Shown here: piece after piece, positions 1 to 64,000 of the stretch
Numbering within the stretch: the first letter of the stretch is position 1
Layout of the letters: each line of letters begins with the position of its first letter
Assembly (NCBI GenBank): GCA_023515725.1
Contig: JALDTO010000098.1
Coordinates: 894,164 to 958,163, forward strand
Source of the DNA: Amoeboaphelidium protococcarum X5
Lineage: Eukaryota > Fungi > Aphelidiomycota
DNA: 64,000 nucleotides
Reading direction: 5' to 3'
Translations under genes and position numbers: made by a program
Notes under the pieces: generated by a model
Databases searched by the model: none
Seen by the model: only the letters and a program-made list of their open reading frames with translations
What the model was told of the DNA's origin: nothing

Positions 1-271
1 CAGCATTCACGCGGCGCTACTCTTCAGCAGGATCCTCCTCGCCCTTGGTACCATTATTATCGCTGACAGTCTTCTGAAAATTGAGTTCAACGAAAAAGTC
101 ATAATCATACTCTGCCGTAATAGATGGACGAGATTCAATGCGGCTCAGATTGACACCCTACTACTTCAAAATCTACAACACCTCATCCAGTGCACCAATC
201 TTGTCGCTAATAGAGAAGAGCAATGTAGTCTTTTAATGGGCGACAGGTGACGTTACCACAGACTTGTACAT
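1..271 (-). CDS. PAH: Aromatic amino acid (phenylalanine) hydroxylase, N-terminal ACT domain; runs off the left window edge
   Basis: With TAR=Gln: MYKSVVTSPVAHQKTTLLFSISDKIGALDEVLQILKQQGVNLSRIESRPSITAEYDYDFFVEL. This matches the AAAH ACT motif (GAL..L...VNLxxIESRPS...YxFFV). The catalytic domain is outside the window. Confidence 0.75.
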
Positions 272-652
272 TTTCCACAGTCTTGGATGTTAAAGCCAAC
301 AAGAATCTAGATGGTTATTATGCACAACGACCAAATATGGCTTCCCGGGAATGACAAGAAGAGGATCTGTTAAAAAGACAAAACAACTCTCTCAGAATCA
401 AAGCCGAAATCAGCGGAGGCTTTCTTTGTTGATGATCTGAGCAAATCGTCAATCAGTCAAGCAAGAGCCATGAACATTTCACTCGTCATCGCGTTCTGAG
501 AAAGCTCTGATAGGCTCGGCTGTGATCGGCAACGCGTTTCTGTTTCAACTTTGAGTTACGGTTTCAAGTTGAGCTTCTCTGTGGGTGTAAAAGAAGGTGA
601 ATATCTGACTATCTATCTGCATAGTATCTTTTCAATACCAACACTTGAGAAT

Positions 653-2580
653 ATGACCGTGAAGGATGGGTTTAATGTGCCATTGAACAACTGCTGCCAG
701 GTGTGTGGTGGTTTTGTTGAATTGAAAAGAGGAGATTTCGTTGCTGCCCACTCAGTGTAAGAGTGTCCTCTCACGGTCACGCCTGATTCAGAGGACGCAG
801 AAGATGGAATTGCTTAATTGATATCCATTCTGAACCACATTAGTGAACGCCTATCTGATTGTGAAATTTAGGAAATTATTGTTGAACCTACACTTTAGAG
901 ACTGGCCTTGCGTAAAGCCTTAATTGAGTAGCATCTACATCGCTTGAATGTTGCTTTGATTTATTATGGTCCTAGAATTATTTACTTTGAATATAATAAA
1001 CCAGTAGTAGATGAATTATCGAATGATGATTCTGCTGCATAGAACGCTGTTGATAGCATACCGTAAAGTTAGAATAATCAAGATGGTTTGGATGACTTTT
1101 TATGGGATGATGCTCAAGTTCTACAGTACATTCAGTCGAGTGCTGAAGATCAAATATAGTCTGATTAATAAAATGTTCAAGGTAATAGTAATAATAAAAG
1201 TCTTAAGCGCAAATTACTGGAGATGGTTGGATCCGATGATGAATATTAAATCTTCAAGTCTAATTTGAATCTCTAAAAGAGTACTACTAATAAAGCTGTA
1301 TAGAATAACATTCTCACTGGCGTTGATATTATTGATAACGGGGATGATAATTCGAATGATGTTGACAATGATGATGATGATAGCGATAGTGATTCTCTCT
1401 TTCCTGAGAATCGTGTTAGTAAGACCAGAGAGCCTGGGGATGAGTATAGAGATGATGATGAGGTGCAAGTTACGAAGGATGAGCTATTAGATTTGTTTGA
1501 ACTGAGTGCTGAAGTGGCCGAAGATGAAGCTGGTGACAGCTCAGGAAATTCATAATCTAATGAGGAGGTGTAAGATAATGCTGCTGCTAGAATATAGTTG
1601 TTTGACCAAGAAATGCTTTGCTAGTTCCAGTAGTAGCTATCAGAAAATCTCCAAATAGTATTGTAATCGCTCGCTATTTCTAAAGAATTTCAACTGCTTA
1701 ATCTATAAAACTTTAATTATTGGAAGTTATAACTGTCTGGTTTTATCGATTTGGTGAGATTGGGGATGAATGATACTTAATCCACGTCGACTATGCTGGA
1801 CCAAGTGCCTCTTCTTAAAAATTAATTGCCTCTGCTAGTCAAAACGATCAAGGATATCGAACATGCACCAATCTCTGCAGACTTTAATAAAGGCTTGCTC
1901 CAGAATTGGAATATCATGGGCCAAGCAGCGTCTCTGAACCGCAAGAAGAGGACGCACATCCCCTTTCCAAACTCGTTGTAGATTCTATTAATGAACCTTG
2001 GACTTCGTTTCGATGGTAAACTCATCCCAGATTGGACTGTCAAAGGTAAGTTTCAATGTAATGCTATTCACATGAACCATTATCTATTTTATTATCAAAT
2101 GTAGAGAAGCTAGCTGGGTTCAGGGCCGTAGAAGATGAGCTCCTTATCATGTCACTGTATGAGTATGGACAAAACTACAACATGATTCGAGAGCAACATT
2201 TGCCGCATAAATCTAATCAAGCGATCATTAATAGGCTAAAAAATTAGAGCGCGAAACGCGTTGGTGGTAATAGTATGATCAAACAGTATTATTTCAGCTC
2301 TAGGAAGCCGTTTCTGGATAAGGAGTAGTAGTTGTTAAGATCTGGTATATAAAAATACGGAGCTGATTTTCACAAAATTCAGAGCCGCTTCCTTCCTCAT
2401 CGTTATGTCGGAGAACTGAGACGTGCATACGCCGTACTGCATGAAAGATGGAACCCCCCGGAGCATTCCTGTGTGGTTCTGTAATCTGCGGAGAATCTTC
2501 ATTTTACTCAGCAAAAGGATCATGGCTCGATTGATGTTCTTTTCATTTATGACGATGAAGATTCTGCAGGTGCAAATTGA
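653..2580 (+). CDS. GON4L/DUO3-like Myb/SANT-domain nuclear protein
   Basis: Continuous frame under TAR=Gln with one intron (2046-2104). Contains an acidic region, VQVTKDELLDLFE, FDQEMLCQFQQQLSENLQIVLQ, and two Myb/SANT-like repeats (FRAVEDELLIMSLYEYGQNYNMIREQHLPHKS; FLDKEQQLLRSGIQKYGADFHKIQSRFLPHR). Start uncertain: 653 is the first in-frame ATG after the TGA at 497-499. Confidence 0.6.
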
Positions 2581-2744
2581 TGATTATGATGATGATGTTG
2601 TGTATAATGAGCGCGTAATTTGACGAGCCAGAAATTTTCGTTTCAACATTTGTCATTGTGGATTTGTTTTGAAACGCTTGACGACACGCGTCCCTTATGA
2701 CATCTCCTATTGTTCACTCTTATTGTATTGACAAGCGTTCTATA

Positions 2745-3653
2745 ATGGTTCAAGAGTACAGATAATAAATTACACTGGCGCACTGTAGAGTCTTGATACT
2801 ATTGTTCTTGTGCATTCTATTTGCATTGTCAATCGTTAGTGTTCCGTAGCAAAAGATTGTCGTTAATGGCGGTGGTAGTGTCAAAGGAATATAGCAGAAC
2901 ATGCGCCTGAAATCAGTATTAGCCAAACCACGTCTTTAGTATGAAATATTCAGCTCATGGGAAGATTGTGCTCAATTTGTCTGCATTTTCAAGCATTTGA
3001 ATGAATCTGAATATACTCACTATCCTCCAATTCAGTCATTATCTAAGAAGCTGCCGTTCTGTAATGATTTATTGTTTCATGGTCTGAAACAGTTGGACCG
3101 TTTACTCAAAAACCATCATATCGATTATTACTTGGTGTTTGGCACGCTACTTGGCTCACAGTATAATGACATTTTTGGTTGGACACCGGACGTTGATCTT
3201 GCTGTTAAGGCGGATGCATTTGAGAAAATGCTACTAGACCCGGCTGTCCATCGAGATTTGCACAAGTCTGGCTTTGTCCTGTATCGGGGCGGTGAACGCC
3301 TAGCACGCGTATGTCTGTCATATGGTCATCCTTTGATATAGAATTCTGTGCTACCTGCTAAGAATAGAACAAAAATTTAATCCGAGTATTACAAGAACTT
3401 TATATACTACGACATTTACAAAGAATTCAAGCTCGCCAATGGACAGCTGCGTATTAATCCCTCCCAGTGCCCATTGTCTCATTCAGATATATATCCACTG
3501 ACTAGAGATGAATGTGCAATAAGGAATCATACCATGCTATGCCCAAGGAACAAGACGGGTATACTTAGACAGCATTACGGTCCAAAGTACAATTAAATGA
3601 TTCAAAACATTTCTAATGATGAGATGGCAACATATGGCTGCGGCATTTAATGA
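2745..3653 (+). CDS. LicD/fukutin-family phosphotransferase, type II membrane protein (302 aa)
   Basis: N-terminal hydrophobic anchor VLILLFLCILFALSIVSV, motif YYLVFGTLLGS...WTPDVDLAV, C-terminal IYPL...CP...LRQHYG. Ends TAA-TGA. Confidence 0.8.
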
Positions 3654-3740
3654 TCCGAATGTGAAGCTGAATTGGAAATGTTAAATAGTGATTAAAACAG
3701 ACAATAAACGTGCTTTGTTAGTATAAATAATATTAATTTA

Positions 3741-4346
3741 TCATAGTTTCTATTACCGCAGTTTGTAATCATTTAACCCTTGATGTACTATCTGAATGTA
3801 TTGCTTGGCCTCAGTTCCATAGACAGCCTCACATTTAGCAGTCAATGACATCAATTCTTTACAAGATTTTACGCGTTTCCTCTACTAACCGCATCTATCC
3901 AGTTAAGCACCACTGAGAAATGATTCTTTTTAATATTAATTTCTCCATCTGGACAATAAATCTTCCCCGCCACCAATATTCACACATTGATAAAGATCGA
4001 GCAATTCTTGTGCACATAACTCTTCTCCAATCTAATCATGTTTAAGTTTATCCTACACCGGATAGAATTGGTCCAAGAATTAATGCCTCTACACATTGGT
4101 CATAGCCTTCCACTCATCTAGCGGCATTATATCTTGCATAGTATTGTAATCTGGTTCAAATGGGGCATCATTTTGAGTAGTAGTAACGGAATCGTCGTCA
4201 TCAATATTATTATTACCAGGTTCCAACGACCGACCAATAGAGGGACCTTCCAAGTAATCATACAAGACTTTAACACCGTTAAATACGCGTCGACCATACT
4301 CTTTCCACTGGCTACTATCATTTCCATCACCGTTCTGAGTCGCCAT
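3741..4346 (-). CDS. Hypothetical protein (201 aa) with twin CX9C motifs, EMI1/DUF3128-like
   Basis: ORF-track segment 4089-4346 continues through TAG/TAA to TGA at 3741. Contains CAQELLDLYQC-VNIGGG and CGQQRKRVKSC. Confidence 0.6.
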
Positions 4347-4939
4347 GGCTTACTGATCTTTTTGAAAGGCTCTTTTGCAACTAGGATGAGAGACGCCGCA
4401 CTTCATAAACGTTCGCCTTCAATTTAATTACAATTCGGCTAAGCATGTTCTTAAATCTGTCTAATATTTATTTTCAATAAAGCAAAAGAGAAATGTTGGA
4501 TACTGCTTCAAGAGACTTGACTTTAAGTGCGGTATCTCCCTATAAGAGAAGCATCGAAACTGATCAGCCTAGTTGATCAATTAGGATGTCATTGTAGATC
4601 CAAAGACTTTATGATCTGCGATTACAGTAGGTAGTTCATTTGTAATCATCAGACAATGCAACATATAATCTGATCTTGTGAAGCTGAATTCTTTATAAAT
4701 GTCTGAAATGTATTATAATACCTCCTTAGCTTAATTGAGTACTGAATAACTGCTCCCATAGTCCAACAATAGCTAACCTAAATTCACAACTGAGCCCCCC
4801 TGAAGCATTGTGGCTTGGACTTCTGGACAATCCTTGTTATCTTTTAAGCAGCACAAAGCCTTATATCAGATAATCTTTGATATTTCATATATTCAGCAAA
4901 TATAGGAGTTGACGAGAAAAATAATTGTAATAATAAAGT

Positions 4940-6322
4940 ATGACTAAAGAGGATCGTAAAGTCGCGTTTGTAACTGTTGGTACTCGTGGCGATGTTCAAC
5001 CATTCGTGCTATTGAGTGAGTATCTTTTGTAAAATACCTCGTACAAGCCCACCATAGTTACTAATGAAAATTATAAGCAGTGGATCGAGTCCAAGAATAT
5101 CAATTTCTAGACGATGTTCAAGGATGGGAAAGATGTTGACGCTGAATTGGCACGCGCTGATATGGCTGAGGCTATTGCCAAAGGAGACACTACCAAGTTC
5201 TTGGAGATGATCGCTGAGCCTCCAGAAGTAGAAACTTAAAAGCTTGAAGCCATAATTGAGATATGCCGTGATCATGATTTGATTATTGGTAATCAGATCA
5301 CTATGCTTTATACGATGTTTGCTGGAAAGATCCTGCAAAAGCCCTCTGGACTTTGGCTGACGTATCCATCCCATCGTACAAGCTTTTTCCCGAATCCGCT
5401 ATTGCCTATCCCAAACTTGAAGCTATGAAATGGCTTGAGCTACGATTTGCTGGACAAGGTCATGTGGAAGATGCAGCAGCCTTTAATATCCGTGTGGGCA
5501 GAGATGTACAACGTAGAACTGCCTCAAACTGCATGGCAGTTCCGTCAGTGGGCAGATTCTCATCCGGCATTTTATGCTGTTAGTAACGTTGTGTTGTAGA
5601 AACCTGCTGATTGGCCTGCGATTGCTATGGTTGGTGGATACATATTGGATCGTTCGGATAGTATTGAAAAGAAGCTAGATGACGCGTTGGAATAGTTTAT
5701 CAGCTAGGCGCAACAGGATAACCAATCAGTTATCTACATCGGATTTGGTTCGATGCCAGTCACCATATCTGAATCTTTCAAGAAGTTTATTGGAGAGTTT
5801 TGCGACTTGGTGTCTATGAAGAATTTGTAGTGGCGCGTTGTACTATATGTTGGCAAGAGCACTCCTGGTGCCAGTGCTTTAGTGCAGCTGCAAGATCTTC
5901 CATCATACGTTTATCCTTTGGCTGGATGCGCCCACTCTCTCCTATTTCCCAAATGTGACTTTATCGTTCATCACGGTGGAAGCGGGACCACAGCGGCTGC
6001 ATTGGCTTCAGGAACACCGTCCATGGTGGTGTCATGTTTCGGTGACCAGCCGTACTATGGCAAGTAGACTTACAATCTGCTGGGTCGCGACGCGCCCAAG
6101 CCTTAGACTTATTAAAAGTTGCAGGCCAATAAATTGGTTGCAGCCATCTAGCAGGGATTGAATCCTAAGCTGAAGAGTAGAGCGAAGGAAGTTGCTGCCT
6201 AGATTAGCTTTGACGAAGGTTTTGTTAATGCTACCACCTTTCTGGATTAGTTGAAAGATACTTCTTCTCCTGGTCATGATGTGAATATGGGTGAGGAGAA
6301 CGCTGATCAACCACAGCGCTGA
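4940..6322 (+). CDS. Sterol 3-beta-glucosyltransferase-like GT1 glycosyltransferase (460 aa)
   Basis: GTRGDVQPF (Glyco_transf_28 N-terminus), KPADWP, IYIGFGSMP, HSLLFPKCDFIVHHGGSGTTAAALASGTP...FGDQPYYG. Intronless under TAR=Gln. Confidence 0.88.
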
Positions 6323-6603
6323 TTTGGAGATTAATACTTTAGACTTTTAATGAAATGATAAAAGGAAATAAATTAAATGCCAATGCAATACGTGCTTTAT
6401 TAAAATAGTATCATGGAACAGTTTTAGACAGTGTACATGGTGTTTTCTCTGTGGTTGTGAACTCTTATGAGACTGACTGACTGTTCCAGCAGGCAGCGAC
6501 CGCTCGACAACTTTTCTTCTCCTTTGTCGGTCTTGCGCGATTAAATACTACGGTTACATACGGTACAGTATCATAAGCTTTTAGATTAAAATCCATTCAA
6601 GTC

Positions 6604-7740
6604 ATGGCTAATACTGAGGATAATTTACATTAGGATGAACACTTTCTTGACGATGTACCCGCAGACATTGAGGTATGTTTTCATCCAATTGGTCTATTTA
6701 TCATCATAAAGTTGTTACAATCTTTAGTTTTCATGTATTGTAGGAAATTGATTTGACTCATGAGAGATTAAGAGTTATTCCTCAGTTGGATAGATTTAGT
6801 CTGTTAACGTATCTGGGACTACGATAGAACTTGATTTAATCTATGGAACCACTCAAGTCTGTTACCTCTAAACATTTGAAGACTCTGGACCTGTACGATA
6901 ACAGGATTGAGCGTGTCGAGTATCTCGATCATCTGTCTAGCATTGTGTAAGATTATATTCTGCACTTATCCCTGTCAACTACTATATCTGTACATTATGA
7001 TGCCCTTTTATTATTGTAGTTCACTGGATTTGTCGTTTAATCTGATAAGAGCTATTGAAGGACTGGACTCGCTAGTCAACTTGACGCATTTGTACTTTGT
7101 GCAGGATGCTGTTCAGAAGATTGCCAATCTATCTCACCTGAAGCAGTTATAAGTGTTGGAGTTGGGAGCCAATAGAATTTCGCGTATAGAAGGTCTAGAT
7201 GAATTAATTAGTCTTAGAGAGCTGTACCTTGGCAAGAATAAGATTACCAAGTTGGAAGGACTCGAAAAGTTGCAGCAGCTGCGTATTCTAAGCATTTAGT
7301 CTAATAAGATTACAACTATTGAGCATTTGGACAAACTCTCATAGTTGGAGGAACTCTATATCAGTCATAATAAATTAACAGAAATTGGCGGCCTGGATTA
7401 GAACTTAAAGTTGAGAGTATTAGACATTGGAAGTAATTAGATTACCTCAGTTTAAAACTTATCCCACCTATCGTGCTTGGAAGAGTTTTGGGTAATCTAA
7501 TAACCTTATTTCGATCTCTGAGTAGATATCATAGTGATGTTCATTCAGCCGTATGTGTAGGCGAGTTATAATAAAATTGAGAGTTTTAAGGAGGTAGAGA
7601 AGGAGCTGAGTGGACTTCTAAAGTTGGAAACTGTGTACTTTGAGGGAAATCCACTGGCACAGGATATTCAGTACCGCCTCAAGATTAAAATGACTCTCCC
7701 CTCAGTAAAGTAGATTGACGCCACTTTTGTCAAGTAATGA
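6604..7740 (+). CDS. SDS22: Protein phosphatase 1 regulatory subunit 7 (Sds22), LRR protein
   Basis: EIDLTHERL, LGLRQNLI, LDLYDNRI, LDLSFNLI, LELGANRI, LEEFWASYN, LETVYFEGNPL...YRLKIKMTLPSVKQIDATFV. Introns 6673-6743, 6947-7019, 7492-7560. Confidence 0.93.
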
Positions 7741-7802
7741 ATAAATATGCGACTGAATTAAATGCACTACAAAATAACAATTCATTAAAACATCCTCCTT
7801 AA

Positions 7803-8936
7803 TCATTTATAATGTTGCTTTAACACGCTTTAGGTGTATTCGGCAAATGATAATCCCTATCTCAATTCTTAAGTCCAATCTGGTTAAATGAACAGCGCTA
7901 GAGTATTTCTAACCAGATTATCTCTGCTCAAGTCACAATTGGGAGGAATCTTTAGATTAGATACGCAGTGAGGTGTGGCTCTGAGTGCTCCATCGCTCAT
8001 AATTTCCAATGCTTCTCCAGTCTGAATAGCCATACTATTGGTGGGAATTTCAACTCTAACAATCTGGTTATCGCGATTTCTAATATGCAACCCACCGCCA
8101 AATTATCCTTTTAATTCAATCTTTTATCCACCGTCGTTAATGTCACTACAAGCATTAGATGTTCTATTTCTAAGAGGCGATGTAGCTGGGTCATCTCTCA
8201 TTATCATTGGGGCAGTCAGTACTGTAAGACAGGAGTGATCAACATGCCAACCGCAGAGATCATCGTTCAACGCCGCACTCTTACATTTCGATGACTAATC
8301 ACTTTATGGGAAGTAGTGGAGCAGACGCGCTTTCAGACATTTAGTATTACCAACTATGGATTATAGACTACAGCCGCTCTAAGACTATTTCAATGTTTAT
8401 TTAGATAGAAATTAATCGCATAATGTCGCAACATTTCCAGCGACTTGGAGCATTAAATTACATAGATCCGCCATTGCAGGCTTCAGCTGAGGCAGAGATT
8501 ATGGCCAAAGATTCGGATGACAATACTCTGGATATCGCCGCACTATTTCAGGATCTAAATTGCGTAATTCTTACTCACCTTACACAGGATTAGCATAGAA
8601 CGAACCCTTGGCAAAGTCAGGCCTGCCGTCGCTCTTCATAATCTCCTTGCCATGAGACCAGCCAAACATATAGCTCGACTCTGGATCCTCAAGTTCTTCC
8701 AATTCACTCTGCGGTAGGTGAGCCAGTTTAGATGCTAACGGTAAAACCGTCTATCGCAAAGTCTCATAATGTGGAATATCTTTAATCAAGATTATGCCTA
8801 AAGCGGTGGGATGATTACCAAACGCCTCCTCAATCTAGGCCAGTACCTGCAACCTCTTGCTCTCATCAATCAAATCTGCATATGCAATGGTAACAGGTTT
8901 CTACTGGGCATCAGCTACTTTGTCATCTTGAGTCAT
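7803..8936 (-). CDS. 2-oxoglutarate/Fe(II)-dependent oxygenase, IPNS/clavaminate synthase-like (377 aa)
   Basis: AFG...LGIILIKDIP, FGWSHGKE, PDFAKGSFYANP, KARLLHYFP, CGWHVDHSCLT (HxD), IQTGEALEIMSDGALRATPHCV, RNTLALFI. Confidence 0.85.
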
Positions 8937-9096
8937 ATTTCTCTATATCAATCTAATGCGTATATAACAAAAATATTAATAGGTGAAAGAAAGTGATAGT
9001 GTGATTAACAATGGTCAAATATGGCGAAGAAACTGATCAAACAAAGTGGCGCAATAAAAATAGTCAGCTGATTATTAAACTTACACACAGTAGTTC

Positions 9097-10823
9097 TCAA
9101 AAATACTGTCCCTTATTATGTATCATTAAAGAAATGGTCTCACGCTCCAGCTTTAGACCGCAGCCCGATGAAGCTCTAGTTGGCATTATTTGCACTTTCA
9201 CCTAACCATGATGATCGGCGGTTGACGTTGATTAATAAAACTACCAGAACGCATCCAGGCGGTTTACAACTTCATCGCTGTCTATCACTAGGCAATATAT
9301 GGCGTCATACCCACCTGCCCCTGGACAAGCAGATGCAATAACACCTTCAATCTCATCACTCCTATCCAAGAGTTCAGTCTGCGTAGGTGGCTCAATCTCA
9401 ACGCCTGCAAACTCTGATAACCAGCGCAACTTTTCTCTCACCCCGAGCATTGCTTATCTGACTTGACACAGTAATCTATACGCCTTTAATTAAGATTGTC
9501 CGCCAGTCAACACATTCTCACTTCCATTCAATGAGAACTTCACTTATGCCAACTGCGATATTTCATCCGCTGATACTTCAATTTCGCATAGTTCTTCCAA
9601 TAGCACCGCAACTGCTTAGTTCGCTTAATGTAATGACTAGAATAATTCTTCGCCACCTTCAGGATTTTCATTTTTCCACTGCAACACCTTCTTAACCATG
9701 GACGGGGTACTAGATCCTCCATGCACATCAGCAAGAACTATCTGCATCCATGGAGGCAGCTTGAAACTTGACACCTTCTATGACCAAAGTTGATCATTAC
9801 CATCAATAACATTCTTAAGTTTAGTCACTGAATTTTATTTTAGGACATCTAATGCTGACTCTAATCCCTGCCGGCTCCATGTCTAAAACTTTTGAGAACC
9901 GTATAGAGCAGCGGAAACATCGAATCCACTACCAACCTTACCCTGTGCTATGAAATGACACAACTATGCAATATTATGGATTCTTGACATTATGGCATCA
10001 TTAGTCACAAAATTAGGCTATACCAACTATTGGGAACAATCATCACTCATATCTTCATCATGATGAAAAAGATTAATCATCAGACTAGATACCAGGCTAC
10101 TGACGAGAGCAGCAGAACTACCAAGACCAGTCTTTTGGACATTGCCAACGGGAGTACCCATCAATGCAAACTTTGGCAATTGCTTCAGTCCCGCGAGATT
10201 GCTTGATTGTCCACTATTTTTCAAGTTTCCAGATTATGAATAAAAATCATTATCCGCCGCAATGGTAATGTAAATTTTAAAGGGAAATCCAGTCTTGTTA
10301 TCTATTGCATGGGCACGCAGTAAAGACAGCACAACTTATAACGTGACATCGATAAAGTCATTCTCATTCATCTCACGTGCAGCACTCCTACATGGATTCT
10401 CAATTATAAGGAATACTTACTATTCATTGAAAACAAACTAATACAAAATCTTACTGTAACGGTATTAAGTCATCATAATAAAGGTCTGGCTAGCTGCGAG
10501 TTTATATAGTAGTACCTCTGTAGATTAAGTAGCGACGATCAGATTTGGTGAATTGGGGACTTTTTACGCTCACATGGCAAAAGTCTGTATCGTAGCCATT
10601 ACTACTATGTACACTCTCCACCGTGCAGTAGAATCGGGCATCAGTGGCCAATACATAGCCAGCGAATCTCTCATCCAGCACCACGTATCCACCCAGCATT
10701 AAGACCTTGCCTGGACATGATACTGTACTACACACATGTATGTATATTGATTGATTGAGATTATATGTAATTCACAAAGAGCGAATAAAGTAATTACGTG
10801 ATTCTGTCAGGCTTCTTTGTCAT
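9097..10823 (-). CDS. ERG8: Phosphomevalonate kinase, fungal/plant ERG8 (GHMP) type
   Basis: SCPGKVLMLGGYVVLD, KTGLGSSAAL, HFIAQGKVGSGFDVSAALYGSQ, IEPPTQTELLD, PGAGGYDAI. Introns 10728-10797 and about 10388-10454. Confidence 0.92.
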
Positions 10824-11072
10824 ATTAAATCTATAATCTATACAAACGGCGTATACTATTCACACACAAAGGTAATTCTCTAGTGGAGCCTAACAGTAGA
10901 ATGGCTTAGTTAACGCGCGCTCTAACTCTTCAGCTTTCAAATCGCTCAATTCGTTTTCTCTTAAAGAACTAACTTGCGCGTGTTTAATCTACAAGTCGCT
11001 CACAATTTACTAAATTTACATTAATAAATCGTATTCCCTAGTTAAAAATACTGTCTGATCTTATCTGGTAAT

Positions 11073-14000
11073 ATGGATGTGGAGTATGATGAGTTTGGTA
11101 ATCCAATTAATGCACCATAGTCTGTGGAATATGCTAGTGATGATGTTGAAAGATCTTAAATCGGCATGCATTAGCATCTGAGTATGGTAGATAATGATGA
11201 TGACTATGGACAATAGAATAATATGGACACGATATAGTACAGGAGTATCAATTAAGAAGAAGATTATGAACAAGTGAGAATGGATGAAGATACTTAGCCC
11301 ATCACGTAGCCTATTATTGAGCCATTGAAGGAGTTGAAATTTGAGTTACGCGACTCGCAGGTGCCCCAGTATAGATACTCTATGGATTACATGTAATAGC
11401 TTCTCTCCAATCCAGTCAATATAAGAAATGTTTGTCTAATTGGACCTCTCCACTCTGGTAAGACTTTGCTGGCAGGCATTCTGATTAACAGCTGTATGTT
11501 CTTGCAGTAAGTGAACTAAAATTAGTAGAATCACGTTAATAGTATGCCATTTATTGATATCCATAGTGATAGTCGCAAAGAGCATCCAACGCTGGGTAGA
11601 TATTTGGATAATCTGTTTATGGAAAGAAGTCGCAGGATTAGTTTAGATGCTCATCCTATTACTCTAATGCTTCAATCTTACAAGAGAGATGGAAAGAGAT
11701 ATGCGGTGAATTTGATGGATACACCTGGCCACCCCGATTTTATGGCACTTTTGCCTGGATGTGCTCTGCCACTGAGTGAATGTGCAGTCCTGGTACTTGA
11801 CGTGTGTGAAGGTGTGACTTTGAGTGCAGAGAAGTAGATTGAGGCGTGCTTGCAATCTAATGTCCGCCTTGTTCTATGCGTTAACAAATTGGATAGATTA
11901 ATCTTGGAACTGCGCTTGCCTCCAGCTGATGCTTATCACAAAATTCGGCATTGCATTGAGTAAGTTAATCTGGTGATTCGTGATTATTTTAAGGAGAGGG
12001 GAGATGGAGTCGTCGTCGATAGTATGTGGGAGTAGTATAGAATTAGCCCAGAATTGAACAATGTCCTTTTTGCATCTGCTCAGTATGGATCTATGTTTAC
12101 GCTGTCATCATTTGCTTCAATTTATGCTACTAGGTGCTGGTAGAAAGGTTCAAAGAACCTGAATTTGTAAGAATTTACCCGGCGATTATGGGGAGATTTG
12201 TATTATAATCAGGATAGCCGCAAGTTTACCAGACAGTAGAGATTAGAAGGTTAAAGTAAGAAGCTGGAGCGGTCGTTTGTTCACTTTATACTGAATCCTT
12301 TGTATAAGGTGTTTAGCAATACTCTGGTGGCGGAGAAGAGGCGGTAACTTAATCGCATCGTAACAGAAGGGTTGAAGATGGCTCCGAAAGATGTCAAATT
12401 TAAGGCTCTTGAAGGTAATGCTCGACCTCAATTGAGCAAGATATTGCAGGCTTTCTTTGGTGATAGTTCAGTGGGAGCTTTCGCAGACTTGGTGGTGGAT
12501 AATTCACCTAGTCCTATTTAAGAATCAGCCATAGCGAGATAGTAGAGTCTTATAGCTGTTGACAGTCTTCGCCCAGTATATTCCAGTTCCAATACTGATG
12601 GTCCATTGATTATTAGAATTGCTAAGCATATTCCAAACAAGGATGGAAAGTCATTTAGTTTATTTGGACGCGTTATAAGTGGCTAGTTGACTGCGGGTGC
12701 GCGATTGTCGTACATTGATGGTTTCGATTCCAGCTCTGGCGTATAGACGGTGACTGTACAGAATGTATGGCTATATTAGACGCGACACCGGATCCCCGTA
12801 AAGTCATTGGGTGTTGGATCATGGGCACTCTTTGATGTCGTTGTTATGAAATAGTCTCCAGGTACCGTTAATGCAAAGTACAATCTTCTAATTGGCTCTT
12901 CTGAATTGTTTAAAGATTCGCTAGACACCAACTAGATTTCAAGTATCAACTTCAATCATAATACTGTGAATAATACTAATAATGTAATGTCCTATTGGAA
13001 GATTTGTATTGAGCCACTGGTTGCATCAGAACTGCCACAAATGATTGAAGCACTGAAGTTACTGTAGAAAAAGTATCCGGCGTTAGTTGTCCAGGTTGAA
13101 GAGTCTGGAGAACACGCTCTTCTCGGTACAGGTGAGCTGTACATGGACTGTGTGATGAGTGACCTGAGAAATGTCTTTGGCCAGATTGAGGTGCGTGTCA
13201 GTGATCCTATGGTTGTATTTCGTGAAGGTATTGAGGACAGGTCGCCGCTTAAGTGTGTAGCCGAGTCTCTAAACAAAAAGAATCGGATATATATCACTGC
13301 AGAACCAATGTCTGCTCAGTTGGCACAAGACTTGCATGATGGCCGTATTGATTTGAGAATGAACAAGAAGGAGCTGAGGAAGCTGCTGGAGAATAAGTAC
13401 GGCTGGGATAAGTTGATGAGTAGGAACATTATAGCATTCGGTCCTGAGAATGGAAGACCAACGAATGTGTTAATCAATGACACCATACCGGAAGATGTTG
13501 ATCAGGAACTATTACTATCGATAATCAATGATCTCAAGCTGGGTTTCCAATGGGCATGTAGAGAAGGTCCGCTTTGTGAAGAGCCACTTCATGGAATTGT
13601 GTTCAAGTTGATTGACTTGCAGTTAGCTTCAGAATCGGCTGATGATAGAAATGCCAACTAGATAGTACCGGCTATGAGAAGAGCTGTGTACACGGCACTC
13701 CTGCTCTCCACACCCAAGTTAATCGAGCCAATGTACCAGGTGGAAGTGCAGTTGCCTCATGATGCGCTCCCCGTGGTTTATACTTTGTTGAAGCGCAGAC
13801 GTGGTCAGATTAGTCGAGAGACGCCTATTGCTGGCTCCCCTCTTTATTAGGTGCGTGCCACATTGCCCGTCATTGACTCTTTTGGATTTGAAGTTGATCT
13901 GAGATCGCAGACCAGGGGAGAAGCGTTTGTCCAGATGATATTCAGTCATTGGCAATCCGTGCCTGGGGATCCTCTGGACACAAGTGTTGTCATCAAGCCT

Positions 14001-14141
14001 ATGGAAGCATCACCTGTTTAATACTTGGCGAGAGATTTCATGTTAAAGACTAGGCGCCGTAAAGCTCTGTCTGACGATGTTTCTATTGCTTAATACTTTG
14101 ACGATGCTATGCTAACAGAAATTGCCAAGTAAGATTTGTGA
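11073..14141 (+). CDS. SNU114: U5 snRNP GTPase Snu114/EFTUD2 (1022 aa)
   Basis: [10 protein letters not shown] start, [93 protein letters not shown]. Confidence 0.95.
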
Positions 14142-14244
14142 ACATTGTAGATTGAATCTATTCTATTACATCCTAATATACAAGTCTTGATGTCTTTCGA
14201 TCGATAATAAATACCAATTTTACAATAAACAACAACTAAATTTA

Positions 14245-16185
14245 TCACCGCCAAATACGAACAGTCTTGTCTGCACATCCACTTACGAGGAATTGGTCAG
14301 AGCAGGTGAGAGCATGAACGTATCCAGAGTGACCAGTGAGAGTCATATTACACGATACATTACGAAGATCCCATCGCTTTATCTAATGATCAAAACTAGC
14401 ACTAAACAGAGTATTCCGACCAGCATATTAAATCTACCACACCTCCCAGTTATGGCCTATTAGAGTACCAACTTTCCTGATTGTTCGTGGATCAAAAATC
14501 TCTATAGTTGCATCATAAGTACTGGCGAATACAAGTCCAGCTCCACTAGATACATCAAGCACTTCAGAGCCGGTATTCTCAATTCCACTTATCATAGATG
14601 GAATGACATTGCCTGACTGCCCAGATAGTTGTAAAGTAGTGGGCAGTGTCAGAATACATTCACCTCGCTCAACATCCCACAACTTTATCGTACGATCGGA
14701 TGAACCAGATACAATCTTCAGACCGCTACTAGCTACCTACTACGATTAAGGACTTTAACTACTAGAATCGGAATATTCTTCATTTTAGAATTCAGATAGA
14801 CAGTTAACATTCTCCTAATGTTCCGTAAAGATACTCAAACAACTGTTATTATTATCAGTGTTATCAAGTGGGTTGAGATTATAATGTCTCCCGCTGTCCT
14901 TCCATACTCTGACCGTCCGATCAGACGATGATGAAAACAGCAGGTCATTAATGGACAATAGAGCATAAATCTTTCCCTCATGACCTCTAAATTCTGAGCG
15001 TTGTCTATATTTCAACGATTATGATTATTATGATAGTCTAGATGTTGAAGACGACTCTTCAGGGTCAGTAGATACCGTCTCAATATCCCACACTTTAATA
15101 AGCTTATCTGATGCACCACTGTACAAAGTATTGCTTCGTTGATTCCAAGCAAGACTCCAAATTGTGCCATTGTGAGCATTGAGCACTGAGTCTGACTATA
15201 TCTGATCAACTTTATTTGAACCTGGAATCAAAGGTAATACATTTCCATTAGTAGTGTCAAATGCCAAAATCTATCCATGATAAGATCCACTGAATACTGC
15301 AGATTCATTAAGGGCCAGACTTAGACTAGTGACACCACCTTTATGCTCTCTAATAACAATCTCATCTTTAATGGACTGCTTCGTAGCAATGTCATTATTA
15401 TTACCATTTTAATGAACCTCAGCTATATCACGACTGCGACCACGTCCAGATTAGTTATATTCAACCCCATTGCCTTGTTATTCGTGGTCAGAAGCAGATG
15501 ATAATGATGATGAAGATGTGCAAGATTCATCCTGCTCTGCCTATATGTGTTAATCCATCTAGACATCATTTAAATCTAATCTAGTCTTGTTAGTTCGAAC
15601 AAATTCTCTTATTCTATTCAACTCTTTATTTTGACGGCGAACTTTATCCTAAAGATTTTATATCTCGGCTTGAAGTGGATTTAATACTTGCTTCAACTGC
15701 GCAATAGTACAGCTGACACTATGCCTATCACTTTCTTCATACTGCAATCTGGTGCCAGTCCACTGACACTTGATAATACCGCATACTTCATTCGTACATT
15801 CTACTCGGGAATAGGGACACTAGTTAATAATATGATTGTTAATTTAGTCAAAGCTGATGCGCAATTAACATCCATCGTTGGGACATTAAACTAATTACTC
15901 AGACACCAATTGTTTTAATACCAAGTTGGGTGCATAATTATTGATCACCTGTCTGCATATTGCACATTATGGTCTCTAACTCCGATCTGACGACTGATTA
16001 TTAGTATAGTTATTATTGAATGAGAAGATGACAGACTATAGACACTCTCCACAAATTGAATGACCGCAGTCCATCAGCAGTTACGGATTATGATACGGCA
16101 CAGTGCAAATGGGACATTACAAACTACTCGACAAGTCAACAAACTACGCAGTTCCCTCATTGACCAAAGCACTTACAACTTGCAT
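14245..16185 (-). CDS. RING - TRAF-type zinc finger - coiled coil - WD40 protein, TRAF7-like E3 ligase (646 aa)
   Basis: RING CPIC...DCGHSICGEC...CAIC, then CPYSRVEC...CQWTG...HSVSC, a coiled coil, and multiple WD repeats (SGASDKLIKVWD, SSSSDRTVRVW, SGSSDRTIKLWD, SGCADKTVRIWR-stop). Confidence 0.8.
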
Positions 16186-16329
16186 TTCAACTTCAGAAAT
16201 CAGCCTACTTATCAACAATTTCAGAACAATGAAATTTTAGTGTAAGTGAGAGTTAGAGATTAAGAATAAGATTGAAACGTTCACCTGAAGAAGGAAGAAG
16301 GATATTAGCGATTTAAAATAAACGCGGCG

Positions 16330-16359
16330 TCTCTCTCTCTCTAAGTAATGTCTCTCTCA
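16330..16359. repeat. Short (TC)n microsatellites upstream of the TRAF7-like gene
   Basis: tctctctctctct at about 16330-16342 and tctctctc at about 16351-16358. Confidence 0.7.
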
Positions 16360-17027
16360 GCATAACTCTGAGCTTACTGTATACTGGTAGATTAAACGAC
16401 CAATAAGAATTCGTAAGATAAAAGGAAACAATTAAGACTACTCGCATTAACAGTAAACAAAAAAGGTTTTAATACATCACATAAAGGATAATCAAAATGT
16501 AGTCATTCCCATCGTTTCTATTTGTTGGGATTAACTCGATATGATTCGTATTCTTCCCAGTTGAAGAGAGATATTTCATAGTCTGTGCCAATCCCATAGA
16601 AAGACAACGAGCGCGTCTCGTCTTAGAGACAGAGAGTGTCATCATCACCGATATTAATTATTAGGCTTGAAGTCTTGCTCTTATGGGGAACGTGATAAAT
16701 CTTTAAAATATTCAGCTTTTAGAGATTTACATTGCCAAACATAATTTTCCATTAATTATTTTGCTGGATATGCTTTTTTATTTCTTCTATGCACATTTCC
16801 CGGAAAGCTTATACTTGCTATTATTCATCAACATTGTGAACAACCAGCGTCTTGAATGTCTGATACTCAAAATTCTTAATCACCCGAACAGTTATAGAAT
16901 TGATCATATTATTTAATTCTTGCAACATTTATAGAAGGATACCAATTCAATAAATTAGTCAAAAGCTATAATTATTAATTCACTCAATGGAATAGTTCTG
17001 TACTTGGTAAGGAAGAGAGCGACTGGC

Positions 17028-17115
17028 AGAGAGAGAGAGAGAGAGAGCGTTTCCTTCAGACTTGACGCGCGTCGTTTGTTCTTCCAAAGCATTTTCTCTC
17101 TCTCTCTCTCTCTCT
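17028..17115. repeat. Inverted (AG)10 ... (TC)10 microsatellite pair flanking the palindrome GACGCGCGTC
   Basis: (ag)10 at 17028-17047, (tc)10 at 17095-17114, palindrome at 17064-17073; ends about 40 bp upstream of the NDUFV2 ATG. Confidence 0.85.
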
Positions 17116-17155
17116 TTCTGAGATTTTTCTGATCAATTTATCAAGCGGTGACGAA

Positions 17156-17932
17156 ATGCCATTACCATCATAGTTGAGATTTGCAATATCCGGACTGCGC
17201 GGTATAGTTTAGTAGAATGTTGCTCATACTAGACTGGGGAACAGCAGCCGTAGTATTATCAAGTAAGTGAGAATGTACTCTGATGTTCTCGCTCTGCATC
17301 GAGATAGTCCCGAGAATAATGCTACGGTCAAGTTTGAGTTCAATGCTGATAATAAGAAGCGCGCCGAGGACATCATTGCCAAGTACCCTGCGCAGTACAA
17401 GAAGGCTGCAATTATTCCTCTTCTGGATCTGGCGCAGCGATAACATGATGGCTGGCTCCCACTCGCTGCCATGAACCATGTGGCCGAGATTGTCCAGGTT
17501 CCTCCGATGAGGGTGTACGAGGTGGCTTCATTCTACACAATGTTCAATAGAACCCCTATCGGAAAGTATCACATCCAGTTGTGTACTACTACACCATGTC
17601 AGTTGAATGGATCTCAAGAAATTCTGGATATCTTGCAGTAGGAATTGGGTATAGGGCCGGGCGAGACTACCGCTGATGGAATGTTCACTCTGAATGAGGT
17701 GGAATGTGCTGGTGCGTGTGTTAATGCTCCTGTATTTGCAGTCAATGATAATTATTACGAGGATCTGACAGCGGAAACTACCAAGATGGTTATTGATGCG
17801 TTTAGAAAGGGTGAAGGTGAAAAGATTAAGCCTGGTCCAATTAATAGCGGTAGAAAGTGTTGCGAACCGAAAGGCAAGTAAACAACCTTGGTGGGAGAAG
17901 TTCCCATGTACAAAGTTAGAGATGATTTATGA
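17156..17932 (+). CDS. NDUFV2: NADH dehydrogenase (complex I) 24 kDa subunit
   Basis: Mitochondrial presequence, then [67 protein letters not shown]. Confidence 0.96.
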
Positions 17933-18017
17933 TTATTGTGAAGATTAAGCATAATTATTATAAGCAATCTTTGATAACTAACATGCACCTAGAATCGACT
18001 ATCTCTTTATAATCAAT

Positions 18018-21000
18018 TCAATCCTGTATTTACAATTCATCAATAATCGAGTCAAGTAGGAGCAAAACCAATTTTCGATTATTATCCTTGGACTATAGCT
18101 TCTCAAAAATCTTCTTGAATCCCTCAGCAGTCTATTCCCATCCGAGAATCTTGACAAATGAATCTGGCAGAAGGTGGAGCAACTTATTTCTGGCATCTAT
18201 TTTGGCACGTAAATCTTCACTAGAGGATCGCTTTAACTTCAGATTATTATGATTAAAATCGCTATCATTTACACCGAGCAATGATTTTGAATTAGCCACG
18301 TTCGTCGTAATGTTGCTTTAACCTTCATCTTCTTCTTCATCATGAAATATCTAACTGGAATCATCAACATCATACGCTGGTTCTACTAACACTTTTAACT
18401 AATTATCGCGCAACGATTAGGCTTAATCTCGCTTCAAACCATCATTTTATCCAAAAAAATCACCACTATCATGCCTCCTAGGCCATATCATGTCCACTTT
18501 CTCAATCAAAAAATCAAAGGCCTTCACCCAACAATCTTCGCTAATCACGAAATTAAGAGCCTTCTGTATGTGCAACTCTGTGCTGGTAACACTGCGATGT
18601 GCAAATACTCCGCGCTTTAACAACAGCAATGCAGCACTTTCTCTCAGTAAAGCATTACTCTCTTTGAATTAAAAGATATTTAACAACGCCTCACATATTG
18701 GCTGAGACAAGGACGTGAATTTGGTATAGCTGTAATCATTACTACCAGGCAGTTAATCCTCAGACAACTTTTCAAGGTTAGCGCTGTGTTAATGAGAGGA
18801 AGTCTTAGAAAATACAGAATTGGCTACTGAGCTACCACCAGCCGAGAGTCCTCTATTACGATACTCATCCTAGTCCGGACTCATTCTTCCTTCACCACCA
18901 TGATCGTCAATGGAACCAAGTATCATTTCATCAGAAGCGACGGATGTGGCTCTTTCACTGAATCTGTCAGTACTTAATGCTCTAATAGAATTTTTGCTAG
19001 GAGACAAATCAATATCCTCTTCATAAGGAGATTAAAGCATGTCTTATATCTGTTCTTAGCCACCTGATGGTTTACTCTGATCAGTATCAGAATAATCATC
19101 AATCTACATTGCAATTAAATGACTGCTCCCTTCTTCGCTGCTACTGCTAACCGCACTAAATCTATCACTAGGAGATGATGAAGAGTTAAAACCTGCAGAT
19201 ACGAGAGGATGGTTCTTAGTACTAGATTGTGTGCCCGACATCATCCTATTGAGCTATTTGAAAGGTGATACTGAGCGAGTGGATTCAGCCAGGGCTGTTA
19301 TATGTTCAAACAGAGGGCGCCTTTCTCTTTCTCTTTCTCCTGCTGTACTCTGACTACCACCACCACTAATAGTTTTAGGACTATTCGGACCAACAAGAAG
19401 GCTGGCCAACTACTAAGCAGGATTCTTTCGCTAACCAGAATTACTGCCAGATCCAGTACTATTGTCTGATTCTAGCAGTTTCGCCAACTTGGCAGATCGC
19501 CTAGCCAATGGACCTTGTCGATGCCATTTGCCTTCATTCAGGAACTCTCTCAATTCCCTACTCTGACTGATAGCCTCGTCCTCAATAAGAAACTACAAAT
19601 ACTTGACCACTGCCAAGTATCGCTCCCTGTTAAAGTCTTCAGATCTGATGCGCGGTATGAGATTCTTGTTGTTCAACTCGAGCAGTTTCGATATTCCTTA
19701 CATGTCCGTAAGCACATCATACTACTCGCGTAACACTTAATTCAAACTCACAAAATCGCCGTATCTTCTTGGTACAATCCAACTTTTAGGAAGCTACAGC
19801 TAAACATCCGTCCGCACAACGTCCAAAAAGTAAACACCATCCCTGGCATTCTGAGATGGAGTAACAGCGACAGACCACTTAACTTTTCTAGTGAAATCAT
19901 AATCACTCTGATGTCCATCCAATAGATTATCAGAATGTTCTCTCAACATCTTCCTCTCAGTTAGATCCAACAACTACTTCCTAATCATCTCGGCGCATCT
20001 CTTGTAAACTTTGATTCTGAATTGGTACTTTTATTATTGGATGTCTTTCTTCATAAGATAGTCAAGCAATGCCAGTTATTTGTTATAAACGTCAATCTTG
20101 ATACTAGCTGGCACCAAATCGCTATCATTAGACAACTAGGACTCAGCATACACAGGAGTAGATGCTCGCATTTAAGACTTTGCAATACCAGAGGTTGGCG
20201 TCGGTGCACCAGGAGAGAGAAACTTTGGTCGCGGCAATGAAATTGAAGGTAGAAAATTGTCAAGACTCGGCGCTCGCCACTGATGCCCACTTCTCTTCCC
20301 GCTGACGTTATCGAGAGACATTGCAGATGGATTGCTGAGCAGAGGAGTCATGGGAGACTGAGATTCCAGATCAGGACTCAGAATCACTCGCTTCATTAGC
20401 CTTCGCAAAGTAACAATCATATCAGATTTCTCAATGTCCTCTTCAGTTTGCTTAAGCATAGGCGTATTCTCGTCATTAGGAGCAGATGAGCCATCCATCG
20501 CCCCATCAATAGATGATCCACTAACAGGACTAGAAAATTACACGCTATGACCATATTCATATTCACTACTCTTCATTTTGATATAGTATTCACTCTTAAT
20601 AAACTGCGACAACTCATTTCGATTTAAGTCATCAACTATTTCATTCTAAGCATCTGAGAGAGATGAGAAATCCAGTTAATCAGACAGATTGGATGAACTT
20701 TACTCCATGCTATGCTGCAGTTACTTCAACCTTAGAATGGTGGCGGAACGAAGCAACAAATGAATTCCAGGAGAAGATTCAGTATTACCGCCAGAAGTCA
20801 AATAAGATTAACACAACTTGAGATAAGCCGACTTCACCTCCTTCCACAACGTATCATCCATCTCTACATCATCAATGGGGACCATATCAAGTACAGACTG
20901 AGCGTCTAACCAAAATTTGACTTTATTCTCAGCGCCAGTCTCTTGCAAGAACTATAGGAAATAAAACAATTTCTCGCCCTTCTTCTAATGGTAATCCATC

Positions 21001-22094
21001 AGCACCTTCTTCAACTACTCCTTCTCTTCTGCTGACTAGCTCAACTCGAAAAGACTTCCACCCACCGAGTTCATACCAGATGTGTCCATGTCCTCGCTAC
21101 TATCGCCACTTTCCAGCACTTTGATCCGCTTCAAGTATTTATTCAACGTGATTCCCAGCTGCTTATAATACTTATCGTAGAAGTCGTCTATGGAAAGCAT
21201 TTTCTTATTCTACACCTCGATGTAATTAGTCTTCATCTGAGCAATCTCTATATGAAGATTGTAGATCACTTGCTGGGCATCGATGGTGGACTTGCAACGC
21301 TTAACATTCTTCAATAAAGAGTCCAAATACTTTTACCGATCAGCCCAGTCTTTCTAATCTTCGGACGAAGAATAGTTCATATCACCATTGATCTCAGCCT
21401 TGCTCAAATATTCTTCATCCGAAAGTGGGAGATATGAATTCCATAGAGCACCGAGTAACGCTAGAAGCCTCTTGGATTAGGAACTAACAATTGCCTACTT
21501 TTCAGCAACTTCAACAATAACATCATTGATCACCTGAGGTGAGGAATAATGACCAAGCAGAATATTAGCGAATCGCTCCGTAATTGGCTGAAAGCATTTA
21601 AGTAATAGAGGGTCTTACTAGAACAAGTCCATATTTCTAAACAACTTACAAATGATAGACGAGATATTCAACTCGCCAAAATTATCCAGATACTGATCGT
21701 TTTTAAGGTAGTTTAGCAAATGTCTAGACACAGTGTAGTACAGCCGCGATACAGTCTTTTATGCACGAAATCTTTCAGTCTGATTTTTCATATGGGAATA
21801 GAGGAGGCCACAGCATCTTACTATAAGAATTCGTTGCATGGGATTTGTTACAGAAGAGTTGATCAAGTTTTATATCTTCAGCCACAACTCGTCATCCTAA
21901 AGCAGACTTAAGTGATCTATTTCTTTCTCACATTCAGCTGACAAATCAATTGCAGAGTTGAATATAATAGATTCCCGTTCTTCAAATTAATCCACTGCCA
22001 CGCGCTATCTAGCCAATTATCTCTGTGCCAAGTATCCCACACCCAGAAACGCCATTACAAGGAAACATAACACATTAAACAGAAACCAAAACAT
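18018..22094 (-). CDS. PXA-RGS-PX-Nexin_C sorting nexin (SNX13/14/25, Mdm1-like)
   Basis: N-terminal TM segment, PXA region (DFVHKRLYRGC; HYSSPQVINDVIV), RGS-like (FYFLQFLQE...VKFWLDA), PX (WIVPRRYGDFVSL), Nexin_C (LLPDSFVKILG...LQSKDNNRKLVLLLLD). An alternative in-frame ATG lies at 22310. Confidence 0.82.
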
Positions 22095-22347
22095 TGTAAT
22101 CTCTCCTCTCACTATCTTATAACTAAGTAAATATACTATGTGACAATAAAAAGGACAGAAAGACAACACTATAAACAGAGCTCTACTGGAATTTAAAGTG
22201 GTTCCATAGACAGTAAAATAGAAAAGACTGCGAGAAAGAGAGAAGAATTTCCTGAACACAACAAGCGACAAGAGCGCGTTCCGCAAGAATAAAAAGCAAT
22301 AAAAACACATTCAGAAGAACTTGTTTCAGTAGATATAACATTCATAA

Positions 22348-25300
22348 TCATTCTTCGTACTGGGAAAGGTCGAGAGTGAATACTTGACTGGATCTGGCAG
22401 CCTGGTCGCGACATATTCCTACTAAAGCCTCGGACTTTTCGTAGAACGTATTCTTCAATGAGATGACTATGAATTGAAAGTCTTGATTGGCAGCACCCTT
22501 GATGTAGTTTGCCACCTTGGACACATTGGCATTATCCAGCGCGGCATCAACTTCATCCAACACAAAGAATGGAGCCGGATGATAAGAGTGGATGGCAAAC
22601 AGGAGAGCAAGTGCGGCCACAGTCTTCTCGCCGCCACTAAGCTGCTCCATATCTCTGAATCTTTTCATTGGAGGCATTGCATGGTACTTGACACCCTCCA
22701 AGTATGGTTCCTCGGTGTTTTCCAGAGTCAAATAAGCAGTACCACCAGACAACTGATTGCGGCTCTTGGTCAGTTACTTATAAATCGTGTCAATACATTC
22801 ACTGATGTGAGTAAACGCCTTTACGAATAGATCGATACGTCTGCGACGAACAGCTAGAAATTGATCGCGGACTTCTTTAGCTTTGCGTCTAGAGGATTCA
22901 AATTCCTCTGCAGTCTCCTTCAGTCTGTTCTCAACTCCATCCATGCGATCAATTGCCTTCAAGTTGGGTGCCATTCTTTCAATCTCAACTCCAATTTCTT
23001 TCAGACGGTTCTATACACTCAATTCAACATCATTAGTCGCATCCTGTTTCATCTCAGCAGGTAAAGCGCTGTAATCAATTTAGATCGAGACGACGGATTA
23101 CTCAGTAGACAATGGCTTAGAAAGGAGGGATTCCATTCCTGGTTCAATTGACATTGAATCAGTTAGCATTGCGCTGGATCCTTCGCGCTCAGTCAGATCC
23201 ATCGGAACGTTCTCCAACGACCCATTAAGCAGAGGAATATCAATCTCTTCCAGCTTGCACTTCTTCAACAAATCATACCTTGATGCAGCGAGAGAATCCA
23301 GTCGAGTCTCGCAAGTCGTTACCTCTTTTAGCATTTAAGTAAGGTCATTGCTGCAGGCATTCATGGCATTCTTTAGAACACTCAGCTGATCAAGAAGAGC
23401 TTGAGATTGCTTCTTCATATCTGACAATTACGCCTTCTCCTTTTAAATCAGCTACTCACGATCCTTCTTTCCTGCTTACAAATCTTTACTTTTAAGCTCC
23501 AGTTCTTGAAGACGTGTACTTTCCTTTTCAATCTACTCATTCGTACTCTCAAGCTTTGAGTTCAATTTCTGCAACTGGATCTCCGAGAAGCTCAGCTCGC
23601 TCTGAAGCTTTGTCTTCTAAGACTCAAACTCGACTCTCTTGTCAGCGATATCTCGATTGACTTTGATGTTGTTCTCCTCGTACTCTCTTATATTCTCAAT
23701 GCCCAAAGACTAACATAATGACTGAAAGGACTCTGCTTCCCTTAAGATGACAACTGCATTCAGAGATTCCATCTGATCTTTAATTTTAGCTACAGATGAC
23801 TCATGCTGTTACAAAGTGCGGACATTCTCATCAAGACTCTTCTATTGCACAGAAACTTCATCCATTAGAGCGGCCATCTTGCGCTCATAAACAACCAAAT
23901 CTTCTTGAACCAACTACAACTTGCTTTACAACTATACAATCTAATTCTTCAAGTCGTCTTCATGAGCCAGCTTCCTTTTTTACTTTACCAGAGCTTCCAA
24001 ATCAGACTCATACTTGCCGCGAGCCTTAAACAGATTCTCCAACTCCTGCTCTTCCCACAGAGAACTTTTATTGCCGGAAGACTGTAAAGTACCACCAGTC
24101 ATCATACCTGATTTGTGGATGATGGACCCATCAATAGTGACTGCTTTTACACCATGACCTTGACGGAAGCACACATCACGAGCCACGTCCAAATTATCAC
24201 AAATCACGGTATTTCCACACGCATACTCAATGGCTTTAACTATACTCCTGTCAAAGTTCAACACATCGAAGCACAGACGAGTACCTTTTCCCAAAGATCG
24301 AAACTTCTCATCGATAGCCTTAGATTTCACAGAGTCCAAAGGAATAAAAGTTGCCAAGCCAACGCGCTGATCCTTCAAGTATTGGATGCATTCCATGGCT
24401 ATTGCTGAATTATCAACCACAACTGCATCCACGTTCTTGCCAAGGATAACCGTGATTGCCTGTTCATATTTGCGATGAGTTGGCTAAACAAGATCAACCA
24501 GACGGCCTCTAACACCTGGAAAGATTCTTTTCAGCGAGTTTATGGAATCTTTGAATCTGGCTGTCCTTTCCATCTCCTTCTGATCGTACTTTGCCTAAGT
24601 CAATTTGTTATAAACATCAGCCAGACGCTCCTCCAACTCCTTCTCTTGCTGTGTCAACTTCTGTCTCTACTGTTCATTGGCTCTCTGCAAATTGGTCTTT
24701 TCAGCATAAGATTCTGTAAACTCCTCCTTCTTTCCTTTTAAATCTTCAACTTTCTACCTGCAGATTTTCAGTTCATGCCTCAAATCACCAAGACGAGATT
24801 CAGCTTGCTAGACCAATTAATCAACTTGCTGCTATTGTTCGCTCTCAACATCGAACTGAAGTTACAGAGTCTCCAGTTCCTAGAGTTCCGTGGCACACAC
24901 CAAGTCAACTTGTTCGCGAATTTGCGTATACTATTGCAACTAGTCCTCAGTCAGATTCATTCCACTCTTTCTTGCATTACGGCGCGTGGACTCTTCAAAT
25001 CTATCTGCTGCCTTAATAACGGAATTCAACTACTTTTACAATTCTGCGATGTTGGCATTAAGATTCTTGAGCTCCTCTTCAGATTGACTTTTGGAATCTT
25101 GGAGAGTCTTCAGTTTCTTTTGCGAGTGCGCCAACTACTCTTTCAACTTCAACTAGTTGGACGATTCTCCATTGACATCGGACGATCTTTTGTTGAGAGA
25201 CTTTTCCAACTTCAAAGATTCCTTGTGCAATTTACCGTGTTCTTTTCTAGCCTCAAGCAGTTCAGACTCCAATTTAGAGCGCGCTTTTTGCTACTAATTC

Positions 25301-26120
25301 ACCAAAGACGCCTGCTGAGCCATCTGCTTACTCAATGAAACTTACTCCTTCTCCAAATGATACAGCTTCCACAGTATCTACAGCTTCAAGAGATGACTCT
25401 TCTCAACCTACAACTTTGCGAATCGGTTAGCCTCGTCCAACTACTCCTTGTACTATTTCATCTCAGCATTGATCCCACGCTTCTTGTTAAAGTTAAACGT
25501 GGAATCCTCAATAGCCTTCTCTTGCTCAGCCTTCAATCTTTCATATTCTTCCTTATACTCAATGGAGCCACTGATTTACTCAATAAGATTTGTCAAATCT
25601 TTAGAGGATTGAGAAGCCAGAGATTCAACGTCACCTTGAAACACCAGGAAGTTACGCGCCTTGGACAGAATATTCAGCTTCTCCAGCTCTTCCAAATACT
25701 TTTCCATTGACACACTGACACCATATATCTTGTATTCACTTGCACCACCATCTGATTTGATGAGACGCTTGAACTCAATCTGAGAACCATCGTCCAACTG
25801 AAACAAGGCGGCAACATAACACTAGTCAATATCACTACCAGCATCCGAACCACCACGATAAATCAACTCTTTCAACTAAGAAGATCTTAATTGGGCCGCA
25901 TTAACACCCAGAACAAAGCTAATAGCATCCATAAGATTCGATTTACCTATAAGAATAAACAGCCACATTGACAATACTATGTTAAAACATATAATCGATT
26001 TAACATACCTGTTCCATTAGGACCAATGATGCAGGTGAACGGTTTGATGAAGGGCCCAACAACATGATTCCCTTTGTAAGACTTGAAATTATGCACCTCC
26101 AATTATACCAGCTTAGTCAT
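22348..26120 (-). CDS. SMC1: Cohesin subunit SMC1
   Basis: [15 protein letters not shown]|[14 protein letters not shown] (intron 25947-26008), [14 protein letters not shown], hinge GVRGRLVDL...[38 protein letters not shown]. Confidence 0.97.
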
Positions 26121-26919
26121 AAAGTATTATTATCAACAAGTAGTACAATAATATACGTCAAATAGATTAAGGTTGTTATTACAGTAGTAACTGAACGCGA
26201 GATGGAGATAGAGAGAACGTGAAAGTGAAACAAAAAGAGCAATCGGCAATCAGCCAACAAAGTGAAACAAAACACACAAAAATTGTCTGAAATGGGAAAT
26301 AGATAAAGCCACTTTACTCAATCAGTCAAGAATCGGTGTTTCACATCCATATTGGGATCACTCTGCAGTAATTGCCTCAGCTCCGACTCTAATTCAGCCA
26401 ACTATCGATCATTTCCATCACTCCATTTCTGCGGATTGACGCGTCTTTTCTCTTCCAGTCTCTTGATATCACTCTTTAGCACATCAATCTAATGGGGATT
26501 ATATCTTGATTTCAGTATTTTTACAATGGCGCCTCTATCCACTTTGAATTTATCAGACAGCTCTTAGACAGACAATTATCCACTGGCTCCCTCTGATCTG
26601 ATCTTCTCCATCATGGCTCTACTCAGTCGACTGTGTGCGTTTTTATTACTTTACAACATCAACCTTGTATTCATTTACGAGAATTATCGCGTTAGAATAG
26701 TTGTTCTGGCTTTACAATTAAATAAGATTATTAATTACATATTACTCCTCTCCTAAAATTTGTGACGATTGTATACTGATGGCAAAGACTATTTCATGAT
26801 TAAAAGTCAGCGTCTAGTCTCTGAGCGACTTACAGCTTTTCATTCTTACTTCATTTCTCCTTGAAAATCTAAATTCAATTACTGCGACTGGGCCTAATAA
26901 TAAGAATTCTACTTTTATT

Positions 26920-27663
26920 ATGGCAAAAGGGACTGCAGATGCTATCGCTCCGTTTATAATCGTTGGTTTGGTGTGTGTGGTTGGATATTATGTTCTGTCT
27001 TGGGTTCAGCGCAGAAATTTGCAAGTCAGCATTCCGAACGTGAAGTAAGGTTAGTGGGATCCAGTTGTTGCAAATTACACTTGGTCGTCATCGGTGAATA
27101 ATAAACATAAGGAGGAGTATATTCGCTTAAAGTAGCTGGCTGATTAGCAGTAATAATCTTAATAAAATGGTCAATCGCCAGCGACTGCTAGAAATACACT
27201 GGCACAGGCTTTGATGCGTAGAACGATGCACAATGTTCAGTAGTTGATGGATATGCAGTCGCAAAAGTAATCGCTGAGCCAGTTGGTCAAGTAAGGTCTG
27301 ATAGGAGAAGATGTTATGCACAGATTCCAGATGGCTGAGCAGGTTCTGAATGAGGATTGTGGCGAGATTGTTCAAGAAGCTAATTAATTGAAACCTCAGT
27401 GGGGCGAGAGTATTTTTCAAGACGCTGCTAAATTGATATAGATTGAGAAGTAGCGGGAGTAGGAGATGTAGATGAAGGAGATGGAGCAAGATATGGCTGA
27501 GCGACGCAGATTGGCCTCTGAACTGTCTGAAGAGGATCGTCGTCTGAAAGATTAAAGAGCCAGACAAGCAGCTGAAGAATTGCTTCAACTTGAAGAGTAA
27601 GAACGTGCGAAAGGTGGCGGTAATAAGAAGACTAGTCCTCCCACTGTAAAGAAACGTAAATGA
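26920..27663 (+). CDS. SEC66: ER translocon accessory subunit Sec66/Sec71 (247 aa)
   Basis: N-terminal TM, LAQALMRRT, SLSQLVKQGLIGEDVMHRFQMAE, EIVQEANQLKPQWGESIFQDA. The frame is rich in TAA/TAG. Confidence 0.8.
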
Positions 27664-27759
27664 GTATTCTATGATTATGATTATCACTCACTATTCAAAA
27701 CTCTCTTTGTGTGTAAAAGCAAAATACTATCACATAATTTAAACTTTGTATTATTCATA

Positions 27760-28833
27760 TCAATTTTCGACAAAATCGTTCAGGCTTATACCCAAAAATT
27801 TACAAGCATTTTCTGATAGAATTTTGCGTTTATCAGCATCAGATAGATCTTCCATCTCCTCAACGTCTTTGCCAGGATGATGCTCACCCAGAACGAATGG
27901 AGCATCACTGCCAAGCACGATATTGTCTATGCCCATCTTTTTTATCAAAAATCTCAACGTGTCCTTGTCATGCACCAGGGAATCGACATAGATTTTACCG
28001 AGTTACTATGCAGGATTCACTTTAGTCATGGTCTAACACAAATCCGGTCTAACATTGAATCCGTGCTCGATTCTACCTAGAGTGCCGACAAAAGATCCGC
28101 CACCATGCGCAAAGCATACTTTAAGTCGTGGAAACTTATCCAACACGCCGCCCATTAACATGGAACAGATGGCCACGGTTGTCTCACACGGCATACCAAT
28201 CAACCACGGGAACCAGTGCTTCTCCATGCGTCCCTTTTGATCCATATCCCACGGGTGAACAAAGATCGCAGCTCCGAGTTCTTCCGCACATTCCCAGATG
28301 GGATAAAGCTCTGGCGCGTCCAGATTCCAATCATTGATATGAGATGCTATCTGAACACCTTTCAGACCAAGCTCTTACATACATCGCTTCAACTCCTGGA
28401 CGGCCAGCTATGGAGCCTGCATAGGCAAAGTGCCCAAGCCGACAAACTTCTTTGGATACTCTGCCACAATTTATGCAATATGATCATTCAGATAACGCGC
28501 CAAGTCAAGAGTGTGCTCCGGCTTAGCCCAGTATCCAAACATCACAGGCACTGTACTAAGAACTTGGACATTGACGCCCGTCTGCTGACACGTCTCAATT
28601 CTCGCATCTGGTGACCAGCAGTTACAATCGATAGTCCTGAAATTCTTTCCATCCAGCATCATATTTGCCGTCTTGCCATCTTTAGATCGCGAATGGTCCA
28701 GCGATATCCATCCTTTGTATCCATACCTCTTTTCCAAATCTGGCCACTGTTTAGGCAGAATATGAGTATGCATGTCAATCTTGAAATACTTGCATTCGCT
28801 GCTTTCATTCTTCATTTCATTCTCAGAGGCCAT
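27760..28833 (-). CDS. ACMSD: 2-amino-3-carboxymuconate-6-semialdehyde decarboxylase
   Basis: [66 protein letters not shown]. Confidence 0.95.
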
Positions 28834-29182
28834 AATTATTATATTGTTTTTTCTACCTATTAAATTCCAAAAATTTGAGCGAATAAATATTCTAATTCTA
28901 AAAGTAAAAGCAAGTTTAGCCTCTGATTGACTGCGGGAATTCTCAAAAATGGAAATTTTGTAGATCGCTCTGATTGGCCATTTTCTCGTATTGATTGATG
29001 GTCAAGTGCTATAAATCCTGTCAAAACAAATCGTTTAAATAACAAATCGTTAAATATAAAAGTTCAAGACTACAGTCGTAAAAATCATCTCATATTTAAT
29101 TCACAATCATTAGTCATTCATCACCATAAAATTCATCCTAGTAACATTAATTATAATTAAGCACACATACAGTATAAGCGTA

Positions 29183-32100
29183 TCACAGAGCCACCTCTTC
29201 CTCAGTCTTCGTATTTGCCGGCACGTTCTTGGACGTTTTGACTTTCTATTATGCGCTCTGCTTACGGCTCAGATCCACGAAAGCAGCTCTAGCAATAGCA
29301 TAGGGAAACACCTCTTCCAGAACGTCGGTAGATATGTACTTGGACAGCTGGCAAAATTTTCTTACAACCAAGTACAGACCTCTGACTACATCGACACGCA
29401 GAGAATCCTTATTCTTCATCAACATTGCAGAACTCACCTGCACAAACTCTTTATGTACCTGGGCGATAAAACCACTTTCCGCATTAGGACTGGTGAGAGC
29501 AATCAGGTACGTCAGCATTACATCCACAGTATAAGCCAAACAATGTCCATTGTTATCCAGTGCCTCAAGTTGCACAATGAAATTACTCTGCAAATCTGGA
29601 ACTAAAGACTTGAATGCGACAGCAAATAGATACGGCAGCAGAGAGAAGAGCTTTTAATCAGTCATTTGATTTTTACATAGCATATTAAACGCAACCTTCA
29701 CCATATTGTCTCCGCGATCATTAATACCAATAAAGTTAGCCAGATTGTCTAATGCGGCATACTCCACATTATTGAATACATTAACATCGTACTTATGATA
29801 CACATTGCCTACTAGAGATGTAACCACACTAGCCTTATTAGAGAAAGCAATACCAAGAGCTTCATACAAATTCTTGCGGAATAAAAGCACCAAACCAACA
29901 TTAATCGACTTTTAAAGCACATCATCGACACCTTTAAATTTCTTTGCCAAGTCATCAAATCTACCTTCAATGAACCAATTCTTCTAAAGTTAGAAGAGCA
30001 ACTCGCTATTAGCATTCACGTATTCTTTAACATCCTTTAGCGTATGGAAAATCAAATGCAAAAATCTTTCGTCCATTATGCGCACGCCAGAAGGTCCAAT
30101 AATCTAGCAGAGAGCAATCAACTCGGTTAGATCGGTGTAATACTGGGCTTTGAACGTGCTCTGAGAGTGGCTCACAATCTACTTTTTCAACTCAGAGGCT
30201 ACAGCAACATTGTACGTGGAGCGATCTCTCACATACTCAACATACCAGTTCACGTAAGTAACCATAAAAGATTAAACGTCGCTATTACCAGTGAATGGGA
30301 CAGGCTTCTTAGAAGGCTTCTTTGGTAGAGATTTGATAGCATTCATATCAACGTCAGTGAAATACTTTCTAGCCATATTCAAATCCAATTACTCCAGGAG
30401 AACATCGCGAATAATACCATGGGCCTGAGGACCACAATAACGCTGGATGACATCAGTGATGGCTTTCAACTCATTCAAAAACTACGAAGGTCTCTTAATC
30501 TGGAATGGAGGTTCATCTGCGCCATCTTTGTGTGGACTCGTCGGAGCAGTCTGAATATACGGAGCCGCCATTAAGATTGCACGCAATTTCATCGTGATGG
30601 CATCCTTCAAGTACTCACTCGGCCTGTACAAGTGATCAAACACCGCAAAGTAATCTAGAGCAGTCAGAGCATCAACACAATTAATCAAAGCCAGGCGTAA
30701 CACTGGAATACTTCCAATGTATGCAGAATTTCTGAAAACACTTTCATACCCAGGCTTGACTATCTACTGTTGCGCTGCCTTCTTGGAAGTCTTTTTATCT
30801 CTCTTATCTGGCACAAATATGACACCATTCTCGTCCAGAGTCTAATTACCAAAAGACACATGGTAATTGATAACAGCCTGGCAATAATCCGCGGCGGATC
30901 TAGATATATTCTGCAGTTGAATATTTATCCATTCATTCGACTTTGCAGACACGCGATCAACCTCCTTCTGAACATATCCATTCGCATTCAGAATAAAGTC
31001 ACTGGAAGCGATAAACACAGAGTTCAAGCAAAGGACTATATCCGGATAGGAAGACAGCACCTCGTTCACTTGCTCCTGGATCAGTGAACGGAAATGATAG
31101 GAGAACTTTAAATTGCAATTCTCATCAATAATACTCTGCGTCTCATCAATGAACCTGGTCCTGTAAACAATCTCATTCATCAATGCAATAAAATCTGGAA
31201 CCAATCTAGGATCAATTGAGGATTCCACAGAGTAAATATGAACCAGCAAACGTTCATAGTCAAGTCTCAAATCGCCAAATGTCAACAAAATGTTCGAGTC
31301 TCGCACTTTATCAGCAATAGAGTACAAGATCATCTCAATTGCCGGCTCCAGTTTACATGTGTCTTTCAACTTTTGCACCAAATTATCAATCAGAGGCCCA
31401 TAATGAGTATTCATCAGATTGCTATAAAATTCCTGCGCCACCATCTGCTGTGATAGCAAAACCTTCTTCAACTTGGTAAGAGCGTGCATCAATTCAAAAA
31501 TCTTGGGGTCATTTCCTTGCTGCACATTAGGAGCTTTAGGTGCAAATTTTGGCAGATTGTAGCCCACAGTCTTATCATGATGATTGAAATACCACACAAG
31601 CTCCTCCTTGGCCAAGTTCATCAATGACAACAACACTGGCAACTTAAACCCAATCACAAACGGAGAATCCTGTACAATGAGCACCCACTGCTTGAGCGCA
31701 AACTTTACATACTCTCTACGACTAGAGTGGAACTACACAGCTTTGTACAATCCTTCTGCAAGTGCCTCGCTGATCAACTACTTAATCTTGGACAACTTGC
31801 TGTTTGACTTTATAATAACATCAATCTCAGTGGCAATGTTCAATACTTCAGAGCGAAAGACCACAAACACGAAATTCTGAGATAGGACAAACTTCAAGGC
31901 ATCACTTAATGCTTAAGTCTTCAAATACTCGGCCGGAATAACCAACATACCAATGACTACGGTATAACTAAAGTCAATAAAACTAGGAATCACACGAATC
32001 TTCGCCTCATCTACAGTCAAAGACTTTACATTAATACCGGATGCGTAAACACCATCCTTCCTAATTTACTCCATACTCATTGGGCCATACTTCATGTACT

Positions 32101-32923
32101 CTGTGATTAATGACTGCAGAAGAGTACTTAGACAGAGTGTCATTGGACTCAGCTACTCTTACAGGGCGACGATTGGCTTGTCATACACAGCAAAGAATGA
32201 GGCCATACGTCCATAATTCATATCTCCCATCTTACTTGGACTCAAGTACTGAGTCAAGAAGTTAAATATAGACGCCACAATCTTCTTCTCATCCGCCAGC
32301 TTACCCATCAGCAAGTGAACACTGACCAGATTGCACAGCAACTTGAGAATTCCATCCGTCAGTCTGAAATGTTATTAACACTACACTCTTTGAGATAGAT
32401 TTACGAATTGGTAGGAGTTGCAGATTATATACTTACATTCAAACCGACCAAACGATCACAAACTAAAAGGCAAGATATTGATACTTCAGTAAACTCCATA
32501 ATATCCACAAACAATTGATATATTGTCTAAATTTCTGCCAGCACCTGACGAGCATCAGTCTACAGAGCCTGAGCAGACGAGTTCTACAATCACAGCGCAA
32601 AGGTAAGAGACATATCAAACCATAATGAGACATAAACAGTGAGTAGAGACACTACATACCTTGTGAGTATCAGGGACGTCAGGAAACTTCTTTAGAACTT
32701 GCTTCACAAAAGCCTGATAAGGTTGCTCAGTAAACAGACGTGGCTGTTCGCTCTTGCGGTTGAGCGCTGACACCTCCTCTGGGACCATAGTGTCTATCAC
32801 ACAACCAGGTCCATCCCCATTGAAGATGTAAACATAGTTGTACAAACCAGACAGTAGGTTGATAGCATGTTCATTCAATACACGAACAGTCTCAGCAATC
32901 TTGCGAGAATCAACTTGCGCCAT
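29183..32923 (-). CDS. NCKAP1: Nck-associated protein 1 (Nap1/Hem), WAVE/SCAR complex subunit
   Basis: KIAETVRVLNE...LYN, KKFPD, PGYESVFR, FAVFDHLYRPSEYL, AQYYTDLTELIALCQIIGPSGV, LEALDNNGHCLA, LEEVFPYAIAR. Introns 32584-32659 and about 32381-32436. Confidence 0.88.
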
Positions 32924-33618
32924 TGTCAGTTATGATGGTGCTATATGTTGTACCTTTTCCCAACTTGGCTCTGTTGAAGTCAAAAGATGAAACAAAAGAG
33001 AAACAAAAGAGATTTCGTTTCACTTTTACGGATGGCGGAACAACATCGTTGACCATTTGATTGGACAGAGCGAGCATCTGCGCACGACGCGAAAACTGTA
33101 CTAAATCTATGACTAGCCTGAGTGCAAAGAATCAAGCGGCGATGAGCTTAATTGTGATGATAGATAGCTCATGAAAGTATTTATTAGATAGAAAGCTCAA
33201 AATGTTATCAATGTTGAGCTCAGAAAGTAGGTAGATGAGGTAAGAAACGAATATAAGAGAGAAAGAAACATTGATTCAGATACTATCTAGTCCGGTGTTA
33301 ACATCATGGTAAATCAGATGTCCCTATCAAAAGTATAATCATAATCAATGTATAAGCGTACTAGCATTCAAAGCTGTCACTGCATTAGATTAGGCAAGTA
33401 CGTTTGAATTTAGTAGTCATTCCAGATATTACATCCAGGTAGTCTACGTTGTTAATTTTTTTGCATTTTTTCATGGTTGGTTGAAGAAAAGAACGTTCAC
33501 GCAAACGTCGGTTATGAGGAGAGATAACAAAAGTGACGAGTGACGGGTCGCGCGAACTCTGCAGCAAATCAGAAAAGACAAACAGCATTTTTATATCTCA
33601 AAACAAAGTGAACGAGCT

Positions 33619-33999
33619 ATGCTAAATTTTCATTAAATTGGTTGTATTTCTGGCGCGTTGGCTGTGGGTCTGGGCGCTTTTGGAGCACACGGTCTGAGAA
33701 CGAGTTTAATGAAGTAAACCAAGGATGTCGCGTTGGTTGATAGAAAGTTGTCTGGCTGGTCGACTGCGGCCTCTTACCAATTGCTACACTCAGTCATGAT
33801 TGTTATCGCGTCGCAGTATCAGTAAGGTGGTAGTTAGCGTCCTTTATCTGCAGCTCTCTTCACTTGTGGTAACTTGCTTTTTAGTGGTTCGATCTACTTG
33901 CTGACACTTAATCCCGGATGGAAGTTTTTGGGACCTGTTACACCTGTTGGCGGCCTGTGTTATATCGCTGGTTGGTTGGCGCTACTGGCTAAACGATGA
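33619..33999 (+). CDS. DUF423/TMEM256 family membrane protein (126 aa)
   Basis: GALAVGLGAFGAHGL, WSTAASYQLLHS, GNLLFSGSIY, LGPVTPVGGLCYIAGW. Confidence 0.9.
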
Positions 34000-34067
34000 G
34001 ACAATGTAAATGTTAAATATTCAAGATTCTAATCTGTTGGCATCAAATTTAAAAATTTCATTAATAA

Positions 34068-36035
34068 TCACTTTTTACCGTTGTATACACGCCATCTTTC
34101 AATTGGAGTAATCTCTAGCATACGGATATGAGATCTGATAAAGGCGGCGAATAGCATCACACCGAGCACTATACAAACAAGATTCACCACGTAAAAACCA
34201 TCCATGCCGTAGTTACACTCCCCACCAGCATCTATACATATACTTTTTGCTTCTTTATTGTTGCAGTTCAGTAGGCTAAAATCGGTAATAGAACTGGGTG
34301 TAGTTGAATTGCTAGAAGTAGCGTCAATGTCGACAGATTGCACACATGTGCTAAATGTGAATAAATCGACAGCTCTGAGCACAAAGAAACTAGGCCACGT
34401 ACCGCCAAAGTTGGACAATGTATTGAGAAGTGTCAGATATGTACCACCTATAAGAGGATCGGATATGGTGGCGAAGAATGAACCAATCGAGACAAACTGG
34501 ATAGTGCTCACTACTGTACCAGCGATGGAGCCTAAAACGATCATACTATAAAACCAGTTTTCCAAATGAGCGGTGGAAGTATCGCCGTCAACTTTAGTTA
34601 GACCGTACTTGGACAGATAAACTAAAGCCATTCCATAGAAAACGAGCAACAACCGAATGTAATACGAATACAACCACGGTCGAAGTCTACCTTCGCCGGT
34701 CATAAGATCTTGCCCCTCTGCGCCGGTATCATCACAGTCTTGAGGCGCGTCCACTCCCTCAATATTGCTGTCGCGATGTACCAAACTATACTACTATCTA
34801 TTGTGCTTTCGTTCTTGACTCCATTTGGCGCCAATCCATCCGACGATTAACTAAAGAGGGAAACAGAACAAGGCAATACTGGCCAGTGTTTCTTCACACA
34901 CTCCCATGTCAATCAGTCGATATGGAACAAGTGTCTCTGCGCCGATGAAAGGCAATTTACAAGTCAAAAGGACCACAATAAGAATCCTCATGTTGGGCAA
35001 TTTAAGAATAGATACCACGTCCTTGTAAGCATTAATCATTCCCAAAGTGCTGACACCCTCGGCCTCATCCACAGAGTCATCTTCCCGCTTCATCACAATG
35101 AGCCACAGGGTGACTGATATAAAGCACACAGCCCAGAAGACCAAATAATTCGAAAGCATATTAACAGTCATTTCCGGATCAGAATACTAGGCATTATAAG
35201 AGGAAACCAAGTACAATATACCACTAAAGCTCAGGAAATATCCAGTATTAAGCCCGATAGTCTAGCACGCGGATGCCCACCGCAAGTTCTCCTTATGCAA
35301 TAAAGTCAGAGACCATCCATCAACAGCAATATCTTGAGTTGCACTAAAAAATACCAACAGAAGGAACACACCTGTCAATAAGTGAACATCAATAACATTA
35401 GACGCGTCCAAAGCATCAGACGATGAGGTTGAGCGATTTCCTATAAGACTAGACAATAGCTCCTACTACCTGGCCAGCCAAAACAAAAACGCAGATACAA
35501 TCAGTTAAAGAGGGATGATCCACGTCTTGCGCCTTCCCCCAAACCAATATTACACTGATGACCACAACAGGAATTTACCAGATATACGACCACGGATAGA
35601 CTAGATATAGAAACTGTCAACTATAGGAGACCAGAGTAACTTGAGCGAGTATGGCCAGCTGCATAGAGAGAAGATCGCCATCTCGGCGAATGACAATTGG
35701 CGCTTCAACATGAAAGGGAGCGTACCAAGAGCGAGTCCAAGCGGTATCCCTTAAAGCAAGTACAAAATAATAAGTAATGTAATATTAGGCAAATCCTTTC
35801 GTAATCGCGCACCATCATCGACATTAAAAGCAGGTGTATTTGATAATGCGGGGGAGGGCCGTCTCGCTTTAGTGTATGGAAGATCAACGGACATTTCATC
35901 CTTTGTGCCATGCTGAACTTGTCTACTGTTGCTTTACAGTGTAATATTTCCATTTTCGCTAAGAGTATCAAATTAACTATCAATAGAGTCTCCAGCGTTG
36001 ACTCTTTTTTATAATTATCTCCGCGTCATTACCAT
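34068..36035 (-). CDS. SLC33A1: ER acetyl-CoA transporter (Acatn/AT-1)
   Basis: LYLLQGIPLGL, WPYSLKLLWSPIVDS, GGRRKTWIIPLQ, ATQDIAVDGWSL, CQTIGLNTGYF, ISDPLIGGTYLTLLNTLSNFGGTWP, DGFY. Confidence 0.93.
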
Positions 36036-36693
36036 AATCAGATCAAATGTTATTTCAAATGATGATAAATAAAATTGATACAGCACTGTTAGTTAATGAG
36101 GGAGCTTAAGATGGAAGCGCCTTGGAAACGATCGCGAAATTTTAATTTCAAAGTTACCGCTGATTGGTCCAGTTTCAAGTCTACAGATCAAGTTCAGTAG
36201 CCTATTGAAATGACGTGTTTGAGTAGATGAATTGAATTTATATGTATCTAGGTATCATTTGGCTATTTGAATAAACAGCGTCTTATGTTTGGAGCAAGTT
36301 TTATCGTAGGAACCAGATTAATCGTCTATTCGGTAGCAGACTTATCTCCCTATTTAAGAGTTGTGGAAAGAGCTTTGACAATTGTCGTAACGCTTGATTT
36401 ATGGGGTGATATTTACAAACAAAAAATTTTCCATTTCCATTTTATTACAGACTATGGAGCTTTAATATATATTAATAAACCGTCTATATAACTACCGTGG
36501 TTGAACTGTCCGGTAAGTGCAATCGTGCAGTTTCAACTTTTCGCGTGGCTCTGCGGCTCAAATCATCTTACTCTCCCACGCTTGTACAGTATTATTAATA
36601 TTGTCACTTCAAAACAACTACACCTGCATTAAGATTTTGTAATATTTGTAGAATATACATATTCGCCGATCTACATAATAATACCTTGAGAGA

Positions 36694-38328
36694 ATGCCTG
36701 CCAAGACGGAAAAGATTAAGGGATAATAGCAGTTTACGCCAGTTAAAGAACTTGAGCTGATAACTAGACAGTTGAGAGACTCCTTCACTAGCGGAGTCAC
36801 CAGACCATATGAGTATAGAATGGAGTAGTTGCATGGTATTAGAAGACTAGTCACTGATGAGGAATCGATGAAGATTCTACTGGATGCCATGGTAGCTGAT
36901 GGAAAGTGTCGTGGGGAGGCTTTACTGGGAGATTTGTACACCAGTGAGAAGGATGTGAACAAGTGTCTGGCCAACTTGCACCACTGGATGTCACCATAAG
37001 CAGTATCTATGGATTTGGCGAGTAATCTGAGTGGAGATTCCGGATATGTTTAGTATGATCCTCTCGGTATGGTTCTGATAATTGGTACTTGGAACTATCC
37101 GGTCAACTCTGCTATTAGTCCGCTGATTGGTGCCATTGCTGCCGGTAATACTGTGGTACTCAAGTTGTCAGAAGTGTCGAGTAATACATCGCAAGCACTA
37201 GCATCTCTGTTCAATAAGTATTTGGATCCGTAGTGTTACAGAGTAGTCACTGGAGCGGTAGAAGAGGTGTCCGCCCTACTCCGTGGCTCTGTAAATGCAG
37301 GTACAGAGAGACATTGGAAGTGGGATCACATTTTCCTGACTGGTAATAGCCAGGTTGGCAAAGTGATTGCCAGAGCGGCCGCAGAGACTCTGACTCCCAC
37401 AACTCTTGAATTGGGTGGGAAATCTCCTTGTATTATTGATGTGAACATTGGTGAGGCGACGGTGTAAGGCGGACTCTTCAGTAGCTTTAGTATGAAAATG
37501 GACACTGTGACGACTCGTTTGGTGGCCTCAAAGTTCTTTAATGTTGGCCAAACTTGTATCGCTCCGGATTATGTTCTTGTTCCTTAGTAGCATCTTGACT
37601 TACTGTTAGAGAATATTAAAGCGTAGATTGTCAAGCTGTATGGCTCGTTGAATGCTGACGAGATTAAGCAGAATGCGAACAGTTTTGGTCGCATTGTCAG
37701 TCGTCGCCACTACGACCGTCTGGATTCAATGTTAAAAAAGACTCGTGGACGTATTGTGGTCAATGAAGACGGCCGCGATGTTAATGAATTGTATATTCCA
37801 CCGACTGTAGTTGTTTTGGAGCCATCTGCCGGAGATTTGAGTTCCATCTGTGAAGATGCTCTGATGTAAGAAGAGATATTCGGTCCCATCATGATTATTA
37901 TTGCAGTTCCGAGTGCCGAATAATAGGACAGTTAGCAATAATTTATGTAAAAGTGCATTCAATTTATTAATGGTAGAGAGAAGCCACTGGCTGCATACTT
38001 ATTCTCTAACAATTACAAAAATATTGAGCAATTCTAAAGTGAGGTGCTCTCTGGTGGTCAGTTGATCAATGACTGTTTAATGCACTTCACCTGCGAAACT
38101 CTACCGTTTGGAGGTGTTGGAAATAGTGGATATGGTCAGTATCATGGCAAGTTCTCTTTCGATTGCTTTAGTCATCGCAAAGCTGTGATGAAGAGAAATG
38201 TGATTGCAGAACTAGGAAACTAGTTGAGATATCCACCATATACCACCCAAAAGAGTAATCTAATCCACGCTGCGTTAGTTCCTGCTGCACCAAAGATGAA
38301 GCAGTAGAACTCTTCCTGGTTCTGGTGA
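36694..38328 (+). CDS. ALDH3-family (fatty) aldehyde dehydrogenase
   Basis: [89 protein letters not shown]. Confidence 0.93.
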
Positions 38329-38454
38329 ATTTACTTGCTGTAACATTTGATTGAATTCTGATTGAATAACAAATTGATAGCAATGATATTATGAAATGGT
38401 TTTAGTAAGCATTGAAGAGAAACTTCTTTTAATCGAGTATCATATAGAAATATC

Positions 38455-39411
38455 TCAAAGACGAGCCTGAGCCGCAGCATATTCGGATATTCCAGTAGTT
38501 GATAAAACATCCAACTTTCGCAGCACCTTTTTAGACTTGATGCCACTGAGAGGAGTCTTGTAACCTTCCGGGATAAAGAAATCGGGAAACAGGTCGCTCT
38601 CCTTCATACCTCTCGTATTGGAGTAAATGTCCAAATCTTGACGCTTGAATCCCTAACTAAGGATGATATCATCATCAATAGCAAACACACCAGTCAATCC
38701 TTGCTAATTCAGTAGAACATACGCAGAATCCGCCATTATACCGACTCTTCTCATGGTGGCCCTCTGGTCAGCAGCGCCCGGTATCATCTTCATTGCAGCA
38801 GTGTCGATCGCCGTACGTGGCCACAGTGAATTGACACTAATACCATACTGTTTAAACTCTTCGCTCATACCCAAAGTGCACATGCTCATGTTAAACTTGG
38901 CGATAGTGTACGCAGTATGAGGTGCGAACCATTGAGTATCCACAGACAGTGGCGGAGACAGGTTGAGCACCTGCGGATTTCTACCAGATTAAGCAGACTT
39001 GATTAGGTGTGGAAGTGCCAGTTTAGTACACAACCACGTGCCGCGACCGTTGATCTAATTCATCAAGTCAAACTTCTTCACCGCAGTGTTTGGAGTGTCA
39101 GTAAGGCTAATGGCACTGGCATTGTTGATCAGAATGTCAATACCGCCCCATCGATCCACAGTCTACTGGATGGCATTCTAGACCTCTTGCTCAAATCTTA
39201 TGTCACATTGAATAGCCAGCGATTGACCACCAACCTTCTCAATCTCCTCAGCAGTCTGCTCAATAGTTCCAGGTAGCTTCTATGCACCTTGAGTTCCGGA
39301 GGACTTGGAAGCTACAGCCACCTTGGCTCCATCCATCGCCAGTCTGATAGCAATTGCCTTGCCAATACCTCTGCTAGCGCCGGAAATGAATACAACTTTA
39401 TCCTTGAGCAT
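38455..39411 (-). CDS. HSDL2-like short-chain dehydrogenase/reductase with PTS1-like C-terminus (-ARL)
   Basis: ISGASRGIG, KLPGTI, ILINNASAISLT, LNLSPPL, AYTIAKFNMS, NSLWPRTAIDTAA. Ends QARL-TGA. No SCP2 domain is evident. Confidence 0.9.
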
Positions 39412-40053
39412 TTTTAACTTCACCGTTTATAAGTATTACTGATAATGTGTTGAGTTGTAATTGAATGGGGTAGCGGCGAAAGTAAAAGAGAGCTCGCGCG
39501 CGGTCGGAACGTTTAAACGCGAAACTGTCGCCAGAAGCAGAAGGATTAACAAGTTGCTGGTAGAGTACAGTATGGCTTTCTATGCTGAGACAAAGGGACA
39601 TTAAAAATAGTCTTTTGGATAATATAGCTACCCACTCAACAATTTTTAATTTGCGCCACTAAATATTTTTATTTTATTTTTACTCAAAAAGTTTTTACTT
39701 TTCGAAATGTGGCATGAGATCACACATCTGGGAAATCTTTGGGCTTCTTCAACATTTTACACACCGGCGCCTCAACATAGCCAGACGGAATGCGCCTCTT
39801 AGTATCTTCAAGTATTCCAGCCTTGATCATGACTTCCAACAATCCTTCGCAATTCCAAGTACATAGCAGTAACTCATTGTTGATATCCATCTTGGCGTGG
39901 GGAATGCAAGTAGTCGCCACCGCCCGAGGAGTCTTCAGCTGTGAATCCGCCGCCAGTCAATTCCCTCCTTTCTTTCTTTCCCTTTAATTGCGGCGATTAA
40001 ACAAACGTTATCCATTCACTTCTACTTACTTATTAGTTCCGTATTTAAATAAA

Positions 40054-40630
40054 ATGGTAAGTTCTGACTTTAATGAGCATAGAAATTTAATAATTACTGT
40101 TTATATTATTAATGTGAGTGTAGAGTAATACTTTGAGACCGTACTTGAACGCTGTTCGCTCCAGTCTGACAGCTGCCATGTGTATGGAGAACTTTAGCTC
40201 GCAGATTGTGGAGCGACACAACAAGCCTGAGATCGAGGCTCAGTCCAGCAAGGAGTGTCTGCTGACTCCAATTCATATCTGCCGTACGGAGGCGGAGCGG
40301 GTGTTGATTGAAGGCTCTGTGAACAGTTTGCGTGTGAGCATCAAGATCAAGCAGGCGGATGACATTGAGAAGATTCTGGCCAAGAAGTTTACTCGTTTCC
40401 TGATGCAGCGTGCTGAGAACTTTGTTATTTTGAGGAGAAAGGCTGCTCATCCAGACTATGACATTTCATTTTTGATTACTAATGTTCATACTGAGACCAT
40501 GTTGAAGCATAAGATTGTGGATTTCGTTGTCTCGTTCATGGAGGAGATTGATAAGGAGATCTCTGAGATGAAGATTGGACTGAACTCTCGCGCTCGTATT
40601 GTTGCTGAATAGTTTATGGTGGCCTTCTGA
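40054..40630 (+). CDS. ARPC4: Arp2/3 complex subunit 4 (p20)
   Basis: ATG-only first exon, intron 40057-40123, then [36 protein letters not shown]...RARIVAEQFMVAF. Confidence 0.97.
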
Positions 40631-40818
40631 GTTGATATATGTTTGTGAATCTCTTGGTATTTGAATAATAATAAGATATTTTCTGTACTTGGTCTTTATG
40701 AGGTTAAAATAGTCTTGATACAATCATCTTTATAACTTTTATTCATCATCAAAATAGTATTCATTAGTACAATTTTAGATCATCATTTACTCATCTTTAT
40801 AGTACTGCTAGATCTCTT

Positions 40819-43800
40819 TCAGTATACTCTCAGCTGTTGATACTCTTTCATTATATCCATGATTTCGTCCGCATCACTAGTTTAGAAAATCAACTTGACA
40901 TCACGAGAGATACTGACCAACATGAGACTCTCTGCATCAACAGCGGTGGACCCAATCTGGCCATAAGTCAATGAAACAGCAGCCTGCTTAGACATCTCAG
41001 GACTAACGTGCACTCCATCTCCATCCACCAGGAGCCAGCATTGTCTAGGAATTTCACTCGAGTAGTTCTATTGCACAGAGAATATGGATGCACCATAGTA
41101 CTTCCATGCCGTACGGATCTTGTTCATGTACAATTTCTTGCACTCTGCCGGCGTTCTCTTTCTCAATGAAGAGTGTTCACGCTTAATCATCACTAATAAC
41201 TCATTACTTCTCATCTGGACGGGTACATACTTTTACATCACGCTGTTGTAATCCAATTACTTACTTGGATGTTCATCTCCATTCTCTGCCTGACACTTGA
41301 ACGCAGCCAACATGGCCAAATCATCCACCGATGCAGGATATCTCAAATTTAGTACGTCACTGGTGGCAAAATGCATCATAAGCTCTTCCTCAATCTCATT
41401 AGGAGACGATATCTGCGGACTAGCATAGATTCTGCGGCGAATAACCAACTGATACGGACAATCTTTCAAACTTGCCTTCTTCATGTCCTTGTCCCAATTG
41501 CCGAGAACATCTGACAACTTAGTCTGCTCTAGGATATGCTTCATCTAACCAGTTGCAATTGTTCTAATATACAATGCAAAGCCGTAAGAATCTTAAAGCT
41601 TCAGCTTCTGCAAGAATAAAGCCAAAATCTCCCTGCACAGAGAGTGAGGAGTAAAGCCCAACGCACGATACTGACCATCTGGAAGATAAATCCTAGCACT
41701 AACAGAAGCCAATTTACAAACTGCCATAATTTCATCCTGTGAAGGTGGGCACAGTCGCGGATCTGTCTGCATATTTTTCGCCATAGTCTTGCTGCAGTAC
41801 TTGGCAAAGGCAACTTCATCGCGACGCATCAAATCACCAGGAGTCTTCTGCTCAATCACAGAGTATCGCCGCAAATGACTTCTTAGTAAATCAATCACGT
41901 CAGCAGACTTGGGCCTCAGACAACCACAAGTGACAGCCAGAGTCCGCCAAAAGAACAGGGCGCTTTTACTATTAGGATCAGAATACTCCGTGGTGTATTT
42001 GATCAGCTGCATGTACAGTTCATCAATCAAGCGAGGCTCTTCAAATCCACGATGAACAATTCTTCCAATCTGTACCCATTCCGGATGTTGGCTCACAGAT
42101 GCTCTCTATCCACCAGCGTTACCTCCTCTTAAGGTACCACTACTTCCCAGACTTTCGTTCAAACCAGCAGTTTTGATATTCAAAGAACGACCACTTCCTG
42201 CAATTGACGTCAAATTAGTTTAAACAAAAGAATTAGCAGCTTCTTGAAGAAGTAGAGACAGTCTTTGAGCGGCAGAGTTTAGAGATTAATCTTTAGCCAG
42301 AGACACCAGTAAAGGAGCTTGCACTGTCAAAATTCTGATCGGCCATTCATTGACAATCTGATTGATCTGTGCGTCTGAGAGTGCTTACTATTACTACTAT
42401 TACTCCACTTGCGGTGGTACTTACACAAATGACTCCGGAAACTGATTACTTTACTGCTATTATTACTCGAACATCTAGGCTACATTAGACGCGGATCTCT
42501 ACTAAAAACTTATCAGCTACTTCTTCAGTAGTGTAAAACGCGATTTATCCAAGTCTTTCGCCAGCAAACTCATCTCCGCTTCACTTACAACTAAATCCCT
42601 ATCCTTCTTAGCACCACTTTTCATACTATATTCCTTGAGAAGCAGAGCTACTTCTTCAGGAGCCTTGCTAGCAAACTTATAATTCTCTGTAAGTAAATCA
42701 TTCTAACCATTGACCATATTGCGCTAAATCGATATTGTGATCATTTCAGCGTCCACCTCCCAACCAATAACTTTCTCATAATTAAAGAAATCAATTATGG
42801 TCTTGCTCTTTAACATGAAGAAAAGACCAATTGCAGATACCGCCAAAACAACATTCTCTGGATGCTACCAGAATCCTTTGAACTTGACAGCAAACAAAGT
42901 GGCCCCAAAATACTGAAAATGGTGCAGCGCGTCGATAAACATTAACTTGGCTTACAAATTGCTTTTACCTTTCAACTTCTGATGGTAATCAGATATCTGT
43001 TGGATCCATTCATCTTCGGAGTAACGCTCGGCAATGCTTAAAGGAACATACTTTTGCAGATCAAAAGCCGATCCATAAGTGTTCGGATCGTAATCTCCCC
43101 AATCGATAAACATCTTCAATGCAGCAAGTTAACAAGCAAATTTATCAGTGAGAGGATACTTCTCACGAATGACATCGTTTGCGTGTTGGGCGTATATTAA
43201 GCTAAACTCAATAGGATTCCGAGGAACCTCGTTTGGATCTTTAAACAGGCGTTTCTTCAGACAAATCTTGTAATCAAGAACAGAACCGCCTTTCTTAGGA
43301 GACAGCTGATTATTAGATCCTTACTTGGACAATTTCGGATTAGAATTATTGGCGGTGAAGCTCATCATTGCCAGAGGACTCGACACAGATCGGCCAGATT
43401 TTCGAGATATTGTTGAAGTTAAACTTATAGACGAAGATTTGGATTCAACCAAAGATTTTGCGGCACGCTCCTCCCAAGAAGCATAAATGTCCGCAATATA
43501 ATCCGTAGATCTTAGCACTCTTTCTTCGAATGGTTCGTCTTACACTTCGACCAAGCACCATCCGCTCATATCTTGAATAGACAATCTAAATCCCAACTCC
43601 TTTACAACCTCAGCCGCAGTCATTGTCAAGGTCATTGGAAAGCCTTTAATTTGACCATCCATAAGAGAAATGCGACACAGAACAGGAGACATATCAATAG
43701 TTGAGGTGATCTCCTCTGAAGTTACTGTATGTTTACGCGCTCCATTGGTGAGAATTTTACGCACAGTCTACTCACAATAAACGGCACATCTCTGAATTAC

Positions 43801-46800
43801 AGATTTGTACTCAGCTTTCTTATCAGGTGCAGAATTCAAAGAGTAATAGTGGAGGAGATATTTGGAAAATACTTTAGATGGCGGGAACGTTTAGCTATAA
43901 AGCATCAATAGGTGCCATCCATTCATAATCCAATCATTCCAATTCTTCATCGACTACGAATCAGGACTAGGAGTAATCTGCCTTATCACCTGGATATATA
44001 ACTCATCCCTCAACTCTGGATTACCGAGCCCAAACTCAATCATCTTTCGGACTATAGCAATTGATTCATCACCTTTTTTCAATCCAAAATCCAAGTACTT
44101 ATTTAAATGCTTAAAACAATCGATCGCAAAGTTGACAATCACAGGCTTCTTGATATTAATGATCGATGAAGGAAGAGGGTGTTTGGTATAGCTGAGCATC
44201 GCGCTTATATCAAGAGTCTTACCAGCAGCTTTTTTCTTAGAGAACGTAGCGGCTATGGTCGAATTACCACCAGTCTAGCTGTGTTAATTAAAAAATTTCT
44301 CAGCAAAAGCTCTAAGACTTTTATCCTCCTCAACGACATTCACTCCCTATTCCTTCAGCTTTGCAGCCAACGGATTAAAGCGCAACTTTGCAGGAGGCTC
44401 TGGTGGTTGCACATTTTATTGCACGGGCAGAGCAGGCTTCTGATTTTCATCAGTGGCCGCAGCATTAGTACTGTCTTAGATACTTAACTTGGCAGTCTAA
44501 TCAGTCACTTGTTACTCAATTGTCGCAGACTAATCATGATCAGCCATCTGAGCTTATTGCTTACCCTCATTCCCAATAGAATCAGCATCTAAAGCATTGT
44601 TAGAACGGACACGCTGCACCGCAGCATTAATATCTTCCTCATTGAGTTTGAAAATATCTTCCATTTCCTCAATGATGATAGCTTCTTCTTCATTAATAGA
44701 AGAGTTCTGAATCTGATCAGATCCATTAATATCATCCAGAAAGGAAAATAGCATATCAAGCTCTCCCTTCTTAGCAGGTACAGCAGATTGACGCTTCTAG
44801 TTTTCCAACATTACAGTCTATCTCTTCTTGCGCTAATCAACCAATGATTGCAGTTGTATCTCGTCTTCGGTAGGAGGCTTAACCACCGCCGCCTGAGGTG
44901 GAGCTATACTCATAGGAGGTGGCAGAGGTGGAGGAAGAGAACTTAAATCCACCAACGGAACATTGGGCTACCCATTCACCTCCCCAATAGATGCAGACTT
45001 CACCAACTGCTGAGGCTGAAAACTCAACTTAAGAGCAGCTTCCTTCTACTAGGCTAATGCCAACTCCTAAGCCTTCTTCTCAGCTTTCAATTGTCTAAGA
45101 TAATCTCGAGCAAACCATCCTCTCACTGCAGACTAGATCTAAATACAAGCAGCCCGCATAGCGATATAGCGATTCCTTATCAAATGACTACGGATAATGT
45201 ACTGCAACTTTAGCGCAGCATTCCTCTAGGCAAGAAATCTCTATCTGTACAACTTGCCCTTGTAAGTCTTTTGCAAAAGAATAATCATCCTACTCTTCCT
45301 CTGCTCATTTTCCACAATCAATTTATCCAGCGCCTACTACTTCAAAAACAACTTGGTCTAGCCGAGCTTGTAATTCTTAGGCTCAATCTTCAGCGCATTC
45401 ATCAACTTTAGGCACGCATCTCTTACGTTCCCATGGGCTGAATCTGGAATTAAAAACCTAAACTTGTTCACCACTAGTTCATACTAGAATCTCAACGGGA
45501 AACCAATCTTTCTGATCTTTATCGTCTCCATCATTCCCGCATATCTGAGCTGGGCCAAAGTCAACTCTGGATCAAACACAAAAGCCTTCTTCTCCCAATT
45601 GGGCTTAATGCAGCGGACATAATGCGGTGTGGTGGCACCAAGAGTATTAACTAGAGATATCAACTGATTCTTGAAGTTTGAGCCAGCAGTTGCTTTTCCC
45701 TTAGATTGCTATGACTGAGCAGGAGTGACCTCCTTCTTAAACAACTTCTATACCAACTGCAATGATGATGATTAAAACAACTCAACAATTTCTTCAGGTA
45801 CCGCATCTCTGTTTTTATCTAGGAACCCAGCGATCTAATACGTAACCTCACCGGCATAATGCTTTATACCAAAACAACCTTTTGCAGTTCGCGGCTTTAC
45901 ATAGTGCTCATTCTTAATCAACTGATCATGCATCTTCTACAAATAAGTCTCTTCAGCACCTTTTGGCATCTTACACTCCTCATCGAGCAAGGATAGAACA
46001 CCTAGCTTCCCTTCAATCAAATCAATGCACGCCTGGTTGTCTTTATAATCAATACTCGCCACATCAATTCCCTCTCTAACGTACTCCTGCATCTCAAGCT
46101 TGAATATAAACTGGTTAAAGAACTACTACAACTTCTCGTTGGTGTAATTAATACACAGCTACTCGAAACTGTTAACTTCAAACAACTCAAAACCAAAAAT
46201 ATCCAAAACTCCAATAAAATTATCTGGCTACTTGTTGGACGCGGTCGAATTATTGATGTGCTCAATGAGATAGATAAACAGCTTATCATACAGAGTCTTT
46301 GCAATTGAATCTCTATTGTCAACGGCCTGCTCCAGCTTCAGGGGGACTAGAGTACTTTCATTTCTTACAGTGATCTTTCTATTCAGCAGACATGTGCTCA
46401 ATTTACTTACATCAATACCGAGAAGACTGCAAATTAGAGTGATACTTCCTTGAGATTAAGCATTTAGAGCAGAGACCTCAGTCTTGTCATCCTTGACAAA
46501 TTCTACGTTTCCCAAATGCAAGATAGACGATACAACTTTAAATGTAGAATCAACATCCTGCATATTCATTTTCAGCACCGACAGCGCCAACTTTAAAGCT
46601 TCAAAATTCTTTCCATCATTAACACCATTGATCGCCACACAGCCGCTATGATTAAGATATCTATAAGCTGATGCATCTTTTAACAGCTGATAAAGCTTCT
46701 TCTCCTCTGTTCCCGACCCAGAAAGCATTTCATAGAACACATGGTAATTTCTCTCTGTATTGGCTTGCTTAACTACTCTGCTCTTCTCCAACAAATAGTT

Positions 46801-47504
46801 TATGATATTAGCTCCAATGATCGACTGCTTCCTGTCAAACAGAACCTGTACAAATTTACCGAATCGAGAAGAATTGTTATTTCTCACAGTCTTTGCATTG
46901 CCAAAGCTCTCCAACACAGTGTTGGCTTCCAAAATCTATTGCTCCACCCAAGATTACTACCCGTCACCAGCCTAAGATGTAACCGCAGTCAAATACTGCA
47001 AAATCACTTTGGTAGACTCTGTTTTCCCTGAACCACTCTCACCTACATAATATGAATCGAAAGTTTTATGAGTATTAACTGACATTATAATGCAGTCATA
47101 CCTGATATGATGATAGACTGATTCTGCTGAAAGTTGCGCACATTTGAGAAGGCAATCTCTGCAATCGCAAAAATGTGTGGACTATTCTCACTAAGCAATT
47201 TGCCTTGATACTTTGATATCAGATCCACTCCATAGATTTACAATCTCTAGAAGGGATTCAATGCAACCAGAATACTCCCAGTATAAGTCTACACTCATAC
47301 TCTCATAAGATATTATATAAGCTTTAAATATGAAATAAATGGACTTACATATATCAACTTTTGCTAATATCGCAAATTCAAGTTTTGCATCAAAGAGTCT
47401 TCTGACAACTCTGGCAGATGGATCATATCCTCCACGCTTTCTACAATTAAACTAGTGATTCTGAACTTTTGAAGATTATCAAGCTACAACTTACCTTGAG
47501 CCAT
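40819..47504 (-). CDS. Unconventional myosin with IQ motifs and tandem MyTH4-FERM tails (myosin VII/XXII-like)
   Basis: [69 protein letters not shown] motifs, Pro-rich linker, two MyTH4 (LRDELYIQ; LIDELYMQL) each followed by FERM (YFGATLF; YYGASIF). Three 5' introns. Confidence 0.92.
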
Positions 47505-47956
47505 TCTGTGCCACTAGTTGAAATATTAAGCTGTATAAGTAGATGCTTAAACAAAATAGAATCAGTTCAACCCCAGAAAGTAAAGAAACTTTGAAACAAT
47601 CAAAATGGAAAAGATGAAACAAAGGCGAAAAGATCAGCATGACTTGAAACAGAAATCGTTCTACAGTATAACCCTTGAAATCAATCCTTTTCTAAACACA
47701 CTAAATTGTAACTTACATAACAAAGCTATTATCCTCGTATACGGGCCGCTGTTTCAATCGAATAATAAATTGTAAAAAAGTCCATAGAAGCGCAGTTTGA
47801 GCTGATAACAGTCAATCACAGTACATATTTCTATTCATTATTCTATTTCATTCGATTATTAAATTATCTTACTCAATTCATTCAAACTCCTATAACGCGT
47901 ATTATACTAACTCTCTCTTCATTTTTGCCTTTCAAATTTACTTTTTAAATACTTCA

Positions 47957-48607
47957 TCAGTGATGCTAGCTAATTTATTACTCTGCTGCTTAGAGCAATA
48001 ATCCTAAACCATCACAATGTTGTGTTCCGTCACTCTATTGATTCAATCGAAGTTTAGGTGCTGTAATCTAGAAACAATCAGTGCCAGTATGTAGATTGAC
48101 AAGAGAGTCCATACACTACCTATAATTTTGACCAATTTACTTTCTAGGAGGTCGCGGAGAGTTAATCATGTTAGAATTGAAATCAAGATCAGGAGAATGA
48201 GCAAAGTTATCAACCATACCGTGATCACTACAATCTTCGATATCAAAGTTGGCAGTCATCAGTTAATCAGTTCCGGATAATGAGCGCGAAGAACGTTGTT
48301 TACTCAATTTCTTAAGCAGAACCTAGATATGACTGGAGACTTGCTTTCTCGTTCTAACTTTGCCAGTTTTCTCGAATATATAGAGGCTAATCAACTCGTT
48401 GCGACCATGCAGGTGTCCATCGGGGCCCATCAGCTTCGATCGCCCTGTATGAGGAAACTTGTGATATGCTTCCATGAAAACAGTCTCAACATCATCAGTC
48501 CATATGTCCGTCGCTGTTAGATTCTCAGCTGATCGTATACTGGACAACAACGGACTGCCCGGATCTCCGGATTCAATACTTGAGGTGAACGCTTGTGAAT
48601 TGAGCAT
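47957..48607 (-). CDS. TEA/ATTS-domain transcription factor (AbaA/Tec1/TEAD family)
   Basis: DIWTDDVETVFMEA...[28 protein letters not shown](TAG)-VL. 48607 is the first in-frame ATG; an upstream exon is not excluded. Confidence 0.9.
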
Positions 48608-48752
48608 TATTCGATTTAAACTTTCCAATGATGACGATGCAGAGCAGTGTATCGGAATCGAAAATAATATACGAATGTTGTTTGGTATTCAATGCCGATA
48701 AATTCCGAATGCAAAAAGCTTCTTTTGAGTTGAGGGTCAGTTCACGTAACCA

Positions 48753-48918
48753 GGAATGTCTAATTATAGCAGTGGTTCCATCTCACTGAGCAGAACATGT
48801 TATAAGAGAAACAGAATGCTCCATTTGATCTCGTTCCTTGGAAACGAAATAGGAATGCCCATTGTTTCTCAGTCTCTCGCAATCACATCACAAAAAAAGT
48901 TGCGTGTCAGTTGAAACA
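48753..48918. promoter_or_regulatory. Putative TEA-binding sites (CATTCY x3) and one TGAAACA element upstream of the TEA gene
   Basis: GGAATG 48753-48758, AGAATG 48813-48818, GGAATG 48852-48857, TGAAACA 48912-48918. Confidence 0.4.
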
Positions 48919-49037
48919 ATCAATCGGCCGGTGTCAAAGTGACGTGTCAATGTCTGAATTTTGAAGTCAGTCAGCATTTATGACAACTTTACTCTTCAAC
49001 ATCAGCATAATCATTATTAAAATTAAAATACTTATCA

Positions 49038-49605
49038 ATGCAGATGGTTGAAGAGATAGCGAAAGAGTAGCATCAACATATTCATCCCACGTATCAGTAA
49101 GCTTGTTCACATTGCCATTTTTTACTCAGAAACAATGCGCATATTTGTAGTCAAATGATAACACATTTGCTGAAGGAGAAGGCCAAGATGACGCGTCAAT
49201 AGCTGCAAAAGGAGATGAAGGAGTATTACGATGTGCCTGAAGGCTTTGAAAAGCATCTCCATAAGGTCCTGAGAGAGATGTTTGAAAAGGGTGATGTCAA
49301 GCATCCACCTGGTCGCCACCCTAACACATATCAATTACCGAGGAATACTCACAAGAAGGTAAGTTAATAACATTGAAGTATGTAATAGTATTGTATTGCT
49401 ATGTCTGTAGCCGGGAAAGATGAGATCAACTATTGATCATGGAGTGTCTTCATCCTCGAAACAACAAGAGTAGAAGAAGGCAGCCGCAGAGGAAGAGAAT
49501 GGGAATTAAGTGGCGGCGGAATCTAAAGCGTCTGATCGTCAAGAGAACGGCTAAAGCTCAACGACAAAATCGCCGCGTAAATCCAGAGGGAGAGCGAAAT
49601 AGTGA
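49038..49605 (+). CDS. Divergent linker histone H1 (H15 winged-helix domain) protein
   Basis: After removing introns 49097-49150 and 49359-49410: HPTYHQMITHLLKEKAKMTRQQLQKEMKEYYDVPEGFEKHLHKVLREMFEKGDVKHPPGRHPNTYQL, followed by a tail ending SPRKSRGRAKQ. Confidence 0.7.
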
Positions 49606-49799
49606 ATCGCTTCAACTAGCTATGCACTTTTATTATATTGCAATATGCATGTAATCACTTAATTGAAATAAATGTTATAATTGCTTCTACATATAATCGC
49701 TTCTATTCGTTCACTTCTAAAGCATAAATGATGCGCGCATACAACTCCAAAATAGTTCGAGGATTACTGTAAATGCCATTTATAAACTGATAATTGAAA

Positions 49800-52700
49800 T
49801 CAGCGCAGTAATCTTTGAAACTTCTCCTTATAGAACTCTCTAAACTTTGAGTCTGGAATCTCGTCTATCAGATATCGCGCCTTTTCCAAATGTTTGAAAG
49901 CTTCTTGCGCCTTTATAAGATCATTATTCCCATACAAATCTTTTTTGACATAATGAACATCAGGCAAGGCCTTCCAGAATATATTTACACCAACAGATGG
50001 ACTGCCACCGTCTGAAAGAGCGACAGTCTGATGGATCCAAAGAGAAGGAATGTAAAGCACATCACCAGGTTCCAGAATCACAAACTTTGCGTGCTTAACA
50101 GCTTCATTATAAAACCTGGGATACTTGTGCATATACTCTTCAGCATTTTTGACAACTTAATCATTAAATGGTGTCGCATGCGGCGCGTAGATAAATGTTA
50201 CGGGTGAACTGCTTGAATTCATATCCGGCTCAATGTAAAGATTACTCATCTGAGATGGAGGGAATAGAACCACCAGCTTACGACCACTCAGCTGCATCAG
50301 AGCATTATCCATAATGTCAAAATGAGGCCACATCTGAAGACCATCAGAACTAATACGCAAAACTGATGAAAAGTAATTAGGCAGTTTCGCAAAGTCCTCA
50401 AGAGTCATCGCCGCTGATACTTCTTGATCTGACACAGCTGCTACTCCCATAAGTTTTCTAATCAACCAGATGGGTAGCTAAACATCATTAGCCAGTCGAG
50501 GAAATTACTTCGCTAAGCACGATGCCTATTTCCGCGGATTCTCCCCAATTGAGCGGAAATATCGATGACTAGAGGGCGACTTACCACCAGGAGTAGAAAA
50601 GATGTCATCCACAAACTGCGACCACGTACACACATCAAAGTTATAGTTCTTCTCCGGAGCAAATTAAAGAACTGAGGAATCGCACGTGTGATAGCTTACT
50701 TTAGTATCATGAGACAACAGTGCATCTAAATAGTTTCGTGGCCCAAACGCAGATTGACCGCAATTATTCAATGCAGCTCTAGCAACAAATGCTATATCAA
50801 GATTGATATTCTCTTCCAATTAATACAGATTACGAACTTGAGTTTTAACGTTAAGCCACGGAACTTTGGTGGTCAAGTCGTTTAATGACACCTTAAAGGA
50901 TTTCTCACAGTAAGAGCCCATAGAAAAGCAGACCGCGCCACCTCCAACAACAATAAATTCATCGCTGCCTTAGTGGGATTAAACAAGATCATGGCCAATT
51001 AAGAGCTTATCATTGGAAACCCTTATAGAATCTAAACTTTTGGCCTCAATATCCAGCAAAGCCATTTAAATATAATTAGGCCCAACACCGTCTGTAATAA
51101 CTCCTTACTGCATTCCGCCGACTACTAAAAATAGATCATCTTTCCAATATACCATCTAGTGTCCAAATATACCTTTAAATGGACAATTCATGATTGCACA
51201 TGAGGATTGCCAACTCTATAAATCAACAGATAGCAGAGTCGTGTTAGAGGAGGTATTATTATCTAAACCACCAAAAATGTAAAGATTTCCACCAACAATC
51301 GACATTGCACAAGAGTGAAGATGCGGAAGATTGCAGTCGATTTCACGATGTTCATAGCTTAGCAAATCTACCATATACAGTTTATTGCTAATGGTACTAT
51401 TAATCTATCTTCCACCGTAGATTAGAAGAACATCGCGCTAATCTCCATTTTAATCCGGCAACTTAGTGTATGCGCAGCAATGTCGATATAGTCCAGGTAT
51501 GCTTAAATCGACATGATTCACAACATCAATTTGAGGAACTTGATTGTCATTAAACTTAATAATCATTTTAACTAAACGATTAGATACAAAGTTTTATCCT
51601 TGACGGCCACCATAAATAAAGAGATTGTCAGCATCATCCACAACCATGGTGTGATACATGAGTTTCTCCAGCAAATGATGCGTAAGTCTATGAACACTTT
51701 CATTATGAATTATGAGCACATCCCCACATCTTGAGCCACTTATTTTATCATAACCTCCATAAACAACAATCCTACCATTCGACAATATACACGCACTATG
51801 ACCCCATCGACTGATATCAGACTGTAATTCTAAAGGCTATTACTCAACAAATACATTCTACCTTCCGTGATAATCGATGCTTCCTTGAGATTTCTATTCT
51901 AATGAAAAAGACTTAAACACTGACTACTTCCATCCTTGCTAACTTTTACCGACTGCAATGAAATAATGAGAGCACTTTAGAAGCCATTCCTCATGCTCAT
52001 CAAAGAATTCTAAATCATCCACACGCAAACGCTCCTCCAACGATAATTCATCATTCCAAAACTGCTCCATTGTCAATAGCTCAACACCGCTCCAACCACA
52101 ATCGAGAAATCTCTTCTACTATTATGATGCAGTTGGATAATCATAGATGGCATGAATAGCTGCGTTCATCTTCACAAAATGACGCGTCATAACTTTACCA
52201 AATACATCATAAGGAAGTATCTGCTCGTACAATGCAAGCCATGAACGCTTGAATCTAGACGCGAAATAGGAAATCACCTTATTAGCATCAAGAGTGGGAA
52301 CATAAGTCAAGACACACTCTGATATGATCAGGGTAGGTGCGTTGAATGAGAATGCACTCTGCTAACTCTATGCCAAGTAACTAAGTAATTTATCAAGCTT
52401 ATCTGACTGCGTGAGATCACATCCGATGCAAAGATACTAATCTGAAGACAACAATACACCGCCGGTACTTAATTTTACATTGCTAAGCATAGAGTTCAAA
52501 TCAGGACTATCCAAAATCATTTTAATCTTTTACTTGAGCAATCTCTTGAAATCAATATCAATATACAAAGTCGATGAGTGATCTCCATACTACTACTAAG
52601 ACAACGATGATAATGATGATGATGACTATGAAAACATCTAGAAATAAGTCGCGTCATAACCGCATCCTAAATTAATAATTTGCCGCTATGCGTCTCTTTT

Positions 52701-52958
52701 AGTCTCCTGCATAAATCGCTCAACAACATGCCTCACTGCCTTGTGTCTGATGTAATATCCGCGATTGATAAGAGGTGCGCGCCTTGGAATCTTGACATTT
52801 GATTTCTACGCTACAGCAGTCAGAAACTAATTGAATATCTTCCCATCCCGGTCATAATCACTAACGTAGCCAAGCTTGTACATGGACGCTTTGCTCATAA
52901 TACTACTATTATTCGTTGCCTAAACTGCCAAATCATTTTAACCTTAATCTTCACTCAT
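49800..52958 (-). CDS. TYW4: tRNA wybutosine-synthesizing protein 4 (LCM methyltransferase + Kelch repeats) fused to a JmjC domain
   Basis: AVQATNNSSIMSK, RRAPLINRGYYIR, INLGCGYDA, PTLIISECVLTY, FFDEHEEW...HYF, Kelch repeats (RWGHSAC, LHSCAM), JmjC (SSVLRISS...WPHFDIMDN, LEPGDVLYIPSLWIH, KDLYGNNDL). Confidence 0.9.
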
Positions 52959-53208
52959 TATACCGCGTTATTTTTAGTTTTGATATATATATATTGAATT
53001 TGATCAAATCCTTATGCGTTCTTAATTCCTTTTTTTATTGACGCGCTTCGTTCTGTAGACTCTCACATCAAGTAGTTTACTTGCGTGTTCTTATTCTCTC
53101 TACTTCAAAGTGCCTTCGTCTTTTCTTTCTAGTGCCAATTCGAGCGCGCGTCGTCGTTTTTGTTTCTCCTGTTGGCTGTATTGTTGAAAGAATTTTATGC
53201 AACTGGAT

Positions 53209-53226
53209 AGAGAGAGAGAGAGAGAG
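53209..53226. repeat. (AG)n microsatellite abutting the BRE1 start codon
   Basis: agagagagagagagagag immediately 5' of the ATG at 53227. Confidence 0.8.
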
Positions 53227-55489
53227 ATGAGTAAACGGCCCAAGACTGAGATGTAGTAGGATGATTCTACAGCTATGAATAATCCTCTAGATGATGAAAA
53301 TGTAAATATTTGTATTCTACTTATTTTTTTATACAATACTTTTTATGTGTGTAGTTTATTGAGTAATATGCTAAAGAAGCCATCTATCGGTAATTAGTAC
53401 TGGCTCAACGATAGAATGATGATCTTTAGCAGTCCATTGGCCGTCTGGATGAGGATAAATAGCAGTTGCAGGAATAGTTGTCGCATGCGTATGCATTATA
53501 CAAAGCTGTAAGGTTATTCTTTCTATTTCACTCGTGTCATATCTGATGATCGTATGTGTCAATTCTTTGTAGGTGGAAAATGATTTGGATCTTTTGCTTA
53601 AACGCGTCCCTGCCTTAAACTCTGCCTCCTCTCTGTCTAATGGTGACCATGATATGGATGTAGATTCTTTTTAATTATCTGCAGACTCTGTGAATGTCAT
53701 CATAGATTAATAGTGGTCGCAGCGATAGTCTAAATAAATCAAGCTTGTAATGAACAGATTGACTGATATTCTAAATGACAAGATTCCATTAAATGAATTT
53801 GAAGATCTGTAGTAGTTGAAGTAACTATAAGTCAGTCTCAAAGAGTATTAGCAGAAATGTCATGATCTCAATTTGGAGAATTAAAGAGTAAATATGATGG
53901 CGTCTTAGTACGCAAAGTAGTAAGAGAAGTGTCAACTGTAAATTGAAGAGCTTTAGAATGGCATTTCTAAACTTCGTATGGATCTTAAGAGAGAGAAGAG
54001 TACTACAGTTTAGCAGTATAGATAAAGTGTTTTATAATCATCTGCATCTGCTCCGAGTCAATCAGAAGAATCTCCTGCAGTTGATCAATCTTAAGCTCAG
54101 AGTTAACAGAGTAAAACTGGAGCGATACCTGAAAATCTCTCTGATGATAGTCTTTAATATGTTCAAATAAATGAGAAGTTGTAGACTGAAATTGGCCGTT
54201 TAAAAGTTATTTTAGATGTAAAGCTTAAGGAATCAGAAGAAATGAATTGGTATCGTGACAAGTTGGAAAGGGAGATTAGTCGGTTATCCGGATAGATGGC
54301 GAGTATTCCTGAAGATATCATCACTTCGCATGGTGTATATTAGTAGATGTAGTAGGAGTTGAATTATTTTAAATCTGAATATAAGAGATTTGAATCCAGT
54401 ATTAAAGAGATGAAGACTCAACTACAAGCATAAGAAGAGCAGTACAAGATTGATATTGAATAGCTCAAGTCTGACGCGGAATCTCGTTAGTCGACTCTTT
54501 AATCTGATCTGAAGAATCTCAACTCTGACCTTAATAGAATTAGGAATATCCGGGATAAACTTTAGAATTCTCTTACATTGGATTAGACTAAATTGAAGTC
54601 TGAAGTTGAGGCTCGTAACGCATTGAAAGTGCTAATAGAGGCGGTGTAGAAATAATTACAATCTTTGAAGGATGGCGTGGATGACAAGGATTTTTTTGAT
54701 AAATAATAGAGTCAGCTGTCAGAGTTGACCGAGTTGATGTCTAAGAAGGATGAGTAAATCACCAAGATGATTTTGGATAAATCTAAGGTTGACCAGAAGA
54801 TTGCAGCTCTTATACGCGAGAAGGATGCCAATTATAACAAGTCTATCGCTCTTAGTAAATAGGCACAAAAGTCGGATGACCTGATTAAAAAGTTGGAAGC
54901 TGATAATTAGACTAAAGCTGAACTAATTGCCGCTCTTGAGAAGGAGATTTCTGAGTTGAAAGAGCTCTCTGCTGTTCATTAGAAGAAAGCATAAGAGAGT
55001 TAGCTACTTGTAGATGCTTTGACTGCGCGGTAGGAGAAATTTGCTTCTACTTAGCATGATGTTCAACTTTAAGTGGATGAGAAGGACAAGTTGATTAGTT
55101 AGCTTCGGAATCAAATTTCGTTGAAAGACGAGAAAGTGGCAGAGTTATAAAATGATATTAGTTAGCATCAACGGAGGATGAAGTCGTCATTTCTATCGCA
55201 GCTGTATGACTCTGGTTCCGGTGATGGTAAGTCGTCCTCAGGTGGTAAGTAATCTGCTCAAGGAGAATCAGTCGCCGTAGATAAAGACTAACTTGAGATG
55301 CTGCAAGGCTATAAAAAGATTGCCACGTGCTCCATATGCAATTTTAGACTCAAGAATATGACTCTTGCAAAGTGTATGCACTGCTTTTGTAACGAGTGTA
55401 TCACACAGCGGCATGATTCTCGTCAGCGGAAATGTCCTCAGTGTGGTGTTGCTTTTGGATTGAATGACATGAAGCAGATTTACATTTGA
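53227..55489 (+). CDS. BRE1: E3 ubiquitin ligase Bre1 (H2B monoubiquitination)
   Basis: KEAIYRQL N-terminal motif, long coiled coil (DLNRIRNIRD), C-terminal RING CSIC...KCMHCFCNEC...SRQRKCPQCG. Introns 53302-53354 and 53508-53572. Confidence 0.88.
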
Positions 55490-56559
55490 TTCTTTTGTGC
55501 TATTGGCGTTAATTATCACATTGTGGAGGGTGAAGTATCATTTAGACTGAGTATAGTAGTATTGCAATTTTGATATTAATGCTTGACTTTACTTGTTTTT
55601 GACTTTATCTACTATAGTTGTCTACTACAATGCAGAATTAGAAGATGTCCGCTGATTACAGACAGAGGAGTGCAGCTTGTGTTTTGATGACTGTTCTAAG
55701 GGCCTGTAGCTCTGTACTGAGTAGAACTGTTGAGAATCACTCTGTAAAAAGCATCTACCTCTCCACCCTGGCATCACCGATGCTCTGGGATGATTCATTT
55801 CGCTAAACAATATCTATTTCTAGAGTTTTCAAGTGCGTTGAAGTTTACTACTGTAATCCGATTACTGCGCACGCCCGTGAGTGACTACAATCGCTGTGGC
55901 CGCTCACACTTGTGATGCGGAAATATTTTCCTAGAGAGTTGCTCTTTGGCCTCAATTTTACTTTCAATTGATTGAGGGGGTTCGAATATACTGTTACAGC
56001 GTGATTTAATGCAACCAGATCTTATTTTATCGCGGCCTGGTTGTGCATCACACTTTGTGATATGTTTCGCCACAGTACATCACAAGTTGCGATTTATGGG
56101 CAAATACTCTGCGAGTCGCAATACTCTTTTCTGCTAGTCTTATATGATAGCGGATTATCCAATATACTCGTAAATTTTTTCAGTTCCCGCTCATAAAGCG
56201 TGGTCTCCCAATTTGCTTAAAACCACTCAGTCAACCCGACTCCTTGTAACGACGCAGCGACTCAGCACATAACTTTCTACCAGGTGAAGTGTTTCGTATC
56301 TCCCCTCACTTCCCAGATGCTATTATCAGCCCTGTCTCAATTGTCACACAAGTAGTTAACCAGAATACGCAGAGAGCATCACAAATCATATGAAATCGAA
56401 GAGCCCACTTGTAGTACAACGCAGCATATTACTTTCATCCATTGGCGGCTTTTCCGTTTGGTCGAGGCGAGCATGTGTAAGTTCCATTCGTTAGTTGGTG
56501 AGATTTTTTACCCATTAAAGAAACCACAACTTGACCCCTTTTTAATGTCAATTTTTTAA

Positions 56560-57483
56560 ATGACTGGCATTCTACATTGTTCATTGTTATCAGCGTTACT
56601 TGTAGTGAATTTATATATTTTTGTTCCTCGATCAATAAGGTACTTGCGCAGGGATGATTTACGTGTTGTAAGGTATAGATTGCTCGCTGCAGTGTTAACT
56701 TGCTTCTTATGTATTATATCTATCGCTTACCATGATGCTTATATCAGCATGAATTCCTACTTTATGAGTACGCTTATAAGTCCGTAATAGCTGAGTCTAA
56801 ATTTAAGAGCTGTGTTCGTAGCAATCAGTCTTGTCTTGGGTCCTGTTATAGTGCAAATTCTTTACTATGGCTCGGTGGTGTAATACTTGAAGGCGCAGAT
56901 TGAATTTGAATAATCTTGGCTCTTGATTTTGCGTAATTTTGTTATAGCTCCGGCTGTGGAAGAGTTCATTTACAGAGTTTGTATCACGTACCTGTTGCAG
57001 CGTGATGGTTTTAATGATGCCTAGATTATACTCCTGGCTCCTCAGTTCTTTGGTTTTTGTAAGTTAAGACTTCCGCTATACAGTATATCATGCATATGAT
57101 GTGTCTCACCTTGGAAATGTGTGTAGCTCATCTTCATCACTTGTTTGGAAAGTTAAAAGTTGCAAAATCGCGTTCTGAAGCTATTAATGCAGTACTTGGT
57201 ACTTTGTTGTAGTATGTGTATACCTCTGTATTTGGAATTATTGTTTCGTAATTGTATTTGCGCACCTAGTCGTTTCTAACAGTTTGCGTTGTGCATTCCA
57301 TATACAACATGATCGGATTCCCTGATATACACAGCGATTTAATAGCTGAGCGGGAATAACGCGTTAGAAGTATGACTTTCACCTTTTGAACTCTTAACTT
57401 TAATGTTTTATCCTATTTGTGTAGATTGGGTGTTGTATATTATGGGTATTGCCGTGTTTTCACTGTACATTCAACATGTCTGA
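56560..57483 (+). CDS. RCE1: CAAX prenyl protease 2
   Basis: RRDDLRVVRYR, RNFVIAPAVEEFIYR, APQFFGFSHLHH, QYVYTSVFG, HSIYNMIGFPD. Introns 57059-57126 and 57370-57424. Confidence 0.9.
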
Positions 57484-57673
57484 CTCTATGTGTGAACTCT
57501 AACTGCTTTTTTCACCTATGAGTACATGATGATGATGATAATGATAATGAACAGAAAAAAACAATATCCATATATTCTATATTTATTATCTATCTAATCC
57601 AAAGTCATATCACGAATATATAAATATAGAGTCATCATTATACCATCAGTATATAATGTGAATGAAATTTAAT

Positions 57674-59095
57674 TCACATAAAGTATCTATGATCCGCATC
57701 CACTTCCACTTACGAATCAGTATCCATGTCCATCAATTCTGATATGTCATCCATAGAACTAGTAAGGCGGCTGTCCAATTTAAAGCGTAATCTTAATCTG
57801 CGTTATTGCTCCTAATCAGAGTTTGTTCTACTTAGGGAACTATGACTTGAATCTAACGAATCCCCTCTGATAGCATCGAATCGGTGAGTAGAGCCACTCA
57901 GACCACCAACACTGAATTCACGATGAACCTAGCTCAAATCACCAATTGGAATAATCTGCTGACATTGACTTTGTGAATGTGCTTAAGCAAAGAATGGATG
58001 ATTATACAAATACGCCCACTATAGAGGACGCTTATCAAACACTTTCTAATTCATGATGGCCTCTCGAATGCACTAATTCCTGTAGTCGTTATCAAGAGCA
58101 CCCCTGAGTGTGAAAACGTTATATTCATCACCAACAATGCATGCGCCATACAATTGGCTATCAGAGATACTAAGCACAATTTCAGCCAGACTTTAAAATA
58201 ATGAAAAGTAGATTCGATGCGCCGGATCATCAGCCAACTCCATCCATTGATCATAGCTGATGGAATAGATCATGGCCAACATTGCAAATCTAGCATTGAA
58301 ATCTTTAGGCAATTCCTTCATTGAATGAGCTGAATTGGACGCGACAATCTTTTTATTCATCTAAATCTGACTATCTCCGAAATCAATAATCTTGGCCATA
58401 CGATTATCAGTTAGATCTGCCGGAATCAGAATATCAGTGAAGGTGATTAAGTGAAAGCATTTGGTTCCACTATTAGCCACGAAAGGTGATGGCGCTTCTC
58501 CACCCTGTCCAGAGGGTAGAATTTTAGTCATCAGATTGCGTGGATTCATATCGGCTTACACAAATCTTAGGTGATGATACGCAACGTCAAAGGCAGCAAA
58601 GAGTTGGAGCAGCATTGAGGACATGGCAGGCAACACACGCCAAATATCTAACTGTTCAAAATAATCTTGCATAGAGCCATCAAGGTACTCCATCATCGCA
58701 TACATACCATTCTACACGGGGCCCAGTCTTGTCGGTCTCTAACAGATAAATGTATCGAGCAGCGCCACAAAATTCGGCGTGAGATCACGTAAACGCGTCA
58801 GCTCAAAATTGATCAGGATTTCATGCTAGAAACTGTACCGTTTATAATCATCATCATTATTGTTATTGCCATTACCATATTGTACAGAGTTCACCTTTAA
58901 CGCATATTAATCCCCCACTTTGTAGGTGCGGCCATACGTGCCAGAGCCAATGTACTTGACTCTGTTAGACACCAGAACAGAGCGAAGGGCAGCGCAATCC
59001 TTGAATTTAAGGGCGTTAGTCGCGTATGTGAAAATGCCAGCATTGAATGCAATTACAGCCAGAAACGCGTAAAGCAATGTCAAATAGCTTTTCAT
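57674..59095 (-). CDS. Signal-peptide-bearing atypical Ser/Thr protein kinase, paralog A (473 aa)
   Basis: Signal peptide MKSYLTLLYAFLAVIAFNAGIFTYATNA, then IGSGTYGRTY, ALKV, FQHEIL, MMEYLDGS, FVQADMNPRN, KIIDFG, KDFNARFA. Intronless. Confidence 0.85.
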
Positions 59096-59512
59096 CCCAC
59101 CCGATCAGCTTTCTCTATACTATCTTCTATATCGTATACTTTGGAATAAGCTGGTATGGGAAAAGAAGAAATTGCTTACTAATTAGGTGATTGCGGCTCG
59201 ATGATGTGTGACACGATTTTTCAATCTCAGCCCAATTGCATCACACGGCATGTGAAACCACGCGTGGCCCTTAATCTTGAGTCACAGTGTCGATCCATCA
59301 AAGCATCATAGTTGCAATCTTATGAAAATTCACGCGTACATTAACATCTCACGTTCAGTAATAATAATAATTTAAAGAAGATAAAAGTTATAGTTTATTT
59401 GACCTAATAAGAATTTTTATAAATCGCTCATAATACAGACTACTAAGAAATTACGCCACATAGCATTAAGACCAGAGTGTATAGTCGGAGAGCGAGAGAG
59501 AGCATGATGGAA

Positions 59513-60643
59513 TCATTAATTCATTTCTCCATAGTTGTTGTTATTGTGGCCATAAATATTTGCGTAAGGTATCACTTGAGCATCATTTATGTATTTATCA
59601 TGAGAACGCAGTTCTGAAAAGATTGCCTTATTAAATAGTTTAGTCCAGCTCAAAGATTGATAGAGCGGTTGATCCAGAAGAGTTTCGCGCACACAAGCTT
59701 GTTTCATTTCATTCTATTGAATCGAGGATACAAAAGATATAAGATTATCGGCGGACATCCAGCAAGACTTATAAGCTTTCATGTGATATTGCAAAACGTA
59801 CTTTGCAATATCATCCAATTTTTGATACTATTCAGAAGCGGTTTGTCGCAATGACAGTAACGTGTCAATAGGAAGCACTGATAGCACTGCGAAAACTGCG
59901 AATCTAGCATTGACATCTTGATGATAAATCTCTGAATTCCAGAGTTTGCCAGATTAGATAATTTTGCCATCATGGATAATTTACGCGTGCCCAAAATCAA
60001 TCAGCTTTACCATTTACCAATTAGATGCTGAGAGTGGAATGAGGAAGGAGTCGACATCCGAGACTACGATTGACAGGCTATCAAAATGCAGTCGACGATC
60101 ATACGCGCTTTTTATCATCAAATTGGCGGGATTAGTGTCCAGCATTATAAAACCTGTCAGTTGGTGGGCCACATACAATGTAGATAGAATTTGCAACAGG
60201 AATGATCGGGATGTTTCAAAGACTTGAAACTACGCCGACAATGTAGTCATGTAAGACACCATTGACTTATCCAGTTTCTCCATCTAAAGATAATACTTCG
60301 ATTCAGAAGGAAGAACTATTGGTGTAGCTGGACAATACATCGCATAGTAAAATTATACCACGCCACGAATATATCCGGCATCGAGCAGATTAGACAATTC
60401 ATGAGAAATGAGCACCTCTTTCTCTATCTACGCGCCAGCCAACTCCGAGCTTGGGGTCTTTATAACTGTGCCATCCGATATCTAGTATACTCTTGCGTAG
60501 CTGCCGGACGTCAAATATCTGATGAAGCGTCGACTCTGTAGGTATTCGGCAAAGCCTTTGCACCTTTACAGTTCATTGTTGTTCGCGTTCACCGAATTCA
60601 TCACGAGCAAGCACGACATGATGAGCTGATACCAGAGCAACAT
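59513..60643 (-). CDS. Signal-peptide-bearing atypical Ser/Thr protein kinase, paralog B (376 aa)
   Basis: Signal peptide MLLWYQLIMSCLLVMNSVNA, then LTSGSYARVY, VIKT, IEKEVLI, QMEKLDKS, FIMLDTNPAN, KLIDFG, QDVNARFA. Intronless; ends TAA-TGA. Confidence 0.83.
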
Positions 60644-61528
60644 ATTAATAATGTCGAATTGATATTAAAAGTTGAGAAAAAGCTAAATATATTTTAATGG
60701 GAAAGTTATAATTTTCCGTGGATTCAGGGGCACATGTTACACTACTTTCAGGTGAATGTAACAGCATGACCGTAACTCGAAACACGAATTTTTGGGTCAT
60801 TCTTTTCGATGATATAAGACATACTCACAGTGATTTGATTTGTACCAAACTATATACAAAATTAAATGTTATTTTTGGATATAAACAGTGTGTTGTAAGT
60901 TATTTGATTTCAATTTTACTTCGTAACTTAGCTGTTGTGTGGGTGGCGCAGTACCAATTTACCGACTCTACCATTCTTTTATGATGCCCCTGGTCTTTTT
61001 CTTAGCGCGACTCACGGTTGTGGCAAACGGAAGCAATTCTGAGGTTTTCATAGATGACTCAAATAATTTAGTATGATACTTAATGGGAAAGCGTATCAGT
61101 ATTGAATCTAAGAATATTTGGAAACTAGGAACCGATGTACGCGATGTTTTCAGCATTGGAATGACTGTCTTTATTGAAAAGTCTCGCATCATTTGACATT
61201 GTTGACTAGCTAACACGATATTGATGTTTCATAAATGCCGATGAGCAATTTACAAGTTTAGAATTAATGTATAACAAGTGTTGTTTTGAGCAGAGAGTTC
61301 AGACTATAGCGTGCGATCGCCATCGCCGTGGCTCCGTCCGCTAAACAATACCGAAACGAATGAACAGCAGCGAAAGAATGAACCGCGAGAAAAGAAAGAC
61401 CTTGACCCAAATCGCCAAAACTTTTAAAGAGAGAGCGGCTCGTTGGTACGATTTCGTCATTATTTTGCTCAGTATCACAGCTTTGTTTCTACTGACAATA
61501 TATCACACAGCTACCACTTGAATCTATA

Positions 61529-62534
61529 ATGTTTCGCGGTGCATCTAGTAGAGCTTATTCGCGTGGTGCTGGCGGCTTTAGAAATTTTAGTTCTGCAAAC
61601 TTTGGCAAGTCATTCAGATAGCAATATCAGTCATCATCATCATCCTCATCCCACAGGAAATACTCATCATTTGCTCAGTATGCCAAAGCTGCAGGATTTG
61701 ATTTTAAGCCGTCTGCCAGCGGAAAGTTCACTTACTAAGCCAAGACTACTTTCGCGTCGATAGAACGCGCTGCTGCCAAGAGAGCTGTCGGTATTGGTAA
61801 GATTAAATTCTACTCGTTGATATTGATATGATAACGCGTCGATATTTATATCTTCGCATGGTATGTGTGTAGCATTAGCCTCCAAGTTGCCTCTCTTAAT
61901 GTCGGCCGCAATGAACGGCCCAGGTCTCTTCTTATCCGAGTTGGACACCGGTGATGAAGAACTTGATGATGAATGTATGTCTTTAAGTACTGTAATTTTT
62001 ATAGCGATTCATTCTTTTGTATGTCGTGCCTCTGGCCATTTGAGACGTGCATTGGATAGTGTATTTCTGATAATGGTAAGTTTTGTTAATGCTCTGTGAT
62101 TGTATAATCTGACCGCGCGTTTGTAGTAGCATTTAAAATGCATCCAGCGAGAATTACATTATGTAGTAGGCGGGATACGCTTAACAGTATTAGAAGTACT
62201 ATTGCTATCTAGGGCTTTGAAATGTCATGATTTAAATCTGGCAGCCATTTGAGTCTATCATTAACCAACTCTTAGTGGATGGAATTCTGGCGGCCCTGTT
62301 TGGTGGTCGCATCCCGGAGAAGAGTGTGGAGATAGATTGCTTGTCGAAGTTGGGTGTGTGTGTGGTTGATAAAAGTCTTTATCAGTTGATTTTGTTGTTA
62401 GTCACAGATGATCTTTACAATAATATACGCGTTTTATTTTACTATCTTTTGTATTTGTTTATTCTGTAGATGACCGAGGATTTTCTGCGATCTTCTAATT
62501 TTAGATCACTTCCGCTCCTCTTAGAATTGAGTGA
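61529..62534 (+). CDS. Hypothetical multi-exon protein with a mitochondrial-presequence-like N-terminus; 3' exon structure uncertain
   Basis: MFRGASSRAYSRGAGGFRNFSSANFGKSFR... (R/S-rich, no acidic residues), intron about 61797-61872 ending TGTAG, then ALASKLPLLMSAAMNGPGLFLSELDTGDEELDDE. Further donors and acceptors occur up to about 62469. Confidence 0.5.
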
Positions 62535-62621
62535 TTTTCTATCGCTTTTTTCAGATTTTTACCTTCAAGTCCTATTCAGTCTGTATGATTGATTGATTGA
62601 ATGCTTGGAGAGTAAATATAA

Positions 62622-64000
62622 ATGGAAAATATGGAAAAGGATCAATTAATTATTTCGAATGTAGATGAAGAGGATGGATTCTAAGTGGAAAAGCAACAGA
62701 TTGTATTTCAGCATATATAGCAGCGAAAGTGGAAATTGTGGCTGATCATTGGCTGTCTATCTGCTCTATTCATTACAGTATTCAGTCTCTCTATAGCTCT
62801 GGTGATAAGCAGAGATGGTCAAATATCACCGGCTGATAGGCCTAACCCAGTGATTCTCATATCGCTAGATGGATTCGCCGCCAGGTATCTGCAGCGTTAG
62901 TTGACTCCTAATCTATAGCGGCTTATCGATAATGGTGTACATGCCCCTTTTATGCAGCCAGAATTTCCCAGCAAGACTTTCCCGAATCATTGGTCTATAG
63001 TGACTGGTCTCCTATCTGAGAGTCATGGTATCGTGTCTAATCAATTCTATGACCCGGTGATTGATGATGTCTTCACCTATACCAACGATACTTGTAGCAA
63101 GGATCCTCGATGGTGGCTAGGTGAGCCAATATGGAATACTATCAAGCGATAATAACTCAGTTCAAATGTCTGCTTCTGGCCTGGTAGTGAGGCTCCTGTT
63201 AATGGGATGCATCCAGATCGATATATTCCATACAGTCAGGCGACAGAGATGGATAATAGTGCGCGTGTTGATCAAGTGCTTGAATGGCTTGGTGAGCGAT
63301 ATGCCTGGGATCAGACTTATGGACCAGATTTGATTGCAATGTACATCTCCTCTGTCGATTCCACAGGTCATGCAAATGGACCAGATTCTTCCGCTGTGGA
63401 TGAGGAGATTAAGAGAGTTGATACTGATGCTATCGGTCGATTGATCGATGGACTGAAGGCAAGGAATGCTCTTGATTATGTCAATTTGGTCATTGTCAGT
63501 GATCACGGTATGGCTGCTACTGATCCGAATAAAGTAGTCTACTTAGAAGATATCTAAACGTCTACCGGTCTGAATGTGACAAATTATATCACCGTCTATG
63601 ATGGCTCTCCCGTACTTCACATCCAGCCCCACAACGATTCTGTCGCTGATGTTGTCTACACTGCTCTGAAAGAGTAAAGTGTTAAAGACAAGACTTGGAA
63701 CGTTTATAAACGCGGTGAAATACCGCCCATCTACTAGTACAGCAATAGTAATAGAATATCGCCGATAATTTTGGTTGCTGATTAGCCTTACACCATCTCC
63801 TAGAAGAGAGGTGACTATTTCCTCAAAGGAACTCATGGCTACGATCCGCGGGATTCTGATATGCACTCTATATTCATTGGACATGGCCCGTAATTTGCCA
63901 AGAATTCCACAATTGCAGAATCTTCTGGAATGTCTAATCTAGACGTTTATAAGATTCTGTGCGCACTTTTGAATGTCAATGAAGCTCCCAACAATAGCAC
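62622..64000 (+). CDS. Ectonucleotide pyrophosphatase/phosphodiesterase (NPP, type II membrane); runs off the right window edge
   Basis: TM anchor, VILISLDGF, PEFPSKTFPNHWSIVTGL, WWLGEPIW, VDSTGHANGP, VIVSDHGM, GTHGYDP...MHSIFIGHGP. Confidence 0.93.

Follow-up and report, generated by a model that had tools for sequence, protein, structure and literature searches.

Haspin (GSG2/Alk1, PF12330) carries an HRD catalytic motif, DYT or DFT instead of DFG, and a long activation segment with a DYQF helix (PMC3513839). Haspin-like kinases are also encoded by giant viruses (Nucleocytoviricota), and some of their clusters carry PF05445 or PF12330. Secreted kinases are known from other intracellular parasites, namely Toxoplasma ROPK/WNG, Plasmodium FIKK and Phytophthora CRN8 (10.1101/2022.03.02.482640; PMC12137140; PMC3426532). 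A further set of kinase folds, comprising Fam20C, VLK/PKDCC, FAM69/DIPK and POMK/SGK196, is targeted to the ER and displays non-canonical catalytic loops and conserved cysteines (PMC3696010, PMC7948968). Amoeboaphelidium protococcarum infests mass algal cultures (PMC3577820). Its effectors have so far been proposed from database matches only, and the main text of a dual RNA-seq study names no kinase of the type described below (PMC8657485). In the literature searched, whose coverage is incomplete, we found no report of a secreted kinase of the haspin/giant-virus group or of a characterised secreted aphelid kinase.

We analysed two genes, A and B, within a stretch of 64,000 nucleotides of the A. 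protococcarum genome (the window). Both encode divergent kinases which appear to combine a catalytic core of the haspin/giant-virus type with a putative signal peptide. The code of this organism reads TAA and TAG as glutamine (table 6): TGA occurs in none of the 139 Pkinase matches of the genome, TAA/TAG lie inside most of them, and TAR and CAR codons are swapped between homeologues. A pseudogene reading of A and B was discarded, as the apparent stops are Gln codons. With table 6, A and B are the two longest ORFs in 57674-60643, co-oriented and in tandem on the minus strand. Their features are as follows.

57674..59095, minus strand: gene A, a single exon of 473 amino acids, identical to database protein P0007
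59012..59095, minus strand: signal-peptide-like N-terminus of A judged by its anatomy (residues 1-28), with cleavage after Ala19 or Ala28
57980..59008, minus strand: kinase domain of A (residues 30-372), with the Gly-loop at 50-55, Lys67, Glu92 and the beta4 Cys118
58535..58564, minus strand: catalytic loop of A, FVQADMNPRN (residues 178-187), with Asp182 and Asn187 kept
58385..58534, minus strand: insert of A between catalytic loop and DFG, of the haspin/viral type, with an Asn-to-Asp spacing of 51
58376..58384, minus strand: DFG of A (residues 238-240)
58283..58303, minus strand: DFNARFA of A, the start of helix alphaF, 29 residues after DFG
57677..57931, minus strand: C-terminal tail of A, rich in Ser, Asp and Arg (residues 389-473)
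59096..59512, no strand: intergenic spacer of 417 bp from B to A, with A downstream of B
59513..60643, minus strand: gene B, a single exon of 376 amino acids, identical to database protein P0003
60584..60643, minus strand: signal-peptide-like N-terminus of B judged by its anatomy (residues 1-20), ending in VNA
59609..60574, minus strand: kinase domain of B (residues 24-345), with Lys62, Glu76, Cys28, Cys104, Cys294 and Cys317
60122..60151, minus strand: catalytic loop of B, FIMLDTNPAN (residues 165-174), with Asp169 and Asn174 kept
59990..59998, minus strand: DFG of B (residues 216-218)
59897..59917, minus strand: DVNARFA of B, the start of helix alphaF according to the alignment

The initial annotation had described two adjacent, co-oriented and intronless genes, and this holds: beyond the short spacer between the ORFs, the sister copies, recorded as A. 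protococcarum hypothetical proteins, are annotated as single-exon genes whose range matches the protein length. The homeologues are MIR68_007693 for A and MIR68_007692 for B. A second strain harbors two copies of A (MP228_008582 and MP228_012062) and two of B (MP228_008583 and MP228_012061). In one of these B copies the reading frame meets a TGA about 42 codons from the start, and the annotated protein begins at a later Met; one of the A copies is shorter by the last 10 residues. The second copy of the pair in the present genome lies on contig C207 with 89% DNA identity, and in the second strain the pair occurs twice in the same gene context, so that synteny extends over two subgenomes and two strains. 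The neighbours are an ENPP-type phosphodiesterase on one side and Rce1, BRE1 and LCM/TYW4 on the other. Bacterial or viral contamination is excluded by the 2-Mb contig and this eukaryotic synteny. A Logan contig of SRR845265 was considered as expression evidence and set aside, since it spans the intergenic spacer and looks like DNA.

A and B were initially described as highly diverged paralogues, and they indeed share about 25-27% identity only (BLASTP E 5e-31). The Ser/Asp-rich tail noted for A is confirmed over 85 residues. Whole-gene dN/dS ratios of 0.18 (A) and 0.165 (B) indicate purifying selection; across the kinase domain the ratio is 0.15-0.16, and in the tail of A it reaches 0.26, a sign of looser constraint. 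Genome searches returned A, B and their homeologues as the only paralogues, i.e. four genes, a count which is a lower bound (the viral-only profile did not pick up A or B at first look). With at least two paralogues and a dN/dS of 0.17-0.18, neither lineage-specific expansion nor diversifying selection was seen. The proposed lineage-specific family is restricted to this species in the searches made, but it comprises just two paralogues by this lower-bound count. Its comparison to the ROPK/FIKK families is weakened by the same two paralogues, by purifying selection and by the housekeeping neighbourhood.

The kinase core is well preserved in both proteins. The beta3 Lys, the alphaC Glu, the catalytic Asp and Asn and DFG, all reported at the outset, are intact in every aligned copy; together with a bilobed fold they place A and B in the kinase-like superfamily. 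Equally, HRDLKxxN is replaced by FVQADMNPRN or FIMLDTNPAN, a long insert precedes DFG, and APE is absent from A and B, as is a haspin-type activation segment. In the catalytic loop the HxD His has become Gln in A and Met in B, and the His/Lys two residues after the catalytic Asp has become Asn. For comparison we assembled about 190 giant-virus kinases fetched by motif, about 20 environmental haspins and 49 domains of the genome's own canonical kinases, with HxD and DFG columns that are partly set by the search patterns used to collect the rows.

With the viral haspin-like kinases, A and B share the long insert, a DFG motif with its Gly, a non-RD loop, the missing APE, a Phe before the catalytic loop and an N-lobe Cys pair. 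The spacing from Asn to DFG, 51 residues in A and 42 in B, is mostly 33-42 in haspins and viral kinases and mostly 13 in canonical ones. From DFG to alphaF, 29 residues are found in A and B and 29-30 in one viral subgroup, compared with 39-44 in canonical kinases. The Phe at HxD-2 is common to A, B, haspins and viral kinases, unlike most canonical kinases. However, identity to the viral proteins is 16-19% only, and these carry HxDLHxxN, of which A and B lose both His (the viral invariance comes partly from the search patterns). Further differences are the putative signal peptide, an extra C-lobe Cys pair, host-like codon use with TAA/TAG for Gln, a neighbourhood of ordinary eukaryotic genes, and an Asn at the alphaF start in the place of the usual Asp. 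This Asn is shared with haspins, the pattern being D-x-x-F/L in viral kinases and N-x-x-W in haspins. The motif D[FV]NARFA, proposed to be private to the pair, is present but turns out to be this N-terminus of alphaF, with counterparts in both groups.

Haspin likewise has the insert, the N-lobe Cys and no APE, and it provides the best solved fold. In contrast to haspin, A and B carry DFG rather than DYT/DFT and QAD or MLD rather than HRD (non-RD), their activation segment counts 29 residues instead of 54-83, a long N-terminal region is missing, and a putative signal peptide is present. Canonical protein kinases are more distant still: A and B fall below the PF00069 cut-off and show no HRDxK, no APE and a spacing of 51/42 rather than 13. 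All four aligned cysteines reported initially are present. The C-lobe pair is specific to A and B and could be a new disulfide. The N-terminal Cys is also found in 11 of 16 haspins and 9 of 28 viral kinases, and the beta4 Cys in 8 of 16 and 18 of 28, respectively, which means that these two cysteines do not speak for secretion.

What sets the pair apart from this kinase type lies, as far as the alignments suggest, in the N-terminus, in the loss of both catalytic-loop His and in the C-lobe Cys pair. Both N-termini consist of a short hydrophobic core followed by small residues, with an 11-mer KD peak of 2.71 in A, 1.97 in B and 2.38 in the B homeologue. The signal peptides, described initially as classical, stand on their anatomy; the cleavage of A may occur after Ala19, which aligns with the VNA of B, instead of Ala28. 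Upstream exons that would remove these segments are unlikely, since the frame of A is closed by a TGA four codons ahead of its ATG, with no AG in the interval, and since the possible acceptor AG upstream of B differs among the four copies in a region with 1-nt indels. As first noted, no later transmembrane segment is seen: the hydrophobic peaks at 154-172 in A and 248-266 in B match the kinase helices alphaE and alphaF, judging by the alignment and by the model obtained for A. Neither KDEL/HDEL nor an anchor was found in A or B. N-glycosylation sequons are absent from each mature protein compared with about 2.6 expected (P ~0.055 each, a post hoc observation). We consider it very probable that A and B enter the ER through a cleavable signal peptide which was gained before the duplication.

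Profile searches support the kinase identity and point to the viral haspin-like kinases. The Pfam Pkinase model (PF00069) matches B with E 2e-6 (27.8 bits) and A with E 2e-4 (21.3 bits), below its gathering cut-off of 31.7. Scores of 36-56 bits for A and B compare with a maximum of 6 over 400 shuffles and are above chance. With a mixed viral haspin-like profile, A reaches 56 and B 36 bits, against 17 and 19 with the canonical-kinase profile and 18 and 9 with the haspin profile; however, the viral profile also gives canonical kinases as much as 39 bits. With equal profiles of 15 sequences, the scores for A are 23.6 (viral), 21.2 (haspin) and 13.7 (canonical), and those for B 21.1, 11.0 and 15.8. 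The viral preference at equal profile size is modest. A narrow profile of an abundant 600-residue viral family barely scores A and B, and hhalign gives E 1e-16. In the ESM Atlas, the ten clusters listed for B (0.97-0.98) are each 86-100% viral, mostly Nucleocytoviricota, and several carry Pkinase, Haspin or Pox_ser-thr_kin. The fetched viral kinases are in turn related to haspin: they align to human haspin with E 2e-11, and 8 of 35 match PF12330.

Direct homologues outside A. protococcarum, in other aphelids or fungi for instance, were not found by the sequence searches run. In word-based protein searches the matches were limited to copies from A. protococcarum itself and to relatives of the viral rows that had been added, and pattern scans of viral, metagenome and prokaryotic contigs gave no direct relatives. 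The profile search of a representative set used a 64-residue piece, which makes it a poor guide to absence, and repeat artefacts account for three of its five matches. PF12330 matches neither A nor B at E<=10, stop-free pieces searched against Pfam yielded nothing of use, and NCBIfam and PHROGs were blank. Weak matches to CDK2/CDK6 (E ~0.004-0.01) were put down to generic kinase signal, and P0017 is unrelated. A Fam20-type kinase was rejected as well, in agreement with the earlier remark on Fam20 motifs: Fam20C, VLK, FAM69 and POMK give no Pfam match and no top structural match.

An AlphaFold model of A with viral rows in the alignment has a pLDDT of 73.6 and a pTM of 0.77, with low pLDDT in the insert. 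Among solved structures haspin matches it best (Z 21.4 versus 17.1 for the next family; Foldseek E 6e-8), and its best predicted matches are Pithovirus sibericum W5S4F6, 098L of invertebrate iridescent virus 3 and a Yasminevirus protein. When the viral rows are left out, pLDDT drops to 33 and no usable model is obtained. The likeness to the haspin/viral fold is therefore partly circular.

Trees were built from 51 rows with two alignments; they exclude near-duplicates, long branches (four viral rows and one haspin) and four haspin rows that were read-through artefacts. A and B form one long branch (100/95-97) that falls neither among the sampled canonical kinases (100/99) nor within crown haspins (100/100); relative to the viral groups it takes no supported position, and the outgroup may attract such a long branch. 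The genome encodes a separate true haspin. A recent duplication of this gene is rejected, with AU p 0.0005 and 0.0016 for A and B joined to it (reported range 0.0005-0.002). Joining the pair to all viral rows (p 0.226), to one viral subgroup (p 0.294) or placing it as sister to all haspins (p 0.225) is not rejected. Within the limits of these trees, A and B appear to be old tandem paralogues of one haspin/giant-virus-type kinase. They would lie outside haspins and canonical kinases and inside the wider haspin/giant-virus (Nucleocytoviricota) group, whose insert, HxD-2 Phe, N-lobe Cys, lack of APE and best solved fold (the last being partly circular) they show. The haspin-like or giant-virus-kinase-like traits perceived initially are thereby backed by profiles, ESM Atlas, model and trees. 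The family suggested to be undescribed can be placed in this group, while it is no haspin and has no homologue found outside the species.

Two origins are compatible with this placement. An ancestor acquired from a Nucleocytoviricota virus has, in our estimation, close to an even chance; such a transfer is plausible since giant viruses infect zoosporic fungi, in a paper which does not mention aphelids (PMC13533422). An ancient haspin-related eukaryotic paralogue is a serious possibility which we rate somewhat short of even. GC, GC3 and TAA/TAG use of A and B resemble those of neighbouring genes, which suggests that the pair is long resident and outside any viral insertion. Consistently, neither viral neighbours nor deviant composition, as expected of an endogenous giant-virus element, was found around the pair.

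Concerning function, we tentatively favour secreted, active kinases acting on the algal host. A and B would enter the ER and lose the signal peptide, and would be neither anchored nor retained. Provided that they enter the ER, release as soluble enzymes into or towards the occupied algal cell is slightly favoured. There, with ATP available, they would use Mg-ATP to phosphorylate Ser/Thr of host proteins. Phosphorylation of the activation loop would probably not be needed, given the non-RD loop, the missing APE and a 29-residue segment like that of some viral relatives; haspin is likewise active without it (PMC3513839). Activity of at least one paralogue is probable. Haspin has a nuclear role and phosphorylates histone H3 at Thr3; with a signal peptide, A and B would hardly act in the nucleus of the parasite itself. 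The effector reading loses weight through the low copy number, the purifying selection and the housekeeping synteny, which are not typical of fast-evolving effectors, and through the in-frame TGA in one second-strain copy of B. It gains weight from a separate family of canonical kinases with signal peptides in this genome, which was verified on C205 and C155 and has no relation to A and B.

The alternative that competes best, unlikely as we judge it, is a role in the secretory lumen or in the cyst or spore wall, with A and B phosphorylating proteins or glycans that the parasite itself secretes, in the manner of Fam20C, VLK or POMK from outside those families. Such a housekeeping-like role is suggested by genes that stay at a fixed low copy number, in conserved synteny and under purifying selection, and the C-lobe cysteines found only in this family could form a disulfide in the lumen. 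In VLK, FAM69 and POMK the HxD His is replaced by a non-His residue, as in B. However, no anchor, no retention signal and no Pfam match to any secretory-kinase family is found, FAM69 contains 12-18 Cys compared with 4-6 in A and B, and the haspin-type insert separates the pair from all four families. Moreover, the searches run gave no aphelid or fungal homologue, whereas a core secretory role might be conserved.

The loss of both catalytic-loop His, which are invariant in viral and haspin rows (partly by search pattern), makes a pseudokinase or an altered chemistry possible. One or both proteins might be a secreted pseudokinase or scaffold, perhaps as an active/inactive pair such as ROP18/ROP5 or Fam20C/Fam20A, with selection on the nucleotide-binding fold instead of catalysis. 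The Gly-loop of B, in which one of three Gly is left, and the tandem kept together in all four loci seen would agree with it. We regard this as improbable, as the five phosphotransfer residues (Lys, Glu, Asp, Asn and the DFG Asp) are identical despite about 27% identity between A and B. An uncleaved membrane anchor or organellar targeting segment, with kinases acting inside the parasite cell, would suit the moderate core of B and the Phe at -3 of the best-aligned cleavage site of A, yet is very unlikely given that the cores look too short for an anchor, that their small-residue ends are kept in every copy of both paralogues, and that a similarly hydrophobic N-terminus is found in just 5 of the 192 viral kinases fetched.

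Coming back to the preferred reading of secreted kinases acting on the host, the comparison with ROPK/WNG, FIKK and CRN8 is one of functional analogy: all are divergent kinases with an export signal (a putative one, by anatomy, in A and B) in intracellular parasites. Those belong to other kinase lineages, CRN8 being an RD kinase with a CRN N-terminus, and delivery to the host is shown for them; A and B, only two paralogues and under purifying selection, are candidates for it. Secreted parasite kinases are hence a known kind, and a secreted, His-less member of the haspin/viral lineage would be undescribed as far as our searches reach. The pair provides concrete effector candidates for a parasite which lives inside green algae. 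If active, A and B would catalyse with a loop devoid of both His kept in haspins and viral relatives. The full sequence of events, in which a captured giant-virus kinase was given a signal peptide, duplicated and delivered into algal cells as an active His-less effector, is quite improbable as a whole; if true, a eukaryotic parasitoid would have redeployed a domesticated viral enzyme against its host. Taken with the signal-peptide-bearing canonical kinases, the pair suggests that kinases were recruited to the secretory route more than once in this sister group of Fungi.

A and B share traits with a compact subgroup of giant-virus haspin-like kinases of 370-450 aa (DNA stretches L157, L160, L189, L222 and L226; database proteins P0012-P0014), most of which are missed by Pfam. 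Common to this subgroup and the tandem pair are an activation segment of 29-30 residues and an N-terminal Cys. The true haspins of the genome form a separate homeologous pair, with open frames from the first Met of 717 aa in L005 versus 860 aa in L006:

L005 (contig C156): true haspin homeologue
L006 (contig C135): true haspin homeologue

Signal peptides also occur in tandem kinases of canonical type, found at two locations:

L432:1809-3098 and 3273-4631 (contig C205), + strand: tandem signal-peptide-bearing canonical-type kinases
L433 (contig C155): second location of such kinases

These harbor an HNDLKPxN loop, a short Cys/Trp activation loop, APE and 9-11 Cys, and are unrelated to A and B. 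Furthermore, five long kinase genes (L426-L430) carry H[CS]D[LI]K loops, with Thr/Ser-rich N-terminal regions in L426 and L427; they resemble receptor-like or mucin-stalk kinases.

Copies of the pair vary. A 2.3 kb Logan contig from public run SRR845265 (L440) spans the intergenic spacer between B and A and is 98% identical to the C207-type copy, the homeologous second pair of this genome. In the second strain, one gene B copy (L441:4424-5557, JALECJ010000258.1) contains an in-frame TGA about 42 codons into the gene, and NCBI annotates it (MP228_012061) as a 257-aa product starting at a later Met. One gene A copy of that strain (L027:11574-12977, 467 aa) stops 10 residues early, and the end of the tail therefore looks dispensable.

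Lastly, gene B stands head-to-head with a phosphodiesterase gene, in the window and in two loci with annotation examined:

about 61300-64000, + strand: ENPP-type phosphodiesterase (PF01663), hydrophobic N-terminal segment

This adjacency of an ecto-nucleotide enzyme and kinases predicted to be secreted may be coincidental.
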